Source: an uncultured Candidatus Saccharibacteria bacterium
GTDB lineage: Bacteria; Patescibacteriota; Minisyncoccia; Phycocordibacterales; UBA9973
DNA: 64,000 nt
Reading direction: 5' to 3'
NCBI GenBank assembly: GCA_964554645.1
Contig: CAZKPK010000003.1
Span: 4,256-68,255, forward strand
Notes under the pieces: generated by a model
Told to the model about the DNA's origin: nothing
Databases searched by the model: none
What the model saw: only the letters and a program-made list of their open reading frames with translations
Position numbers and translations under genes: made by a program
Shown here: one piece after another, positions 1 through 64,000 of the stretch
How positions within the stretch are numbered: the stretch's first letter is position 1
Layout: every line of letters begins with the position of its first letter

Positions 1-2
1 TT

Positions 3-323
3 GCGATAATCCAAACTGGCGGGAAGCAATACAAAGTCTCTGAAGGGAGCCTTGTTTCTATTGAAAAAATAAAAGGCGGCAAATCGGGTGAATATAAAAA
101 GGGAGATAAAATTTCTTTCGATAAAGTTCTGCTCGTTGATGATGGTAAAGACGCCACGATCGGCACCCCTTATATCGCTGGCGCAAAAGTGAACGCTGAA
201 ATTGCGGAAATCGGCCGGGCCAGAAAAATTCTCGTGGTAAAATATAAGCAAAAATCTCGGTATCTTCGCCGCCACGGCCACCGTCAGCCATTTTTTAAAG
301 TAAAAATTACCGGAATAAAATAG
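3..323 (+). CDS. rplU: 50S ribosomal protein L21 (5' truncated by window edge)
   Basis: Frame 3 translation AIIQTGGKQYKV...KYKQKSRYLRRHGHRQPFFKVKITGIK matches the L21 family, including the GHRQ C-terminal motif; stop TAG at 321-323. Confidence 0.8.
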   Translation, partial: AIIQTGGKQYKVSEGSLVSIEKIKGGKSGEYKKGDKISFDKVLLVDDGKDATIGTPYIAGAKVNAEIAEIGRARKILVVKYKQKSRYLRRHGHRQPFFKVKITGIK

Positions 324-328
324 TCTAT

Positions 329-607
329 ATGAGATATAATGTGGAGGGTCAACCTTCCGAAAAAGAAATAGTAAAGAAAAGATTACTTAAAATTAAACGA
401 GAATCTTTGGATGTAGATAAAGACAATATACAGCCTATCATAAAAGACTTGGAGTGGTATCTTGATTTAAAAAGGAAAGAAAAAGTAAATCTGCATATAC
501 CTATCAATGACCTTGATTTATGGAACACGATGAGTGTAGTGTATAAAGATTTTAACGAAGAAGAACTCGAGGACCTAATAAATCATCTGAAAGGTGCTAA
601 TAACTAA
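329..607 (+). CDS. hypothetical small protein (occupies the position normally held by rpmA after rplU)
   Basis: 92-aa ORF with normal composition, no recognisable motif. Confidence 0.35.
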   Translation: MRYNVEGQPSEKEIVKKRLLKIKRESLDVDKDNIQPIIKDLEWYLDLKRKEKVNLHIPINDLDLWNTMSVVYKDFNEEELEDLINHLKGANN

Positions 608-680
608 GTCTTGTCTTGTAAGATAAGATGCAGGGATAACCTCTCACCAGCTGGTTTCTTTAATTTGTAAAAAATATGTT

Positions 681-714
681 ATACTCAAATTATGCTATCG
701 CGGAATTTGAGTAT
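681..714. repeat. palindrome ATACTCAAATT-N12-AATTTGAGTAT overlapping the start codon of the 692 gene
   Basis: Perfect 11-bp arms; ATG at 692 lies inside the element. Confidence 0.7.
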
Positions 715-1192
715 TGGAGATAAAATTTTAAAACTTTTACTTGAGCCGACACACCGATATAAAGGCATACCGGTCAGTATGTTTGGCTTACCCATTTTAT
801 TTCCATACAAAAAGCAATCCATCTATAACACTCTTTCAAGATTAAATAAAGACGGTTATATATCAAAAGAAAATGATTATATATGCTTACTTCCAAGAGG
901 AAGAAAATATGTCGAAAATAAAAAAGTAAGATTTGCAACATTTGATTCACCTTATAAAAAAGAGTCTTCAAAAAATTTACTTTTAATGTTTGATATTCCA
1001 GAAGTCAAAAAAGCAGAAAGGGAATGGTTTCGTTTCCATTTGCGGCTGTTCAGTTATGAAATGATTCAGAAAAGTGTTTGGGTCGGACCGTCTCCACTGC
1101 CGAAGGATTTTATAGATTATGTAAAAGAAATCAAGCTTCAGGAATGCATTAAAACCTTCAAACTGGCTAAACCTTACAATACTCAAACTTAG
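692..1192 (+). CDS. winged-helix transcriptional regulator with C-terminal Cas2/VapD-like domain (PaaX-like architecture)
   Basis: N-terminal wHTH-like region. C-terminal LLLMFDIPE..KAEREWFRFHLRLFSYEMIQKSVWVGP fits the Cas2-like beta-alpha-beta pattern. Start and stop codons both lie inside flanking palindromes. Confidence 0.45.
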   Translation: MLSRNLSIGDKILKLLLEPTHRYKGIPVSMFGLPILFPYKKQSIYNTLSRLNKDGYISKENDYICLLPRGRKYVENKKVRFATFDSPYKKESSKNLLLMFDIPEVKKAEREWFRFHLRLFSYEMIQKSVWVGPSPLPKDFIDYVKEIKLQECIKTFKLAKPYNTQT

Positions 1193-1213
1193 CGATAGCA
1201 GAAATTGAGTATT
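1178..1213. repeat. inverted partner palindrome AATACTCAAACTT-N-AAATTGAGTATT overlapping the stop codon of the 692 gene
   Basis: Close reverse complement of the 681-714 element with the same GCGATAGC core; the TAG stop at 1190-1192 lies inside it. Confidence 0.7.
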
Positions 1214-1237
1214 TTGGTTCTTATTCTATTTGATTTT

Positions 1238-1864
1238 TTATTGCCTATTTTTTAGCGCGTTTTTAAGGGTGTCGTTGTCGGAATATTCCAACTCGGTGCC
1301 GGTCGAGAGGCCTCGACCGAGAGAGGAGATTTTTATTTTTAATTTTTCTGCTAAGTCTTTAATTTGTTCTCGAACATAAGAATCTGTATGATCACCCTGC
1401 GGGCTTAATGAAAAAGCCAGAATTACCTCTTTGAGATTTTCACTTTTTGCTATTTTTTCCTTCAATTCTTCAATTCTAATTCTTCTTTTTGTAGTTTTTT
1501 CAACGATGGGTATCAGTCCGCCTAGAATAAAATATTTGCCATTGTAGACTCGGCTTTTTTTTATACTCTCCAGATCAGAATCTTTTTCAATAATCATTAA
1601 AATAGAAGGGTCTGTGCTTGTGTTTGCGCAGATGTCGCACACTTGCCCGTCCTTTGGCGGGGTTTTTCCTTTGCCTAAAATAAAAAACCTAAAACATTCT
1701 TTGCATTGCGCTACTTCTTTTTTTAAATCCAAAATCATATTTGACAAATTTTCGTTGTAGGCAGAATTTCTAGACATCAAAAAATAAACAAAACGTTTTG
1801 CTTGCCGCTCCCCAATACCGGGAAACTCTTTAAAAATCTGGCTTAGTTTTTCTATGACGTCCAT
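1238..1864 (-). CDS. recR: recombination protein RecR
   Basis: N-terminal HhH region (FPGIGERQAKRF), C4 zinc finger (CKEC...CDIC), Toprim region. Confidence 0.9.
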   Translation of the reverse strand: MDVIEKLSQIFKEFPGIGERQAKRFVYFLMSRNSAYNENLSNMILDLKKEVAQCKECFRFFILGKGKTPPKDGQVCDICANTSTDPSILMIIEKDSDLESIKKSRVYNGKYFILGGLIPIVEKTTKRRIRIEELKEKIAKSENLKEVILAFSLSPQGDHTDSYVREQIKDLAEKLKIKISSLGRGLSTGTELEYSDNDTLKNALKNRQ

Positions 1865-1865
1865 A

Positions 1866-3266
1866 TTAAAATTCTTCCAAGCCTCCTTTTACTTTAGATG
1901 GAGCAAATTCGCTGATGTTACTTTTCTCTAAGGTTTGAAATGTGGTAGTTTTTTCATCAAAATAAAGTTCAATTTTTCCAGTCGGGCCATTTCGATGTTT
2001 TTCAATTAAAATTTCGGCAATATTTGTTTTTTCTGATTCTTCCTTTCCCTTATCTTCTCGATGAATAAACATTACCACATCCGCGTCTTGTTCGATAGAT
2101 CCTGAATCGCGAAGATCCGAAAGTCTTGGTTTTCCGCCCCTTGATTCTACTGCCCGAGAAAGCTGGGAGAGCGCCAAGACCGGCACGTTCAGCTCTTTTG
2201 CCAGGCTTTTTAGCGACCGGCTGATTTCGGTCACCTGATTCACCATTGAATCGTAATTTTTAGAAGTTGTCATCAGTTGCAAATAGTCAACCACAATAAG
2301 GTCAAGCCCTTTTTCCGCTTTCAATCTGCGAGAGAGGGCTTTCATCCGAACGATTGAATTTCCCGGCTGGTCATCGATATAGATTTTAGCCTTCGCAAGT
2401 TTATCGAGTGAATCTCTAAGTTTTGAAAATTCTCCGTCAGAGGACAAGCGGCCTGTGCGCAAGTTCCAAGCATTTACCCGACTCTCGGCGGAAAGCATCC
2501 TGTCCACTAATTGCTGGGAAGACATTTCCAGAGAGAATATCACTACGGATTTTTCATGAACAACGGAAGTCATACGAGCGATATCAAGCGCCAGGGTAGT
2601 TTTGCCCATACTTGGTCTGGCCGCGATAATAATTAAATCTTGCTTTTGCAAGCCCGAAAGAATGGTATCCAAATCTCGGAAGCCAGTCGGAAGTCCGCGC
2701 AACATTCCTTTGTGTTCATGCAGTTTTTCCAAACGTTCCCAAGCTTCCGGCAGGGCGTCTTTTAAATTTATAAATTTTTGATTCTTTGGAAACGAAACTA
2801 CGCTGAAAATTTTTTTCTCCGCCCTGTCCAGGATGTCGTTCATATGCTCATCGCCTTCCTCAAACGCAAGTTCCGACACATAGTCCGCCGCTTCTATTAA
2901 ACTTCTCAGAATATATTTTTTTTGCACTATGTCAGCATAGTGTTTGATATTAATGGAAGAGGGAACAACGTTCACTATTTCTGCCAGATAAACATTGCCT
3001 CCGATGCTGTCGAGCAACTTCTGTTCATTAAGCTTCGTAGAAAGTGAAAGCATATCTATTGGTTCGTTTTTGTTTGACAAGTCCAGCATTGCTTGAAAGA
3101 TTTTCTTATGCTTTTCAACGTAAAAGGATTCTGGTGACACCATATCCTCCACTTCATGCATCGCATCCTTACGGAGCATGATGGAGCCCAAGACCGCTTG
3201 TTCCGATTCAATGCTTTGAGGCGGAATGCGTAAATTGTTTTTATTGTTTTTAATTATCCTGACCAT
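1866..3266 (-). CDS. dnaB: replicative DNA helicase DnaB
   Basis: N-terminal DnaB domain (SIESEQAVLGSIM), Walker A (ARPSMGKTT) and RecA-like C-terminal region. Confidence 0.9.
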   Translation of the reverse strand: MVRIIKNNKNNLRIPPQSIESEQAVLGSIMLRKDAMHEVEDMVSPESFYVEKHKKIFQAMLDLSNKNEPIDMLSLSTKLNEQKLLDSIGGNVYLAEIVNVVPSSINIKHYADIVQKKYILRSLIEAADYVSELAFEEGDEHMNDILDRAEKKIFSVVSFPKNQKFINLKDALPEAWERLEKLHEHKGMLRGLPTGFRDLDTILSGLQKQDLIIIAARPSMGKTTLALDIARMTSVVHEKSVVIFSLEMSSQQLVDRMLSAESRVNAWNLRTGRLSSDGEFSKLRDSLDKLAKAKIYIDDQPGNSIVRMKALSRRLKAEKGLDLIVVDYLQLMTTSKNYDSMVNQVTEISRSLKSLAKELNVPVLALSQLSRAVESRGGKPRLSDLRDSGSIEQDADVVMFIHREDKGKEESEKTNIAEILIEKHRNGPTGKIELYFDEKTTTFQTLEKSNISEFAPSKVKGGLEEF

Positions 3267-3344
3267 AAAGTTATTCTAACACAGCCAAAAAATTAGCAAA
3301 CTGTAAAAGTGCGTAAAAAGTTAATAATATGTTATTATATTCGC

Positions 3345-4295
3345 ATGGGTAAAAAAGTATTTTTATCAGGTGTTCAGCCCTCAGGCAAGCCTCATATTGG
3401 CAACTATTTTGGGGCGATGAAGCAATTTGTTGATTTGCAAGGGGAACATGATGGTTATGTTTTTATTGCTGATTATCACGCTCTGCATTCTCTCAGAAAT
3501 CCTAAAGAAATAAATGAAAACATAAAGAATGTTCTGCTTGATTATTTGGCGATTGGCCTTGATCTGAAAAAAGTGACATTTTTCAAACAAAGCGATATTT
3601 CCGAGCACACTGAACTTGCTTGGATTTTTGATACGATTACCACCATGCCGTATTTGATGCGCGCGCATGCTTTTAAAGATGCGCAGGCGAAGGATAAAGA
3701 AATTGATGTGGGTACTTTTAATTATCCTGTTTTAATGGCGGCGGACATTTTACTTTACGGTCCGGATCTAGTGCCGGTAGGCGCTGATCAGAAACAACAT
3801 GTGGAGATAGCTCGCGATATTGCGGAAAAATTTAATCACGCATACGGAGAAACTTTTAAATTGCCAAATCCAATGATTCTGAAAGATACGGCGGTTGTGC
3901 TAGGGACCGATGGGCGCAAAATGTCCAAGAGTTACGGCAACACTATTCCACTTTTTGCCGAGTATGAAGAAATAAAAAAGTGTGTGATGAGTATTATCAC
4001 TGATTCCGGAGAGGGGATTCCCAAAAATGTCTACGCGATACACAACTTGCTTCGCCCGGCCTCCGAGCTTCTGCCTATCTATGAAAGCAAGGCAGGGAAG
4101 TATAAAGAATTAAAAGAGCTTTTAATAGAAGATTTAGAAAAATTTATCGCGCCGCTCCGGGAAAAACGAAAAGAATTTGCCAAGGATATTCCCAAAGTGC
4201 TGGCGATTCTCAAAGCCGGCGGTGAAAAAGCTAAAAAAATTGCTTCCAAAAAAATGAATGAAGTCCGCGAGAAAATCGGGGTGAAGGTGTATTAG
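3345..4295 (+). CDS. trpS: tryptophanyl-tRNA synthetase
   Basis: Class I signatures HIGN and KMSKS, TrpRS-like length; start placed at ATG 3345 (MGKKVFLSGVQPSG). Confidence 0.9.
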   Translation: MGKKVFLSGVQPSGKPHIGNYFGAMKQFVDLQGEHDGYVFIADYHALHSLRNPKEINENIKNVLLDYLAIGLDLKKVTFFKQSDISEHTELAWIFDTITTMPYLMRAHAFKDAQAKDKEIDVGTFNYPVLMAADILLYGPDLVPVGADQKQHVEIARDIAEKFNHAYGETFKLPNPMILKDTAVVLGTDGRKMSKSYGNTIPLFAEYEEIKKCVMSIITDSGEGIPKNVYAIHNLLRPASELLPIYESKAGKYKELKELLIEDLEKFIAPLREKRKEFAKDIPKVLAILKAGGEKAKKIASKKMNEVREKIGVKVY

Positions 4296-4304
4296 AATGA
4301 AATA

Positions 4305-4610
4305 TTGAAAAATATGAAGCACGCCAATAAAAAAATTCCTGAATACAGAAAAGAATTGGTGGAAATTTTTGCTAAAATTTTGGGCAATAGAGAATTGATG
4401 GGCCTATTTTTGAAGGACATACTTACGCCGAATGAATTTGAAGCTTTATCTTTGAGATGGCAAATAGTCAAAAAATTAAATAAAGGAGAAACGCATCGAT
4501 CGGTAGTAGAGGATTTGGGTCTTGGGATGAGCACAGTAACCCGCGGGTCTCGGATGCTTCGCAATAAAAACGGCGGTTTCAATCTGGTTTTTAAAAAGCT
4601 AGGCCAATAG
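4305..4610 (+). CDS. TrpR/YerC-YecD family DNA-binding protein
   Basis: LTPNEFEALSLRW...GETHRSVVEDLGLGMSTVTRGSR matches the Trp-repressor-like YerC/YecD HTH; sits immediately after trpS. Confidence 0.65.
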   Translation: MKNMKHANKKIPEYRKELVEIFAKILGNRELMGLFLKDILTPNEFEALSLRWQIVKKLNKGETHRSVVEDLGLGMSTVTRGSRMLRNKNGGFNLVFKKLGQ

Positions 4611-4663
4611 AGACCATAAAGAGTAATTTCGAGTTATCCACAGTCTATGGTTGCAAATTACTT

Positions 4664-4733
4664 TCCTTATGCTACTATGCACTAGTGCATAGTAGTAGAG
4701 AAGATAAGGAAAGTAAATATATACAATACAATA
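4664..4733. repeat. long nested imperfect palindrome (TTACTTTCCTTAT...CTACTATGCACTAGTGCATAGTAG...ATAAGGAAAGTAA)
   Basis: Perfect 24-bp central palindrome flanked by complementary TTACTTTCC/GGAAAGTAA arms. Confidence 0.7.
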
Positions 4734-4779
4734 TATGAAAAATGAATTTAAAATAAATAAATCAATAAATTCTTGGCGG

Positions 4780-4814
4780 GGCGCAAAAGCTTCAGTTTTT
4801 AAAGCTTTTGCGCC
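4780..4814. terminator. GC hairpin GGCGCAAAAGCTT-loop-AAGCTTTTGCGCC followed by a T-rich tract
   Basis: 13-bp perfect stem, downstream TGTTTGTTG. Confidence 0.55.
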
Positions 4815-4990
4815 TGTTTGTTGATTTCTTTACCTATTTAAACAAGGAATCCATTAAGTGGCGCAATGAAGCGTCACTTTTTGTTCTTTGATAATCTAAC
4901 GAAGTTTGTGAAAACTTCTGTAAAAATTCTCAGGTGATGGAATCTACCTGTAAGTGGTTCTAAAATTCAGTTATTTAACAAAGAGAAAGG

Positions 4991-5371
4991 TTGCATATGT
5001 GGGAAGGCGCAGATGATTATCCAGGTCCTGATTCCGAAATTTCGGATAAAAAAAATCGAGCACGCATTGGGAAAACAAGAACTATGACGCTACAAAAATT
5101 ACGTAAAGAATTTCCACTTGGGAATTTATCATGTAGATCTCAAAGCTGGAATTCCCCGGGGAATGTAGTAATTTTTTACATTTCTGTCTCCGAAGATCTA
5201 GTAGGAACTATCTATACAGAACTTCGTAAGGACGGAAGTCTAGAAGTTTTTAAAATACTTCCAGTAGTGGATCAAGAGGGATCTCAACCGCTTATAAAAA
5301 TAGCGGAACGGGAAAAAATACCGCAAGAAGTTTTCACCAAGGCTATTTTAAAACAAATAGCTGACTTATGA
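4991..5371 (+). CDS. hypothetical protein (weakly supported ORF)
   Basis: 126-aa ORF; the C-terminal two thirds have protein-like composition; no motif. Confidence 0.25.
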   Translation: MHMWEGADDYPGPDSEISDKKNRARIGKTRTMTLQKLRKEFPLGNLSCRSQSWNSPGNVVIFYISVSEDLVGTIYTELRKDGSLEVFKILPVVDQEGSQPLIKIAEREKIPQEVFTKAILKQIADL

Positions 5372-5439
5372 CGTTAAGACGCGCTCGGCATTCACCGAGC
5401 AAATAAAAAAGCCCCGAGGGTGGTATACCCTCAAAAAAC

Positions 5440-5476
5440 CAGCAACATCCGAAAAGAGAAAATGTTGCTGTTTTTT
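5440..5476 (+). terminator. rho-independent terminator CAGCAACAT-loop-ATGTTGCTG + T6
   Basis: 9-bp stem followed by TTTTTTATTTTT, just upstream of the aspS promoter. Confidence 0.65.
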
Positions 5477-5505
5477 ATTTTTATTTATGCTAAAATGTTT
5501 CTGCG

Positions 5506-6855
5506 ATGCGCAACAGGACTTATATCAAAGATTTAAAAGATAATGTCGGCAAAGAAATTATCATTGCTGGCTGGGTGGATGTCCGGCGCGATCAGGGGAA
5601 AATGGTTTTTTTTGATATGCGGGATATGACGGGCAAAGTGCAATGCGTGGCGTTGCCGACTAGAGCGGGAGTGATGGAAAAAGTGAAGGATATTAGGCTT
5701 GAATGGGTTTTAAAAGTTACCGGCATGGTCAACAAGCGTCCAATCAAAAATGTGAAGGCGGGATTTTTGAATGGCGATGTCGAACTTGAAGTGACAGACG
5801 TTGAAGTGTTCGCAAAGGCTGAACCACTTCCTTTTGATATGTCCCTTGACGGCTATAATTTAGAATTAACGACCGAGCTGGATAATCGCGCTCTGGTTTT
5901 GCGTCAACCGAAAGTGCAAGCGGTTTTCAAAGTGCAAGAGACAATCATAGATTCTTTTCGGGAATTTATGAAAAAAAATATGTTTTTCGAATTTCAGGCG
6001 CCGTCTATCACTCCGGCAGTTGCTGAAGGGGGTAGTGAAGTTTTTCAGCTTGATTATTTTGCTAAAAAAGCTTTCTTAACCCAGTCTCCTCAGTTGTATA
6101 AACAGATAGTTATGTCCGCTTTTGAAAGAGTTTTTTCCGTGAATAAAATTTTTCGCGCTGAACCAAGCGCGACCACCAGACATTTGACCGAAGTTGTATC
6201 ACTCGACGCGGAAATGGCTTTTATTGATGGCTGGGAAGATGTGCGGGATATGGCCGAAGCGACGGTTAAATTTATTTTGGAAAAAGTAGCCGAAAAAAAT
6301 TCCACCGAGTTGAAACTTTTAAAAGCGGAACTTCCGATAATGATAGAAAAAACCCCGACTTTTTCCCTGACGGAAGCGCAGGAAAAAATTTTTAAACATT
6401 TTAAGCGTGACGTGAGAGAAGAAAAAGATTTAAATCCGCAAGACGAAAGAGAGATATGTGAAATAGCAAAAAAAGAAACCGGTTCTGATTTCGTCTTTAT
6501 TTATGGCTATCCAACGCGCAAAAAACCTTTTTATGTTTATCCAAACCCAAAAAATCCAGAATTTAATGAGGGGATGGATTTATTGTGTCGCGGTTTGGAA
6601 TGGCTTTCTGGTGGACGCCGAATTAACAAATATGACCAGCTTTTGGAACACGTAAAATTATGGAAAATGGATCCCAAAAAAATTAAAATGTTTTTAGAAG
6701 CTTTCAAATACGGTGTCCCACCCGAAGGCGGTTTCGCTTTCGGCGCCGAGCGCATGACGATGCAACTTTTGGGACTTAAAAATATCCGGGAAGCTTGTAT
6801 GTTTCCCAGAGATATGGAGAGAATAGATGAAAGGCTCAATAGTGACGGTTACTAA
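5506..6855 (+). CDS. aspS: aspartyl-tRNA synthetase, archaeal/eukaryal short type (AsnRS not fully excluded)
   Basis: N-terminal OB fold; class II motifs FRAEPSATTRHLTEVVSLDAEMAF and GGFAFGAERMTMQLLGLKNIREACMFPRD; the LD.E signature favours AspRS. Confidence 0.75.
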   Translation: MRNRTYIKDLKDNVGKEIIIAGWVDVRRDQGKMVFFDMRDMTGKVQCVALPTRAGVMEKVKDIRLEWVLKVTGMVNKRPIKNVKAGFLNGDVELEVTDVEVFAKAEPLPFDMSLDGYNLELTTELDNRALVLRQPKVQAVFKVQETIIDSFREFMKKNMFFEFQAPSITPAVAEGGSEVFQLDYFAKKAFLTQSPQLYKQIVMSAFERVFSVNKIFRAEPSATTRHLTEVVSLDAEMAFIDGWEDVRDMAEATVKFILEKVAEKNSTELKLLKAELPIMIEKTPTFSLTEAQEKIFKHFKRDVREEKDLNPQDEREICEIAKKETGSDFVFIYGYPTRKKPFYVYPNPKNPEFNEGMDLLCRGLEWLSGGRRINKYDQLLEHVKLWKMDPKKIKMFLEAFKYGVPPEGGFAFGAERMTMQLLGLKNIREACMFPRDMERIDERLNSDGY

Positions 6856-6863
6856 GATAAAAC

Positions 6864-7193
6864 ATGGATTATGTAATTTCTGGCAAGGTAATAAAGGGCG
6901 ATGGATATGGCAGGAAAATTGGCTTTCCGACAATGAACTTGGAAGCTAATACAAAAGAATTGCCAAAAGCCGGAGTCTATGCGGGTATAGGGAATCTAGA
7001 CGGCATAGATTATCGAACAGGTATTGTTGTCGGTCCGGAGGATAAACTCGAAGCGCATTTGATAGGGTATAATGGAGACGCTTACGGAAAACAAGTAACT
7101 TTAAAAATAGAGAAATTCATAAGAGAATATAAGAAATTTAATACTGAAGAAGAATTGATTATTCAAATAAAAAAAGATTTAAAATTATGCTAA
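6864..7193 (+). CDS. riboflavin kinase domain protein
   Basis: GYGRKIGFPTMNL motif typical of the RibF kinase domain / monofunctional riboflavin kinase. Confidence 0.7.
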   Translation: MDYVISGKVIKGDGYGRKIGFPTMNLEANTKELPKAGVYAGIGNLDGIDYRTGIVVGPEDKLEAHLIGYNGDAYGKQVTLKIEKFIREYKKFNTEEELIIQIKKDLKLC

Positions 7194-8092
7194 AAGATTA
7201 CACAGGCCCTATTTTTATTCTTATCGCGGCAACGCTCTGGGCATTTGACGGTCTCATTCGACAGCATTTATATTCGCTTCCGCCCATTACCATCATATTT
7301 TTTGAACATCTTTTTGGTCTTATAATTCTGTCTCCTTTCGTTTACAAATATTTTTCTCAGACAAAACTTTCAAAAAGGGATTGGTGGCTTGTTATTTTGA
7401 TATCAATTTTAAGCGGCCTCTTCGGAACATTATGGTTCACGACCGCGCTCGGCAAAGTCCACTTCATTTCCATCTCAGTCGTATTCCTCTTGCAAAAACT
7501 TCAGCCGATATTTGCTATTATAACCGCGAGAATTTTTTTGAAGGAAAAAATGGATGGGCGATATATAAAATGGGCTGTGCTCGCAATTATCGCGGCCTAT
7601 TTTGTGACCTTCAAAAATGGATATGTAAATTTTGCGACGGGTGAGGGAACAATCATTGCGGCTCTGTACGCGCTTGGCGCGGCTTTTGCTTGGGGTTCTT
7701 CAACGACATTTTCAAAAATGCTTTTAGGAAAAATAGATGCCAGACTCTCCACCTTTTATAGATTTTTAGTCACAACTGCAATAGTTCTTCCAATCTTGTT
7801 TTTATCAGGAAAAGGACCAAGTTTATCCGCGCCAACTATTTCTCAATTCGGCTGGCTAGCGCTCATTGCCGTCTCGACTGGCATGGTTGCTTTGCTTATT
7901 TATTATAAAGGGCTGGCAAGGACCCCGGTGCATATTTCCACAATTTTGGAGCTGACTTTTCCTTTCATTGCCATTTTTCTGGATATGATAGTGAATCATA
8001 CTGTACTTTCTTTCACTCAATGGGTTGCGGCTTTAGTGCTTGTGTTTGGTATTTACAAGATTGCCAGATTGCGTGAGAACGTTTCTTTGTGA
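7187..8092 (+). CDS. EamA/DMT-superfamily transporter
   Basis: About 10 predicted TM helices in two repeated halves. Confidence 0.65.
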   Translation: MLKDYTGPIFILIAATLWAFDGLIRQHLYSLPPITIIFFEHLFGLIILSPFVYKYFSQTKLSKRDWWLVILISILSGLFGTLWFTTALGKVHFISISVVFLLQKLQPIFAIITARIFLKEKMDGRYIKWAVLAIIAAYFVTFKNGYVNFATGEGTIIAALYALGAAFAWGSSTTFSKMLLGKIDARLSTFYRFLVTTAIVLPILFLSGKGPSLSAPTISQFGWLALIAVSTGMVALLIYYKGLARTPVHISTILELTFPFIAIFLDMIVNHTVLSFTQWVAALVLVFGIYKIARLRENVSL

Positions 8093-8101
8093 AATTAATA
8101 A

Positions 8102-8135
8102 TTACTTAACTCTACCGGTCGGAAAAGTTAGGTAA
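8102..8135 (+). repeat. family C hairpin TTACTTAACT-N14-AGTTAGGTAA, 9 nt upstream of the 8145 start codon
   Basis: Second copy at 48361-48394 sits upstream of purQ in the same hairpin-TTTAAAAAG-ATG arrangement. Confidence 0.7.
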
Positions 8136-8144
8136 TTTAAAAAG

Positions 8145-8483
8145 ATGAAACAAACAGATTTGTTAAAGAAAAAATGTATATCGTGCGAGGGGAAAAGCAT
8201 TAAACCTCTAGATAGAGCTGGCGCGCAGGATTATTTAGATGAAACACCGGGTTGGGTTTTAGATAAAGATGTAAAGAAAATTTCCAAAGAATTTAAATTT
8301 AAGGATTTTATCGGAGCGATAAATTTCGTGGAAAAAGTGGCCGAGATTGCCGAAATGGAAGGGCATCATCCGGATATTCATATTCACTACAACAAAGTCT
8401 TGCTCGAACTCTGGACACACGCCATCGGCGGGCTTTCTGAAAACGACTTCATCGTCGCCGCCAAAATCGACGCACATAATTAG
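8145..8483 (+). CDS. pterin-4a-carbinolamine dehydratase
   Basis: EGHHPD...W.TH..GGLSE.D...A.KID signature of the PCD/DCoH family. Confidence 0.8.
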   Translation: MKQTDLLKKKCISCEGKSIKPLDRAGAQDYLDETPGWVLDKDVKKISKEFKFKDFIGAINFVEKVAEIAEMEGHHPDIHIHYNKVLLELWTHAIGGLSENDFIVAAKIDAHN

Positions 8484-8560
8484 TTTTTGAAATATGCATT
8501 TGACTTTTATTTTGTGGATGAATTATAATTATTTTATAAAAAATTTTCCAAAATAACAAT

Positions 8561-9235
8561 ATGTCACAAAGAGTAAAAATTAAAGTTCTCACAAAAACAA
8601 AACTTTGGTCTATCGTGCTTTTTTTACCCATTTTACCGGCGCTTATTTTCGGTGGTTGGCTTGCGCTTCATCAAGGTAATATATACATCTCATTTAAAAA
8701 TAGGCCACATGATATGCCGTATGCTGATAGTGCCAGGGACTATCAGGTCTGGGCAAAAATAGTGAATGGACCGTGGTTTGAAAACTTATTATTGGCAAAT
8801 GTGTATGATAATGGCTTAAATTCCTTTGGTTTAGATAAGAAATTTCCCATTTACACCAGATATCTTGACATAGATAATGATGGACAAAAAGAAATTGAAA
8901 TAATTGGAACTTATTATGGACCAGGTACAGTCAAATATTTATTAAAAAAGGAAGATGGAAAATATGAAATTGTGCATCATGTTGACGAGTGGGGCACCGA
9001 TAAAGAGGCTTTTTCTTCCGAGCAAATTAGTTTTTTAGATATGGATAATGATCTTCGACTAGAAGCGGCGACTGATTCCTTCCTTGATTACGAAAACGCT
9101 CCGGACCAGATTTGGACGAGTTACTATCGTTTCGATGGTGATCATTATCAATTTTACAAAAAAGATATAGTAAATTTCTCTGATTTTAAACGTCTCTTTG
9201 TTATGGCGCCGGATTATTATGCAAGTCGTCATTAG
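8561..9235 (+). CDS. hypothetical membrane-anchored protein with DxDxDG (FG-GAP/VCBS-like) motifs
   Basis: N-terminal TM segment; DIDNDGQKEIEI and DMDNDLRLE calcium-binding-like motifs; bracketed by a duplicated copy of the PCD gene 3' end. Confidence 0.45.
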   Translation: MSQRVKIKVLTKTKLWSIVLFLPILPALIFGGWLALHQGNIYISFKNRPHDMPYADSARDYQVWAKIVNGPWFENLLLANVYDNGLNSFGLDKKFPIYTRYLDIDNDGQKEIEIIGTYYGPGTVKYLLKKEDGKYEIVHHVDEWGTDKEAFSSEQISFLDMDNDLRLEAATDSFLDYENAPDQIWTSYYRFDGDHYQFYKKDIVNFSDFKRLFVMAPDYYASRH

Positions 9236-9243
9236 CAGTCCCT

Positions 9244-9290
9244 CCGAAAACGACTTCATCGTCGCCGCCAAAATAGATGCGCATAAATAA
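9244..9290 (+). repeat. diverged duplicate of the 3' end of the PCD gene (8439-8483)
   Basis: 29-bp identical core GAAAACGACTTCATCGTCGCCGCCAAAAT; the rest is about 80% identical. Confidence 0.8.
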
Positions 9291-9337
9291 AAACTTATAA
9301 CTCCACAATAGCAGAAACTTAAGTAAAAACACAAATT

Positions 9338-9367
9338 CCATAATAGCAACGGTCGTTGCTATTATGG
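9338..9367. repeat. family A intergenic palindrome CCATAATAGCAACGG-CCGTTGCTATTATGG type (copy 1)
   Basis: 14-bp perfect arms between convergent genes. Confidence 0.8.
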
Positions 9368-9589
9368 TAACAAGATTAAAAGTAAAAAATACAAAAGGGC
9401 GGGTCGTTTTCTTAAACGAGCACCGCCCAAGTTGTGCGTTTGGCAAGAACGCGATGTTAGGCCTTCTTTCTTTCCCCACAATGGACGCAGTAGAAGCCGG
9501 GGACACATCCCCAGTCACCCCTGGGCCACCTGATGCGATCTTCCTTGGTTTCTTTCCATATGTGTTTTCCCGTTGGGGATTTTTTACAT

Positions 9590-9976
9590 TCAGGCTTTTT
9601 CATTTTTTTCTTTCCCAATCGTTGTCCATTTTTCTGGTTCATGAATCATTGACCAAGCCCATTGGGCAGCTTGGTATGGGAAGGTTGCTATGCCACTCAT
9701 GAGATTAAAGGTGTAATCTCCTTGGCCAGGCTCGTTTGGGTTCATCATAAAAAAGCGCTTGCCTAGTTTTTGAATTTCAACAATACGCTCCTGTTGTGAA
9801 TCCCCCTTAACCATTATAACCACATCAGCATCCTCCGGTTTATCCACTTCTTTAATATCTCTTGAACGCAAGTTACTCACGAGCGTTTTAGATTTTGCGC
9901 GATCCAAAAGATTTTTACCGGAGACAAAAACATTGCCTTGATGTTTTTTCATATTTTGTTTTCGAACAACTATCAT
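9590..9976 (-). CDS. hypothetical protein
   Basis: ORF with protein-like composition; start placed at an internal Met (MIVVRK) because the upstream extension overlaps a terminator hairpin. Confidence 0.3.
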   Translation of the reverse strand: MIVVRKQNMKKHQGNVFVSGKNLLDRAKSKTLVSNLRSRDIKEVDKPEDADVVIMVKGDSQQERIVEIQKLGKRFFMMNPNEPGQGDYTFNLMSGIATFPYQAAQWAWSMIHEPEKWTTIGKEKNEKA

Positions 9977-10046
9977 ACTCTTATGGCGAGTAGCCATGCG
10001 TTTGTAACGGGACAACGGTCGCCTTCGCGTAAAGCTTCGGCAGACC

Positions 10047-10081
10047 AACGCAAAACCCCTTCCTAAAAACTTAGGAAGGGG
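10047..10081 (-). terminator. hairpin CCCCTTCCTAA-loop-TTAGGAAGGGG with a T-run on the minus strand
   Basis: 11-bp stem downstream of the 10113-10517 gene. Confidence 0.55.
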
Positions 10082-10112
10082 CTACATTACTTTCAGTATT
10101 TACCGCCTACGC

Positions 10113-10517
10113 TCAAGGCTTTGGCGTGTCAAAGAAATACAACCCTTTCCTAAGTTTGGAAGGGGTGTGATGGTTAAGACGATTCAAAATTAAACGGTAT
10201 CCGCCGAGAGATCCGCCTAGCCACTTGGCAATGCGGGCAATCGTGGAAGAGGACAGGCCGGTTCTTTCGCTGATGGCATTGTATTGCATATCTTGGGAAA
10301 GGAGGCGAGCGGCCTCCAAACGGTTTCCAAATTCTTTGATTTCGATCGGGGTCAAGAGGTCGCGCAGAAAGCGTTTTGCCTCATTTTCGTTTTTAAGCGC
10401 CAAAATTCCAGCCACCAGCTGCTTATTCTCTCGGGTTAACCAATCCGTGTCAGGCCCTATTTCTTTGATTAATCGGACTGTTTTTACTCTAGTATTATCA
10501 TTCATTCCTTTACTCAT
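10113..10517 (-). CDS. TrpR/YerC-YecD family DNA-binding protein (second paralog)
   Basis: FLRDLLTPIEIKEFGNRLEAARLL...ISERTGLSSSTIARI matches the TrpR-like HTH. Confidence 0.65.
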   Translation of the reverse strand: MSKGMNDNTRVKTVRLIKEIGPDTDWLTRENKQLVAGILALKNENEAKRFLRDLLTPIEIKEFGNRLEAARLLSQDMQYNAISERTGLSSSTIARIAKWLGGSLGGYRLILNRLNHHTPSKLRKGLYFFDTPKP

Positions 10518-10528
10518 ACATCTACTTT

Positions 10529-10562
10529 AGCAAACTAAAGTACTTTAGTCAAGTAAAGTAAA
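10529..10562. promoter_or_regulatory. candidate operator: overlapping palindromes CTTTAGcaaaCTAAAG and TACTTTAGtcaagTAAAGTA in the divergent promoter region
   Basis: Directly upstream of the TrpR-like gene start; TACTTT/AAAGTA half-sites. Confidence 0.4.
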
Positions 10563-10649
10563 CAAGGAGTGTGGATAACTCTATTTTATAAATCAAAAGT
10601 CTGGTATAGTAGAAGGAGTCGAAGATTTTACTGAAAAATACTCAATTAT

Positions 10650-11267
10650 ATGAAATACAACAAGCTCGCAACCAAAGAAGTTACTCAAAAAGTGATTGTT
10701 GCTCTTGCAACGAGAAATATTGAAGCAATTATAGTAGAAACTGGCGCTGAAGCGCTTGCAAAAATGAAGAAACTAATTCCCAAAGGCGCATCAGTTATGA
10801 ACGGAGCTTCGGTGACGCTCGAGCAGATCGGTTTTGTGGATTATCTTCAAGGTGATGATCATGGATGGAATAATTTGCATAAAGCGATAATTGCGGAAAA
10901 AGATCCTGTCAAGCAGTCGTTGCTTCGCAAACAAGCCGTACTTTCCGATTATTATTTAGGCAGTGTGCATGCTCTTGCCGCGACAGGTGAGTTTGTCATT
11001 GCATCGAACACCGGTAGCCAATTGCCACATATAGTTTTTACTTCTTCCAATCTTATTTTTGTAGTCAGCACAAAGAAAATTGTTCCGACTTTACCTGACG
11101 CTATGAAACGTCTGATGGAATATGTCGTGCCACTCGAAGATAAACATATGAAAGAAAAATATGGTGTCGGTACAGCAGTCAATAAAATTGTTACATTCAA
11201 CGGTGAAGGGAAGTTTTTAAAGAGAAAAGTGAGAATGATACTAGTAAACGAGGATCTTGGGTTTTAA
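10650..11267 (+). CDS. LUD-domain protein (LutC/YkgG-like)
   Basis: Overall similarity pattern to the DUF162/LUD family (VIVALATRN..., GASVMNGASVTLEQIG, FVIASNTGS). Confidence 0.5.
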   Translation: MKYNKLATKEVTQKVIVALATRNIEAIIVETGAEALAKMKKLIPKGASVMNGASVTLEQIGFVDYLQGDDHGWNNLHKAIIAEKDPVKQSLLRKQAVLSDYYLGSVHALAATGEFVIASNTGSQLPHIVFTSSNLIFVVSTKKIVPTLPDAMKRLMEYVVPLEDKHMKEKYGVGTAVNKIVTFNGEGKFLKRKVRMILVNEDLGF

Positions 11268-13750
11268 TTTAGAAATTTCCTTATTTCCTCAACATCTCTT
11301 TTAAGCCAAGCGACATTACTTTCGAGACGCTCTAGAACTTGCTCAATGGCGCGCTTGGCTCCCGGAGCTTCGTGGGTAGCGAAGAATTTCTGGAAAGATT
11401 TTAAATGATGCTTTTCCGCGCTGCCGGAGATAACTTTAACCAAGCGCGCAAGCGTATGTCCACCGTCGCCATAACGCGAGATAAGTGTTTTCCAATTCTT
11501 TTGGATAAAATTAAGCCAAATATCTCTACCTAAAGGATTTCCGGCGACTGACGAGATGATACTGATGGTGTCCTGCACTCGCACCTCTTTACTAAATGCA
11601 AATTCACAGACTTGTTTTAATATTTTTTTATCACGAAAATCTCCCAAAGCTACTCCAACTCTATTTTTTTCTTCGTGGAGAGTTTCTTTTTTATATTGTT
11701 TGATAAATATATCGTATTCTTTCTTTCCGCCCCATTTCGCAATGATGGAATATATAGCTCCGCGAAGATCCGGATTAATGTGTTTGTCTTTTTGCGTTTT
11801 TGAGAATTTTTCTCTTGCTTTGGCTATTATTTTTTTATCGCCCGAACGTCCAGCGCGGGAGATGGCGAGCGAGCGGAGGAGAGTATCGGTATGCAGCTCA
11901 TTTTTTTTCTTCTGCCAGCCGAGTTTTTTAGCAAGAGGGGAGAAGAGTTCAAGAATCAGTCCATCTAATTTTGGTTTTATTTTTTCTTTTGCCAACAACT
12001 GCTCTAATCTTCCGAGCCCCATTGCGAGCTCCAGCCAAACGCTGTAGTTTTCCTCGTTTTTATACGCAGACAAGAATTCTAGCGCGTCTGTGGTCGGGAT
12101 GGTGCCGGCTTCAGAAAGAGCAAAGAGGTCCCGGATGATGCCGAGCCTGTCGCGAGCGGAAATTATTTTTTTCTCCACTGGCATTTTTAATTTTTCTAAA
12201 AGTTCTCTGGAATACGCCGTCCTGTAAAATCCAGCTTCGCCTATATTTACTTTAATATATTTATCATTAATTAAAGAGATAGGCACTTGCCAGATAGTTT
12301 TATCTTTAGCCTTGGCTTTTGAAATAGGACTCGAGAAAAATCTTTCTTGCGATAAGGATAAATCTTTGTTTATAAGGTTGGCTTTTACGACGGGGTAGCC
12401 GGGTTTTGAAGTCCAATTATGCATTATTTTAGCAATCGGTTTTTTAGAAATTTTCTCAAATGCTTGCCAAAGATGGATAGTCTCGGTATTTTTATAGCTG
12501 TGCTTTTTTAAATAATATCGCAGTCCGTCTCTAAAATCCTTCTCGCCTAAGTAATCAGCCAACATGCGAATAATCGATGCGCCTTTTGAATATGATACTT
12601 CGTCGAATATTTCGCCGATTTCATCAGGATGATGCACGGGTATTTCAATAGGATGAGTATGAAAGAGGGCATCCAGTCGCAGCGCGACGCTCAAATCATT
12701 TGTTGAAAATTGCGTCCAAATATCCCATTTAGGAAAAAGTTTATCTACCGCCAGATATTCTATATAGGAAGCAAAACCCTCATTTAACCATAAATGCGTC
12801 CACCATTCCATCGTTACTAAATTACCAAACCATTGATGCGCTATCTCGTGCGCGATAACCAGTGCGACCCATTGTTTATTTGAAAGTGAGGAGTGATTTT
12901 CATCAACTAAAAGCGCGCTCTCGCGATAGGTAATTGCGCCCCAATTTTCCATCGCCCCGGAAGCAAAGTCCGGAATAGCGATCATATCCAGCACCGGCAG
13001 AGGATAAGCAATATCAAAATATTTTTCGTAAAATTCTAGAATTTTCACTGCGCAATTTAGTGCAAACTTTGCCTGGTGTTTTTTTCCGGGAGTGGTGAAG
13101 ATCCGCACCAGCACGTTATTTTTTGTTTTTGATTCCAAATATTCAAAATCGCCGACAATAAATGCGAGGAGATAAGTCGACATTTTTGGCGTGGGCGAGA
13201 ATTTTACGATTTGATATCCTGTTTCGTGTTCAGCTATGGAAATCGGCAAGGTGTTTGAAATGGCGGTTTTACCTTTTGGCACAATGAGCGAAACATTGAA
13301 TACGGCTTTTTGCGCCGGCTCGTCGAAACAAGGGAAGGCCCGCCGCGCGTCTGTGGCTTCGAATTGGGTCGTTGCCAGATGATATTCTTTTCTCTCGACA
13401 GTATATTTGCTTCTATAAAATCCCCGCATCTTGTCATTAAGTGTTCCCTTGAAAGCAATAGTTAATTTAGTTTCTTCCGCGAAAATAAATTTTGAAAATA
13501 AAAGACTGGCTGTTTCTGTTTTCTGATTGTAGGAAATTTTTTCAGCAAATAATTTTTCTTCCTCGAACAATATATGCGCAGTTTTTATTTCAAGCTCTTT
13601 GGAGTGGAGAGTCAGCACTTTCGTTCGCTCTAAAACAGAAAGGGTCAATGTTTCCGTGCCTTCAAAGGTAAAATCTTTCAGATTTGGTTTTATCTGTATA
13701 TTGTATTCTTTCGGAACGACATTTTTAGACAGTCTAATACCTTTTTTCAT
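11264..13750 (-). CDS. pepN: aminopeptidase N (M1 family)
   Basis: GAMENWG exopeptidase motif and HEIAHQWFGNLVTMEWW...E zinc-binding motif. Confidence 0.9.
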   Translation of the reverse strand: MKKGIRLSKNVVPKEYNIQIKPNLKDFTFEGTETLTLSVLERTKVLTLHSKELEIKTAHILFEEEKLFAEKISYNQKTETASLLFSKFIFAEETKLTIAFKGTLNDKMRGFYRSKYTVERKEYHLATTQFEATDARRAFPCFDEPAQKAVFNVSLIVPKGKTAISNTLPISIAEHETGYQIVKFSPTPKMSTYLLAFIVGDFEYLESKTKNNVLVRIFTTPGKKHQAKFALNCAVKILEFYEKYFDIAYPLPVLDMIAIPDFASGAMENWGAITYRESALLVDENHSSLSNKQWVALVIAHEIAHQWFGNLVTMEWWTHLWLNEGFASYIEYLAVDKLFPKWDIWTQFSTNDLSVALRLDALFHTHPIEIPVHHPDEIGEIFDEVSYSKGASIIRMLADYLGEKDFRDGLRYYLKKHSYKNTETIHLWQAFEKISKKPIAKIMHNWTSKPGYPVVKANLINKDLSLSQERFFSSPISKAKAKDKTIWQVPISLINDKYIKVNIGEAGFYRTAYSRELLEKLKMPVEKKIISARDRLGIIRDLFALSEAGTIPTTDALEFLSAYKNEENYSVWLELAMGLGRLEQLLAKEKIKPKLDGLILELFSPLAKKLGWQKKKNELHTDTLLRSLAISRAGRSGDKKIIAKAREKFSKTQKDKHINPDLRGAIYSIIAKWGGKKEYDIFIKQYKKETLHEEKNRVGVALGDFRDKKILKQVCEFAFSKEVRVQDTISIISSVAGNPLGRDIWLNFIQKNWKTLISRYGDGGHTLARLVKVISGSAEKHHLKSFQKFFATHEAPGAKRAIEQVLERLESNVAWLKRDVEEIRKFLN

Positions 13751-13772
13751 AAAGAAATGTTAGCATATAAAG

Positions 13773-14501
13773 GTGGAAAGAGATACTTACCAAATAAAAA
13801 TGTCCGGTTTTGAGGGTCCTTTTGGGCTGCTTTTGGATCTGATAGAAAAACGCAAGTTTTTTATCAATGATGTATCGCTTGCGGCCGTGACCGAAGACTA
13901 TCTAAACTATATGAATAAATTAGGCGGTCTGCATCCTTCGGAAATTGCCAGCTTTATCATTGTGGCGTCAACTCTTATTTTAATTAAATCAAAATCTCTT
14001 CTGCCGAATTTAAATCTTACAATGAAGGAAGAGGGTGATATAAAAAATTTAGAGGAACGCTTGCGTTTGTATGAACTTTTTACAAAACTTGGAATTAATA
14101 TAAAAAATAATTTTGGCAGAAAAATAATTTTTGCGCCACTAGAAAGAAAAAAAGAAATTTTGGTTTTTTTGCCGGATAAGGAGATCACGAAGGAGAATAT
14201 GATGGGTTTTGCAAAGAACATTCTTGGATCAATGCCCAAAAAAGCTTTTTTGCCCGAAGTGGAAGTGCAGAAAGTTATCAGTATCGAAGAAATGATAGAG
14301 AAGTTAACACAAAGAATCCAAAGTTCAATTAAAACAAGTTTTCAAGCTTGGCATGGTAAAATAGTTACTCGGGAAGAAAAAGTAATCGCGATAGTCGGCT
14401 TTTTGGCGTTACTGGAGTTGGTTAGACAAGGAATTCTGGACGCGGTGCAAGAGATTAATCATGGAGATATTATTTTTGAGAAACAAGAATTAATGAAATG
14501 A
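13773..14501 (+). CDS. scpA: segregation and condensation protein A
   Basis: ScpA N-terminal signature FEGPFGLLLDLIEKRKFFINDVSLAAVTEDYL. Confidence 0.8.
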   Translation: MERDTYQIKMSGFEGPFGLLLDLIEKRKFFINDVSLAAVTEDYLNYMNKLGGLHPSEIASFIIVASTLILIKSKSLLPNLNLTMKEEGDIKNLEERLRLYELFTKLGINIKNNFGRKIIFAPLERKKEILVFLPDKEITKENMMGFAKNILGSMPKKAFLPEVEVQKVISIEEMIEKLTQRIQSSIKTSFQAWHGKIVTREEKVIAIVGFLALLELVRQGILDAVQEINHGDIIFEKQELMK

Positions 14502-15070
14502 ATTTAGAATCAAAAATAGAAGCGATATTATTTTGGAAAGGAGAACCGGTTTCCTCAAAACGATTACAGGATATTTTGAAAGTTTCCAAAGAAGAAATTT
14601 TAAATGCTATTTCAAAACTGAAAGAAAATTTGGCAAATAGGGGAGTAGCGCTGGTAGAAAAAGACGGCGAATTTACGTTGGGCACTGCGCCGGAATTGAC
14701 CCAAATTATTGAAAATCTACAGAAAGAAGAATTAAACAAAGAACTTTCCAAGGCGAGTTTAGAAACATTATCTATTGTGCTTTATAAATCTGGAGTGAGC
14801 CGGGCGGAAATAGATTATATCCGGGGAGTGAATTCCAGTTTTACTTTACGCGCGTTGTCTGTCCGCGGACTTATAGAAAGGACAGAAGATCCTAAAGACC
14901 ATAGACGCTTTATATATAAACCCAATTTTGAGCTAATGTCTTATATGGGAATAAAATCTATAGAGGAATTACCGGATTATATGGAAGTGAAAAATTCGAT
15001 GGATATTGTAGCTAAAAATTTGGAAAATTTTTCTGACCAAGAAGCGGGAGAGAGTCAAAATGAAAACTGA
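14498..15070 (+). CDS. scpB: segregation and condensation protein B
   Basis: IEAILFWKGEPVSSKRL... tandem wHTH; overlaps scpA by 4 nt. Confidence 0.8.
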   Translation: MNLESKIEAILFWKGEPVSSKRLQDILKVSKEEILNAISKLKENLANRGVALVEKDGEFTLGTAPELTQIIENLQKEELNKELSKASLETLSIVLYKSGVSRAEIDYIRGVNSSFTLRALSVRGLIERTEDPKDHRRFIYKPNFELMSYMGIKSIEELPDYMEVKNSMDIVAKNLENFSDQEAGESQNEN

Positions 15071-15082
15071 TTGAGATAACAC

Positions 15083-15106
15083 AATAGCAACGGCCGTTCC
15101 TATTAT
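15083..15106. repeat. family A palindrome (copy 2, AATAGCAACGGCCGTTCCTATTAT)
   Basis: Sequence match to the other copies. Confidence 0.7.
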
Positions 15107-15119
15107 ACTATGATGCAAA

Positions 15120-16676
15120 GTGAAACCAAAATACGCTCTGGATTCCGGAATAATTATTTATTGCAACAAATGTTGGTGGAGCGACAAATGGGATGCAAAA
15201 AATTATGGAATGGATTATGATTTTTCCAGACCATTTTTTGTCCAATTCAGAGAACTCATAGGCAAAGTCCCGCATATTTCTGTGGTCAATGACGATGGCA
15301 TCGCGAGCGTAAACTGCGAATATACCCACGACTGGTGGTTTTCTAAGAATTGTTATATGAGTTTTTCCGGCTGGTATGTGGAAAATGTAATGTATAGCTT
15401 CTTTATGTTAGCTGGCCGAGACATGATGGACTGCATGAATATCAGATCAAAAAACGAATGGCTATATGAGTGCATGATTGCCAGAAGTTGCTATCAATTA
15501 AAATATTCTCAATTCTGCTGGGCTTGCATTGATTCACAATTTTTATTTGACTGTAGAAACTGTTCTAACTGCTTTATGTGTGCCGGTCTCAGGGGGAAAA
15601 AATATTATTTTAAAAACAAAGAATATTCAAAAGAAGAATATCAAAAGATTTTAGAAAGTTATCAACTTAACACATTTTCCGGAGTGGAAAAAGCGCAAAA
15701 AGAATATGATGAATTTATTTTGAAATACCCTCGAATGCACTTGCATTCCATTCAGAACGTTAATTGCATTGGTGATGTTGTCTCACTTTCTAAAAATGTG
15801 AAATATTGCTTTGTAGCCAGAGAATGTGAAAATTGTAGGTATTGCGATTTTTTTTCAAATGATAAAGAATGTTATGACCTAGTAATGACTGGCGAGACCT
15901 CAGAAAGTTATGAAGGAGTCGTAGTTGATCAATCTCAACTTAATCTTTTCGGAATTTTTTCCGTTAAAAGCCAAGATATAAAATATATGCAACATTGCCA
16001 TAATTGTAAGCATTGTTTTGGTTGTGTCGGGCTTCGCGATTCAAATTACTGCATTTTTAATAAGCAATATACTAAAGAAGAATATGAAAAATTGGCACCG
16101 AAAATTATAGAGCAGATGAATAACATGCCTTTTATAGACAAAATTGGAAATAAATATAAATATGGAGAATTTTATCCGATAGAACTTTAACCTTTTGGCT
16201 ACAATGAAACTTTAGCCATGGAAGATATAGTTTTATCAAAAGAAGGGGCTCTTAAAAGGGGATTCAACTGGCAGAACAATGTCCAACAAACTACTGGCAA
16301 AGAAACACTGAAAGCAGAAAATATTCCTGACAGCATAAATGAGATAGGGGATTCAATATTAAATGAAGTGTTTGCCTGCGTTGATTGTAAAAGAAATTAT
16401 AAAATTATTCCGAATGAACTTATTTTTTACAGAAAAATGAAAATTCCTATCCCACGGAGATGTTTCTATTGTCGGCATGCGAATAGATTAAAGAAAAGAA
16501 ATCCCTTTAAACTTTGGCATAGGACTTGTATGTGTGGTTCGACGGGTTCACCACAGGCGACAACGGATCATTCCCATGGAGAAAATAGATGCGAAGTGGA
16601 ATTTGAAACTTCCTATGCTCCAGACCGTCCGGAAATAGTGTATTGTGAAAAATGTTATCAGCAAGAAATATATTAG
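15120..16676 (+). pseudogene. degraded paralog of the 48403-50139 Cys-rich repeat protein: N-terminal zinc ribbon missing, single in-frame TAA at 16188-16190
   Basis: ORFs 15120-16190 and 16218-16676 are in the same frame and align end to end with the 578-aa protein (CRNCSNCFMCAGLRGKKYYFKNKEYSKEEY; C-terminal FKTSYAPDRPEIVYCEKCYQQEIY). They are separated only by a TAA. A family A repeat sits where the N-terminal 70 codons would be. Confidence 0.55.
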
Positions 16677-16719
16677 TTACCCATTTAGCAATAAGAAGCG
16701 GTCGCGTACTAATGCTGAG

Positions 16720-17532
16720 CTAAAGACAACTTGGATTAATACTAAGCACGTAGTCATTAATTAAGTCAAAAGAGAAAACATATTCATCTCCCAAGAAACC
16801 TTTGATATCTTCATTTTTGATTAAATTTTTATATTCCTGCATAAAAGTTTGCGAGAGGGGAAGATAAGACCAGTGCCATTTTTCTTCATTGTAGCCAGTT
16901 GGCCTAGCGCTGCCTTTCAGATCATATGTTTGGCAAAATCCAAATTGATAAGCATTTTTTGTAAGCCATTCATATTCTTTTTTTCCTTTCTGCGAATTAA
17001 AATACTGGGGGTTTGCATCATTTATATCTATATCCGTACCCCAGTGATGGCGCGACATGCCGGGAACAGCGCTGTATTCCAATATTTTTTCAAATCTTTC
17101 TTGCCCAGCAGGTGTGCTTTTTGACAAATCTTTCCCATCAATAATAGTAACTCCAGTCCATTTTTTTTCCCAGAGATCTTTCTGATAATCAAAATTTCTG
17201 GTGGCGGAGGCTATTCTCAGATTAATAGAATCCTTATTGGCGGCATTGCGCATTTGTAAGTATGCTCCATACGTTTCTTTTCTTAAATAAATTTTATTTG
17301 GAACAAGCGTATATTCAGGCGAGACTAAAATAAAATTTTCTCTTTGCGCCGGATCAAACTGGCCGGTCAAATAAATTTTTCGCTCCGCCTTTCTTTCATT
17401 TTCTTTTCTTATCATTTCTTCTTCTTTTTGCCTCAAATCCAGAAAGTCTGTCGTGAAGTAAGGCATAAACGTGATAAACACCAGCGAAAACACCAAGAGA
17501 GCCAGTGTAAGTTTTGAAATATTTTTTTCCAC
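16720..17532 (-). CDS. D-Ala-D-Ala carboxypeptidase (M15/VanY-like)
   Basis: SRHHWGTDIDI zinc-binding motif; N-terminal TM anchor. Confidence 0.7.
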   Translation of the reverse strand: MEKNISKLTLALLVFSLVFITFMPYFTTDFLDLRQKEEEMIRKENERKAERKIYLTGQFDPAQRENFILVSPEYTLVPNKIYLRKETYGAYLQMRNAANKDSINLRIASATRNFDYQKDLWEKKWTGVTIIDGKDLSKSTPAGQERFEKILEYSAVPGMSRHHWGTDIDINDANPQYFNSQKGKKEYEWLTKNAYQFGFCQTYDLKGSARPTGYNEEKWHWSYLPLSQTFMQEYKNLIKNEDIKGFLGDEYVFSFDLINDYVLSINPSCL

Positions 17533-17586
17533 CCAAAAACAATATCATATTAGTGTATTTTTATCAAAAAATGCTATACTCTTCCT

Positions 17587-18642
17587 ATGTATTTAGATTT
17601 AATTAAAATCTTTGTGCCAACGACACTTGCTTTCTTTTTAGGCATTTTTCTGACGCCAGTTGCAACGCATTTTTTTTACAAATACAAAATGTGGAAAAAA
17701 TATTCTCGAAGCGCGATTACAACCGCTTCGGATTTTTCAAAAATCCATAACGAAAAAGAAGAATTAAGGACTCCGCGCGTCGGCGGGGTAATAATCTGGC
17801 TTTCCGTTCTTACAACTGTGCTTATTTTTTATTCGGCGTCAATTTTATTTCCTTTCGGGAATATTTTTGAAATGAATTTTTTAAGTCGGAACCAAACTCT
17901 AATACCTATTTTTACGCTTTTAATTGGTTCGTTGATTGGATTTTGGGATGATTTGATTCAAATTTACGGAACAGGCAAATTTTCCCGCGATGACAAGTCT
18001 TGGCGTAAATGGAAAGTTTCTCTCGTCACATTTATATCACTCATTATCGGCATTTGGTTTTTTTATAAACTGGGCATGGTATCGTTTCATGTTCCGTTTG
18101 TCGGAGAAATATATTTAGGCATTTTAATTATCCCATTTTTTATAATAGTCGCGCTGGCAACTTTTTCTGGGGGAGTAATTGACGGGATAGACGGTCTTTC
18201 TGGAGGAGTTTTGGCTTCCATTTTTGCGGCGTATTCGGCGATAGCTTATGCTAATAATCAAATAGATTTGGCGGCGTTTTCCGGAGTCATAACCGGAGCC
18301 ATTTTGGCATTTCTCTGGTTCAATATTCCGCCAGCAAGATTTTATATGGGCGAAACAGGCATTATGGGTCTTACAATTACTTTAGCGACCCTAGTATTTC
18401 TAACCGATTCGGTTTTGATTCTTCCGATTGTAGCCTTGCCCCTTGTTGTTACGTCTCTTTCCGTTATTTTGCAAATGTTTTCAAAAAAGTTCAGAGATGG
18501 CAAAAGATTATTCAGACTGGCTCCGCTTCATCATCATCTCGAAGCGATTGGCTGGTCGTCTTATAAAGTGACTATGCGTTTTTGGATTTTTTCGGTCGTC
18601 TTTGCCATTATCGGCCTAATTTTAGCGATTATCAGCCGTTAA
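17587..18642 (+). CDS. mraY: phospho-N-acetylmuramoyl-pentapeptide transferase
   Basis: Polytopic membrane protein; LAPLHHHLEAIGW motif; followed by ftsW and murG. Confidence 0.8.
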   Translation: MYLDLIKIFVPTTLAFFLGIFLTPVATHFFYKYKMWKKYSRSAITTASDFSKIHNEKEELRTPRVGGVIIWLSVLTTVLIFYSASILFPFGNIFEMNFLSRNQTLIPIFTLLIGSLIGFWDDLIQIYGTGKFSRDDKSWRKWKVSLVTFISLIIGIWFFYKLGMVSFHVPFVGEIYLGILIIPFFIIVALATFSGGVIDGIDGLSGGVLASIFAAYSAIAYANNQIDLAAFSGVITGAILAFLWFNIPPARFYMGETGIMGLTITLATLVFLTDSVLILPIVALPLVVTSLSVILQMFSKKFRDGKRLFRLAPLHHHLEAIGWSSYKVTMRFWIFSVVFAIIGLILAIISR

Positions 18643-18655
18643 ATTTTAGAGAATC

Positions 18656-19759
18656 ATGCGAGAAAAAAAGATAGACAGATTTTTTCTAACCATAGCGCTA
18701 CTTCTTATTTTTATCGGGATTGCTGTTTTTGTTTCCGCATCTTTGGGAATCCTAGCCAAGAACGAAAAAACTTTTTACTCCGTGTTATTCAATCAATTAG
18801 TCCTCGGTTTCGGTTTGGGGCTGGTCGGCATGTATTTTTGTTTAAAAATTGATTATAAATTTTGGCGCAGATATTCTTTCTTGATTTTTTTAGGCTCTAT
18901 ATTATTGACGGCATTAGTTTTTGTCCCTTATTTGGGATGGAGCCACGGCGGAGCGCAGAGATGGATACAGTTCTGGGGTTTTTCTTTTCAACCAGTGGAG
19001 ATTTTAAAATTTGGATTCGTGATTTATTTTGCAGCCTGGTTATCCTGGGTAAAAAACAAAGTGCAGGATTTTAAATTTGGAATTTTGCCGTTTAGCATAA
19101 TGCTCATAATTATCGCTGTAATTTTATTTAAACAGCCAGACACCAAAAGTTTCATTTTGATTTTAGTGACGGGGATTATCATGCTTTTTATTTCTGGAGT
19201 TTCCTTGAGATATATTTTAGGACTTGGAGCGGTAACGGCAATTGCTCTGGGAATTCTTCTTTTTTTTACGCCGTATCTCCAAGAACGAATCAAAACTTTT
19301 ATTGATCCGTCGGTTGATCCGCAGGGATCTTCTTATCAAATTCAGCAGTCGCTTATCGCGTTCGGTTCAGGCGGAATATTCGGAAGGGGATTTGGCCAAA
19401 GCATCCAAAAATTCAATTATCTTCCGGAACCGCAGGGAGATTCCATTTTTGCTGTTTTTGGGGAAGAATTCGGTTTTGTCGGAGCAAGCGCGGTGATACT
19501 TCTTTACTTGCTTTTTGCTTTGCGCGGATTTCGGATTGCTAATAATTCTCCAGATCTCTTTAGTAGACTTTTAGTCTCTGGAATTGTTATACTAATTACA
19601 GTCCAGTCATTTATGCATATTGCTTCTGTTACCGGAGTTTTTCCGCTAACCGGAGTGCCGCTTCCTTTTATGAGTCATGGAGGAACTTCGCTCCTGGTAT
19701 ATCTTATAGCCATAGGCATTGTGCTAAATGTGTCAAAGTTTAGAAAAGTTAACGAGTGA
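18656..19759 (+). CDS. ftsW: SEDS-family peptidoglycan polymerase FtsW/RodA
   Basis: LPEPQGDSIFAVFGEEFGFVGA and C-terminal SEDS motifs; 10 TM segments. Confidence 0.85.
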   Translation: MREKKIDRFFLTIALLLIFIGIAVFVSASLGILAKNEKTFYSVLFNQLVLGFGLGLVGMYFCLKIDYKFWRRYSFLIFLGSILLTALVFVPYLGWSHGGAQRWIQFWGFSFQPVEILKFGFVIYFAAWLSWVKNKVQDFKFGILPFSIMLIIIAVILFKQPDTKSFILILVTGIIMLFISGVSLRYILGLGAVTAIALGILLFFTPYLQERIKTFIDPSVDPQGSSYQIQQSLIAFGSGGIFGRGFGQSIQKFNYLPEPQGDSIFAVFGEEFGFVGASAVILLYLLFALRGFRIANNSPDLFSRLLVSGIVILITVQSFMHIASVTGVFPLTGVPLPFMSHGGTSLLVYLIAIGIVLNVSKFRKVNE

Positions 19760-19778
19760 AACGAGTATAATTTTTCTA

Positions 19779-19832
19779 CCCTGTTAAATAACTTTTGCTT
19801 CACAAAAGTTGTCCGAAGGACATTTAACAGGG
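19779..19832 (+). other. multi-stem RNA-like structure (P1 CCCTGTTAAAT/ATTTAACAGGG enclosing AACTTTTG..CAAAAGTT and GTCCgaaGGAC)
   Basis: Three nested or adjacent perfect stems in the ftsW-murG intergenic region. Confidence 0.5.
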
Positions 19833-19870
19833 TGACATTTTAAAATCGCTTCGCTCATTTAAAATTAGTC

Positions 19871-21001
19871 ATGAAAATAGTTTTTACAGGTGGGGGGACA
19901 GGCGGGCATTTTTATCCTATTATTGCTATTGTCCAAAAGGTTAATCAAATAATTGACCGGGAAAATATATTAGGAGCAAAGCTTTATTATATTTCCGATG
20001 GTCCCTATGACAAAGAAATGCTTTCTGAGAACGGGCTTTTGTATGAAGAAGTAAGTAGTGGGAAAATGCGCACCTATTTTTCTTTTAAAAATTTTACGGA
20101 TGTTTTTAAGATTTTTTTCGGCACCCTCAATGCAATTTTTAAGATATTTTCGATTTATCCAGACATTGTTTTTGGCAAAGGCGGGTATGCTTCATTTCCA
20201 ACAATTTTAGCCGCCAGAATTTTGCATATCCCCGTTTTAATCCACGAGTCGGATTCTGTTCCCGGTCGGGTAAATAAGTGGGCCGGACATTTTGCAAAAA
20301 AAATTGCCGTTTCCTTTCTAGGAGCGGCTGATTATTTTCCGAAAAAAAAAGTCGCTTGGACGGGTCAGCCGATCAGGACTGAAATAGAAAGTCCCGCTCC
20401 CAGAAAAGAGGCGTTTAAATATTTTAAATTGGAAGAAGACATACCGGTTATTTTAGTTTTGGGAGGCTCTCAGGGCGCCGAACTTGTTAATAATACTATT
20501 TTGGATGCATTGCCGAGGCTGGTCAATAATTATCAAATTATCCATCAAACCGGTGTCAGGAATTTTGACATGGTTGCAAATAGAGCTGAAGTGGTGCTGG
20601 CTGACAATCAGTATAAATTAAGATATTTATCTATGCCTTTCCTTGGTCCTTTGCCTCTGAAAATGGCTGCTGGCGTAGCGACCATCGTTGTTTCCAGAGC
20701 TGGTTCAATGTTGTTTGAAATAGCCTCTTGGGGTGTGCCGTCCATTTTGATACCGATAACCAATACAAATATGGATCATCAGAAAAAAAACGCTTTTAAT
20801 TATGCTCGAGCGGGAGCTTGCAGCGTGATTGAAGAAATGAATATGACGGCTAATATTTTGAGTTCAGAAATTGAAAGAATTACCGGGGACAAGGCAAACT
20901 ATGAAGCGATGACGCGAAACGCCAAAGCTTTCAATAAACCCGATGCCGCCATGAAAATTGCCCGCGTGTTAGTGGATGTAGCTTTGAGCCACGAGAAATA
21001 A
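19871..21001 (+). CDS. murG: UDP-GlcNAc:lipid I N-acetylglucosaminyltransferase MurG
   Basis: N-terminal GGGTGGHFYP motif; GT28 architecture. Confidence 0.85.
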   Translation: MKIVFTGGGTGGHFYPIIAIVQKVNQIIDRENILGAKLYYISDGPYDKEMLSENGLLYEEVSSGKMRTYFSFKNFTDVFKIFFGTLNAIFKIFSIYPDIVFGKGGYASFPTILAARILHIPVLIHESDSVPGRVNKWAGHFAKKIAVSFLGAADYFPKKKVAWTGQPIRTEIESPAPRKEAFKYFKLEEDIPVILVLGGSQGAELVNNTILDALPRLVNNYQIIHQTGVRNFDMVANRAEVVLADNQYKLRYLSMPFLGPLPLKMAAGVATIVVSRAGSMLFEIASWGVPSILIPITNTNMDHQKKNAFNYARAGACSVIEEMNMTANILSSEIERITGDKANYEAMTRNAKAFNKPDAAMKIARVLVDVALSHEK

Positions 21002-21017
21002 ATGCTAAAATGTCCAC

Positions 21018-22325
21018 ATGGACACCAAAGTTGTAACTAGATTCGCGCCGTCGCCGACGGGTCAGTTTCATTTGGGCGGGGTTCGTTCGGCTCTGTATAA
21101 TTATCTTTTTGCCAAGCAAAATAAAGGCGTGTATATACTTCGCAGTGAAGATACCGACAAAGAACGGTCTAAAAAAGAGTATGAAGATGGTTTTTTAGAA
21201 CTTTTTGAGTGGTTGGGATTAAAACCGGACCAGTTTTTCAGGCAATCGGAACGAACAGAAATATATAAAAAATATCTGGAAAAAATGATTGCGGATGGTT
21301 TTGCTTATGTTTCAAAAGAAGAAATAAAAGAAGCAGGGCAGAGGAGTGAAGTAATTCGTTTTAAGAATCCAAACAAAAAAATCATTTTCAGTGATCTTGT
21401 TTTGGGCGAAATTAGTTTTGACACAACAGATTTGAAAGATTTCGTGATTGCCAGAAGTCTGACTGAACCGCTCTATCATTTGACGGTGGTGGTGGATGAT
21501 TATGAAATGGCAGTCACTCATGTCATACGCGGACAGGAGCATATTGCCAATACGCCACGGCAGATCCTTATTCAGGAAGCCATCGGTGCAAAACGACCAT
21601 TTTACGCTCATCTGCCTCTTATTTTAGGCAAAGACCGGGCGAAACTTTCCAAGAGGGATCCGGAAGTAATACCCGCTTTGGAATATAGGGATTTAGGGTA
21701 TTTACCGGCAGCCATTATAAATTTTATGGCGCTGATTGGATGGAATCCCGGCGGAGAACAGGAAATTTTCACGCTTGCCGAACTTATAGAGAAATTTGAT
21801 ATACATAAAATACAAAAAAGCGGGGGAGTGTTTAATTCTGAAAAACTTGATTGGATTAACAAAGAGCATATGAAATTGCTTCCGGCAAAGGAAATAGAAA
21901 AAAATATTTTAAAACGATTGCCGGAAAATATGCGAAATCCTAAACTTGTTCCGGTTATTTTTGAACGGATTGCAAAATGGGACGATATAAGAGAAATGGT
22001 TCAAAGAGGGGAGTTGAATTTCTTTTTTCAACATCCGGAATATTCAAAAGAAAAACTTTTATATAAAAATTCTTCGCCGAAGAAAATTGCTGACAATTTA
22101 AAATTAGCGATTAAGGCTCTAGAAGAATTGAGTGAAAAAGATTTTATAAAAGAAAATATAAAAAAGGTTTTGTTGAAAGTGGCTGATGATTTAGAGAACC
22201 GAGGCGAATTGCTGCACCCTGCGCGTTTCGCGTTATCAGGTCTAGATCAATCTCCAGACCCTTTTACCATAGCAGAGATTTTAGGAAGAAATGAAACTTT
22301 GTCCAGATTACAAAAAGCTGTTTAG
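21018..22325 (+). CDS. gltX: glutamyl-tRNA synthetase
   Basis: RFAPSPTGQFHLGG (HIGH) and KLSKR (KMSKS) class I motifs. Confidence 0.9.
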   Translation: MDTKVVTRFAPSPTGQFHLGGVRSALYNYLFAKQNKGVYILRSEDTDKERSKKEYEDGFLELFEWLGLKPDQFFRQSERTEIYKKYLEKMIADGFAYVSKEEIKEAGQRSEVIRFKNPNKKIIFSDLVLGEISFDTTDLKDFVIARSLTEPLYHLTVVVDDYEMAVTHVIRGQEHIANTPRQILIQEAIGAKRPFYAHLPLILGKDRAKLSKRDPEVIPALEYRDLGYLPAAIINFMALIGWNPGGEQEIFTLAELIEKFDIHKIQKSGGVFNSEKLDWINKEHMKLLPAKEIEKNILKRLPENMRNPKLVPVIFERIAKWDDIREMVQRGELNFFFQHPEYSKEKLLYKNSSPKKIADNLKLAIKALEELSEKDFIKENIKKVLLKVADDLENRGELLHPARFALSGLDQSPDPFTIAEILGRNETLSRLQKAV

Positions 22326-23580
22326 CATAATAGTTTTTATAACTTTGGTCACAGCGCCATTGATGTTTTCTTCTGCGCAGACGGTCGTTGATTTGCAAAA
22401 TAAAATCAGCCAAAAAAATTCCGATATAGATACCTTGGAACAAGAAATAGCGGCTTTTCAATCACAACTTGATAACTTGGGAAAACAAAAAAACTCTCTG
22501 AATAAATCAATCCAAGAACTCGATTTGACCCGGAAAAAATTAAATGCGGATATTGCTGTAACGCAAAAAAAAATTGATAAAACAAATTTCGAAATACAGG
22601 GCTTGAGTTCCGATATAAGCAGTAAAGAGAAATCTATTTCCAACAACATAGAATCTATCTCTCTGGGCATTAGGAATACGAATGAATTTGAAGAAAGCAA
22701 CATACTGGCCACTTTATTATCGGAAAATGATTTCACTGTTATTTGGAATGATCTAGATAATATAGCCGCTATTCGTGAAAAAATCAGAGATCATATAATT
22801 GAATTAAAACAAATAAAAGGTGAATTGGAAGATACCAGAAAAGAAACTATTGATGCGAAAAATGAACTTATTTTTCTTAAGTCCAAACTTGCGGATCAGC
22901 ATAAAATGGTAGTGCAAAACGCAAATGAAAAAAGCAAACTGTTAAAACAGACAAAAAACAATGAAGCTAATTACCAAAAATTGCTCAAAGACCGGCTTGC
23001 CAAAAAGGATGCGTTTGAGAAAGAACTGCGCGATTACGAAGCGCAATTGCAGTTTACTCTTGACCCATCCAAGCTTCCTTCCGCCGGAGTCCTAAGCTGG
23101 CCGCTCGATAAAATATACGTTACGCAAATGTTCGGGAAAACAGCTGATTCAAAAAGGCTTTATACTTCGGGAAGCCATAGCGGCACGGATTTTCGGGCCT
23201 CGGTTGGCACTCCAGTGAAAGCGATGGCCGATGGAGTAGTTTTGGGCACTGGCAATACTGATGATACCTGTGTTGGCACATCATTTGGCAAATGGATACT
23301 TATAAAATATAATAACGGTCTGGCAAGCGCTTATGGGCATTTATCTCTGATAAAGGCATTTGAGGGGCAGAAGGTGGCAAAAGGAGATGTTGTGGGTTAC
23401 AGCGGCAATACGGGGCATACAACAGGACCCCATCTGCATGTGTCGGTTTATGCGGGTAATGCGGTTAGCGTGCAAAAAAGGCCAAGCACGACCTGTGAGG
23501 GCAGGGTATATATTATGCCGATCGCTCCCGTTAATGCTTATTTTGACCCGCTTTATTATTTGCCAAAGTTGCCTTATTAG
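22291..23580 (+). CDS. M23 peptidase with N-terminal coiled-coil (EnvC-like)
   Basis: Signal/TM segment, long coiled-coil, C-terminal HSGTDF...GHTTGPHLH M23 motifs; the exact start is uncertain. Confidence 0.75.
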   Translation: MKLCPDYKKLFSIIVFITLVTAPLMFSSAQTVVDLQNKISQKNSDIDTLEQEIAAFQSQLDNLGKQKNSLNKSIQELDLTRKKLNADIAVTQKKIDKTNFEIQGLSSDISSKEKSISNNIESISLGIRNTNEFEESNILATLLSENDFTVIWNDLDNIAAIREKIRDHIIELKQIKGELEDTRKETIDAKNELIFLKSKLADQHKMVVQNANEKSKLLKQTKNNEANYQKLLKDRLAKKDAFEKELRDYEAQLQFTLDPSKLPSAGVLSWPLDKIYVTQMFGKTADSKRLYTSGSHSGTDFRASVGTPVKAMADGVVLGTGNTDDTCVGTSFGKWILIKYNNGLASAYGHLSLIKAFEGQKVAKGDVVGYSGNTGHTTGPHLHVSVYAGNAVSVQKRPSTTCEGRVYIMPIAPVNAYFDPLYYLPKLPY

Positions 23581-23588
23581 TTAAAATA

Positions 23589-23666
23589 AAAAAGTAAATA
23601 TAAAATTTTTCTGGGAGCAAAAAAGAATCCAGTTGCTCCAGGCGAAAAACTTTATATTTACTTTTT
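23589..23666. repeat. nested palindrome AAAAAGTAAATATAAA...GGAGCAA-loop-TTGCTCC...TTTATATTTACTTTTT
   Basis: 16-bp perfect outer inverted repeat enclosing a 7-bp GC hairpin. Confidence 0.7.
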
Positions 23667-23682
23667 TAAAAAAATTTAAGTT

Positions 23683-24378
23683 ATGGAAAAAAATTTGCCA
23701 AACAAAGGTAAAAATCTGGTAATAAAAGTTAAGGAAAAAAGTTACGAGCGTATTCCGATAAAAACGCACGTCATTACAAAAAATGATGAAATAATTGACG
23801 TTGCGCTTAAATACGCCAGTCCGCGCCTCAAGGAGAATGATCTTGTTTTTATAAGCGAGAGGGTAGTGGCGATTACCCAAGACAGAGCATTTCCTATAAA
23901 AGATATCCATCCCTCCGGTTTGGCAAAATTTTTAGTTAAATTTGTGCGCAAGTCGCCTCACGGAATCGGGCTTGGCAGTCCGTGGACGATGGAACTAGCC
24001 ATCAGAGACGCTGGCGCAACGAGAATACTTTTCGCGGCTCTTTGTTCCGCCTTCACCAAACCATTTGGCTGGAGGGGCGTATTTTATAAAGTTGTCGGCA
24101 GAAATATTAATGCCATTGATGGTCCGTGTTCCTATACGATTGCGCCTTATAATGAATACGCCAAATTAGGACCGTCTAATCCAGATAAAGTTGCCAGAGA
24201 TATTAAATCTAAAATAAAAAATGATTGCGTGATAATTGATGCTAACGATCTTGGAGTGAATGTTTTGGGCCGTTCAAATGAGAAAACATCAAACGCCTTT
24301 TGCGCTGCGGTGTTTAAGGATAATCCCTTGGGACAAGCGTCAGAGCAGACGCCTATTTGCATTGTCCGAGCCTTATAG
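23683..24378 (+). CDS. CofE-like (F420-0:gamma-glutamyl ligase family) protein
   Basis: LVFISERVVAITQDRAFPI and VIIDANDLGVNVLG resemble conserved CofE blocks. Confidence 0.45.
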   Translation: MEKNLPNKGKNLVIKVKEKSYERIPIKTHVITKNDEIIDVALKYASPRLKENDLVFISERVVAITQDRAFPIKDIHPSGLAKFLVKFVRKSPHGIGLGSPWTMELAIRDAGATRILFAALCSAFTKPFGWRGVFYKVVGRNINAIDGPCSYTIAPYNEYAKLGPSNPDKVARDIKSKIKNDCVIIDANDLGVNVLGRSNEKTSNAFCAAVFKDNPLGQASEQTPICIVRAL

Positions 24379-24397
24379 TTTATGATAAAATGAAGCT

Positions 24398-24634
24398 ATG
24401 AAAAATATTAAAAAAATACCAGCCCAAGGCTGGTCCGCCTCAGGCGGAAAAAATAAAAAAAGCGGCTTTTTAAAATTAATCATTGTTATAATCATTGCTC
24501 TTCTTTTGATGCGTTATTTTCATATTACCATATCCGACATTTTAAATTATTTTCAGCTTTCTTGGTCTGAAGTTATCGATTGGCTCAAAAAGGCTCTAAA
24601 CTGGCTCAAAGATTTATTTAATAGTGTGAAGTAA
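24398..24634 (+). CDS. small membrane protein; its N-terminus is encoded by a family D palindrome
   Basis: One TM segment; N-terminal PAQGWSASGGKNKK derives from the repeat. Confidence 0.3.
   Translation: MKNIKKIPAQGWSASGGKNKKSGFLKLIIVIIIALLLMRYFHITISDILNYFQLSWSEVIDWLKKALNWLKDLFNSVK
24419..24452. repeat. family D GC-rich palindrome (degenerate copy)
   Basis: CCAGCCcaaGGCTGG + TCCGCCTCAGGCGGA + A-run. Confidence 0.6.
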
Positions 24635-24649
24635 GATTTAAAATTGGAA

Positions 24650-24724
24650 CACAGATTGTGCGAGCATTAAAATAATGTCGCACAATCTGTGTTATCTTTT
24701 AGGTCGTATATATACGACCTAAAA
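24650..24724. terminator. two adjacent strong hairpins (CACAGATTGTGCGA..TCGCACAATCTGTG and TTTTAGGTCGTATA/TATACGACCTAAAA) between convergent genes
   Basis: 15-bp and 14-bp stems flanked by T- and A-runs; likely bidirectional. Confidence 0.65.
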
Positions 24725-24746
24725 GATATATTGTGCGACGTGGATT

Positions 24747-25151
24747 CTATCTGCACGAGTTCGAAAGCTCATATCCGGCCTTTTGCGCCTCTTCCCCTGT
24801 CGCGAAATAAACTCTATTTTCTTGTTTGATAGTTTTGCCGGCCGAACAGCCGATGGAATAATATTTTATTCCTCTATTTGAGGCAAAGAAATTTTTTCCA
24901 GCAGAATTTGAAATTATTGGAGAAATTTTTGTATCTATCCCTAATGAATTTTGAGACAAAATGGCGTTTGCAGATTGGTTTTCTGTTTGGTCTGGATATT
25001 CTATTTTTATGCCTGAAGCAGTATTTTCTTTAGATAATCTGCCCAATTCAAACGAGCTCAAACCCACTAGGATAACAATAATGACAATTAAAATATCTTT
25101 TCCCTTCTCGGATTCTATCCAGTTTTTTATGATTGGCTTGATTTTTTCCAT
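24747..25151 (-). CDS. membrane-anchored protein with C-terminal Ada-like metal-binding domain
   Basis: N-terminal TM segment; C-terminal YYSIGCSAGKTIKQENRVYFATGEEAQKAGYELSNSC motif. Confidence 0.4.
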   Translation of the reverse strand: MEKIKPIIKNWIESEKGKDILIVIIVILVGLSSFELGRLSKENTASGIKIEYPDQTENQSANAILSQNSLGIDTKISPIISNSAGKNFFASNRGIKYYSIGCSAGKTIKQENRVYFATGEEAQKAGYELSNSCR

Positions 25152-25230
25152 AGAATGAATTATACTTGATTTTGTTATTGCATTATATAATAACTAGCTC
25201 CCAGAAGCTATAACTTAGAACCTAATTTAT

Positions 25231-25506
25231 ATGGCACATAGAAAAGCCGGCGGGACCGCCAAAAACTTAAGAGATTCGCAACCTAAATACCTCGGTATTA
25301 AGCTTTCCGACGGGCAAAAAGCCCAATCTGGTTCTATTATCGTTCGTCAACGCGGAACAGTTGTTATGGCTGGCAATAATGTCGGTTTAGGCAAAGATCA
25401 CACTCTTTTTGCTCTCAAAAACGGCACCGTCAAATTCGGCTCTAGACGCAAAATTTCTTTTAACGGCAAAACCGCAGTCAAAAAAGTGGTGAATGTTGTA
25501 ATCTAA
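25231..25506 (+). CDS. rpmA: 50S ribosomal protein L27
   Basis: [22 protein letters not shown]...IIVRQRGT...GKDHTLFA is a canonical L27. Confidence 0.9.
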
Positions 25507-25529
25507 TACATAGGAGTTTCCTATGTATT
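25505..25529. terminator. hairpin AATACATAGGA-loop-TCCTATGTATT
   Basis: 11-bp stem directly after the rpmA stop. Confidence 0.5.
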
Positions 25530-26339
25530 TCTAAATAATTGTGTCGCGGAAGGTAATTTTTCCGGCGCGCCAGTTTTTTTATGCAATCTTATAACTGTTG
25601 GAGTTACCTGAATATCAATTTCCGGGAATCTGTCTCTAATAGCAGTTGCCCAGTTTTCTATTTTTGTTGTTATTGTCGTGTTGCTTAAATCTGCAATATA
25701 ATTGTATTGAATAAACATAAGACCATTTACATTTAATATATTGTACCAATTTCTGAAGATACGGTCTAAAATGGCCGGATTTTTATTAATGTAATCAAGG
25801 GGGTTTACCATTCTAGATATTATTAAATCGATTTTATTTGCGCCAAGTTTCTGGATAACCTTGATAAGGACCTCAGTATTTATTGGGTCTGTTATATTTC
25901 CTGTTATTACAGAGTGATTCCTTCCTTCGTCTTCTTCTTTTTGTTTTTCTTCTCGTATATCCTTCAAACAGACACCCACTGTTTGTCTAAAAAAAAGAGG
26001 TGTAAAACCTCTAAAGAGTCGAGACCCAGGTCCACCAAACTCTGCCGCGCATAAATCTTGTTTTTTTCCTTTGGGAGTCAGTGTTTTTTCTATGTATTCT
26101 TTTAAAATTTTTTCTGTGTTATTTTTTGAACTATCCACTAAATTTGTCCAGTTGGGTAAGGATTGTAAAAAAGTATGTCCGAATCCTTCAAATCCTTCAA
26201 GACGTGAATCGTAGATAGGCCATTCTTCTTCTTTATGAGAGTATCCTCCAGTTTCTCCCACGGTTTCTTTTGTTAGATTCTGGTTTATCTTTAAGGCTTT
26301 TCTTATTTCTCCAATTTTAACTTTTATTCCTTCTTTCAT
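25521..26339 (-). CDS. hypothetical protein (possible SAM-methyltransferase-like GxGxG region)
   Basis: 272-aa ORF; DLCAAEFGGPGSRL is weakly reminiscent of MTase motif I. Confidence 0.35.
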   Translation of the reverse strand: MKEGIKVKIGEIRKALKINQNLTKETVGETGGYSHKEEEWPIYDSRLEGFEGFGHTFLQSLPNWTNLVDSSKNNTEKILKEYIEKTLTPKGKKQDLCAAEFGGPGSRLFRGFTPLFFRQTVGVCLKDIREEKQKEEDEGRNHSVITGNITDPINTEVLIKVIQKLGANKIDLIISRMVNPLDYINKNPAILDRIFRNWYNILNVNGLMFIQYNYIADLSNTTITTKIENWATAIRDRFPEIDIQVTPTVIRLHKKTGAPEKLPSATQLFRNT

Positions 26340-26418
26340 AGTTTTTTATTTTACTTTATTTAACTAAAGTAATTATATTATCAGAAACATTGTTAGGTTT
26401 TTCCGTCATCTTTCAATC

Positions 26419-26892
26419 TTAAATTTTTTCCACCATTAGTTTAAACGAAGATTTTTTACCTTTTCCGCCAGAGGCGGACCCGCCTTGGGCGGGGATTTCT
26501 ACTGGAATTTCATGTTCCCCTATCGCTTTAATTGGTTTTTCTAAAACAATAAATTCCTCGCCAATATCCGCGTGATTTTGTTCTTTCATCGCTTCGATAA
26601 TTTCTTTCTTGTGAATGGCGGAAAAAAGATGTCCCAGCTCATTTGCTTTTCCTTTTAGGGTAATAGTTTTGCCTTTTATTTCTTCCAAATTTTTTAGGAG
26701 CAAACTTTCCCGCACTTCCCTTTCAATCGTGATCTCCTTTTTGCGCATTTCAAGCTCTGCCACAGCCTTTGGTGTGGCGACGACAGCCAATTTTTTAGGC
26801 AACAAAAAATTTACCGCATAGCCGTCGTTGACTTCCTTTAGGTCATACTTTTTCCCCACTCTTGGTATATCTTGTAAAAATATTATTCGCAT
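26419..26892 (-). CDS. rplI: 50S ribosomal protein L9; C-terminal region carries a family D repeat-encoded insert
   Basis: MRIIFLQDIPRVGKKYDLKEVNDGYAVNFLLP N-terminal domain and L9 C-terminal domain; AQGGSASGGK is encoded by the palindrome at 26461-26497. Confidence 0.85.
   Translation of the reverse strand: MRIIFLQDIPRVGKKYDLKEVNDGYAVNFLLPKKLAVVATPKAVAELEMRKKEITIEREVRESLLLKNLEEIKGKTITLKGKANELGHLFSAIHKKEIIEAMKEQNHADIGEEFIVLEKPIKAIGEHEIPVEIPAQGGSASGGKGKKSSFKLMVEKI
26461..26497. repeat. family D GC-rich palindrome TTTTCCGCCAGAGGCGGACCCGCCTTGGGCGGGGA
   Basis: CCGCC-N3-GGCGG twin hairpins; lies inside the rplI 3' coding region. Confidence 0.75.
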
Positions 26893-26949
26893 TGAATTAG
26901 TTGCTAGTGGCTAGAGATTTTTAATTCTCTAAAACCTAGAAACTAGAAC

Positions 26950-28188
26950 CTAATTACTTAATAATAACTCCACTGCTTTAGCCAATTGCGGATCCCCGCC
27001 TGCATCGCCTTGCGAAGCATTGCGGGCAGGCTTTTTATTTTCTACTACATAATCTGGAGTCAATCCCTTTTCGGAGATAGAAGTTCCATTAGGCGTGAGC
27101 CATTTAGCGACTGTAATTTTTAAAAGAGTATCCGGGGTGACTTTTATTGCCTCCTGCACAGAACCTTTGCCGAAACTTTGGCTGCCTACGATTTTTGCCC
27201 GTCCGTGGTCTTGCATCGCGCCAGCCACAATTTCCGATGCTGAAGCAGATCCGCCATCTATTAGAATAACAAATTTCAATTTGTCATTAAACACATTGTA
27301 ACCCTTGCTTCTGAATATTTCCGTTTTTTTGTCATCCCCGTAATCTTCCGTTACAACGGTTTTCCCATTTGGCAAAAACCAACTTGATATATCTATGGCC
27401 GAATCCAAATATCCGCCGGGATTTCCCCGCAAATCCAAGAGTAATTTTTCTGTTCCAGATTCTGCAAAACTTCTAATTGCATTGCGGAAAAGACCTGATG
27501 AGTTAGCAGAAAAACTATAAAGCTTTATTACAAAAATACCATCCGACCGGAGCTCTGTATCAAGAGTCGGTATATTGATGATATCGCGCACTATTTTTAT
27601 TTCTATTGGTTCCTTATCCCCTTCGCGAAAAATGGTGAGCGTGACTGTCGTTCCTTTTTCTCCCCTGATCAATTTAATTGCTTTTTCAATATCCAATCCT
27701 GAAGTAACCGTTTTATCAATTTTAAGAATTTTATCGCCCGGCTTGATATTCGCCCTGTAAGCGGGAGTATCTTTAAGCGGAGCAATAACTGTCAGGATCT
27801 TGTCTTTTATGCCAACTTCCATGCCAATTCCCGTGAAATTACCAGCTATTTCTTCCTCAAAAGCCTTGGCGTCGTCTGGATTGAAAAATACGCTGTATGG
27901 GTCATCTAACGAGCTTACAAGACCTGCAATAGCGCCATAAACCCTGTTCTGATCGGTTATTTTGTCAGCCTTCGGATATTTTTCATTGATAGCATTCCAA
28001 ACCTTCCAAAAAGGAGAAAAATCTGTCTCTGTTGCAACTTGCGCTTCTTTATTGGAGAGACCTATAATTTTGTCTATTTCTGGGCGATTGCGATCACCTA
28101 CATATACGCCTCCCAAAAAAGTGAGAAAAAAAAGAACAAGGAGGAAAATGACAGTGGCAATGTGTCTTGTTTTTAAAAAGTTTTGCAT
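26950..28188 (-). CDS. ctpA: C-terminal processing peptidase (S41 family)
   Basis: PDZ domain plus GNPGGYLDSAIDISS and S41 catalytic region. Confidence 0.85.
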   Translation of the reverse strand: MQNFLKTRHIATVIFLLVLFFLTFLGGVYVGDRNRPEIDKIIGLSNKEAQVATETDFSPFWKVWNAINEKYPKADKITDQNRVYGAIAGLVSSLDDPYSVFFNPDDAKAFEEEIAGNFTGIGMEVGIKDKILTVIAPLKDTPAYRANIKPGDKILKIDKTVTSGLDIEKAIKLIRGEKGTTVTLTIFREGDKEPIEIKIVRDIINIPTLDTELRSDGIFVIKLYSFSANSSGLFRNAIRSFAESGTEKLLLDLRGNPGGYLDSAIDISSWFLPNGKTVVTEDYGDDKKTEIFRSKGYNVFNDKLKFVILIDGGSASASEIVAGAMQDHGRAKIVGSQSFGKGSVQEAIKVTPDTLLKITVAKWLTPNGTSISEKGLTPDYVVENKKPARNASQGDAGGDPQLAKAVELLLSN

Positions 28189-28200
28189 TATTAGATATTA

Positions 28201-28425
28201 TTATATTTCTCCTTCGTTAAAAAACTTATTTTCTGAAAAATTATCAAAAGTTTTTTCTTCTTCGATTTCCCGTATTTTAGATTCCTTATACAACACGAAG
28301 CTTATATATATAAGCCCAAATCCGGAAAGAGTGATTAGAATATCCTTCCAGGAATATGGAAAACCCAAGTATGGCAACACTGCCACCCAAACTCCCAGTA
28401 TCAAAAGTATATACGCTTTACGCAT
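28201..28425 (-). CDS. small membrane protein
   Basis: Two hydrophobic helices; lies between PBP2 and ctpA. Confidence 0.3.
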   Translation of the reverse strand: MRKAYILLILGVWVAVLPYLGFPYSWKDILITLSGFGLIYISFVLYKESKIREIEEEKTFDNFSENKFFNEGEI

Positions 28426-28480
28426 AAATATATTATATCAAAAAACTAAGGGCATATGCAAGTTTGTGTCATATTGTAGT

Positions 28481-30283
28481 TTATCTAAAATATTCTGGAG
28501 TATAGATGGACATCCAGTCCAAAAGCTGTCGCATTACGGTAGATGCGTTGACGCTATTAACCGGGGGGCCGGCTTCCATCATGATCGTGAAGGCGTATCT
28601 GGGATTTTCTTCCGGAAAGAAGCCAATAACCCACGAATTAACTTTATTTTTATTTACGCCAAGTTGCGCTGTGCCAGTCTTGGCAGCGACTTTTACATAG
28701 GGCGCATTTAATGTTGCCGCAGTGCCGTAAGTTACCGCTTGCCTCATTCCATCGCGCACAATATCAAAATATTCTTTTTTAATATCTATAACAGAAACTC
28801 GATTTTCTTTTTCCTGGTCATCCAATCCAAAATGCGGAGTTACAAGTCTGCCGTTATTTGCAATTACTGAAACAGCGCGCGCCATTTCCATCGGAGTAAC
28901 CTGAAATCCGTATTGTCCAATGACTGTATGATAAGTGTCTCCAAGGCGCCAAACATCTCCCTTAAAGTTCGCTGTTTTCCACTCCGGACTTGGGATTATA
29001 CCTTTCGTCTCATTTGGCAAATCAATTCCGGTTTTATCTCCAAGTCCGAAAAGTTTCGCATATTTTTCAATATTTACGATTCCCATTCCCTTCTGATCTT
29101 CAAAACCTCCGCCGATAGAGTAAAAATAGATGTCTGAGGATACAGCCAGCGCTTGCGCCATATCTGTCCAGCCATTTGCCCTCCAGTCTGTAAAAATAGT
29201 TTTTTGGTTTTTTAAATAAGGATTTGGAATTGAAATGGAACCGGTTGAGAGGATCTTTTTATCCGGATCGATTACATTTTCTGCCAAAGCGCCTAAAGCT
29301 AAAAATGGTTTTACGATTGAACCCGGAGTGTAAAGCCCCGAAACAGTTTTATCCAGAAAAATTTTTCTTTTATCAGTTATATAGCTATTAATTTTTTTTA
29401 TATCCTTGCCTAGAGATAAAATTTCAGAATCATATTCTGGAAAACTGGTGGAAGTTATAATCTCTCCATTTTGCACGTCCATTATGATTCCCGCTCCGCC
29501 TGCAAATCTATTGCTTTCTGTTAAATTTTTAATGGAAGTGAATAATTTTGTTTGCACTCGCGAATCGATGCTCGTTATTAAATCGCTCCCCTGTTTTGGG
29601 GCATTTATGATATTTTCTGAATGGATAACTCCCTGCGCATTTGTTTCTATTATCTTTGATCCATTCCCCCCCTTTATTTTTTTGTCATATTTTTTTTCTA
29701 ATCCATCGATGCCTTCAAATTCAGTTTGCCAATAATTCCCGGCGCTGTCCTTTGTTGGATAACTCACATAACCCAATATATGCGAGAATCCGGGTGATGC
29801 ATAAGCGCGTGTATACAATATAGATGAATCCAACTTGGTAGTCGGAGCGCCACTTGGCGCTCCGACTACCAAGTTCGCTTCCCCTTCTGTTTTTTCATTC
29901 CAAGCCAATTTTTTTCCATTTCGGTCATAAATTATGCCTCTTTCCGCGAAGATATTTACTTTTTCCAGAATATTTTCTTCACTTCTTTTCCGATAGATGT
30001 CTCCTTTTTGTATTTGAAGATAAGAAAGGCGAATTCCGAATATTAGAATTATAAAAAGAAAAAAAGCGCCGAGAAAATTGATAGTTTTTTTGGGAATTGG
30101 CTTTTCTATCCGCCCTTCAAATTGCTGGCGGTTGAAATTTTGCAAATTTTTTGAATCCAGAAAAATTTCATCCGGCTCCACGAAAGTATTTCTAACTTTA
30201 TTCATCCTAAATTTTTTGAAAATCATCTTTATTTTAGGCGGAATCTTAGTTGTTTCTTTAATAACTCTAAGATTATAAAACAA
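28481..30283 (-). CDS. mrdA: penicillin-binding protein 2 (class B transpeptidase)
   Basis: N-terminal TM anchor and dimerisation domain; SIVKP (SxxK) and KTGTAQ motifs. Confidence 0.85.
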   Translation of the reverse strand: MFYNLRVIKETTKIPPKIKMIFKKFRMNKVRNTFVEPDEIFLDSKNLQNFNRQQFEGRIEKPIPKKTINFLGAFFLFIILIFGIRLSYLQIQKGDIYRKRSEENILEKVNIFAERGIIYDRNGKKLAWNEKTEGEANLVVGAPSGAPTTKLDSSILYTRAYASPGFSHILGYVSYPTKDSAGNYWQTEFEGIDGLEKKYDKKIKGGNGSKIIETNAQGVIHSENIINAPKQGSDLITSIDSRVQTKLFTSIKNLTESNRFAGGAGIIMDVQNGEIITSTSFPEYDSEILSLGKDIKKINSYITDKRKIFLDKTVSGLYTPGSIVKPFLALGALAENVIDPDKKILSTGSISIPNPYLKNQKTIFTDWRANGWTDMAQALAVSSDIYFYSIGGGFEDQKGMGIVNIEKYAKLFGLGDKTGIDLPNETKGIIPSPEWKTANFKGDVWRLGDTYHTVIGQYGFQVTPMEMARAVSVIANNGRLVTPHFGLDDQEKENRVSVIDIKKEYFDIVRDGMRQAVTYGTAATLNAPYVKVAAKTGTAQLGVNKNKVNSWVIGFFPEENPRYAFTIMMEAGPPVNSVNASTVMRQLLDWMSIYTPEYFR

Positions 30284-30495
30284 ATAAATGCCGCTATAAA
30301 AGAAACGAAAACTACATTAAAAAATTTTGGTTCAGGCGTTCCGTAAAGCAAATCTGATAGAAAAAATAGGAAAACAGCCTCCAGAAAAAATGAAAAGTAG
30401 GCCATACCTATCAACGCTAAAACAACTGATACCCAAAAAGGCATGAAAAGCACAGATATGAGCAACAAAATACCAGATATAATTCTAAGTGCCAT
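30229..30495 (-). CDS. small polytopic membrane protein (possibly MreD-like)
   Basis: 88 aa with 3 TM segments, immediately upstream of PBP2. Confidence 0.3.
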   Translation of the reverse strand: MALRIISGILLLISVLFMPFWVSVVLALIGMAYFSFFLEAVFLFFLSDLLYGTPEPKFFNVVFVSFIAAFICFIILELLKKQLRFRLK

Positions 30496-30542
30496 TCTTC
30501 CATATTACACGCTTAATTTTCAAAAAACAAATTTCAGTTTTT

Positions 30543-30584
30543 CCATAATAACATAATAGACACGGCCGTTGTCATAGTGTTATC
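30543..30584. repeat. family A palindrome (copy 3, ..ATAATAGACACGGCCGTTGTCATAGTGTTAT..)
   Basis: Downstream of the purB stop. Confidence 0.65.
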
Positions 30585-30591
30585 TCATAAA

Positions 30592-31965
30592 TTACATACT
30601 AGCGAGCTTGGACGCCAGACCGGTATAATTTTCTGGCGTAATTTTCAATAACTCTCTTTTTATTTTTTCACTGATTTCCAGAGCGCCGATAAATTTATGA
30701 ATTTCAGAAAGGGTAACCTGTTTGCCGCGGGTCAGTTCTTTTAATTTTTCATACGGCATTTTTATGCCCTCTCGCCTAAGAATAGTTTGAATGGCCTCGG
30801 TGATAACTTCCGGATGGGCAAATAAATTTTCTTTTATTTTTAATTCATTTACGCTGATTTTACTCAACCCTTTCAAAAGTGAAACATAAGCTAAATATGA
30901 ATGGCCGAAAGCAGTACCAAACGAGCGTTCTACTGTAGAATCTGAAAGATCTCGCTGAAGTCTAGAGATAGAAAGTTTTCGAGCAAAAAATTCAAACAAT
31001 GCATTTGCGATGCCAAGGTTTCCTTCACTATTTTCAAAATCAATCGGGTTTATTTTATGTGGCATAGTTGAAGAACCTATCTCCCCTTTTTTTGTTTTTT
31101 GTTCGACCCAGCCATCAGAAATATATCTCCACATGTCTTGATTGAAATCTAGAAGAATTGTGTTTATTCTTTTTAATGCGTCGAATATCATCACATAACT
31201 GTCATGGGGCTCTATTTGAGTGGTGATAAGATTCGCTTGTAGTTTTTGTGAGCGATTTTTGTTAAAATTATCAATATATTTTTTACTAAAATTAATCCAG
31301 TCAATATTTGGATAAGCTACAATATGTGCATTATAATTTCCAGTAGCGCCGTTTAATTTTGCTTCTATTTTAATATCCGAAAGATTCTCAAGTTGTTTAT
31401 TTAATCGAGCTACGAAAACTCCCATTTCTTTTCCAAAAGTGGTTGGAGAGGCTGATTGGCCGTGTGTACGTGCGAGCATCGGTAAATTTTTGTATTTTTT
31501 TGCCAGAGCGTCTAATTCTTCTGATATTTTAGAAATTGTGGGCACTATCTCATATTCTAAAGCATCAGACAATATGAGCGCGTAGGCAATATTGTTTGTG
31601 TCCTCTGATGTCAATCCAAAATGAATCCATTCAATACTATCTTTTAGAGATGTTTTTGAAAGTTTTTCTTTTAAAAAATATTCAACCGCTTTAACATCAT
31701 GATTTGTAACTGCCTCGGTCTTTTTTATTTCTTCATAAGAAACATCATCAAATTTTTCACATAAATTTTTGATTATTTTTATTTCATTTGCTGTAAATTT
31801 ACACAGAGCTGTTTTTCCTAAAGTCGATAATGCAATCAGATATTCCCCTTCCATCATCACTCTATATTTCATCAAAGCTTGCTCGGAAAAATAAGGCGCC
31901 AAGGTGCGAGTCTTTTCAAAATATCTTCCGTCTAATGGATTTATGGCGTTAGTTATCATGGTCAT
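30592..31965 (-). CDS. purB: adenylosuccinate lyase
   Basis: NPLDGRY start and fumarate-lyase signature region; typical 457-aa length. Confidence 0.9.
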   Translation of the reverse strand: MTMITNAINPLDGRYFEKTRTLAPYFSEQALMKYRVMMEGEYLIALSTLGKTALCKFTANEIKIIKNLCEKFDDVSYEEIKKTEAVTNHDVKAVEYFLKEKLSKTSLKDSIEWIHFGLTSEDTNNIAYALILSDALEYEIVPTISKISEELDALAKKYKNLPMLARTHGQSASPTTFGKEMGVFVARLNKQLENLSDIKIEAKLNGATGNYNAHIVAYPNIDWINFSKKYIDNFNKNRSQKLQANLITTQIEPHDSYVMIFDALKRINTILLDFNQDMWRYISDGWVEQKTKKGEIGSSTMPHKINPIDFENSEGNLGIANALFEFFARKLSISRLQRDLSDSTVERSFGTAFGHSYLAYVSLLKGLSKISVNELKIKENLFAHPEVITEAIQTILRREGIKMPYEKLKELTRGKQVTLSEIHKFIGALEISEKIKRELLKITPENYTGLASKLASM

Positions 31966-32012
31966 ATATTATCATCACAACCCTGAGTTTGTGAATGGGT
32001 CACTTTTTTATT

Positions 32013-33254
32013 TTAAATTACTGATCGTTTCCAATTATTTAATATAATTAAACCAATGATAACAAATATAGTCATAGCACCTACGGCGACACGATAAGCA
32101 ATGATTCGGGTGTCCATAGCCCAAATTATTCCTCCCCAAGTCAGTGGTCCAACTAAAGTTGCAAAACGTTCGGCTATTGTATAAAAAGAAAATCCATATC
32201 CCATATCCTTTTTTGGTAAGACAAGAGTCAAGTATGCGCGAGTAACCGTCCATACAGAACCCACAAGTAACCCAATAAGAGGTGTTAATATGGACACTGT
32301 GAGAAAATTGGGCGCCAGTGCTAGTAAAGGAAGGGCAACAATCCAACCCAACAAAATAAATTTTAAAGTCTTCAATGCGCCTATTTTGTCTCCCAACCAA
32401 CCAGCAATAATACTTCCAATGGCAGACATTATTAAAATTACAAGAAGTAAAATTGATTTAGCATTGTCTGGGGTCTGAAAAACCCTTTCTAGATAAATTG
32501 AATAGTTGTTGCTAACAGTCAATAATGCATCATTAAAAAAGAAGAAAGCAATTAGCATGGGAGTAGCGGCTGAAGCTGTAAAAAATATAATCATTTTTTT
32601 AATTGAAGTTCTTATTTCATTTTGAATTAAAGAAGATCTGATTTGTTCAACATATTTTTTTGATTCTTTAAAAAATATCATCATGGGAAGCGCAAGAATA
32701 AAGAAGACCGGTACAGATATCAGTAAAGGTGTAATACGAGAACCGGCAAATGGAAGTGTAATCAAAATACCCACCACAAAACCCAAAGAGCTTAAAAAAT
32801 TTCCGATTCCTGAAACTCGAGATTTATTGGTTTCATCTGTAATATCGTCTAACATTGGATTATAAAAAACAAAAGAAAGCTGATAAAAATATTGTCCAAT
32901 TAGAAAGAAAAGAGCGATCAATAAAATATTACTCTCCATCTTTGCCAAAATAGCAACTAGCCCATAGGACAGAAAAGTGCCAATTGTGGCAATATTTAGC
33001 CAATATTTTCTACCGCCACGTAAATCAGTTCGAGTTGCTAATATTGGAGCTGTAAACAAAAGAATAATCGTAGTTATTGCAAAAATCGCATTATACCAAA
33101 AGTCTGACAATCCACCATCGACTACAATCCAGACCGCAAAATAAAGGATGAAGTTTATATAAACAATAGAATTTGCAAAATCATAAAGTGACCAAAAGAA
33201 TAGTTGTTTTTTATTCATATACATAATTCTATCATAAAATAAATGCTGTATCAA
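32013..33254 (-). CDS. polytopic transporter, probably MFS
   Basis: About 12 TM helices, two-fold repeat. Confidence 0.5.
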   Translation of the reverse strand: MIQHLFYDRIMYMNKKQLFFWSLYDFANSIVYINFILYFAVWIVVDGGLSDFWYNAIFAITTIILLFTAPILATRTDLRGGRKYWLNIATIGTFLSYGLVAILAKMESNILLIALFFLIGQYFYQLSFVFYNPMLDDITDETNKSRVSGIGNFLSSLGFVVGILITLPFAGSRITPLLISVPVFFILALPMMIFFKESKKYVEQIRSSLIQNEIRTSIKKMIIFFTASAATPMLIAFFFFNDALLTVSNNYSIYLERVFQTPDNAKSILLLVILIMSAIGSIIAGWLGDKIGALKTLKFILLGWIVALPLLALAPNFLTVSILTPLIGLLVGSVWTVTRAYLTLVLPKKDMGYGFSFYTIAERFATLVGPLTWGGIIWAMDTRIIAYRVAVGAMTIFVIIGLIILNNWKRSVI

Positions 33255-33313
33255 AAAAACAAAATGTTTTCTAATGACACATTATGCGATAGCAAAATTT
33301 GTCGCTACTGTTA

Positions 33314-34282
33314 TTAGATTGCGTATTTTTTTAGATTATTTTTGATTCTTTTTTCAATATTTCCGGTTTCGGCTACAAAAGGGATTCCGGTAATTTGCTC
33401 ATATATTTGTATATATCGGCGGGATAATTCCGCAATCATTTCCGGCGGAGCCGGAGGCATCACTTTGTCTTTATATGGATCAGAATGTTCTTTGAACCAT
33501 AAACGTAGAAATTCTTTGTCAAAATTTTCCGGCTCTAAGCCTTTATTTATTCTATCTTGATACGAATTCGCTTGCCAATATCTGGAAGAATCGGGCGTAT
33601 GAATCTCGTCTATCAGCACCACCTCTCCATTTTTCGCGAGTCCAAATTCATATTTTGTATCCACTAAAATCAATCCTTTCTTTAAAGCGATTTCCTGTCC
33701 ACGGGCAAAAAGTTTCAAAGCTGCGCTGGAAACTTTTTGCCAAACTTCCGGCGTCATTATTTTTTCCTCTAAAATAATTTTACTAGTCAGTGGTCTGTCG
33801 TGGGCTTCAAATTTTGTGGTAGGTGTAAGGACTGGCTTGTTTAGTTTTTGATTTTTATGCATGCCGTCGGGCAGAGTAAAATCTCCAAAATTTCTTTCTC
33901 CTTTTTGATACAAGGTCCAAAGAGAAGTTCCGGTTACTCCAGTAATATAACCTCGCGCCACCATTTCTACGGGAATTACCGCGCATTTCTTACCCACTAC
34001 CACATTCGGATCGGGAAAATCTAGAGCATGATTTTTCACGATATCTTTGGTGTTTTCAAACCAAAACTTGCTGATTTGCGTCAGCACTTGCCCTTTGCCA
34101 GGTATTAATGCTAAATTGCGATCAAAAGCCGAGTATCGGTCTGTGGAAATCAGAATGATTTTATCACCTTGGCTATAAACATCTCTGACTTTGCCAGTAT
34201 ATTTTTCTCCTAGGTTCAAATTTTTTCCGCCCGAGGCGGATCCGCCTTTGGCGGAGAAATTTGTTTTTTCAAGTATATTCAT
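33314..34282 (-). CDS. purC: SAICAR synthetase; the called N-terminus likely over-extends into a family D repeat
   Basis: KVRDVYSQGDKIILISTDRYSAFD... SAICAR synthetase core. The true start is probably the TTG near 34206 (MNLGEKYTGKVRDVY); the upstream AKGGSASGGK is repeat-encoded. Confidence 0.85.
   Translation of the reverse strand: MNILEKTNFSAKGGSASGGKNLNLGEKYTGKVRDVYSQGDKIILISTDRYSAFDRNLALIPGKGQVLTQISKFWFENTKDIVKNHALDFPDPNVVVGKKCAVIPVEMVARGYITGVTGTSLWTLYQKGERNFGDFTLPDGMHKNQKLNKPVLTPTTKFEAHDRPLTSKIILEEKIMTPEVWQKVSSAALKLFARGQEIALKKGLILVDTKYEFGLAKNGEVVLIDEIHTPDSSRYWQANSYQDRINKGLEPENFDKEFLRLWFKEHSDPYKDKVMPPAPPEMIAELSRRYIQIYEQITGIPFVAETGNIEKRIKNNLKKYAI
34221..34258. repeat. family D GC-rich palindrome TTTTCCGCCCGAGGCGGATCCGCCTTTGGCGGAGAAA
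   Basis: Lies between purM and the purC core. Confidence 0.75.
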
Positions 34283-34313
34283 TTCATTTTATTAAAATTT
34301 TAATTAATAATAA

Positions 34314-35435
34314 TTATTTTCCCGGAGGTGTAAGAATTATTTTTTCCGGTTCAAAAATAACTTGCCGTTTGCCTTTTTCCACCATGCCAATATCCGCAAG
34401 CTCATATCCGATATTTTTACCTATTTTTAATATTTTAGCAATCTCTTCTTTCGGAGCAAAAATATAGTAACCCACTCCCCAGTTAAAAGTTTTTAAACAA
34501 TCCTGAATCGCGATGCCTATGTCTTTATGGAAATATTCCATTAAAAGAGGAATTTTTAACCAGGAATGAATTCTATAAGTGAATGGTCGTTTGTCAAAAG
34601 CGATTTTACCAAGGCCATCGCCTGTGCCGGGCAGAAGCGCATGAATTTTAATTTTTGCTTTCAGTAATGCTTCAACAAGCGCAACATATGAGCGGGTGGG
34701 AATAAGCGCTTCATCACCTAAAGTATTTCCATTGGAAAGTTTTGTTAAAAATTGCCGAGGCAGTTCTAGAGTCTTTTTTATCACTAAACTAATACCGTTC
34801 GCATGAAGACCCGATGATGCAATTCCGACAATATGATCACCAACAGTCAAATTTCGACCAGTAATCAAATTTTCTTTTGGCGCTACTATGCCAATGACCG
34901 AACCGCTCAAACTGGCTATTTCTCGGACTGGACTTTTTGGATTAATTAAATAAGTGACGCTGGCGGACTCTCCGGCTGGCAAGGCCATACCGACTTCTTT
35001 ACAAATTTTTAAAAATCCCCTAGCAAAATCCCCCGCTCTTTTTTTGTCTGCATACCATGCGCTTCCGCTTGCTTCTAATTGGTCGGTAAAAACTACCGGC
35101 AGAGCCCCTTGCGCGATAACATCATTTACCACAATTAATGCCGTATCGATGGCGATAGAATCGTGGTAAGATTTTCCAGTCTTTTGATACATCCATTCCG
35201 CGATCCAATTTTTATTTCCGAGGTCCTCTTGCGTCTGACACCAAATAGGAGTTCCCTTCCCCCGATATTCAAACACCGCTCCGTGCGCGTGTGTGGCATT
35301 CTCGTTGATGAATACTCCCCTTTTATTTGGGAATTTTAGTGTTTTTTTACCAGCTTTAATCATGGTCATTTTAAATGGTTCCATGACCGTATAATCTACC
35401 CCTGCTTTGGCGTATTCGCTTTTTTTATTACTCAT
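34314..35435 (-). CDS. purM: AIR synthetase (PurM family)
   Basis: AKAGVDYTVMEP N-terminus and PurM N/C domains; somewhat longer than typical. Confidence 0.75.
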   Translation of the reverse strand: MSNKKSEYAKAGVDYTVMEPFKMTMIKAGKKTLKFPNKRGVFINENATHAHGAVFEYRGKGTPIWCQTQEDLGNKNWIAEWMYQKTGKSYHDSIAIDTALIVVNDVIAQGALPVVFTDQLEASGSAWYADKKRAGDFARGFLKICKEVGMALPAGESASVTYLINPKSPVREIASLSGSVIGIVAPKENLITGRNLTVGDHIVGIASSGLHANGISLVIKKTLELPRQFLTKLSNGNTLGDEALIPTRSYVALVEALLKAKIKIHALLPGTGDGLGKIAFDKRPFTYRIHSWLKIPLLMEYFHKDIGIAIQDCLKTFNWGVGYYIFAPKEEIAKILKIGKNIGYELADIGMVEKGKRQVIFEPEKIILTPPGK

Positions 35436-35956
35436 TATTTATTCTGCAAATATTTTTTAAATCCAATTTTCAAAAGTTTCTCGCCTTTTATTTTTATTTC
35501 TTCGCTCATTTTTTGTTTATACGCAATCATTTTATTTTCTAAATTTTTATCGCTTGTCGCCAATATTTGCGCAGCTAAAAGTCCGGCGTTTTTTCCGGCG
35601 TTTATTCCAACAGTGGCGACTGGCACTCCGGGAGGCATTTGAACAGTAGAAAGCAGAGAATCAAGTCCATCCAAAGTTTTTGCCTTAACTGGAACACCAA
35701 TAACTGGCAGAGTTGTCAAGGATGCTATGACACCCGCTAAATGCGCCGCGCCTCCGGCGCCGGCAATGATAATTTTAATCCCTCGATTTTTTGCGTTGGT
35801 TGCATATTTATGCGTAATTTCCGGTGCGCGATGCGCCGAAGCGACCGTCATTTCATAAGGTATGTCAAATTCTTCAAGCACTTTTGCTGATTCAGACATT
35901 ATTTCTAAATCTGTATCTGAGCCCATAACTATGCCAACTTGAAGATTTTTTGTCAT
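35435..35956 (-). CDS. purE: N5-CAIR mutase / AIR carboxylase catalytic subunit
   Basis: VGIVMGSDTDLEIM...SAHRAPE...IIIAGAGGAAHLAG is canonical PurE. Confidence 0.9.
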   Translation of the reverse strand: MTKNLQVGIVMGSDTDLEIMSESAKVLEEFDIPYEMTVASAHRAPEITHKYATNAKNRGIKIIIAGAGGAAHLAGVIASLTTLPVIGVPVKAKTLDGLDSLLSTVQMPPGVPVATVGINAGKNAGLLAAQILATSDKNLENKMIAYKQKMSEEIKIKGEKLLKIGFKKYLQNK

Positions 35957-35980
35957 GGGTTTATCTTATCATTATTATGG

Positions 35981-36016
35981 AAAATAAAAAAGGGACCGAA
36001 GAATTTTCGTCGGTCC
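35981..36016 (-). terminator. hairpin GGACCGACG-loop-CTTCGGTCC followed by a T-run (minus strand)
   Basis: Lies between purH and purE. Confidence 0.55.
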
Positions 36017-36317
36017 TTGCTAGGTCGATAGTTTTTGTTCATCCGCCTAAAGAACAATCAATCTCACCTTCCGGAAAATGAAATGGCACCCCCTCCATGT
36101 CCATCAAAGGCGGTGCCTTCTTGTAAGGAGGTTTCGTAGATTCAATTTCGCATTCATGAATTTGAGCTGGCGGTGTTGGAAGTTGCTCGTTTTTTTCTTT
36201 TTGCATATTTTTGCGATTTTCTGACTCCTATTCAAAGAACAACCTAAAAAGTTCAAGGAACAAAAGCCAAGATTAAAATTAACAGAATATCTAAATAAAA
36301 TCAAGTAAATGTATTTT

Positions 36318-36338
36318 GCGTTAGGTCTTGCCTAACGC
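36318..36338. repeat. family B hairpin GCGTTAGGtcttgCCTAACGC (copy 1, just downstream of purH)
   Basis: Identical 21-mer at 44305-44325. Confidence 0.75.
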
Positions 36339-36345
36339 AAGGTTG

Positions 36346-37899
36346 TTAATGCTTAAAATGTCGAAAGCCGGTTGTGACCATGGCAATTTTATATTTATTC
36401 GCCATGTCTATTGATGCTTGGTCATTTTTTGATCCGCCGGGCTGGATAATCGCGCTGATGCCGTTCTTACCGGCCAGTTCTACACAATCCGGGAAAGGAA
36501 AAAATGCTTCAGAAGAAAGCGCCGCGCCTTTGAGGGAGAATTTGAATTTTTTTGCTTTGTCAATCGCTTGTTTCAAAGCGTCGATGCGCGATGTCTGTCC
36601 GCAACCCATAGAAATGAGCGCGCCATTTTTTACCAGAGCGACCGAATTTGATTTAAGATGTTTTGTCGCTACTGAGGCTATCAGCATATCTCCTACTTCT
36701 TTTTTTGTTGGCTTTCTTTTGGTAACTGTCGTGAGGTCAGATTCTTTTTCTATTTGCGTGTCGCGATCTTGTGTGAGAATTCCAGTAAAGCAAGTCCGGA
36801 TTTGTTTTTTAGGAAGAGCTGGGTTCTTCCATTTCAAAATTCGGCAATTTTTTTTCTCCTTGAATATTTCCAAAGCTTTTTCTGTAAAATCCGGAGCGAT
36901 AATTACTTCCACAAATAGATTTTGTTTTTTTACAAGCTTGGCAATATCTTCGCCAATAGTCCTATTAGTAGCAAGTATTCCGCCAAACGCCGAAAGCGGG
37001 TCAGCTTTGTAAGCAGATTTATAGGCTTCCAGAAGTTGACTTTCTTTTTTACACACAGCTAAACCGCAGGCATTCAGATGCTTGATGATAGCGAAAGCAG
37101 GCTCCTTAAAATCATAAACAATCATAATGGCTGATTCCGTGTCTATGAGATTATTGTAAGAAAGCTCTTTGCCGTGGAGTTGGACGAAATTTTCCCCTAG
37201 ATTGCCTATAAATTCCCCTTTCTGATGCGGATTTTCTCCGTAGCGTAGCGCGGTGTTACTGTCAAAGGGCACCTTTGACACACTTTGAAAATATCCGCGA
37301 ATGGCAGTGTCGTAAGCGCTAGTTATTTCAAAAGCGTTGCCGGCAAATTTTTTTCTTTCTTCTAATGTGGTTTCGTTACCATTTTTCAATATTGAGCAGA
37401 ACTCCTGATATTGGTGTTTTGAAGGAATGATAACCACATCGTTAAAATTTTTTGCTGCCGCGCGGATAAGCGCTACTCCGCCAATATCAATTTTTTCAAT
37501 GATTTCTTCCTTCGCCTCGCCGGAGCTTTGTGCGAAGGTAGGTTCTTTTGTATATTTTGCCAGCGTTTCTTCAAATGGATAAAGATCCACAATCACCAGA
37601 TCAATGTTTGCTATTTTATATTTAATTTTTTCTTTTTGATCTTCGCTATTATCCCGCCGATTTAAAATACCGCCAAAAATCTGCGGTTGAAGCGTTTTTA
37701 CTCTCCCGCCGAAAATTGCGGGGAAATTAGTGACAGTCTCCACTTCGGTTACAGGAATTTTCAGTTTGCGGATAAATTCCGCCGTGCCGCCGGTAGAAAT
37801 AATTTTTACGTTATGTTTAGCCAGAAGCCTGACAATTTCATCAAGTCCCTCTTTATTAAAAACCGAAATAAGCGCGCTAGAAATTTTCTTCGAATTCAT
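36346..37899 (-). CDS. purH: AICAR transformylase / IMP cyclohydrolase
   Basis: ALISVFNKEGLDEIVRLLAKHNVKIISTGGTA MGS domain plus AICARFT region. Confidence 0.9.
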   Translation of the reverse strand: MNSKKISSALISVFNKEGLDEIVRLLAKHNVKIISTGGTAEFIRKLKIPVTEVETVTNFPAIFGGRVKTLQPQIFGGILNRRDNSEDQKEKIKYKIANIDLVIVDLYPFEETLAKYTKEPTFAQSSGEAKEEIIEKIDIGGVALIRAAAKNFNDVVIIPSKHQYQEFCSILKNGNETTLEERKKFAGNAFEITSAYDTAIRGYFQSVSKVPFDSNTALRYGENPHQKGEFIGNLGENFVQLHGKELSYNNLIDTESAIMIVYDFKEPAFAIIKHLNACGLAVCKKESQLLEAYKSAYKADPLSAFGGILATNRTIGEDIAKLVKKQNLFVEVIIAPDFTEKALEIFKEKKNCRILKWKNPALPKKQIRTCFTGILTQDRDTQIEKESDLTTVTKRKPTKKEVGDMLIASVATKHLKSNSVALVKNGALISMGCGQTSRIDALKQAIDKAKKFKFSLKGAALSSEAFFPFPDCVELAGKNGISAIIQPGGSKNDQASIDMANKYKIAMVTTGFRHFKH

Positions 37900-37956
37900 T
37901 ATGCTGAAATACTACCATAATTAAATTTTTACTCAAATTAAAAAAAATAATACTAG

Positions 37957-37989
37957 CATAATGGCAACAGCCGTTGCCATTAGTGAAAA
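37957..37989. repeat. family A palindrome (copy 4, TAATGGCAACagccGTTGCCATTA)
   Basis: 10-bp perfect arms. Confidence 0.7.
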
Positions 37990-38041
37990 AAGCCAGTGCA
38001 TTCCTCCTTGTGGGAGGGGTTAGACTGGCTCTTCCTGCGAG

Positions 38042-38647
38042 TTAATTAGTAACTCGCAACTTTGGCTGAACATTCGGCACCACCTTGCTGGGTGTGGGCT
38101 GAGAGAAACTTACTGGTGACCGCACTAGCAAGGTGTGGAGACACCAGTCTGCCAGCGGTAGCACCACATTGAAGTTCCGGTGCATGTATCGGTGATGAAG
38201 CAGGTGATGCCCGTTGAGCCGGAAAAAGATTCCGATACGTTCCACTCTCCGGCTAGGAGATTTGGGTAGATGCATACACCAATGCAGATACTCATACATT
38301 GAATAGTATGCAATACCAGCGGTGATTGAACCCAAAAGGAGCCACCAATTGCTTACTAAAAGGCAGGTGACTAAAAAGGGATATTGACAAACCATGATTA
38401 AAACAGGTCCGTTCCACCAGGCCATGGGGATTTTTTGCTTGTCCTGTTTATTTTCATCGATGAGATGGTAATTTCTTTCTGAACCATATTCACGATGATG
38501 TATCTTCGCGTGCGCCTCAAAGGCGTATGTGAAAGTGAAACCGAAAATTTTGACTGGCTTATGCATCACATAGCGATGCAATGTCCATTCAAAAAATGAG
38601 TCGACAAACATGCCGACAATGAAACCAACTAGAAGGAACAAAATCAT
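38042..38647 (-). CDS. fatty-acid hydroxylase / sterol-desaturase superfamily membrane protein (GC-rich, likely acquired)
   Basis: Histidine boxes HRYVMH, HAKIHH, HHLLHH; visibly higher GC than flanking DNA; flanked by diverged direct repeats. Confidence 0.6.
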   Translation of the reverse strand: MILFLLVGFIVGMFVDSFFEWTLHRYVMHKPVKIFGFTFTYAFEAHAKIHHREYGSERNYHLIDENKQDKQKIPMAWWNGPVLIMVCQYPFLVTCLLVSNWWLLLGSITAGIAYYSMYEYLHWCMHLPKSPSRRVERIGIFFRLNGHHLLHHRYMHRNFNVVLPLADWCLHTLLVRSPVSFSQPTPSKVVPNVQPKLRVTN

Positions 38648-38743
38648 AATTTTTTTTATATTGTTGAGGTTTTGGTTATTCTTTTTTTAAATAACCATTT
38701 GTTCATTGTATTATAGCACATCAAAAAATTTTTGTGCTACTCA

Positions 38744-38895
38744 AACTTTATTAAAAACCGAAATAAGCGCGGAGTTAATCTTTTTCTTCATGATGAAGAA
38801 ATATTAACACAATTTTGTTTTTACTCAAACAAAAAAGCCAGTACTTGATTTTCCTCCTTTCGGGGTGCACTGGACTTTTCGAAAGTTAATCAGGA
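38744..38895. repeat. diverged duplicate of the purH 5' end and upstream region (compare 37851-38050)
   Basis: 26-bp identical run CTTTATTAAAAACCGAAATAAGCGCG, then about 65-70% identity including a remnant MKKKINSALISVF reading frame. Confidence 0.7.
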
Positions 38896-38918
38896 TTTCA
38901 GCCTGGCTCAAAAAACGA

Positions 38919-39167
38919 TTACCAAAACACATTGCCGTTCCCATCAACGATTTCTCGAACCTCTCTGCCTTCTAATATAGAAACAGAACCATCCGACACT
39001 ATCTTGATTTTTTTTCGGTCGAACAGCTTTGGTGTTTGGATGGCAAATCCGTTTTCCACTATTTTCTTGTTTCCATTCATCATTTTGACTACAAACGGAG
39101 CTTTTACTACCCAACATGACGCAGTGTTTATGCAAGGAAGCATGTCAAAAGTTTTTTCATTTTTCAC
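38919..39167 (-). CDS. hypothetical small protein
   Basis: 82-aa ORF, no motif. Confidence 0.2.
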   Translation of the reverse strand: MKNEKTFDMLPCINTASCWVVKAPFVVKMMNGNKKIVENGFAIQTPKLFDRKKIKIVSDGSVSILEGREVREIVDGNGNVFW

Positions 39168-39200
39168 AATTTGTGCCTTTCTCTAAATAGTATACACCCT

Positions 39201-40811
39201 TTATTCAAATTCGGTCGTGGCTGGGGGTTTGGGAGTCATATCAAAAAATACGCGGACGATGTTTTTGTGTTTGGTGAGAGCGCTGGTGATTTCATTCACC
39301 ACTTCTTCGGGAAAATAATAGCCCTTGGCGGTCATAAAATCAGATGTTTGCACGGCACGCACAACCAGAGAATGGCCATAGACTCTTTCGTCCCCTTTCA
39401 CTCCGACGGAATTAATGCCCAGAAGCGCGACGATAAGTTGGGAAATATTTTTGGTGAGATTATATTTTTTTAGAATATCGGTTACGGTTTTGTCCGCTTG
39501 GCGCACTAGTTCAATATTCTCTTTTGAGACTGGCGCGCCGACTACTCGCAGGTATAGACCCGGACCGGGAAAAGGATGGCGTTCATATACAGCGGGCGGA
39601 AGATTAAGCGCGCGGGCAAGTTCGCGGATTTCATATTTGAATAAATTTCTGAATGGATGCAAATCATTCACTTTCCACGAAAGTCCCACATTGTGGTGCG
39701 TTTTTATCATTGTTGATTCCCCTGCTTTGCCACTTTCAATGATGTCGGTCGCCAAGGTCCCCTGCGCAATAAAGCCGGCATTATATTTTATTATTTCTTT
39801 TTCGAATATTTTTTGATACACAGCGCGAAACTTCGCGCGTTTTTTTTCTCCGTCGATTGTCGCGCTGATATTTTTTATAAACTCCTTTCCGGCTCTAATC
39901 ACAACAAGTTTTTTTATTCCCGCATTTCTTGTATTTTCTTTCAATTCTTCAATCTCATTCGCTCGCAATCCACCAGTGTCTATCGCCACGCCAATCAGCC
40001 TTTTTCTCAAAACTGGAGCCAGAATAGCAGCCAGAGTGGTTGAATCCACTCCGCCCGAAACGCCCAAAATCATATTTTGTTTTTTTACCTCACCCTTTCT
40101 TCCTCTCCTATCAGGAGAGGGCTGGGGAGAGGTTACTATTGCCAAAACCTCTTTCTGAATCTGGTGAATCAAATTTCTTGGATCCCAATCTTTTCTACAA
40201 TCAGCAATGTTCAAGAAATTCTGTAGCATTTTTTTGCCCTCTCTTGTATTAACAACTTCGGGATGAAATTGGATTCCCATTACCCTATTACTCATATCAG
40301 CCATGGCTGATATGCTGCCGGATGCGCCAATTGAAATAAAGTTTTTTGGAAGTTTAGTGACAGTATCTCCATGACTTGCCCAGACTTCTGTTTTTTTCTG
40401 CACTCCACCAAAGAGAGGATGTGTAGTATCTAGTGTAACTTCAGCTGGTCCATACTCACGGTGTTCGTGCGGTTTACTCACCAGACCCCCAAGCTTATGC
40501 GCCAGAAGTTGCATACCGTAACAAATACCCAAGATGAAATATTTTTTACCGGAAACATCAAGCGAGTTTGGAAATTCCGGAGCCTCATGGCTATGAACAC
40601 TCCAATTACTGCCGGAAAGAATAACCGCTTTGGGAGTGTTATTTTTTAGCCACCGGTCTGCTTTTTTTAGCGGTAATATTATACTTCGCACGCCAAGCTC
40701 GCGCAGAGTTCTTCCGATAACTAGCGTGTATTGCGATCCGTAATCCACGATCAAGATTTGTATGTTATCCATAATAGAAAATTTATTTATAAAAATCTTT
40801 ACGGTGTCCAA
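39201..40811 (-). CDS. guaA: GMP synthase (glutamine-hydrolysing)
   Basis: Class I GATase (GICYGMQ...H) plus PP-loop SGGVDS and GMP synthase C-terminal domain. Confidence 0.9.
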   Translation of the reverse strand: MDTVKIFINKFSIMDNIQILIVDYGSQYTLVIGRTLRELGVRSIILPLKKADRWLKNNTPKAVILSGSNWSVHSHEAPEFPNSLDVSGKKYFILGICYGMQLLAHKLGGLVSKPHEHREYGPAEVTLDTTHPLFGGVQKKTEVWASHGDTVTKLPKNFISIGASGSISAMADMSNRVMGIQFHPEVVNTREGKKMLQNFLNIADCRKDWDPRNLIHQIQKEVLAIVTSPQPSPDRRGRKGEVKKQNMILGVSGGVDSTTLAAILAPVLRKRLIGVAIDTGGLRANEIEELKENTRNAGIKKLVVIRAGKEFIKNISATIDGEKKRAKFRAVYQKIFEKEIIKYNAGFIAQGTLATDIIESGKAGESTMIKTHHNVGLSWKVNDLHPFRNLFKYEIRELARALNLPPAVYERHPFPGPGLYLRVVGAPVSKENIELVRQADKTVTDILKKYNLTKNISQLIVALLGINSVGVKGDERVYGHSLVVRAVQTSDFMTAKGYYFPEEVVNEITSALTKHKNIVRVFFDMTPKPPATTEFE

Positions 40812-41034
40812 ATTTTAGAAAATAGGCATTGCCTTTTTTAATGTCAAAAGAGGCTCTGTAGTCTCCTATCCTCATACGATAATCTCCATACTCAAAATAT
40901 TCCAGCCTTTTAGCAAAATTTAGCGGATTATTATTTTCAAAAATAAAATCCAGTTTATTAAGAATTCTTTTTTGAATTAATTTTGGAAGTAAGGCTAAAG
41001 TTTTTATTCCCTCTTCAGTAACAAAATAACGCAT
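40783..41034 (-). CDS. RelE/ParE-family toxin
   Basis: 83 aa with ...YRMRIGDYRASFDI...FGHRKDFY, characteristic of RelE/ParE. Confidence 0.55.
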   Translation of the reverse strand: MRYFVTEEGIKTLALLPKLIQKRILNKLDFIFENNNPLNFAKRLEYFEYGDYRMRIGDYRASFDIKKGNAYFLKFGHRKDFYK

Positions 41035-41037
41035 AGA

Positions 41038-41262
41038 TTAAATTAAACCTAGTTTCTTGTATACTTGTTGACCAGTGTAAAACTTTTTAGAACTTCTAGC
41101 TCGAGCAATACTTTTTCTGTAATTTACAGAAGCGTACATCTCCAAGTCTTCTTGCATTTCCTCAAATCTAGCTCGCATTTTTTCCCAAGTGTTTGTTGGT
41201 ATTACAACAACAGGCTTACGATTAAGCGTCCCAATATTTATTTTTTTCAATAAAATGTTCAT
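41038..41262 (-). CDS. putative antitoxin
   Basis: 74-aa ORF immediately upstream of the toxin with a 3-nt gap. Confidence 0.4.
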   Translation of the reverse strand: MNILLKKINIGTLNRKPVVVIPTNTWEKMRARFEEMQEDLEMYASVNYRKSIARARSSKKFYTGQQVYKKLGLI

Positions 41263-41387
41263 ATTTTAAGAATACAGCATTTTCTAAAAAGTTGCAACAA
41301 GTTTCTTTAGCAAGAACGTACTTTTTTGTAACTACCAAAAAGGTATTTACGAGAAATCTATTTATATGCTATCATACACAATATATT

Positions 41388-42878
41388 ATGTCTTCGAAAG
41401 CAAGAGAAAAAAAAGAAGAAAAATTCACAGAGGGTCTTACTTATGATGATGTTTTGCTTATACCGCAATATTCAGAAGTTTTGCCTCGGGAAGTTGATAT
41501 TTCTTCTTTTCTCACCAGAAAAATAAAACTCAATGTTCCGATTGTTTCGGCTGCGATGGACACGGTGACTGAAGCGGCTTTGGCGATCGCCATGGCGCAG
41601 GAAGGAGGAATAGGGATTCTGCACAAAAATATGAGCATTGAGAAGCAAGCGGCTGAAGTGCGCAAGGTTAAGCGCTCCGAAAGCGGAATGATTCATGATC
41701 CGATAACTCTCAAAGAAGACGCGTTGCTAAAAGAAGCGCTGCGACTTATGAAGGAAAATAAAATTGGCGGAATACCGATCGTTGACAAAAATATGCGACT
41801 CAAAGGTATTTTAACTAATCGCGATTTAAGATTTCAGAAAAATTTAGAACTTCCAGTCGGCGAGATAATGACCAAAACAAATTTAATCACTGGCAGTCTT
41901 GGGACAGATTTGCGGGAAGCGGAAAAAATACTCACAAAATATAAAGTTGAAAAATTGCCTTTGGTGGATAAACAAAATAAACTTATTGGTCTGATCACTT
42001 ACAAAGACATAATGAAAGTAAAGTCTCGACCAAATTCTTGCCGAGATTATTTCGGTCGTTTGCGAGTAGGCGCCGCGGTAGGAATAATGGCTGATACATT
42101 AGAGAGAGTAAAAGCGCTTGAACAAAACGGAGTCGATGTGATAGTTATTGATACGGCTCACGGCCATTCAAGAGGAGTGATTGAAATGTTGAAGAAAATA
42201 AAAAAAGAATTTCCAAAATTAGAAGTTATCGTCGGAAACATTGCTACCGGAGAAGCGGCTAAAGATTTAGTTAAAGCCGGAGCGGACGCGATAAAGGTGG
42301 GCATCGGACCGGGGTCAATTTGCATCACCCGCGTAATTGCCGGCGTAGGTTTTCCGCAGTTTTCCGCCGTTTATGAAGTGGCGCGAACGATTAAAGATTC
42401 AGGCGTACCAATTATCGCGGATGGAGGAATTCGGCATACCGGAGATATTCCAAAAGCTATCGCGGCCGGGGCCAGTTCGATTATGACAGGTTCTCTTTTT
42501 GCTGGAGTGGAAGAATCTCCGGGCGAGACAATAATTTTAGAAAGCAGAAAATATAAAACTTATCGCGGCATGGGCTCGGTTGAAGCCATGAAGCAAGGTT
42601 CCAAGGACAGGTATTTCCAAGATGCAGAGGATGACATTAAAAAACTTGTGCCGGAAGGGATCGTAGGCCGAGTCTCTTTCAAAGGCGGGCTTTCGGAAGT
42701 AATTTATCAACTAGTGGGAGGTCTCCGATCCGGCATGGGATATTGCGGGGCAAAAGATATCAAGACTTTACAAAAAAAAGCAAAATTTATCAGAATCACG
42801 CAATCCGGCATAGAGGAGAACCACCCGCATGATGTTATAATTACCAAAGAAGCTTCCAATTATAGCGTGGGAGAATAA
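41388..42878 (+). CDS. guaB: IMP dehydrogenase
   Basis: [11 protein letters not shown] start, tandem CBS pair, [11 protein letters not shown] catalytic loop; start set at ATG 41388. Confidence 0.9.
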
Positions 42879-42929
42879 GATAAAATGACCCATTCGACAA
42901 ACTCAGGGTCATGGTGATAAAATAGAACC

Positions 42930-44249
42930 ATGAAAAATGGATTTATTGATGTGGTTGTCGGCTTGCAATGGGGGGATGAAGGAAAAGGCAAAAACATAGA
43001 TGAACTTCTTTCGCATAAAGTTTATTCCGCAGTGGCGCGTTTTCAGGGTGGAGCGAATGCCGGGCACACTATTAAATTAGGAAATGCGACCTTTGTTGGA
43101 CATATTGTGCCCTCCGGTTGTTTCCAAAGAAATATAGAATTATATATTGGCAATGGTGTGGTGGTTGATGCTGTGTCTTTGATTAAAGAAATAGAACAGC
43201 TTAAAAATTTAGGTTTTGATGTTACCAAACGTCTTTATATTTCAAATCGGGCGAAATTAGTTTCATATTTGCATCCTTTCTTAGATCAAGCGGACGAATA
43301 TCATGGGAGCAATTTAGGAACAAAAATAGGCTCGACTTCCAGAGGTATAGGTCCGGCTTATAGCGATGCGCGAGCGCGCAGAGGGCTCTTGCTCGGCGAT
43401 CTTTTATTGCCTGATTTCAAACAAAAAGAATCCGCTCTTTCAAAATTTCATCTGAATTTTTTGAAAATGTATGAAGAAAAATATGGTTTTAAAGTTGATC
43501 TGGAAAAAATAAAAGAAGCGAAAGAAAAATGGCTACAGGCCCTAAAAGAGGTGAAGAAACTAAAAATTTGCGATTTATCATTTTTAATCCAAAAAAGATT
43601 GAGAGAAGGGAAAAATATTTTAGCTGAAGGCGCGCAGGGCGCAATGCTCGATATTGATTTTGGAGATTATCCGAATGTGACTAGTTCCAATACTCTGCCG
43701 GTAAATGTTTGTCTGGGTCTGGGTGTGCCTCATATTTATTTACGAGATATTTATGGTGTGATAAAAGCTTATACCACGAAAGTGGGTGGCGGAAACTTCC
43801 CAGCCAGAATTAAAGACGAAGCGCTAGAGAAATTTTTTCAAAAGGCGGGCAATGAATTCGGAGCTACCACCGGACGGCCCAGAATGTGCGGCTGGCTTGA
43901 TTTATTTGCGCTTCGTTATGCAATTACCCTCTCGGGCGCTAATAAAATTTTTATCAATAAGGCCGATATTTGCTTGAGCGACAAAGTAAAAGTTGTAACC
44001 GGGTATAAAAATAATAAAAAGATTTTTAAAGAATTTCCGCTTTATTTAAATCAAGTAACAAGTGTCGTTACCGAAGAAATACCAGGCTGGGGCAATACTA
44101 ATTTTAGAGTTAAAGATAAGAAAAAAGTTTCCAAAGAGCTTAAATCGTATTTAGACTATATCAAAAAGAAACTTTCCGATCTGGATGTGAAAATCATCTC
44201 CGTCGGCACCGGCCAAGACCGCGAGGATTTTTTTAATTGGGATAAATAA
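42930..44249 (+). CDS. purA: adenylosuccinate synthetase
   Basis: VVVGLQWGDEGKGK and GANAGHT motifs. Confidence 0.9.
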   Translation: MKNGFIDVVVGLQWGDEGKGKNIDELLSHKVYSAVARFQGGANAGHTIKLGNATFVGHIVPSGCFQRNIELYIGNGVVVDAVSLIKEIEQLKNLGFDVTKRLYISNRAKLVSYLHPFLDQADEYHGSNLGTKIGSTSRGIGPAYSDARARRGLLLGDLLLPDFKQKESALSKFHLNFLKMYEEKYGFKVDLEKIKEAKEKWLQALKEVKKLKICDLSFLIQKRLREGKNILAEGAQGAMLDIDFGDYPNVTSSNTLPVNVCLGLGVPHIYLRDIYGVIKAYTTKVGGGNFPARIKDEALEKFFQKAGNEFGATTGRPRMCGWLDLFALRYAITLSGANKIFINKADICLSDKVKVVTGYKNNKKIFKEFPLYLNQVTSVVTEEIPGWGNTNFRVKDKKKVSKELKSYLDYIKKKLSDLDVKIISVGTGQDREDFFNWDK

Positions 44250-44266
44250 ATTTAAATTTAGTAATG

Positions 44267-44296
44267 CCATAATAACAACGGCCGTTGCTATTATGG
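44267..44296. repeat. family A palindrome (copy 5, CCATAATAACAACGGCCGTTGCTATTATGG)
   Basis: Lies between convergent purA and purD. Confidence 0.8.
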
Positions 44297-44304
44297 TATC
44301 TTCT

Positions 44305-44325
44305 GCGTTAGGTCTTGCCTAACGC
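44305..44325. repeat. family B hairpin (copy 2); encodes the last five codons and stop of purD
   Basis: Reverse strand reads GCG TTA GGC AAG ACC TAA = ALGKT*. Confidence 0.75.
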
Positions 44326-45594
44326 GCTTTTGCCTATATCTCTCCTATATTGCATCCCTTTAAAAGAAATTTTATCTATAGCTTTATAGGTCTTATCGAG
44401 CGTTTCTTGTAAAGTATTTCCGACAGCCGAAACTCCAAGCACTCGCCCGCCATTAGTTACTAGTTTGCCTTTTTCCATTTTTGTGCCGGCGTGAAAGATC
44501 ACGATATCACCACCCCCTCCCCCCTCCTCAATGAAGATGGGGTTCCCCTTCTCATAATTTCCCGGATAGCCACCAGAAGCAAGTGCAATGTTGCATGCAA
44601 AAGTATCCTTTTTCCATTTTATTTCTAAATTATTCAATTTCCCATCAATACTCGCATCTATAATATCTAGCAAATCAGTATCTAATAATCTCATATATGT
44701 TTGCGTTTCTGGATCGCCAAAGCGCGCATTGAATTCAAAAACCTTCGGGCCGTTTTTGGTCAGCATTATTCCCGGATATAATATGCCGACAAATGGTCTG
44801 CCTTCTTTGGTCATACCCGCCAATGTCGGCGCGACGATTTCTTTTTCAATACGGGCTAGGAGTATATTATTTACAAAAGGAAGCGGAGCGATCACTCCCA
44901 TTCCGCCGGTATTGGGTCCCGCATTGCCGTCGAATATGCGTTTATGATCTTGCGAGCTAGGAAATATTTTAAAGTTTTTACCATCGGAAATTGCGTGAGT
45001 GGAAATTTCTACGCCCTCTAAGTATTCTTCGATGACCACTTCATTTCCGCCTACTCCAAAAATCTTATCTATAAAAATTTTTTGGAGTGCTTCGATTGCT
45101 TTTTCTTTTGTTTGCGCGACGGTTACCCCTTTGCCGAGCGCGAGCCCGCTTGCTTTTATTACCACTGGCACTTGTCCCTTTTCCACATAAATTTTTGCTT
45201 TTTCAAAATCGTTAAAAACCGCGTATTTTGCTGTGGGAATATTATGTCTTTTCATAAAATCCTTGGCATAGGCCTTAGACCATTCTAGTTCGCTTGCTCC
45301 CTTGCTCGGTCCCCAAACTCTTAATCCAACTTTTTGAAATTCATCCACCATACCCACAGATAAGGGATTATCAGAAACTACGAGCGTGAGGTCAATTTTT
45401 TCTTTTCTTGTGAATTCTAAAAGTTTCAAAATTTCTGTTTCTTTAATATCTAAATTAGTTCCCAGCTTCGCCGTACCGGCATTACCTCGGGCAAAAAATA
45501 ATTCTCCGACTCTTTCCGACTGCGCTATTTTCCAGCCCAAAGCATGCTCCCGTCCCCCTCCCGCTCCGATTATTAAAATTTTTTGTTTTTGCAT
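44308..45594 (-). CDS. purD: phosphoribosylamine-glycine ligase
   Basis: MQKQKILIIGAGGREHA N-terminus and ATP-grasp domain; start trimmed to MQKQK. Confidence 0.85.
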   Translation of the reverse strand: MQKQKILIIGAGGGREHALGWKIAQSERVGELFFARGNAGTAKLGTNLDIKETEILKLLEFTRKEKIDLTLVVSDNPLSVGMVDEFQKVGLRVWGPSKGASELEWSKAYAKDFMKRHNIPTAKYAVFNDFEKAKIYVEKGQVPVVIKASGLALGKGVTVAQTKEKAIEALQKIFIDKIFGVGGNEVVIEEYLEGVEISTHAISDGKNFKIFPSSQDHKRIFDGNAGPNTGGMGVIAPLPFVNNILLARIEKEIVAPTLAGMTKEGRPFVGILYPGIMLTKNGPKVFEFNARFGDPETQTYMRLLDTDLLDIIDASIDGKLNNLEIKWKKDTFACNIALASGGYPGNYEKGNPIFIEEGGGGGDIVIFHAGTKMEKGKLVTNGGRVLGVSAVGNTLQETLDKTYKAIDKISFKGMQYRRDIGKSALGKT

Positions 45595-45602
45595 AAAAAT
45601 TG

Positions 45603-46166
45603 TTAAACACTCGGTGTTGAACATAATTTTTCTAAAATTTCCACATACATTTTATTCTCTTTCTTTTTTAGTCTAGCATACAAAGATTCGATAGTATCAT
45701 CGGCCTCAACTTTTTCAAAAGTTCTTCCCAAGACTGGCCCGAAATCAAAATTCAAAGTCAGAAAATGAACAGAAGAACCCGCGTAAGTAGATTTTTGGTC
45801 CAAGAAATTCTGGATAGCTTTATTGCCGTACATTCCTTTATTCCATAAAGCTTTAGTGCCATCTGGATTTTCCACAGTTCCATCAATCGTGTTTGGAATG
45901 AGTCCCGGATGTAAATTCAAGATTTTATTTTGATATTTTTTAATCATTTCATCAGGGATAATTTTCTTCCAACCGCTGAGGCACATGTAATCTGGCGATA
46001 TTTTGTCTATTATCGGTTTAGGATTCTCTTTATCAGAAACCACCGCAGAAATTTCAGCATTAATTTTACCTTTATCAATTGCATCTCTAATTGCTCTGAG
46101 GTTGGTTTGAGTACCCCCTTCATGAACTAAAAGCACTAATTTTAATTTAATCTTTTGGAACATCAT
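45603..46166 (-). CDS. purN: phosphoribosylglycinamide formyltransferase
   Basis: NLHPGLIP motif and formyl-transferase fold length. Confidence 0.75.
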   Translation of the reverse strand: MMFQKIKLKLVLLVHEGGTQTNLRAIRDAIDKGKINAEISAVVSDKENPKPIIDKISPDYMCLSGWKKIIPDEMIKKYQNKILNLHPGLIPNTIDGTVENPDGTKALWNKGMYGNKAIQNFLDQKSTYAGSSVHFLTLNFDFGPVLGRTFEKVEADDTIESLYARLKKKENKMYVEILEKLCSTPSV

Positions 46167-47547
46167 AATTTACTTCGTTTTTGCGTTCTTTTAAATCAAT
46201 TGGGTAAATGCCTGTGAAGCATGAAGTGGATAAATGCTCTTCTGGCAAGCCGATCGATTTTATTAAGCCGCCAAGCGAAAGATAATGCAACGAGGTGGCC
46301 CCGAGAAATTTGCGGATTTTTTCTACAGTTTTGCGAGAGGCAATCAATTCGTTTTGGTCTGGAGTATCCATGCCGTAAAAGTCCGGAAAACGTATCGGTG
46401 GAGAAGAGATTAGAAGATGCACTTCTTTGGCGCCTGATTTAAAAAATGTTTTTACCAGTCTTTTGCAGGTATTTCCTCTGACGATAGAGTCATCTATCAC
46501 CGCTATTTTTTTGCCCTTTAAAACTTGCGGAAGAGGAATAAGTTTCAGCGCCACACTATGCCGACGGGATTTCTTATCGGGTTCGATAAAAGTTCTGTGG
46601 ACATAGCGATTTTTCACTAAAGCCATTTCGATCGGAATACCGGAAACTTCGCTATAGCCTAAGGCAACGGGAGTTGCCGTATCAGGCACCGGCACTATGG
46701 CATCGACTTTTAGTTTAAATTCTTCAGCCAGAACTTTTCCGAAATTTTTTCTGACTTCATATATCAATTTGCCGTTCAGCACGCTGTCCGGCCGGGCAAA
46801 ATAAACATATTCAAATATGTCATGTTTTGGATTCGATTTTTCCAATTGCGCGCTTTTAATTCCCTTTTCATTTATCACAACCATTTCTCCCGGTTTTATT
46901 TCTCTGGAAAGTTTTGCGCCGATAGTTTTAAGCGCGCAGGTTTCCGATACAACAATAAAGCCCTTGCCGATTTTCCCTAGCGCGAGCGGGCGCATTCCAT
47001 AAGTGTCCCGCACGGCGATCAAGGTATCCTTATTCATCATTACTAACGAAAATGCCCCAGTCATCAGAGGAAAAACTTTTTCCACAGATTTTTCCAGCGA
47101 GTGGCCTTCTTTTATAAAAAAATTTATGCTATCGGCTATTAGTTCTGAATCCGATCTGTTTTCTTGCAATATCTTCTGCTCTATCAGAAATTTTTGGAGC
47201 AGTTTAACGCTGGGTAAGTTGCCATTGTGCGCGAGCGCAAAAGCATTATCCATCATATCCACCACTGGTTGGGCGTGATCGAGAGCGCTCCCGCCGGAAG
47301 TGGAATATCGGTTGTGTCCAATGCCTATATGCCCTTTTAAATTTTCTATATCTTTTTCTTTATAAACTTGCGCCACGAGTCCCGCACCTTTGTGAGTGTG
47401 AAGTTTTTTACCATCGCTCGTGGTAATGCCGGATGCCTCTTGTCCCCTATGCTGTAAAGCAAACAAGGCAAAAAAAGCCAGTTTAGAGACAGGCAAACCC
47501 TTTCCGTATATGCCTACGATTCCGCATTTTTCTTTCAGTTCGCTCAT
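46147..47547 (-). CDS. purF: amidophosphoribosyltransferase
   Basis: MSELKEKCGIVGIYG Ntn-GATase start plus PRTase domain. Confidence 0.9.
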   Translation of the reverse strand: MSELKEKCGIVGIYGKGLPVSKLAFFALFALQHRGQEASGITTSDGKKLHTHKGAGLVAQVYKEKDIENLKGHIGIGHNRYSTSGGSALDHAQPVVDMMDNAFALAHNGNLPSVKLLQKFLIEQKILQENRSDSELIADSINFFIKEGHSLEKSVEKVFPLMTGAFSLVMMNKDTLIAVRDTYGMRPLALGKIGKGFIVVSETCALKTIGAKLSREIKPGEMVVINEKGIKSAQLEKSNPKHDIFEYVYFARPDSVLNGKLIYEVRKNFGKVLAEEFKLKVDAIVPVPDTATPVALGYSEVSGIPIEMALVKNRYVHRTFIEPDKKSRRHSVALKLIPLPQVLKGKKIAVIDDSIVRGNTCKRLVKTFFKSGAKEVHLLISSPPIRFPDFYGMDTPDQNELIASRKTVEKIRKFLGATSLHYLSLGGLIKSIGLPEEHLSTSCFTGIYPIDLKERKNEVNYDVPKD

Positions 47548-47549
47548 AA

Positions 47550-48350
47550 TTATTTTCCGCCAAAGGCGGATCCGCCTTGGGCGGAAAAGTATTCAACTGC
47601 GTTTTTAAAAATTTGAAGCCCTTTTCCCTCTTTTGAAACTTTTTTATTCCCACCAGAGGAACGGGCAAGCATTTGCCACATCGGACTTTGGTGAGAAAAC
47701 ATTGCCCGTTCCGGATGAGGCATCATTCCCAAAACTCTTCCATTATAGGCTAAAACTCCCGCAATGCAAAAGTCTGAGCCATTTGGATTATATTCTAAAT
47801 TTTGAAATTTACAAATTTCTCCTTTTATATAAATGAAAGCTGTTTGGTTATTTTTCTTCAAATTTTTATATCCTCCTGCGCCTATCACATAACGTCCTTC
47901 GCCATGCGCTATCGGGAGCGATATTTTTTTGATTCCCTTCAGCCAGGGGCTATTTCCAATCGACTCTAAGTCGACCCATCTATCAATATATTTGCCATTT
48001 TTATTGTAAGTCAAAGCCCCCGGCAGAATTCCTAAATTAGTCATAATTTGAAATCCATTGCAGATGCCTATGGCCAGAGTGTCGCGCGATAAAAATTCCG
48101 CTAGTTCTTTTGCCAAATGATTTTTTAATTTATTAGCGTAGGCTTTCCCGCTGCCAGTATCGTCGCCGTAAGAAAATCCTCCCGGGAAAGCCAAAATCTG
48201 GTATTCAGACAGCATTTTTGGTTTGGCAATGAGATCATTGATATGCACGATGTCCGCGTTTCCCCCAACCGACTCAAAAGCGAATTTTGTTTCTTCTTCG
48301 CAATTGAGCCCGTAGCCGGACATTATTATAACTTTTGGTTTATTTTTCAT
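47550..48350 (-). CDS. purQ: FGAM synthase glutaminase subunit PurQ; C-terminal tail encoded by a family D repeat
   Basis: GICNGFQ, HGEGR and MPHPER motifs; ends ...YFSAQGGSAFGGK*, which is repeat-derived. Confidence 0.8.
   Translation of the reverse strand: MKNKPKVIIMSGYGLNCEEETKFAFESVGGNADIVHINDLIAKPKMLSEYQILAFPGGFSYGDDTGSGKAYANKLKNHLAKELAEFLSRDTLAIGICNGFQIMTNLGILPGALTYNKNGKYIDRWVDLESIGNSPWLKGIKKISLPIAHGEGRYVIGAGGYKNLKKNNQTAFIYIKGEICKFQNLEYNPNGSDFCIAGVLAYNGRVLGMMPHPERAMFSHQSPMWQMLARSSGGNKKVSKEGKGLQIFKNAVEYFSAQGGSAFGGK
47553..47588. repeat. family D GC-rich palindrome TTTTCCGCCAAAGGCGGATCCGCCTTGGGCGGAAAAG
   Basis: Clearest copy; inside the purQ 3' end, 3 nt before the purF start. Confidence 0.8.
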
Positions 48351-48360
48351 CTTTTTTAAA

Positions 48361-48394
48361 TTACCTAACTCTACCGGTCGAAAAAGTTAAGTAA
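48361..48394 (-). repeat. family C hairpin (copy 2), 10 nt upstream of the purQ start codon on the transcribed strand
   Basis: On the minus strand it reads TTACTTAACT-N14-AGTTAGGTAA-TTTAAAAAAG-ATG, the same as copy 1. Confidence 0.7.
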
Positions 48395-48402
48395 TTATAT
48401 AT

Positions 48403-50139
48403 TTAATAAATTTCTTGCTGATAACATCTTTCACAATAAACTATTTCAGGGCGATCTGGAGTATAGCTGGTTTTAAATTCTACTTTACATTTTTCTTGTC
48501 CATGAAAATGATTTTCTTTTTTACACATACAAATTCTATCCCAAAGCTTTAAGGGATTCCTTAAATTGATCCGCTGATAATGCCTGCAATTCGGGCATAA
48601 TCTAGGCAGAGGCAAGTTCATTCTTTTATAAAACTTGAATTCTTCCGGAATAATTTTAAAGGCTTCGGTGCACTGATCTTTACATTGGCCACTGTGCCCG
48701 CAAGCAATTACTTTATTCACTATATCATCTTTTATATCTTCAATATTATCTAGTATATTTTTATTTTCTATATCAATTTTATAATTTCTTTCTTCCGTAT
48801 TTTGCCAAGAATATCCCTGTTTTAAGGCTTCTTCCTTGGTTAAGGGAAAATATTCTTGCGCAATTGTTTCATTATAGGCAAATGGCGAAAGCTCGGACGG
48901 AAAAAATTCTCCGTATTTATAAACTCTTCCCTTCCTATCTACATAGGGTATTATATTCATCTGTTTTATAATTTTTGGCAAAAGTTCTTCATATTCTTCT
49001 TTCGTATATTGTTTGTTTAATATGCAGTATTGTTTTTTACGCAAACCTTCACAACCAAAAATATTTTTGCAGTCTCGGCATTCCTCATTATATCTGGTAT
49101 CTTGGTTGAAAATGTTTCTCATCCCAAAAGCCATATTTGATCCACCAAACCCGTTAGTGATTTCATAAACAAGTTCACTGTTCCAACCTTGAAATGAGGT
49201 GTCGTAAGCATCCTTGGCGTGATTTCTGATATAAAATAAATATTTTGAGTCTTCTGTCTGACCAGAGCTGAATGAATAGTGAGTATTGCGTGCTTCGGAC
49301 AAATCATCTCCATCTGAGGCGACTGATTTATAAATGCGGGCATATCTATGAGGTAAAGTTAATTCTAATTCTTCTAATTTTTTCAGAAACTCAAGATGTC
49401 TTTTATGGCTTCCCTTATTTTCTTTTATAAAGTTACCGTATTCCTCTTTTGAATGTGGTTTGTTAAAAATATAATATTGTTTATTTACTAGCCCGACACA
49501 ACCGAAACAATTCATGCAATTTCGGCAATCGATCAAATAAGAACTGTCCACACAATCAAAAGAATATCTGCTAAAAAATAATTTATTTGTTCTCATGCAT
49601 TCAAAATTCTCATAACTGAATTCATTTTTTTCGCAAAAAGCTACATCTAAAGAATCACGAGAGTCTCTGACTTGATTTCCAAAATAAACTCTTTCATTTC
49701 CTTTTCCCCCGAATAATAAATAACATTCTTTAAAATCCAGACCGTAATTGCAATAATCGCTTAATACAAAATTATCTCTGTATAAATTTGCTCTCGGGAC
49801 TGTTCTCTGGAGTGATTGAAATTGAGTGAAGAATGGGATTGAAAAATCATAATCGCGTTTATAACTCATTACATCCCATTTGTCTGAAAACCAACAATCA
49901 TAACAATAAACAATATATGGGCGTTCTTTATGATATAAACCTATAATTGATTTTTGACATAAGGCGCATTCTCGTTTGTAAAATACTCTGTTGTTTCTAA
50001 ACAGTAATCTTCTTTGGAATCTACACTCCGGACAGAATGTCGGCGGAGGAACTTTTAGTTTTTCATAAAAATTAAAATCTTCCGATTCGATGATGAAATC
50101 TTTTTGGCAATTTTTACAGATTTTTTCTTTATTACTCAT
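48403..50139 (-). CDS. cysteine-rich repeat protein with N- and C-terminal zinc-ribbon modules; unknown function; embedded in the purQ-purL interval
   Basis: Many CxxC pairs; internal repeats CRNCMNCFGCVGL..Y.I.NK.Y.KEEY; terminal modules F.I..E.F.FY.K...P.P..CP.CR. Confidence 0.6.
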   Translation of the reverse strand: MSNKEKICKNCQKDFIIESEDFNFYEKLKVPPPTFCPECRFQRRLLFRNNRVFYKRECALCQKSIIGLYHKERPYIVYCYDCWFSDKWDVMSYKRDYDFSIPFFTQFQSLQRTVPRANLYRDNFVLSDYCNYGLDFKECYLLFGGKGNERVYFGNQVRDSRDSLDVAFCEKNEFSYENFECMRTNKLFFSRYSFDCVDSSYLIDCRNCMNCFGCVGLVNKQYYIFNKPHSKEEYGNFIKENKGSHKRHLEFLKKLEELELTLPHRYARIYKSVASDGDDLSEARNTHYSFSSGQTEDSKYLFYIRNHAKDAYDTSFQGWNSELVYEITNGFGGSNMAFGMRNIFNQDTRYNEECRDCKNIFGCEGLRKKQYCILNKQYTKEEYEELLPKIIKQMNIIPYVDRKGRVYKYGEFFPSELSPFAYNETIAQEYFPLTKEEALKQGYSWQNTEERNYKIDIENKNILDNIEDIKDDIVNKVIACGHSGQCKDQCTEAFKIIPEEFKFYKRMNLPLPRLCPNCRHYQRINLRNPLKLWDRICMCKKENHFHGQEKCKVEFKTSYTPDRPEIVYCERCYQQEIY

Positions 50140-50175
50140 AATAGTATAATAGACACGGCCGTTGCTATTGTGCTA
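50136..50175. repeat. family A palindrome (copy 6, ..ATAATAGACACGGCCGTTGCTATTGTG..)
   Basis: Downstream of the purL stop. Confidence 0.65.
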
Positions 50176-50201
50176 TTTGATTATAATTTTAATTAATTCC
50201 T

Positions 50202-53090
50202 TCATTTTTGTGAGTTGGAAAATTTATGATAAACTTTGTGCAGTTTTTTTACATTCGTTTCAATTACTTTACTTTTACCGTCTGTAATTATAACTTTACC
50301 ATTCTTTTCTACTTTTCCAAGTTTAACATAGGAAATTCCTTTGCATATTTTTTCAAATTCTTTTGTGTTTTTGGGAGACACAGATACTAAAATTCTACCT
50401 TGGCTTTCGGAAAAAAGCTTAACATCTATAGATAAAACGGAAGCAAGGCTTCCGTTTTGGAGATTTTTTATGGAAACATTACAGCCCAGCATTCCGCCGA
50501 CACAGGCTTTGGCCAACGCAATTCCTAATCCTCCCGAAGTTACCGAAATTGAAGAAACTACGAGTTCTTTTTGAATGGCTTTTTCTAACGCCAGATAAGT
50601 TTTTAGATTTTTCTCTAAATTAACCTTCGGCACGAGTTCGTCGTTTGTTTCCCCTAATAAATAAATATAGTCACCACTATTTTTAAATTCTGGTGAGACA
50701 GTTTTATACAGATCGGGCATTACGCTGATTGCGGAAATAAGAAGCGTCGGTGGAATAGAAATAGCAACCGGATTCCCTTTCTCATCATAGCCTTTAAAAT
50801 CATTAAACATGCTGTCTTTGCCCGAAATAAATGGAGTGCCGTAGCCTACGGCATAGTCGTAGCAGGCTTTTACTGCCTCTACGAGCTGGTATAGACGTTT
50901 CGGGTCATTAGAAGAGCACCAGCAAAAATTGTCCAGTATCGCGAGATGTTTAAGCGTTCCTCCAGTGGCAATTACGTTTCGGATGGCGGTATCCAGAGCG
51001 CAAGCCGCCATATGATATGCGCTAATATCTCCGTAAGAAGGATAAATGCCATAGGATAAAACAACTCCCTTATTTGAATCTAGAACCGGGCGAAATACTT
51101 GCGTGTTGGTATTTATGCGTCCTGGACCAGAAAGTGGCTTCAACACAGAAGACGCCTGCACTTCATGGTCATATTGCTCGGAAATAAAAGAAAATCCAGA
51201 AATATTTTTGTCGGCAAGTAAATTTTCTAAAGTTTTTGTGTACACCTCACCCGGCTTTTCGAGATTTGGGTCCCACCCCAAATCTCCCCTTTCCTTAATA
51301 AGGAGAGGGGCTGGGGGTGAGGTTCTAAGTTGCTGTTTCGGCAATCCGTTATGCAAAAACTCCATATCCAATTCCATAATCTTTTTTTTCTTGTATTGCA
51401 CAATAACTTTTCCGGAATTTGTAAATTCCCCTATCACCATTGCTTCCACTCCCCGACTTTCCATTAATTTTTGGAATGTTCCCCATTTATTTTTAGGAAC
51501 AGATAAAGTCATGCGTTCTTGCGATTCGGAAATCCAAATTTCCCACGGACGCAGACCCGTATATTTAAGCGGAACTTTTTCTAAAAAAACTTTCGCTCCA
51601 TCACATTCTTTTGCCATTTCTGCCACTGAACAAGATAATCCTCCGGCGCCGTTATCAGTAATGCTGTTATATAAATTCAGATTGCGAGCTTCTTTGACTA
51701 TTGTGTCGCTTAATTTTTTTTGCGTAATCGGGTCGCCGATTTGCACGGCGGTTGCAGGCGAGGCTGAATCAAGCGTTACGGAAGAAAATGTTGCTCCATG
51801 GATTCCATCTAATCCGACTCTTCCGCCGATCATGACTATGTAATCGCCCACCTGCGCTTTTTTTTCATGAGCAGGTTTTTTTCCTCCCGAAACAGATAAA
51901 TTTCTTGGAATTAGACCTATGGTTCCAGCAAAAACCATCGGTTTGGCCCGGTAACGGTCGTCAAATTTTATAAAACCAGAAAGGGTGGGAATACCGGAGC
52001 AATTTCCTCCAACATTGATGCCTTTTATTACCCCGTTCATTATCCTTTTAGATGAAAGCATCGATTGAGTGAGATTTTTGTCTTTAAAAAGTTTTCGTGC
52101 ATCGTTCGGCTGGCTAAAACAAAATCCGTAAGTATTGGCAACCGGTTTGGCTCCTAATCCAAAACCGATTGTATCGCGGTTCACTCCGACAATGCCAGTT
52201 ACGGCGCCGCCAAATGGATCAAGCGCCGAAGGGCTGTTGTGGGTTTCCACTTTGTGAGTGATTAAATAATCTTCATCAAAAACTATCCCGCCGGCATTAT
52301 CAGAAAAAACAGAAACACAAAAATCTTTGCCACCCTTTTTCTTGCGTATTAGATTTGTCGCTCCCTTTATGTAAGTTTTATATAATCCATCTTTAATATC
52401 GTCAATCGGATTTGCAAAAATAGTGTGTTTACAGTGTTCGGACCAAGTTTGGGCGAGAGACTCTAATTCAACATCAGTTGGATTTCTTTTTAATCTCGCA
52501 AAATGTTCCTTAATGATACGCATTGAAGATAAATCTAAGGCTAACGGTCCTCTCCGTTTTCCTGTTTCGTCCATTATTCCTTCTTTGCCTATTTTGATTA
52601 ACTCTTGTTCACTTACTCCAAGATCCACATTTATTACAGATTTTCTTTTTTTGAGCGCCACTTTAGGAACTTTTTTTGGAAAATTTATTTTACCAGCTTG
52701 AACGCGCGCCATATAAGCTCTTTCAATCAGTGAATTGTATAAAGTAAGAGAATATTTTTGAACATCTTCGAGTTTGCGCGATTTAATAAAAAAAATTTTT
52801 GAAGTATATACCTGAAATTTTGTATTGTTTTTTAAGTTAAGCAAATCTCGCGCAATTTCTTTGACAGTGTGTCCAACATTATCCGTCACTCCGGGCAAGA
52901 ATCCTATTTCAATTGCATAAGAAAAATCTCGCGCCGGCGGAGATTCATTAATAAAATAATTTTCTAAAATTGGATTAGTGAGCGCCTCGGCGATTTTAAC
53001 GAGTTTCTTTTTGGATAATTTAGAATCAATAAGATAGGAATTTGTCTTTTCACCTCCTCCTTTAAGCATTACATATATACGGGAAATCAT
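50202..53090 (-). CDS. purL: FGAM synthase large subunit PurL (with extended N-terminal region, possibly a fused PurS-like domain)
   Basis: AIR-synthase-related N/C domain pairs duplicated; 962 aa. Confidence 0.85.
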   Translation of the reverse strand: MISRIYVMLKGGGEKTNSYLIDSKLSKKKLVKIAEALTNPILENYFINESPPARDFSYAIEIGFLPGVTDNVGHTVKEIARDLLNLKNNTKFQVYTSKIFFIKSRKLEDVQKYSLTLYNSLIERAYMARVQAGKINFPKKVPKVALKKRKSVINVDLGVSEQELIKIGKEGIMDETGKRRGPLALDLSSMRIIKEHFARLKRNPTDVELESLAQTWSEHCKHTIFANPIDDIKDGLYKTYIKGATNLIRKKKGGKDFCVSVFSDNAGGIVFDEDYLITHKVETHNSPSALDPFGGAVTGIVGVNRDTIGFGLGAKPVANTYGFCFSQPNDARKLFKDKNLTQSMLSSKRIMNGVIKGINVGGNCSGIPTLSGFIKFDDRYRAKPMVFAGTIGLIPRNLSVSGGKKPAHEKKAQVGDYIVMIGGRVGLDGIHGATFSSVTLDSASPATAVQIGDPITQKKLSDTIVKEARNLNLYNSITDNGAGGLSCSVAEMAKECDGAKVFLEKVPLKYTGLRPWEIWISESQERMTLSVPKNKWGTFQKLMESRGVEAMVIGEFTNSGKVIVQYKKKKIMELDMEFLHNGLPKQQLRTSPPAPLLIKERGDLGWDPNLEKPGEVYTKTLENLLADKNISGFSFISEQYDHEVQASSVLKPLSGPGRINTNTQVFRPVLDSNKGVVLSYGIYPSYGDISAYHMAACALDTAIRNVIATGGTLKHLAILDNFCWCSSNDPKRLYQLVEAVKACYDYAVGYGTPFISGKDSMFNDFKGYDEKGNPVAISIPPTLLISAISVMPDLYKTVSPEFKNSGDYIYLLGETNDELVPKVNLEKNLKTYLALEKAIQKELVVSSISVTSGGLGIALAKACVGGMLGCNVSIKNLQNGSLASVLSIDVKLFSESQGRILVSVSPKNTKEFEKICKGISYVKLGKVEKNGKVIITDGKSKVIETNVKKLHKVYHKFSNSQK

Positions 53091-53156
53091 ACAAACATAG
53101 TATAATATATCAAAATTAAAGACAAATTTGAAATTTTTTGATAGAATAAAGTTGTT

Positions 53157-54026
53157 ATGGAAGATTTTTTACTACATGGAAATTCAGAATATGGTCCAGC
53201 TAAAACCCAATTTCTAAAGGATTTAGCTGCTTTGCGGAAAATTTACCCAGAAGAAATTTTAGCTTTGGTTCATAAAAACATGGATATCTTGCTTAAAAAT
53301 TATGTCGCCTGGCAACAGTCTTTGGGAGTTCTGGCAAAAAATTTTGGGATTGAAACAGCTGATGTAAATAAAATTCCGGGAGTAATAGAACAAATTTCTT
53401 TTGAAAAAGCCAAAAAAACACTTTTAAAGAGAAGGGCGGAAAAAATTATTTTGGGAATTTCCGGTCCCGGAGCCGTGGGAAAAGAAATCGTTAAGGATGC
53501 TTTGGGATTCGACACAGTAGTCAATACCACCACTCGACCCAAAAGAGATTATGAAAAAGAAGATCAGCATTATCATTTTGTGACAGAAGCTCAATTTAGA
53601 GATATTCTGGCCCAAGGCGGTTTTGTAATAGACATGGAAAGAAAAGGCCGAGGTCAATACGGAATTCAGAAACAAGATGTTGATCAAGTTTTATCGCGTT
53701 CTAAAATCTCAATAATCGAAGAAAATCCGGAAAATTTAGCAAGTTTAGGCAAATATATAAAAATACACCCAGAATGTCAATTTATTTTAATTTATATCCT
53801 GCCGCCTTCTCCAATTTTACTGCACTTGGCAGCAAGACTGGCTGGCCGATGTCAAAAAACCGGTGAAAATTTCAGATCAGCGATTATTTCAACTTTAGGG
53901 ATCAGGCAATTGAAAGAATTTAATTCTATCTCGATCGCCATAAAAAAAGAAATTCTTGTAGTTTTCGCTGTTAATGATGATGTTGAATGTATTGTTAAAA
54001 AAATAAAAGATTTAGTTACCATATAA
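53157..54026 (+). CDS. guanylate-kinase-like protein with N-terminal extension
   Basis: P-loop GISGPGAVGK; TTTRPKR...G..Y.F fits the GMP kinase fold. Confidence 0.5.
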   Translation: MEDFLLHGNSEYGPAKTQFLKDLAALRKIYPEEILALVHKNMDILLKNYVAWQQSLGVLAKNFGIETADVNKIPGVIEQISFEKAKKTLLKRRAEKIILGISGPGAVGKEIVKDALGFDTVVNTTTRPKRDYEKEDQHYHFVTEAQFRDILAQGGFVIDMERKGRGQYGIQKQDVDQVLSRSKISIIEENPENLASLGKYIKIHPECQFILIYILPPSPILLHLAARLAGRCQKTGENFRSAIISTLGIRQLKEFNSISIAIKKEILVVFAVNDDVECIVKKIKDLVTI

Positions 54027-54031
54027 TCTTT

Positions 54032-55009
54032 ATGAAAAACATCGTGACTATTGGCGGAGGGACAGGCAGTTACACCGTTTTGTCGGGTTTGAAAAAACTG
54101 TCGGATGTTTCTTTGACTGCTCTTGTTTCAATGGCGGACGATGGCGGTTCTACTGGGGTATTGCGAGATGAACTAGGTGTGTTGCCGGGAGGAGATGTAA
54201 GACAATGCCTCGTTGCTCTTTCTGAACATAGCGAAGTGGTGCGCGAACTCATGAATTACCGATTTGATGAGGGGGTTTTAAAGGGACATAATTTTGGCAA
54301 TATTTTTTTGGCTACTTTAGAAAAAGTGACAGGTGATTTTGTCAGAGGCGTGGAAATAGCGTCGGAAATTCTAAAAGTTAAAGGCAAGGTAATACCGGTG
54401 ACAAAAAATAAAGCGCAATTATCTATTTTGCTTTCAGATGAAAAATTAATTGAGGGAGAAAATAGAATTAATCATTCCAATTTTCAAAATATTGGTATTA
54501 AAAAGATTTTTTATAAAAATAACGTGGAATTGAATGAGAATGCAAAACACGCAATTCTGGAAGCGGATTATCTTATCCTTGGTCCGGGAAATTATTATTG
54601 TTCTGTTGTTCCTAATCTCATCGTGAATGGTTTTAAAGAAGCTATCGGTAAAACTAAGGCGCAAATAATTTTACCGATTAATCTTACAAATAAATCAGGA
54701 CATACAATGTTTTGGAAAGTTAGTGATTATGTTCGAGTGATGGAAAAATATCTTGGAAAATCTGTCGATTTTATTTTAGTTAATACTGAAATGCCATCTT
54801 CTGAGCAAATAGAGCGTTACAAATTAAAAGAAGGGGATGGAGTGCTTGTGAATGATGATTTAAAAGATGAAAGAGTGATTAGAGAATCGCTATTATCACA
54901 CTTATTTTTTTCACACAGTAAAGCGGATAAATTGCAAAATATTAGAAGTTTTATCCGCCATGATTCAAAAAAATTAGCGGAATGCATTAAGAAAATAATA
55001 AATAAGTAA
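54032..55009 (+). CDS. YvcK/CofD-family protein (UPF0052)
   Basis: IVTIGGGTGSYTVLSGL and VLPGGDVRQCLVAL signatures. Confidence 0.7.
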   Translation: MKNIVTIGGGTGSYTVLSGLKKLSDVSLTALVSMADDGGSTGVLRDELGVLPGGDVRQCLVALSEHSEVVRELMNYRFDEGVLKGHNFGNIFLATLEKVTGDFVRGVEIASEILKVKGKVIPVTKNKAQLSILLSDEKLIEGENRINHSNFQNIGIKKIFYKNNVELNENAKHAILEADYLILGPGNYYCSVVPNLIVNGFKEAIGKTKAQIILPINLTNKSGHTMFWKVSDYVRVMEKYLGKSVDFILVNTEMPSSEQIERYKLKEGDGVLVNDDLKDERVIRESLLSHLFFSHSKADKLQNIRSFIRHDSKKLAECIKKIINK

Positions 55010-55022
55010 TCTATTACGTAAT

Positions 55023-55589
55023 ATGAAATTTATTTTTGATTTTGATGATGTGTTGTTTCAGACAAAAAAATTTATAGAACATGAATATGTATATTTAGTA
55101 AAAATTGGTATTTCTCGTAGTGTTGCGGAAGAATTTTATAAAAAAACAAGAGGCGGAGAATTTTCTTTAAAAAATTTTATATCCAATCTTTTTAATCAAG
55201 AGAAAATAAAAGAAGTTAAAGCAAAAGATGTATATGAACATATAATTAATAAAAGTTCCGATTTTGTTAATAAAGAATTATTAAAGATAGTGCAGAAGTT
55301 AAGAAAAGAAAATTGTTATTTGGTAACATATGGATATGAAGAATTTCAGATAGATAAAATTAAAAAAGCTGGTATTGAATCTTTTTTTTCTGAGATCATC
55401 GTGGTGTCGGAAAGTAAAAAAGAAGCAGTAGAAAAAATATGCGCTAAACATAAAGATGAAACAGTAATTTTTGTAGACGATAAAGCCAAGCATTTTGAAG
55501 ACCTTGATTTCCAAAAATGCCCAAATTTAAAGACAATTCTTTATGACGAAAAAGGTCTTGAGAAACTTAAAGTGGAAACTAAAAAATAG
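55023..55589 (+). CDS. HAD-superfamily hydrolase
   Basis: FDFDDVL motif I and downstream HAD motifs. Confidence 0.6.
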   Translation: MKFIFDFDDVLFQTKKFIEHEYVYLVKIGISRSVAEEFYKKTRGGEFSLKNFISNLFNQEKIKEVKAKDVYEHIINKSSDFVNKELLKIVQKLRKENCYLVTYGYEEFQIDKIKKAGIESFFSEIIVVSESKKEAVEKICAKHKDETVIFVDDKAKHFEDLDFQKCPNLKTILYDEKGLEKLKVETKK

Positions 55590-55819
55590 TAGGCAATCTG
55601 CTAGTCTTCTCTCATTTTAAAAACTAAAAAAGATAGTTTTTTAGAAAAATTTATTATATCAAATTTACTAACTGGGAGACTTAGAATTAGATCTAAATTA
55701 TCACCACTGCTAGGAGTTTGGTGCGACGTTGGAACCGCTTTGATGTTTAAAAAAGATTTATTATAGATATCCACAGCACTATTTGTAATAGAAACAATAA
55801 AAGCGTATAATTCTCGAAT

Positions 55820-56122
55820 ATGAAAAGATATAAAAATATTTTGATTCCGTTAGGGTCTTATCTTATTGCTTTTGTTTGGTACCTTATTTTTATGTCCTCC
55901 TCATCGTCATTCTCACAATTTGTTCCCTATAAAAGTGGAGATATAATGAACAAAGTGGTAATAAGTGTTTATTTTTTATTTATTATCGTTGGACTATTTT
56001 TTGGATTCAAAAGTAAAACAAAAGACTCTTCTCTTCTAAATAATTTAGTAGTTTTAATCGGTCTATTGTTGTTGATAGGATCTTTTCTGCTTTATAGTTT
56101 TTCTGCAGGTTGGACTGTTTAA
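55820..56122 (+). CDS. small 3-TM membrane protein (tandem paralog 1)
   Basis: About 40-bp promoter/5' end (CGTATAATTCTCGAATATGAAAA.ATATAAAAATAT) duplicated at 56138. Confidence 0.4.
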   Translation: MKRYKNILIPLGSYLIAFVWYLIFMSSSSSFSQFVPYKSGDIMNKVVISVYFLFIIVGLFFGFKSKTKDSSLLNNLVVLIGLLLLIGSFLLYSFSAGWTV

Positions 56123-56153
56123 GGTCTTCAATGAAGACGTATAATTCTCGAAT

Positions 56154-56459
56154 ATGAAAAAATATAAAAATATTTGTATTGCTTTTGCTTTATACGTAAT
56201 TGCCGTTTTAGTTTTTTTTTCATGGACGTTTTTCGTACCAGCCGCTAGCTCTCCAGGTATAGCTAATTCAATTGGATTAGGTTTAGGTGTTATATTGATT
56301 TTGTCCGGAATATTTTTTGGTCTTAGAAGTGTAGTAGCAAAAGAATCTACATGGGCTGGTTATATTGTGATAATTGTTGGTATTCTTACATTTGTCGCAC
56401 CTTCTATTCTAAGTAGCTATACATTTTGGGGGTTTCTATATAATTTAGGCATACATTAA
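56154..56459 (+). CDS. small 3-TM membrane protein (tandem paralog 2)
   Basis: Same duplicated promoter/start block; leaderless -10 TATAAT 7 nt before the ATG. Confidence 0.4.
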   Translation: MKKYKNICIAFALYVIAVLVFFSWTFFVPAASSPGIANSIGLGLGVILILSGIFFGLRSVVAKESTWAGYIVIIVGILTFVAPSILSSYTFWGFLYNLGIH

Positions 56460-56506
56460 AAAGAGCCCGCCGAAGCGAGCTCTCTATGTTTTGATAACCG
56501 ATTTTG

Positions 56507-64000: not shown

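What the first reader, a model, noticed from the sequence alone, without database searches (positions are those of the whole stretch)
47553..47588. GC-rich twin-hairpin palindrome (family D) embedded in-frame in the termini of four ORFs, giving an AQGGSASGGK-like peptide
A 35-bp element TTTTCCGCC-NRR-GGCGGAYCCGCCTTKGGCGGRRA occurs four times, at 24419, 26461, 34221 and 47553. Three copies are very similar and the fourth is degenerate. Each has two CCGCC-N3-GGCGG hairpins with a T-run on one side and an A-run on the other, like a bidirectional terminator. Yet each sits inside or abutting coding sequence: inside the rplI 3' region, at the very C-terminus of purQ 3 nt before the purF start, at the called N-terminus of purC, and at the N-terminus of a small membrane ORF. 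Because the element is nearly self-complementary, either orientation translates to (P/S)AQGG(S/W)A(S/F)GGK. Candidate explanations are a mobile miniature palindromic element that tolerates insertion at gene ends, or a regulatory RNA hairpin placed at operon junctions such as purQ|purF.
Basis: seen in the sequence. Interest (0 to 1): 0.7.

Follow-up and report, generated by a model that had tools for sequence, protein, structure and literature searches.

The report
Tiny in-frame mobile twin-hairpin DNA insert
The four GC-rich palindromes are copies of a 30-base twin-hairpin element that has been inserted, without breaking the reading frame, into genes of this Nomurabacteria genome and into unrelated genes of several other bacterial phyla; this makes it an unusually small and widespread piece of apparently selfish DNA rather than a regulatory signal.

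Summary
In detail: there are four copies where chance predicts none. The element proper is 30 bp, made of two abutting 15-nt hairpins: (T/C)CCGCC-NRA-GGCGG(A/G) followed by its inverse. In frame it reads S/P-A-x-G-G-S-A-x-G-G.

Close, syntenic relatives lack the insert at all four window sites (rplI, purC, a small membrane ORF, purQ). The empty sites are TTT^AAA-like and show no target-site duplication.

The same 30-mer, with the same TT(T/C)^AAA flanks and the same reading frame, occurs in more than 120 other species genomes. By record title these are 53 Patescibacteria, 18 Omnitrophota, 13 PVC and 5 FCB, plus others. It sits in unrelated proteins such as UvrA, AspRS, GrpE, L15, GH57 and T9SS tails.

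An Omnitrophota GH57 filled/empty pair fixes the boundaries exactly. The closing pair of each hairpin covaries (T-A or C-G, p = 3e-25), and a compensated CAGCC/GGCTG subfamily is itself abundant. This supports a twin-hairpin DNA structure rather than a conserved peptide.

The polarity (T-run 5', A-run 3') is the reverse of a terminator.

Best reading: a REP-like, non-autonomous insertion element filtered by selection to its one tolerable frame. How it moves is unknown; a single-strand HUH-type mechanism is inferred, not shown. I found no description of it in the literature searched.

The parts
47556..47585 (.). Focal copy. 30-bp twin-hairpin element TCCGCCAAAGGCGGA|TCCGCCTTGGGCGGA. On the minus strand it is read in frame as SAQGGSAFGG, between purQ codons ..EYF and K-stop.
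   Evidence: The empty junction in relative L133 reads ..TAC TTT^AAA AAA TGA, with the purF ATG overlapping the stop. Relative L134 carries the insert.
47550..48350 (-). purQ (FGAM synthase glutaminase subunit). Its C-terminus is extended by the element.
   Evidence: Pfam GATase_5, 3.3e-72. Of 119 orthologs, 107 end ..YF-K(K)* and 12 carry the insert or a remnant of it.
46147..47547 (-). purF, which starts 2 nt after the purQ stop codon.
26464..26493 (.). Copy inside rplI: TCCGCCAGAGGCGGA|CCCGCCTTGGGCGGG. Read on the minus strand as PAQGGSASGG.
   Evidence: A clean 30-bp gap in L121 and L123 at ATC^AAG / ATA^AAG. The insert is a low-confidence loop (residues 134-146) between two beta strands in the AF2 model.
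26419..26892 (-). rplI (ribosomal protein L9), 157 aa here against 147 aa in most orthologs.
34226..34255 (.). Copy in purC after codon 9: TCCGCCCGAGGCGGA|TCCGCCTTTGGCGGA. Read on the minus strand as SAKGGSASGG.
   Evidence: The N-terminus MNILEKTNF is conserved upstream of the element, and the empty site TTT^AAA is seen in L121.
33314..34282 (-). purC (SAICAR synthetase), 322 aa here against 310 aa in relatives.
24419..24448 (.). Heterodimer copy CCAGCCCAAGGCTGG|TCCGCCTCAGGCGGA. The first hairpin has a compensated stem. Read on the plus strand as PAQGWSASGG.
   Evidence: The empty site TTA^AAA is seen in L121 and L123. This subfamily is abundant in metagenomes.
24398..24634 (+). 78-aa predicted membrane ORF that hosts the heterodimer copy after codon 7. 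Relatives are 66-68 aa.

Best explanation
**What it is.** A 30-bp non-autonomous insertion element made of two abutting 15-nt hairpin units in inverted orientation. Each unit has a 6-bp G+C stem and a 3-nt loop: (T/C)CCGCC-NRA-GGCGG(A/G).

**Shown here.**
- It enters DNA at TT(T/C)^AAA-like sites.
- It adds exactly 30 bp and makes no target-site duplication.
- It is present or absent among close orthologs.
- It recurs in unrelated genes of Patescibacteria, Omnitrophota, FCB and PVC bacteria.
- Its hairpins are kept by compensatory change.

**Why it survives inside genes.** Thirty bp is ten codons, and all frames are free of fixed stop codons. One frame reads as a flexible Ser/Ala/Gly segment (SAxGGSAxGG). 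Copies in that frame, at termini, loops and linkers, therefore survive selection, which is how the element persists in a gene-dense CPR genome.

**Inferred, not shown.**
- It is mobilised in trans as folded single-stranded DNA by an HUH/Y1-type (RAYT or IS200-like) enzyme, or another enzyme that leaves no duplication.
- It has passed horizontally among co-occurring groundwater lineages.
- It has no host function at purQ|purF; that copy merely extends purQ by ten residues.
For: **Real repeat.** Four copies against 0 expected.

**Insertion polymorphism at all four window sites.** DNA alignments with syntenic relatives show gaps of 30 bp (rplI, purQ), 33 bp (small ORF) and 36 bp (purC), each holding the 30-bp element at ATC^AAG, TTT^AAA, TTA^AAA and TTT^AAA.

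**Scattered alleles.** Twelve of 119 purQ orthologs carry the insert or a remnant. They require 11 state changes on an NJ tree, and their nearest neighbours are mostly insert-free.

**Exact boundaries and no duplication.** Omnitrophota GH57: ACC TTC^AAA AAC in L137 against TTC[TCCGCC..GGCGGA]AAA AAC in L113.

**Cross-phylum spread.** A scan of species genomes found more than 120 loci. Host proteins include UvrA, AspRS, GrpE, L15, an E2 acyltransferase, a MurA-like enzyme, a solute-binding protein and T2SS-K. Removing the 10 residues in silico raises the T9SS sorting-domain score from 19.8 to 27.6 bits and from 25.9 to 34.7 bits.

**Features the search pattern did not constrain are conserved.** The flanks are TTT/AAA and the loops are NRA/TYN.

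**Hairpin covariation.** Closing pairs are T-A (212), C-G (28) and mismatched (13 to 14), Fisher p = 3e-25. In 32 informative copies the twin-hairpin model gives 56 of 64 Watson-Crick pairs, against 7 of 64 for a single long hairpin. Compensated stems occur as CAGCC/GGCTG, CCTCC/GGAGG and CCCGC/GCGGG.

**Frame filter.** There are 72 copies in the SAxGG frame against 9 and 12 in the other two. TTTAAA sites in the window's genes are equally frequent in the two possible frames, 36 against 40.

**Position in proteins.** Seventeen of 45 copies lie near ORF ends. In L9 the insert is a loop with pLDDT below 50.

**Strand bias in the asymmetric subfamily.** In-frame copies number 65 in one orientation and 10 in the other, or 51 against 14 independent loci. 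This fits single-strand insertion.

**Plausible route of transfer.** Omnitrophota and Bacteroidota are reported as the more frequent non-CPR gene-exchange partners of groundwater Patescibacteria (PMC12455944).
Against: - No mobilising enzyme was identified. A tblastn search with an IS200 TnpA sequence recalled from memory found nothing in the window. It found one unrelated IS200 copy among about 134 loci, with different end hairpins.
- No ongoing transposition was observed. Precise loss of a palindrome could mimic some of the gains.
- The stems are identical across all hits by construction of the search pattern.
Some MAG taxon labels (the 'uncultured Gammaproteobacteria' and 'Saccharibacteria' third-party assemblies) are unverified.
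- Intergenic heterodimer copies show no orientation bias (5 against 5; one-sided cases 4 against 9). This weakens a replication-strand explanation.
- The few hits in Chloroflexota with about 70% G+C lack TTT/AAA flanks and may be chance matches in Gly/Ala-rich coding sequence.
Confidence: 0.75

Rival explanations
1. The identity is the same (an inserted selfish palindrome), but it spreads without a dedicated enzyme. One route is replication template-switching, or gene conversion, primed by the TTT(T)/(A)AAA microhomology at stalled GC hairpins. Another is uptake-biased or ordinary homologous recombination that carries alleles with the insert between strains.
For: The flanks are short homopolymer runs that are identical at every copy. 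There is no target-site duplication. No transposase was found nearby. purQ alleles with the insert are scattered among insert-free ones, as recombination would produce. Other palindrome families occupy almost the same A-rich spot in L9, which suggests a generic property of the site.
Against: Three or four bases of microhomology is very little for accurate, repeated copy-and-paste into hundreds of unrelated sites. The strong coding-strand orientation bias of the heterodimer (65 against 10) is not predicted. Recombination alone cannot place the element in new genes.
Confidence: 0.15
2. A cis-acting RNA or DNA signal used by the host. Candidates are a processing or stability hairpin, an attenuator or terminator at operon junctions such as purQ|purF, or a binding or uptake site for a conserved protein.
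For: The structures are stable (-20 to -28 kcal/mol, z-scores -2.7 to -5.6). The hairpins are maintained by covariation. The inner AGGCGGATCCGCCT palindrome and the NRA/TYN loops are conserved. Some copies lie between genes (L077, L101, L123).
Against: The A-run, not a U-run, follows the hairpins on both strands, and the focal copy is not called as a terminator. Most orthologous junctions and genes lack the element. It sits at arbitrary internal positions of unrelated proteins. No Rfam family matches it. Uptake sequences arise by substitution, not by 30-bp insertion.
Confidence: 0.06
3. A conserved functional peptide motif (SAxGGSAxGGK), with the palindromic DNA as a by-product of codon choice.
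For: The same peptide recurs in one frame in most genic copies. It superficially resembles a GxxxxGK P-loop.
Against: It is absent from most orthologs. It occurs in unrelated proteins and in intergenic DNA. The Gly-to-Trp change in the CAGCC/GGCTG subfamily is radical for a peptide but compensatory for the stem. The loop codons vary freely. The closing-pair covariation is silent with respect to function.
Confidence: 0.02
4. An assembly or sequencing artefact, or adaptor contamination that contains a BamHI site.
For: GGATCC at the centre resembles cloning sequences. Literature hits for GGCGGATCCGCC are all primers.
Against: The element is found in assemblies from many laboratories, assemblers and environments. 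It is always frame-preserving, has diverged copies and subfamilies, and orthologous copies have accumulated substitutions and a loop expansion.
Confidence: 0.01

Closest known systems
REP elements, REP dimers and REPINs, mobilised by RAYT (HUH/Y1) transposases
   Same: Both are short G+C-rich hairpin units that occur mainly as inverted dimers and leave no target duplication. REP dimers are sometimes found inside ORFs, for example in Opitutus terrae and in uvrA genes, where they encode 20-30 residues (Di Nocera et al. 2013, PMC3733652). Hairpin-preserving stem variants and heterodimers occur in both.
   Different: This element has no GTAG or CGTC tag. Its two units abut with zero spacer, giving only 30 bp in total. 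The same sequence occurs across phyla, whereas REP families are species- or genus-specific. It has a defined TT(T/C)^AAA target. All four window copies, and about 55% of copies across the fetched loci, are in coding sequence. No RAYT link has been shown.
Rickettsia palindromic elements (RPE)
   Same: Both are palindromic repeats inserted in frame into functional protein genes, tolerated in loops and at termini, and present or absent among orthologs. Sources are Ogata et al. 2002 and Claverie & Ogata 2003, as cited in PMC3733652; the details are from my own knowledge.
   Different: RPEs are roughly 100-150 bp (30-50 residues) and are confined to Rickettsia and its relatives. They have a different sequence and no defined hexamer target.
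Mitochondrial GC clusters of yeasts and double-hairpin elements of Allomyces and chytrid mtDNA
   Same: Both are small mobile G+C-rich hairpins in A+T-rich genomes, and some mitochondrial copies lie in frame in coding sequence (yeast var1). The mobile family in yeast mtDNA is listed as PMC4478555; the details are from my own knowledge.
   Different: Those elements are organellar, have different sequences and are lineage-restricted.
MITEs (derivatives of DDE transposons)
   Same: Both are small and non-autonomous, and both occur between and within genes.
   Different: MITEs are 70-300 bp, with terminal inverted repeats and a target-site duplication. This element is 30 bp, with exact boundaries and no duplication.
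Bidirectional intrinsic terminators
   Same: Both have a G+C-rich hairpin flanked by A and T runs.
   Different: The polarity is reversed: T-run 5' and A-run 3' on both strands, so no U-tract follows the stem. The element also lies inside essential ORFs.
DNA uptake sequences (USS/DUS)
   Same: Both are short over-represented motifs that are tolerated within genes in preferred reading frames (my own knowledge).
   Different: Uptake sequences accumulate by point substitution without any change in length. Here there is a discrete 30-bp insertion, at a much lower density (4 copies in 64 kb).

Membership tests
REP / REPIN (RAYT-associated) | Short (20-40 bp) imperfect G+C-rich palindrome, often arranged as inverted dimers | tested here: met
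   Two 15-nt hairpins in inverted orientation. Covariation supports two separate stems.
REP / REPIN (RAYT-associated) | Conserved GTAG or CGTC tetranucleotide tag at one end of the unit | tested here: not met
   The flank logo is T/T/T(C)/T next to the stem, with no GTAG or CGTC. The definition is taken from PMC3733652.
REP / REPIN (RAYT-associated) | Predominantly extragenic location | tested here: not met
   All four window copies lie in ORFs. Of 130 copies in other genomes, 72 are in frame within open stretches of at least 120 aa.
REP / REPIN (RAYT-associated) | A RAYT gene in the genome, flanked by REPs | tested here: inconclusive
   A tblastn search with a recalled IS200 TnpA found nothing in the window and one unrelated IS200 copy in L091. 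Only 64 kb of the genome is available, and RAYTs are divergent.
IS200/IS605-type single-strand (HUH) transposition, non-autonomous derivative | No target-site duplication | tested here: met
   The GH57 filled/empty pair gives unambiguous 30-bp boundaries. The other four pairs are consistent with this.
IS200/IS605-type single-strand (HUH) transposition, non-autonomous derivative | Strand-specific insertion 3' of a short target, giving an orientation bias | tested here: inconclusive
   The heterodimer subfamily shows 65 against 10 relative to the coding strand, with TTT on the 5' side. Intergenic copies are unbiased (n is small), and the homodimer target looks two-sided.
MITE | Terminal inverted repeats plus a target-site duplication; length 70-300 bp | tested here: not met
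   The element is 30 bp and makes no duplication.
Rickettsia palindromic elements | Palindromic repeat inserted in frame into protein genes | tested here: met
Rickettsia palindromic elements | RPE consensus sequences of about 100-150 bp, found in the Rickettsia lineage | tested here: not met
   The element is 30 bp, and its hosts are Patescibacteria, Omnitrophota, FCB and PVC bacteria.
Rho-independent terminator | G+C-rich stem followed directly by a U-tract on the transcribed strand | tested here: not met
   An A-run follows the stems on both strands, and the focal copy is not called by the scan.
Any Rfam RNA family | A score at or above the family's gathering threshold | tested here: not met
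   Nothing at the element reaches a gathering threshold. In the permissive search, only generic hairpin noise appears, at or below 24 bits against thresholds of 30 to 125.
DNA uptake sequence | The motif arises in place by substitution, without any change in length relative to orthologs | tested here: not met
   A discrete 30-bp insertion relative to orthologs.

The most novel reading that the evidence does not exclude
A previously undescribed class of ultra-small (30 bp, ten-codon) mobile DNA. On this reading it targets TT(T/C)^AAA, inserts without duplication as a folded twin hairpin, and is effectively built to be translated as a harmless Gly/Ser/Ala linker. It would be driven by an as-yet unidentified single-strand (HUH-like) or other enzyme shared horizontally among ultra-small and associated groundwater bacteria (Patescibacteria, Omnitrophota, FCB, PVC). 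That would make it one of the smallest, if not the smallest, transposable unit I am aware of, and a natural 'linker-scanning' mutagen of proteomes.
Probability: 0.3. Interest if true: 0.85.

Novelty: new variant of a known kind. Interest (0 to 1): 0.66.

Why it matters
- **Annotation.** These inserts lengthen real proteins (L9, PurQ, PurC). They can mislead start-codon and terminator calls in CPR and Omnitrophota MAGs, and they lower domain scores. T9SS tails fall below the Pfam threshold until the insert is removed.
- **Protein evolution.** The copies form a natural catalogue of positions where conserved proteins accept a ten-residue flexible loop.
- **Mobile DNA.** A 30-bp element with a defined hexamer target, no duplication, hairpin covariation and the same sequence in several phyla extends the REP/RPE idea to a much smaller scale and a much wider host range. 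It points to an unidentified mobilising activity in genomes usually regarded as poor in mobile elements.
- **Ecology.** Its distribution (Patescibacteria, Omnitrophota, Bacteroidota/Ignavibacteriota, PVC) matches the gene-exchange partners reported for groundwater Patescibacteria. It could serve as a marker of those exchange networks.

Tried and rejected
- **Terminator or regulatory hairpin.** Rejected on polarity, on its absence from orthologous junctions and on the terminator scan.
- **Known RNA family.** Nothing in Rfam at gathering thresholds or in the permissive E-value search.
- **One long 18-bp hairpin** (the RNAfold minimum-energy structure for several copies). Rejected in favour of twin hairpins by covariation: 56 of 64 pairs against 7 of 64.
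- **Phage vector.** Only 4 hits in 2.9 million viral contigs.
- **An autonomous parent with the hairpins as its ends.** Loci with two copies 1-2 kb apart (L008, L077, L101) enclose ordinary genes or composite repeats, not a transposase.
- **IS200 link.** One IS200-like TnpA in L091 has unrelated end hairpins and was judged coincidental.
- **Frame bias from target availability.** TTTAAA is equally common in both possible frames.
- **Orientation bias from redundant sampling.** The bias persists after clustering into 66 independent loci.
- **Literature.** Searches for the sequence, the peptide, and combinations of REP or palindrome terms with CPR and Omnitrophota names found only primers, synthetic linkers and general REP/RPE papers.
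Full report
**1. Observation**

The motif CCGCC-N3-GGCGG occurs seven times in the 64-kb window, against 0.01 expected from shuffles, and only at the four reported places.

The window is about 38% G+C. Its L9 protein is identical to an NCBI entry from Candidatus Nomurabacteria.

- One copy is inside rplI.
- One copy forms the last codons of purQ. The stop is TAA, followed by two bases and then the purF ATG.
- One copy is near the start of purC.
- One copy is near the start of a 78-aa membrane ORF.

**2. The copies are insertions**

Two syntenic relatives were fetched, L121 and L123. Both carry purE-purM-purC...rplI-rpmA-small ORF in the same order, but with purC at 310 aa, L9 at 147 aa and the small ORF at 66-68 aa. 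DNA alignments show the following:
- **rplI:** ..ATC^AAG.. in the relatives, against ATC[CCCGCCCAAGGCGGGTCCGCCTCTGGCGGA]AAA in the window, a 30-bp gap.
- **purC:** ..AAT TTT^AAA AAC.. against TTC[TCCGCC..GGCGGA]AAA. The N-terminus MNILEKTNF is conserved upstream, so the element lies inside purC and not before its start. An additional 6-bp difference downstream makes the alignment gap 36 bp.
- **Small ORF:** TTA^AAA against ATA[CCAGCCCAAGGCTGGTCCGCCTCAGGCGGA]AAA. The alignment gap is 33 bp.
- **Focal copy at purQ|purF:** relative L133 reads ..AAT TAC TTT^AAA AAA TGA, with the purF ATG overlapping the stop (ATGA). The window and relative L134 carry the 30-mer after TTT.

At the protein level, most L9 orthologs are 147 aa and lack the segment. 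Among purQ orthologs, 107 of 119 end ..YF-K(K)*. Twelve carry SA[RKQ]GGSA[FLY]GG or a degraded form, including a one-unit form, 'SARGG'.

The purQ alleles that carry the insert are scattered. They need 11 state changes on an NJ tree, and almost every one has an insert-free allele as its nearest neighbour. The tree is shallow, so this count is an upper estimate of independent events.

**3. Anatomy**

The inserted unit is 30 bp, made of two 15-nt hairpins: (T/C)CCGCC-NRA-GGCGG(A/G) followed by (T/C)CCGCC-TYN-GGCGG(A/G). The second is the inverse of the first, so both strands read alike.

RNAfold prefers either one long hairpin or two short ones, at -20 to -28 kcal/mol. Covariation settles the question:
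- Across 127 copies from other genomes, the closing pair of each unit is T-A (212 units) or C-G (28 units), with only 13-14 mismatches (Fisher p = 3e-25).
- In the 32 informative copies, the twin-hairpin pairing gives 56 of 64 Watson-Crick pairs. The long-hairpin pairing gives 7 of 64.
- These positions, the flanks and the loops were not fixed by the search pattern. The five inner stem pairs were fixed, so they carry no information.

Compensated stem variants exist: CAGCC/GGCTG (window copy 24419-24448, L123, L135), CCTCC/GGAGG (L073) and CCCGC/GCGGG (L031). One GH57 allele has a loop grown from 3 to 9 nt with its stems intact.

**4. Distribution**

Counting by record title gives:

| Group (by record title) | Loci |
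|---|---|
| Patescibacteria (CPR) | 53 |
| Omnitrophota | 18 |
| PVC (Kiritimatiellae, Planctomycetota, Verrucomicrobiota, Lentisphaerae) | 13 |
| Bacteroidota / Ignavibacteriota | 5 |
| Third-party MAGs labelled Gammaproteobacteria (labels unverified) | 11 |
| Chloroflexota | 4 |
| Other phyla | 5 |
| Unclassified | 11 |

Locus G+C ranges from 27% to 70%. The few hits near 70% G+C lack the A/T flanks and may be chance matches.

Viral contigs gave only four hits.

Two checks support the non-CPR cases:
- **Omnitrophota GH57.** Most orthologs read ..NKAF^KGK.., and six carry SAKGGSA[SY]GG. At the DNA level, L137 reads ACC TTC^AAA AAC and L113 reads TTC[TCCGCCAAAGGCGGATCCGCCTCCGGCGGA]AAA AAC. This fixes the boundaries without ambiguity and shows that there is no target duplication.
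- **T9SS tails.** Two proteins with Bacteroidota-type T9SS sorting tails (L054 and L040) regain Pfam Por_Secre_tail scores above threshold when the ten residues are removed in silico: 19.8 to 27.6 bits and 25.9 to 34.7 bits.

Other host proteins include UvrA, AspRS, a MurA-like enzyme, an E2 acyltransferase, GrpE, L15, a solute-binding protein and T2SS-K.

**5. Target and frame**

The flanks are conserved. T occurs at 54%, 81%, 59% and 85% over the four bases 5' of CCGCC, mirrored by A on the 3' side, and the signal falls to background beyond that.

In 45 copies with an unambiguous coding strand, the preceding codon is TTT or TTC in 21 and the following codon is AAA or AAG in 27. Together with the five empty sites, this points to a TT(T/C)^AAA-like target.

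Of the 130 copies, 72 lie in stop-free stretches of at least 120 aa in the frame xCC GCC nnn GGC GGx TCC GCC nnn GGC GGA. Only 9 and 12 lie in the other two frames, and some of those are read-through artefacts.

In the window's own genes, TTTAAA is equally common as TTT|AAA (36) and as xxT TTA AAx (40). It is absent in the TAA frame. The frame excess therefore reflects selection on what is translated (SAxGGSAxGG against PPxADPPxAE or RRxRIRxxRK), not target availability.

Seventeen of the 45 copies lie within about 35 codons of an ORF end. In an AlphaFold model of the window's L9 (mean pLDDT 63), the insert is a low-confidence loop, residues 134-146, between two strands of the C-terminal domain.

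**6. Not a terminator or a regulatory hairpin**

On both strands the T-run precedes the hairpins and the A-run follows them, so no U-tract follows the stem. The scan does not call the focal copy as a terminator. The calls at other copies arise from A/T-rich coding flanks.

No Rfam family matches, either at gathering thresholds or in the permissive search. Most relatives have no element at purQ|purF.

**7. An asymmetric subfamily and a strand bias (partly unexplained)**

Because it is asymmetric, its orientation can be scored.
- In-frame genic copies read F-SAxGGPAxGW-(D/K/E/Q) in 65 cases and the opposite orientation in 10.
- The frame counts are 65/3/2 for the favoured orientation and 10/9/9 for the other.
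- After clustering the flanks, the counts are 51 against 14 independent loci. The largest cluster is ten copies in the G/F-rich region of a protein whose context resembles DnaJ; that identification is mine and was not tested.
- Lys-AAA codons should outnumber Phe-TTT codons in A+T-rich genomes (my own knowledge), so target supply predicts the opposite bias.
- Intergenic copies show no bias, but they are few.

This could mean strand-specific insertion 3' of TTT into the sense strand, as in HUH/Y1 single-strand transposition. It could also mean selection that I cannot rationalise. The window's own heterodimer copy and the L9 'QGW' alleles are in the minority orientation.

**8. Mechanism**

Shown here:
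- A discrete 30-bp insertion with no duplication and an A/T hexamer target.
- Hairpin-preserving evolution.
- Recurrence at the same site in different lineages.
- Presence in several phyla.
- A frame and position filter.

Inferred:
- Mobilisation in trans as single-stranded DNA by an HUH/Y1 enzyme or another enzyme that leaves no duplication. DDE-type transposition is unlikely, because from general knowledge it leaves duplications.
- Horizontal spread among co-occurring lineages. This is plausible because Omnitrophota and Bacteroidota are reported as the more frequent non-CPR exchange partners of groundwater Patescibacteria (PMC12455944).

I could not identify the enzyme. A recalled IS200 TnpA sequence finds nothing in the window. 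It finds one IS200 copy, in L091, with unrelated end hairpins. Pairs of copies 1-2 kb apart enclose ordinary genes.

An enzyme-free route remains a live rival for the mode of spread. It would work by template switching on the TTT/AAA microhomology, followed by recombination.

**9. Comparison with known elements**

The closest concepts are:
- REP dimers and REPINs, including intragenic REP dimers in Opitutus terrae and in uvrA genes (PMC3733652).
- Rickettsia palindromic elements.
- Mitochondrial GC clusters and double-hairpin elements.

It differs from REPs in several ways. It has no GTAG or CGTC tag and no spacer between its units. The same sequence occurs across phyla. It is mostly genic, and no RAYT link is shown. 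It differs from RPEs in size and host range, and from MITEs in having no duplication and being only 30 bp.

Seven literature searches found no description of this element. The library lacks most subscription journals, so prior description cannot be excluded.

**10. Verdict**

The finding is real. The 'mobile palindrome' reading is well supported, and the 'regulatory hairpin or terminator' reading is not. I class the element as a new variant of a known kind: an in-frame, REP-like palindromic insert. Its unusually small size, defined target and cross-phylum spread make it worth follow-up.

Noticed in passing
window 29832-29875, inside ORF 28481..30283 (minus strand): A perfect 44-bp palindrome with 20-bp arms, AACTTGGTAGTCGGAGCGCCACTTGGCGCTCCGACTACCAAGTT, lies inside a 600-aa ORF. 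It starts on a codon boundary and would read NLVVGAPSGAPTTKF. It looks like a second, unrelated family of palindrome embedded in coding sequence.
   Followed up: partly
window 47649-47669 (purQ residues 228-234): The window's purQ has a second extra segment, LARSSGG, that most orthologs lack. purQ orthologs also carry other recurrent mini-inserts at this spot: P(Q/R)RKASFLRG(R/K)Q, EGLPRLSTRRG, and variants of (A/K)PS(S/Y/F)AKA...
   Followed up: partly
L129:1900-1945, L130:1900-1945, L131 and L132 (L9 loop, aligned): The same A-rich loop of L9 (I^K-G-K-K) carries different G+C-rich palindromic inserts in other Nomurabacteria. Examples are CCCGCAATGCTACGCATAGCGTTGCAGGCGGG in L129 and a single CCACC-gct-GGTGG hairpin in L132. 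This makes the loop a hot spot for several insert families.
   Followed up: partly
window 59743-59853 (minus strand) and 62605-62675 (minus strand): A LOOT RNA (Rfam RF03000, 74.7 bits against a gathering score of 46.4) and a tRNA.
   Followed up: no
window, about 24000-26000: Cumulative GC skew peaks near 24 kb, and gene orientation switches from mostly plus-strand to mostly minus-strand near 24.7 kb. The arrangement is convergent, so this may be the replication terminus.
   Followed up: no
L138-L257 (metagenome loci), for example L166:889-1085 and L153:13-180: The heterodimer subfamily shows a strong coding-strand orientation bias (65 against 10). It occurs up to three times within the G/F-rich region of proteins whose context resembles DnaJ; that identification was not tested.
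   Followed up: partly
L008:4569-4752 and 6390-6572: In a Kiritimatiellae MAG the element is embedded in a composite intergenic repeat of about 185 bp that is duplicated 1.82 kb apart. The repeat also contains other hairpin modules, whose translations include HPERSEE and LRSGQAL.
   Followed up: partly
L081:2466, L082:7586, L083:7365, L049:4744, L077:6107 and 7397, L101:713 and 2425: In some genomes the element is flanked by short tandem repeats (GAAGATT, AAAGTC, AAATCTT) or by a longer inverted repeat (CAGGTTACAGG..). This suggests that it sits within larger repeat structures there.
   Followed up: no
L091:3500-3901: An IS200-like TnpA gene lies about 700 bp from a copy in a Falkowbacteria MAG. 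Its end hairpins (CCACTGGTTCGACCAGTGG and CCACCAGCTTGCTGGTGG) are unrelated to the element.
   Followed up: yes
L136:205-1806 (Omnitrophota GH57 allele): The second hairpin loop has expanded from 3 to 9 nt (TCCGCC-ACGAATTGT-GGCGGA) with its stems intact. The peptide reads SAKGGSATNCGG.
   Followed up: no
L013:3832-6525 (UvrA): Besides the element, this UvrA carries another probable palindrome-derived segment (..KGSFAPLRMTESG..). This echoes published reports of REP inserts in uvrA genes.
   Followed up: no

What the first reader, a model, noticed from the sequence alone, without database searches (positions are those of the whole stretch)
48361..48394. Family C element: identical hairpin + TTTAAAAAG + ATG arrangement upstream of the PCD gene and purQ
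Copies at 8102-8135 (plus strand) and 48361-48394 (minus strand) both read, on the transcribed strand, TTACTTAACT-14 nt-AGTTAGGTAA followed 9-10 nt later by the start codon. One gene is pterin-4a-carbinolamine dehydratase and the other is purQ. The stems are identical, including a T-G wobble at the same position. The 14-nt loops, with an ACCGGT core, are reverse complements of each other. There is no Shine-Dalgarno, so the hairpin lies at or overlapping the transcription start. This may be a shared cis-regulatory site linking pterin and purine genes: an operator for a palindrome-binding regulator, or a 5' RNA structure.
Basis: seen in the sequence. Interest (0 to 1): 0.6.

Follow-up and report, generated by a model that had tools for sequence, protein, structure and literature searches.

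The report
Conserved palindrome: likely PaaX-like repressor site
The two identical "hairpins" in front of the pterin and purine genes are copies of a 34-bp palindrome found across Parcubacteria-type (CPR) bacteria. It always brackets the gene of a small PaaX/Cas2-like DNA-binding protein, so it is most likely that protein's binding site placed over leaderless promoters, and not a special pterin–purine switch or an RNA structure.

Summary
Two copies of TTACYTAACT-N14-AGTTARGTAA lie at 8102-8135 and 48361-48394, 9 and 10 nt upstream of the PCD and purQ start codons (0.01 expected by chance). They belong to a widespread family: 91 distinct copies in about 150 Patescibacteria loci, always 10-14-10 with a CGRYCG centre. 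39 of the 91 bracket one conserved gene, a 201-aa winged-helix plus Cas2-like (PaaX-family) protein lying between exoX-like and rmuC. 29 of 30 such genes have a 5' copy, usually 28-30 nt before the ATG and over the -35. All 31 have a 3' copy that contains the stop codon. Other paralogues, including window 692..1192, are bracketed by their own palindromes. Genes here lack Shine-Dalgarno sites and carry a -10 box 5-8 nt before the ATG, so they appear leaderless. In both window copies the right arm plus flank forms such a -10 (TAATTT). Best reading: an operator for that PaaX-like protein, whose cognate gene is not in the window. The pterin–purine link is not supported. Five PCD orthologues lack the site, the purQ site is kept in one relative only, and downstream genes are heterogeneous. 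An RNA role is not supported, since there is no strand bias and no terminator features. Binding is untested.

The parts
8102..8135 (.). Family-C palindrome, copy 1 (10-14-10; complementarity extends to 8100-8137 through AA/TT)
   Evidence: exact match, 0.01 expected by chance. Same architecture as 91 distinct copies in Patescibacteria loci.
8133..8138 (+). Putative -10 hexamer TAATTT (last 3 nt of the right arm plus 3 flank nt), 6 nt before ATG 8145; predicted leaderless start
   Evidence: Inferred. The TANNNT-plus-5-8-nt-plus-ATG signature is present at 21 of 48 window genes against 10% of control ATGs. The same geometry occurs at L004, L045, L115 and L117.
8145..8483 (+). Pterin-4a-carbinolamine dehydratase gene, downstream of copy 1
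   Evidence: Pfam Pterin_4a 5.7e-32.
7187..8092 (+). EamA-family transporter gene; its stop lies 9 nt before copy 1
   Evidence: Pfam EamA 7.6e-37. In relative L019 its stop overlaps the PCD start, and in L159 the gap is 6 nt.
48361..48394 (.). Family-C palindrome, copy 2 (complementarity extends to 48359-48396)
48358..48363 (-). Putative -10 hexamer TAATTT, 7 nt before ATG 48350
   Evidence: Inferred, on the same basis as for copy 1.
47550..48350 (-). purQ, downstream of copy 2
   Evidence: Pfam GATase_5 3.3e-72. 100% identical to MBI2627611.1 PurQ.
48403..50139 (-). Unknown 578-aa Zn-ribbon-rich protein (X578) between purL and purQ; its stop lies 8 nt before copy 2. This family recurs next to family-C elements elsewhere.
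   Evidence: No Pfam or NCBIfam hit. Homologues have the element 10-16 nt upstream or 8-12 nt downstream in L045, L071, L077, L107 and L117.
692..1192 (+). Paralogous PaaX_M/Cas2-like winged-helix gene (166 aa). It is not the cognate regulator of family C.
   Evidence: Pfam PaaX_M 6.5e-11. 25-31% identity to family-C-associated proteins.
681..714 (.). The paralogue's own 34-nt 10-14-10 palindrome, 5' copy (ATACTCAAAT TATGCTATCGCGGA ATTTGAGTAT). It contains the ATG, and its left arm supplies TATACT as a -10.
1179..1212 (.). The paralogue's own palindrome, 3' copy; it contains the TAG stop

Best explanation
The element is a double-stranded DNA binding site (operator) for a conserved, probably dimeric, winged-helix plus Cas2-like protein of the PaaX family. 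That protein is about 201 aa and is usually mis-annotated as 'Cas2'. It is encoded elsewhere in Nomurabacteria/Paceibacteria genomes, between exoX-like and rmuC. In these organisms most transcripts appear to be leaderless, with a -10 box 5-8 nt before the ATG and no Shine-Dalgarno. At PCD and purQ the palindrome spans about -43 to -10 of such a promoter, and the end of its right arm plus the flank forms the -10 (TAATTT). A bound protein would therefore block RNA polymerase and repress the gene. E. coli PaaX works this way at its own promoter. Shown: the family, its geometry, its near-obligate bracketing of the regulator gene, its fixed spacing to that gene's promoter, the leaderless signature, and the lack of strand bias. 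Inferred: that the protein binds the site, that binding represses, and that the window's genome encodes the cognate protein. The two window sites are lineage-specific acquisitions. They are not an ancestral pterin-purine regulon.
For: (1) 91 distinct copies with identical 10-14-10 geometry and a CGRYCG centre occur in Patescibacteria loci. The conserved unit is just the 34 bp plus AAA/TTT. (2) 39 of the 91 copies abut one gene family. Among 31 distinct full-length genes, 29 of 30 assessable have a 5' copy. 30 of 31 have a 3' copy at N14 spacing, and the exception, L020, has one at N16 spacing. (3) The 5'-copy-to-ATG distance is 28-30 nt in 19 of 29 cases. TATAAT lies 6-8 nt before the ATG, so the right arm lies over the -35. 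(4) The protein matches PaaX_M at 2.7e-20, Cas2 at 3.8e-5 and TIGR02277 PaaX residues 39-137 at 1e-8. The best structural match of the AF2 model is E. coli PaaX 8a39 at 1.5e-5, followed by Cas2 proteins. (5) E. coli PaaX binds a widely spaced inverted repeat, TGATTC-N27-GAATCA, and autorepresses by excluding RNAP (PMC9493321). (6) Other paralogue groups are bracketed by their own, different palindromes: window 692..1192; L077; L133, L144, L074 and L095; L043. This is a protein-specific site code. (7) Leaderless signature: TANNNT 5-8 nt before the ATG in 21 of 48 genes against 10% of controls (p = 1.6e-9), and SD-like motifs in 1 of 48. The short-distance class, 9-16 nt to the ATG, recurs at 9 sites. 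(8) No RNA strand preference: the sense strand is more stable in 19 copies and the antisense in 22. No terminator-like features and no Rfam family.
Against: No binding data exist. About one third of solitary copies lie between convergent genes, where there is no promoter to control. The universal 3' copy over the regulator's own stop codon is also not a promoter site; I can only suggest an auxiliary operator, a repression loop or a roadblock. The genes downstream of sites have no common function. The -10 proposed for the two window sites (TAATTT) is weak and has no recognisable -35. The cognate regulator gene is not in the window or its 67-kb contig, and I could not check the rest of the MAG. 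The N-terminal half of the structure model has low confidence (pLDDT below 50 for residues 4-62). A complete 34-bp site sits inside about 50 nt of DNA that relatives lack. That looks like copy-paste and not de novo evolution of a site.
Confidence: 0.6

Rival explanations
1. RNA-level hairpin in polycistronic transcripts. The 34-40-nt stem-loop would sit between the upstream stop (8-9 nt before it) and the downstream ATG (9-10 nt after it). It could act as a 3' stabiliser or terminator for the upstream gene. It could also bring stop and start together, so that ribosomes re-initiate without a Shine-Dalgarno.
For: Both window copies fold at -12 to -13 kcal/mol on the transcribed strand, and copy 2 is much weaker on the other strand (-5.5). 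Many copies start 0-12 nt after a stop codon. Symmetric short flanks (8-12 and 9-13 nt) recur in tandem-gene contexts: window, L045, L071, L107, L115 and L117. One copy-specific compensatory arm change was seen, at L004 6155.
Against: There is no strand bias over 44 copies (19 vs 22). There is no T-run or G+C-rich stem, and the terminator scan found nothing. The flanking A/T bases pair with each other, so they do not leave a free U-tract. Single-arm variants (16) far outnumber compensated ones (2, against about 1 expected). Copies also lie between divergent genes, upstream of both promoters, as at paaX-like/rmuC. Sequence conservation across orders, and the obligate link to one DNA-binding protein gene, are not expected of a generic hairpin. 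No Rfam match was found.
Confidence: 0.15
2. A REP/MITE-like palindromic element that spreads by copy-paste into gene junctions. The flanked PaaX/Cas2-like gene would be its partner, analogous to REP-RAYT. Alternatively, solitary copies would be footprints left after loss of a bracketed gene copy. The effect on neighbouring genes would be incidental.
For: There is presence/absence turnover between close relatives. EamA and PCD overlap or are 6 nt apart in L019 and L159, but are 52 nt apart in the window. The X578-purQ junction carries family C, another palindrome or nothing in different lineages. L019 and L049 have the element 3' of the M1 peptidase gene where the window has none. Copies occur in tandem, convergent and divergent contexts. 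The two window copies share arms, the AA/TT extension and the TTTAAAAA flank, as do L117, L071, L107 and L028. The gene is bracketed by direct copies, as RAYT genes are bracketed by REPs.
Against: Copy number is low, about one exact copy per 40-100 kb (3 on a 354-kb contig and 4 on a 144-kb contig). The sequence is conserved across Nomurabacteria, Paceibacteria, Taylorbacteria and Wildermuthbacteria, whereas REPs are species-specific. The bracketed gene sits in a stable syntenic locus (exoX-like / paaX-like / rmuC in more than 30 loci) and is 75-86% identical across genera. It has no transposase or HUH domain. There are no target-site duplications, no conserved flanks beyond about 40 bp and no copies in 2.9 million viral contigs.
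Confidence: 0.15
3. A chromosome-organising site analogous to parS/ParB: a conserved palindrome bound by a conserved protein, placed anywhere in the genome, including inside the end of the protein's own gene. It would have a structural role and not a transcriptional one.
For: The site and the protein are conserved to an unusual degree across genera. There are few copies per genome. Positions do not depend on promoter context, and one copy lies inside the protein's own coding end. This resembles the parS site within B. subtilis spo0J, which I cite from general knowledge. Neighbours are often DNA-metabolism genes: rmuC, exoX-like, dnaX and smc.
Against: The spacing to the regulator's own promoter is fixed at 28-30 nt. 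A recurrent 9-16-nt class sits directly on leaderless promoters. Both features point to transcription. The protein has no ParB/CTPase or SMC-loading domain. Clustering near an origin could not be assessed.
Confidence: 0.08

Closest known systems
E. coli / Pseudomonas PaaX repressor and its operators (TGATTC-N27-GAATCA)
   Same: The regulator has an N-terminal winged helix and a central Cas2-like dimerisation domain: Pfam PaaX_M, and top Foldseek hit 8a39. The operator is a long, widely spaced inverted repeat that overlaps promoters. A site lies in the regulator's own promoter, which implies autorepression by RNAP exclusion (PMC9493321).
   Different: The C-terminal PaaX_C ligand-binding domain is missing: the protein is 201 aa and scores 34.9 bits against the 264.55 cutoff of TIGR02277. 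There are no paa catabolic genes nearby. The site is 10-14-10 with a conserved CGRYCG centre. A second copy always overlaps the regulator's stop codon. The promoters are leaderless. Sites are scattered in front of unrelated housekeeping genes.
REP elements and their RAYT transposases
   Same: Both involve short imperfect palindromes in intergenic junctions, a protein-coding gene bracketed by copies of them, and presence/absence differences between related genomes.
   Different: The protein is not an HUH/Y1 transposase. Copy number is tens, not hundreds. Copies are solitary and not paired as REPINs. The sequence is conserved across orders and the bracketed gene sits in a stable syntenic locus.
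Auxiliary-operator / DNA-loop repressors (lac O1-O2, gal, deo)
   Same: Two copies of the same operator lie a few hundred bp apart. One is at the promoter and one inside or at the end of a coding region.
   Different: Here the loop would enclose the regulator's own whole gene (about 640 bp). The distal site also supplies the last roughly ten codons and the stop. Looping is purely inferred.
CRISPR repeats with Cas2 (because the protein is usually annotated 'CRISPR-associated endonuclease Cas2')
   Same: A repeat of about 34 bp that is partly palindromic lies next to a protein with a Cas2 fold.
   Different: There is no array: two copies lie about 640 bp apart and bracket the gene, and the other copies are solitary. 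No short spacers are present. No cas1 appears among the conserved neighbours (exoX-like and rmuC). The database name is misleading.

Membership tests
PaaX-family repressor/operator system | Regulator with an N-terminal winged helix plus a central Cas2-like (PaaX_M) dimerisation domain | tested here: met
   PaaX_M 2.7e-20, Cas2 3.8e-5. TIGR02277 positions 39-137 align at 1e-8. Foldseek top hit is E. coli PaaX 8a39 at 1.5e-5 over 135 columns. The winged-helix half of the model has low confidence.
PaaX-family repressor/operator system | C-terminal PaaX_C domain that senses phenylacetyl-CoA; score above the TIGR02277 equivalog cutoff | tested here: not met
   The protein ends at residue 201, right after the Cas2-like domain. 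No PaaX_C hit. 34.9 bits against a cutoff of 264.55.
PaaX-family repressor/operator system | Operator is a widely spaced inverted repeat overlapping the promoter, including the regulator's own promoter | tested here: met
   By position only. The 10-14-10 palindrome lies 28-30 nt before the ATG in 19 of 29 cases, over the -35 of a TATAAT-plus-6-8-nt-plus-ATG promoter. In the window it overlaps the putative -10 of PCD and purQ.
PaaX-family repressor/operator system | Physical binding of the protein to the site, with repression relieved by a ligand | not testable with these tools
   Needs EMSA, footprinting or DAP-seq, and reporter assays.
REP / RAYT | The bracketed gene encodes an HUH (Y1) transposase | tested here: not met
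   Only PaaX_M/Cas2-like domains were found by Pfam, NCBIfam and Foldseek.
REP / RAYT | High copy number (hundreds per genome), often as inverted pairs (REPINs); sequence is species-specific | tested here: not met
   3 exact copies on a 354-kb contig, 4 on a 144-kb contig and 2 in this 64-kb window. Copies are solitary. Arms are identical across several candidate phylum-level groups.
Intrinsic (Rho-independent) terminator | G+C-rich stem followed by a run of T on the transcribed strand | tested here: not met
   The terminator scan found no site at either copy. The stems are A+T-rich. The flanking TTT pairs with the upstream AAA. There is no sense-strand bias.
Known structured RNA (Rfam 15) | Match to a curated covariance model at the gathering score | tested here: not met
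   Only LOOT RNA (59743-59853) and one tRNA were found in the window; nothing at the palindromes.
CRISPR array | Tandem repeats separated by short unique spacers, with cas1/cas2 adjacent | tested here: not met
   Copies are solitary, or two copies lie about 640 bp apart around the gene. The conserved neighbours are exoX-like and rmuC.
MITE | Terminal inverted repeats around an internal sequence, with target-site duplication and conserved full-length copies | tested here: not met
   Alignment of six copies from one genome shows conservation confined to the 34 bp plus or minus 1-3 nt, with no direct duplication of the flanks.

The most novel reading that the evidence does not exclude
The 34-bp palindromes may be portable 'promoter plus operator' cassettes for leaderless genes. 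They would be copied into tight gene junctions by a palindrome-directed mechanism that involves the Cas2-fold protein whose gene they bracket. The invariant neighbours rmuC, a gene linked in E. coli to inversions at short inverted repeats (general knowledge), and an ExoX-like exonuclease might also take part. Each paralogue of the protein would maintain its own palindrome family. This would be a previously undescribed way for ultra-small CPR genomes to rewire transcription, and a Cas2-fold protein acting on palindromic DNA outside CRISPR.
Probability: 0.12. Interest if true: 0.8.

Novelty: new variant of a known kind. Interest (0 to 1): 0.55.

Why it matters
Almost nothing is known about gene regulation in the Candidate Phyla Radiation, because the organisms are uncultured and their regulators are mostly unannotated or mis-annotated. 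This analysis pairs a highly conserved small DNA-binding protein, usually labelled 'Cas2', with a precise 34-bp site. It shows that the site lies on leaderless promoters, and that paralogues carry their own site families. That gives a directly testable regulator-operator code (EMSA, DAP-seq, metatranscriptome 5' ends). It also gives a way to predict regulons in Parcubacteria-type genomes, and it corrects a systematic annotation error. It removes a tempting but unsupported idea, a dedicated pterin-purine co-regulation. The unexplained 3' copy over the regulator's stop codon, and the insertion-like appearance of complete sites between genes that overlap in relatives, are the parts that could lead to new biology.

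Tried and rejected
(1) 5' UTR RNA structure or riboswitch-like element. Rejected because there is no Rfam hit, the predicted starts are leaderless and there is no sense/antisense stability bias.

(2) Intrinsic terminator. Rejected because there is no T-run and no G+C-rich stem.

(3) Selection for a hairpin longer than the element. Complementarity of the flanks beyond AAA/TTT equals the partner-shuffled control, 4.06 vs 3.99 pairs per 10 nt. Only two copies (L014, L127) extend by 9-10 bp.

(4) Compensatory evolution at the variable arm position. 2 double variants were seen against about 1 expected, and 16 single variants. This gives no signal.

(5) The regulator is encoded in the window. tblastn found only a 25-31% identical paralogue, which has a different palindrome.

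(6) A conserved regulon member at PCD. Five orthologous loci lack the site.

(7) Phage or mobile-element origin. No match in viral contigs.

(8) The D1 palindromes of the window as a family shared with relatives. No copy was found in any other locus, so I could not link D1 to a paralogue.

(9) Finding the cognate gene in the source MAG (GCA_016186455.1). An exact look-up of the translated purQ ORF failed, but the same sequence taken as P0121 gave the contig. The cluster look-up returned no accessions for the candidate regulators, so this stays unresolved.

(10) Sequence search of the PDB gave only marginal hits. The link to PaaX came from Pfam and from the fold search.

(11) Five literature searches found no description of this palindrome family, of its link to the PaaX-like gene, or of leaderless expression in Patescibacteria.

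Full report
**1. The observation**

Both copies exist exactly as described.

- On the transcribed strands they read AA-TTACTTAACT-[14 nt]-AGTTAGGTAA-TT.
- They are followed by TAAAAAG-ATG (PCD, 8145) and TAAAAAAG-ATG (purQ, 48350).
- The 14-nt centres, CTACCGGTCGGAAA and TTTTCGACCGGTAG, are reverse complements at 13 of 14 positions.
- On the + strand the two copies are 31/34-identical direct repeats.
- No further copy exists in the window with up to 3 mismatches. Chance expectation is 0.01.
- Pfam confirms Pterin_4a and GATase_5/purQ. It identifies the upstream genes as an EamA transporter and an unknown 578-aa protein (X578) lying between purL and purQ.
- Each palindrome fills a 52-nt gap between two same-strand genes. 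It starts 9 and 8 nt after the upstream stop.

**2. A large family**

I scanned one representative genome per species for TTACYTAACT-N12-16-AGTTARGTAA. This returned 59 loci.

- About 40 loci are from Patescibacteria. They include Nomurabacteria, Paceibacteria, Taylorbacteria and MAGs labelled Saccharibacteria.
- Nearly all of these have N14 and a CGRYCG core, and several genomes have multiple copies.
- Hits outside this phylum have other spacings and no common centre. They look like chance inverted repeats.
- A metagenome scan added 90 loci.
- After removing duplicates there are 91 distinct elements.
- Within one genome the conserved unit is just the 34 bp, plus a weak AAA/TTT extension.

**3. 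The hallmark association**

39 of the 91 elements abut one gene, a protein of about 201 aa.

- Among 31 distinct full-length genes, 29 of 30 assessable have a copy upstream. The distance to the ATG is 28-30 nt in 19 of 29.
- 30 of 31 have a copy at N14 spacing that overlaps the 3' end. It supplies the last codons (..LPNSxGRKS) and the TAG/TAA stop. The one exception has N16 copies on both sides.
- Both copies have the same orientation relative to the gene.
- The locus is syntenic in more than 30 loci: exoX-like (convergent), then the gene, then rmuC (divergent).
- The protein is 75-86% identical across many genera. There are 1197 homologues, variously annotated 'Cas2', 'repressor' or 'PaaX family'.
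- It matches Pfam PaaX_M (2.7e-20) and Cas2 (3.8e-5), and positions 39-137 of the PaaX equivalog model. It lacks PaaX_C.
- An AlphaFold2 model has pLDDT around 80-88 for the Cas2-like half and is poor for the N-terminal half. Its best match is E. coli PaaX (8a39, 1.5e-5), followed by Cas2 structures.
- E. coli PaaX binds TGATTC-N27-GAATCA and represses its own promoter by excluding RNA polymerase (PMC9493321).

**4. A family-wide rule**

- The window has no orthologue of the 201-aa gene.
- It does have a 25-31% identical paralogue at 692..1192 (PaaX_M 6.5e-11).
- That gene is bracketed by a different 34-nt 10-14-10 palindrome, at 681-714 (holding the ATG) and 1179-1212 (holding the TAG).
- Other paralogue groups in the fetched loci have palindromes of their own near the gene. 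L133 and L144 have one at each end. L077 has a clear 3' copy and a degenerate 5' copy. L074 and L095 have one on the 5' side. L043 has one at each end, with arms nearly identical to family C.
- This is what co-evolving regulator-operator pairs would look like.

**5. Promoter context**

- In the window only 1 of 48 ATG-start genes has an SD-like motif.
- 21 of 48 have TANNNT ending 5-8 nt before the ATG, against 10% of control ATGs (p = 1.6e-9).
- 13 of 48 match TATAAT at 5 or more of 6 positions, against 3.3% of controls.
- The same pattern holds at genes next to the element in other genomes.
- Transcripts are therefore probably leaderless.
- At the regulator's own promoter the right arm covers the -35.
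- A second recurrent class has the ATG 9-16 nt after the arm. Members are L004, L045, L071, L077, L107, L115 (enolase), L117 (purQ) and both window copies.
- In this class the end of the arm plus the flank (GGTAA|TTT) makes a weak -10, 6-7 nt from the ATG.
- The window palindromes thus span about -43 to -10 of the predicted PCD and purQ promoters.

**6. What is not supported**

- PCD: in relatives L019 and L159, EamA and PCD overlap or are 6 nt apart. In L156, L157 and L158, PCD has an ordinary TAAAAT or TATAAT promoter. None of the five has the element.
- purQ: L117 has the same X578-element-purQ arrangement (d = 9). L060-62 carry a different palindrome at that junction. L064 and L065 have none. 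L063 lacks X578 altogether.
- Conversely, L019 and L049 have the element 3' of an M1 peptidase gene, where the window has none.
- Genes downstream of other copies are heterogeneous. They include enolase, nitroreductase, an MBL-fold protein, RelA/SpoT, Ddl, RsmI, Asp racemase, DnaX, RmuC and X578 (some were named from sequence by eye).
- There is therefore no conserved pterin-purine regulon.
- RNA-level function also lacks support:
  - no Rfam family;
  - no terminator features;
  - the sense strand is more stable in 19 copies and the antisense in 22;
  - flank complementarity does not exceed a partner-shuffled control beyond AAA/TTT;
  - compensated arm variants are no more frequent than expected.

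**7. What remains unexplained**

- About a third of solitary copies lie between convergent genes.
- The 3' copy at the regulator gene is universal. I suggest an auxiliary operator, a loop or a roadblock, but this is inference.
- Complete sites sit inside short DNA segments that relatives lack, which suggests copy-paste.
- In both window copies the C-to-T arm variant is in the promoter-distal arm, as in 7 of 7 variant-bearing promoter-proximal sites.
- The centre is flipped between the two window copies. Relative to the downstream gene, the CT..CGGTCG..AAA orientation predominates 18:7, and copy 2 is in the minority.
- Template switching within quasi-palindromes could produce such flips. This rests on general knowledge and was not tested.

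**8. Verdict**

The feature is real and non-random. It is a member of a conserved Patescibacteria palindrome family and is most likely the operator of a truncated PaaX-like (winged-helix plus Cas2-fold) protein acting on leaderless promoters (confidence 0.6). The rivals are an RNA hairpin (0.15), a REP-like spreading element (0.15) and a chromosome-organising site (0.08). Five literature searches found no description of it. I rate it a new variant of a known kind, with interest 0.55.

Noticed in passing
window 9334-9369, 15075-15110, 30547-30582, 37952-37987, 44263-44298, 50140-50175: A second palindrome family (D1, consensus CCATAATAGCAACGGYCGTTGCTATTATGG). It has 6 copies in 64 kb and the same ~34-nt layout and CGGYCG centre as family C. 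At 50140-50175 its right arm supplies TATTAT, then 6 nt, then the ATG of X578. Another copy precedes the X578 paralogue at 15120. It was not found in any of the ~160 related loci, so it is lineage-specific. It may be the site of another PaaX_M paralogue.
   Followed up: partly
window 47548-47588 (also 24411-24451, 26456-26496, 34218-34258): Twin G+C-rich hairpin TTTTCCGCCnnAGGCGGATCCGCCTTnGGCGGAAAA. The copy at 47548-47588 lies inside purQ and encodes a C-terminal tail that most PurQ homologues (240-255 aa) lack. The same element is at the same place in L060, but not in L063 or L064.
   Followed up: partly
window 681-714, 692-1192, 1179-1212: A PaaX_M/Cas2-like paralogue gene is bracketed by its own 34-nt palindrome. 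The start codon lies in the centre of the 5' copy and the stop codon in the centre of the 3' copy. The centres are inverted relative to each other (GCTATCGC vs GCGATAGC).
   Followed up: yes
I did not scan that ORF myself; relatives L157 and L158 have a Trp_repressor gene of the same size near PCD. The repeat is conserved in L019 (6728) and L026 (486). It is probably that regulator's own operator.
   Followed up: no
whole window: Genome-wide leaderless signature. SD-like motifs occur at 1 of 48 genes. A -10-like TANNNT lies 5-8 nt before the ATG at 21 of 48, against 10% of control ATGs, often with a TGn extension. Two literature searches found no report of this for Patescibacteria.
   Followed up: partly
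window 48403-50139 and 15120-16676; L045, L107, L155: X578 is a ~570-aa protein family with repeated Zn-ribbon-like CxxC modules and no Pfam or NCBIfam match. It is inserted between purL and purQ in some Nomurabacteria and absent in others (L063). It forms tandem arrays of 3-4 paralogues elsewhere and is the most frequent non-regulator neighbour of family-C elements.
   Followed up: partly
window 59743-59853 (-): LOOT RNA (Rfam RF03000), 74.7 bits, E = 3.3e-12.
   Followed up: no
window 24380-24746: A 370-nt gap between convergent genes is packed with palindromes. It holds a D2 twin hairpin (24411-24451), a 16-14-16 inverted repeat (24648-24693) and a perfect 36-nt palindrome (24693-24728).
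   Followed up: no
L064 4260-4365 (purQ-purF gap in a relative): A long inverted repeat (~24-nt arms, aaatatttcatgacataactttt...aaaagttatgtcatgaaatattt) occupies the purQ-purF junction. In the window that junction holds the D2 element. Different lineages fill the same operon junctions with different palindromes.
   Followed up: no
L002, L003, L014, L024, L044, L055 (MAG CAZMSV01) and L075, L086, L092, L097: In one lineage all copies are perfect 34-bp palindromes (centre CTGACGRYCGTCAG). They lie in larger intergenic regions, and no PaaX-like gene appears in the 8-kb loci. Where the regulator sits in that genome is unknown.
   Followed up: no
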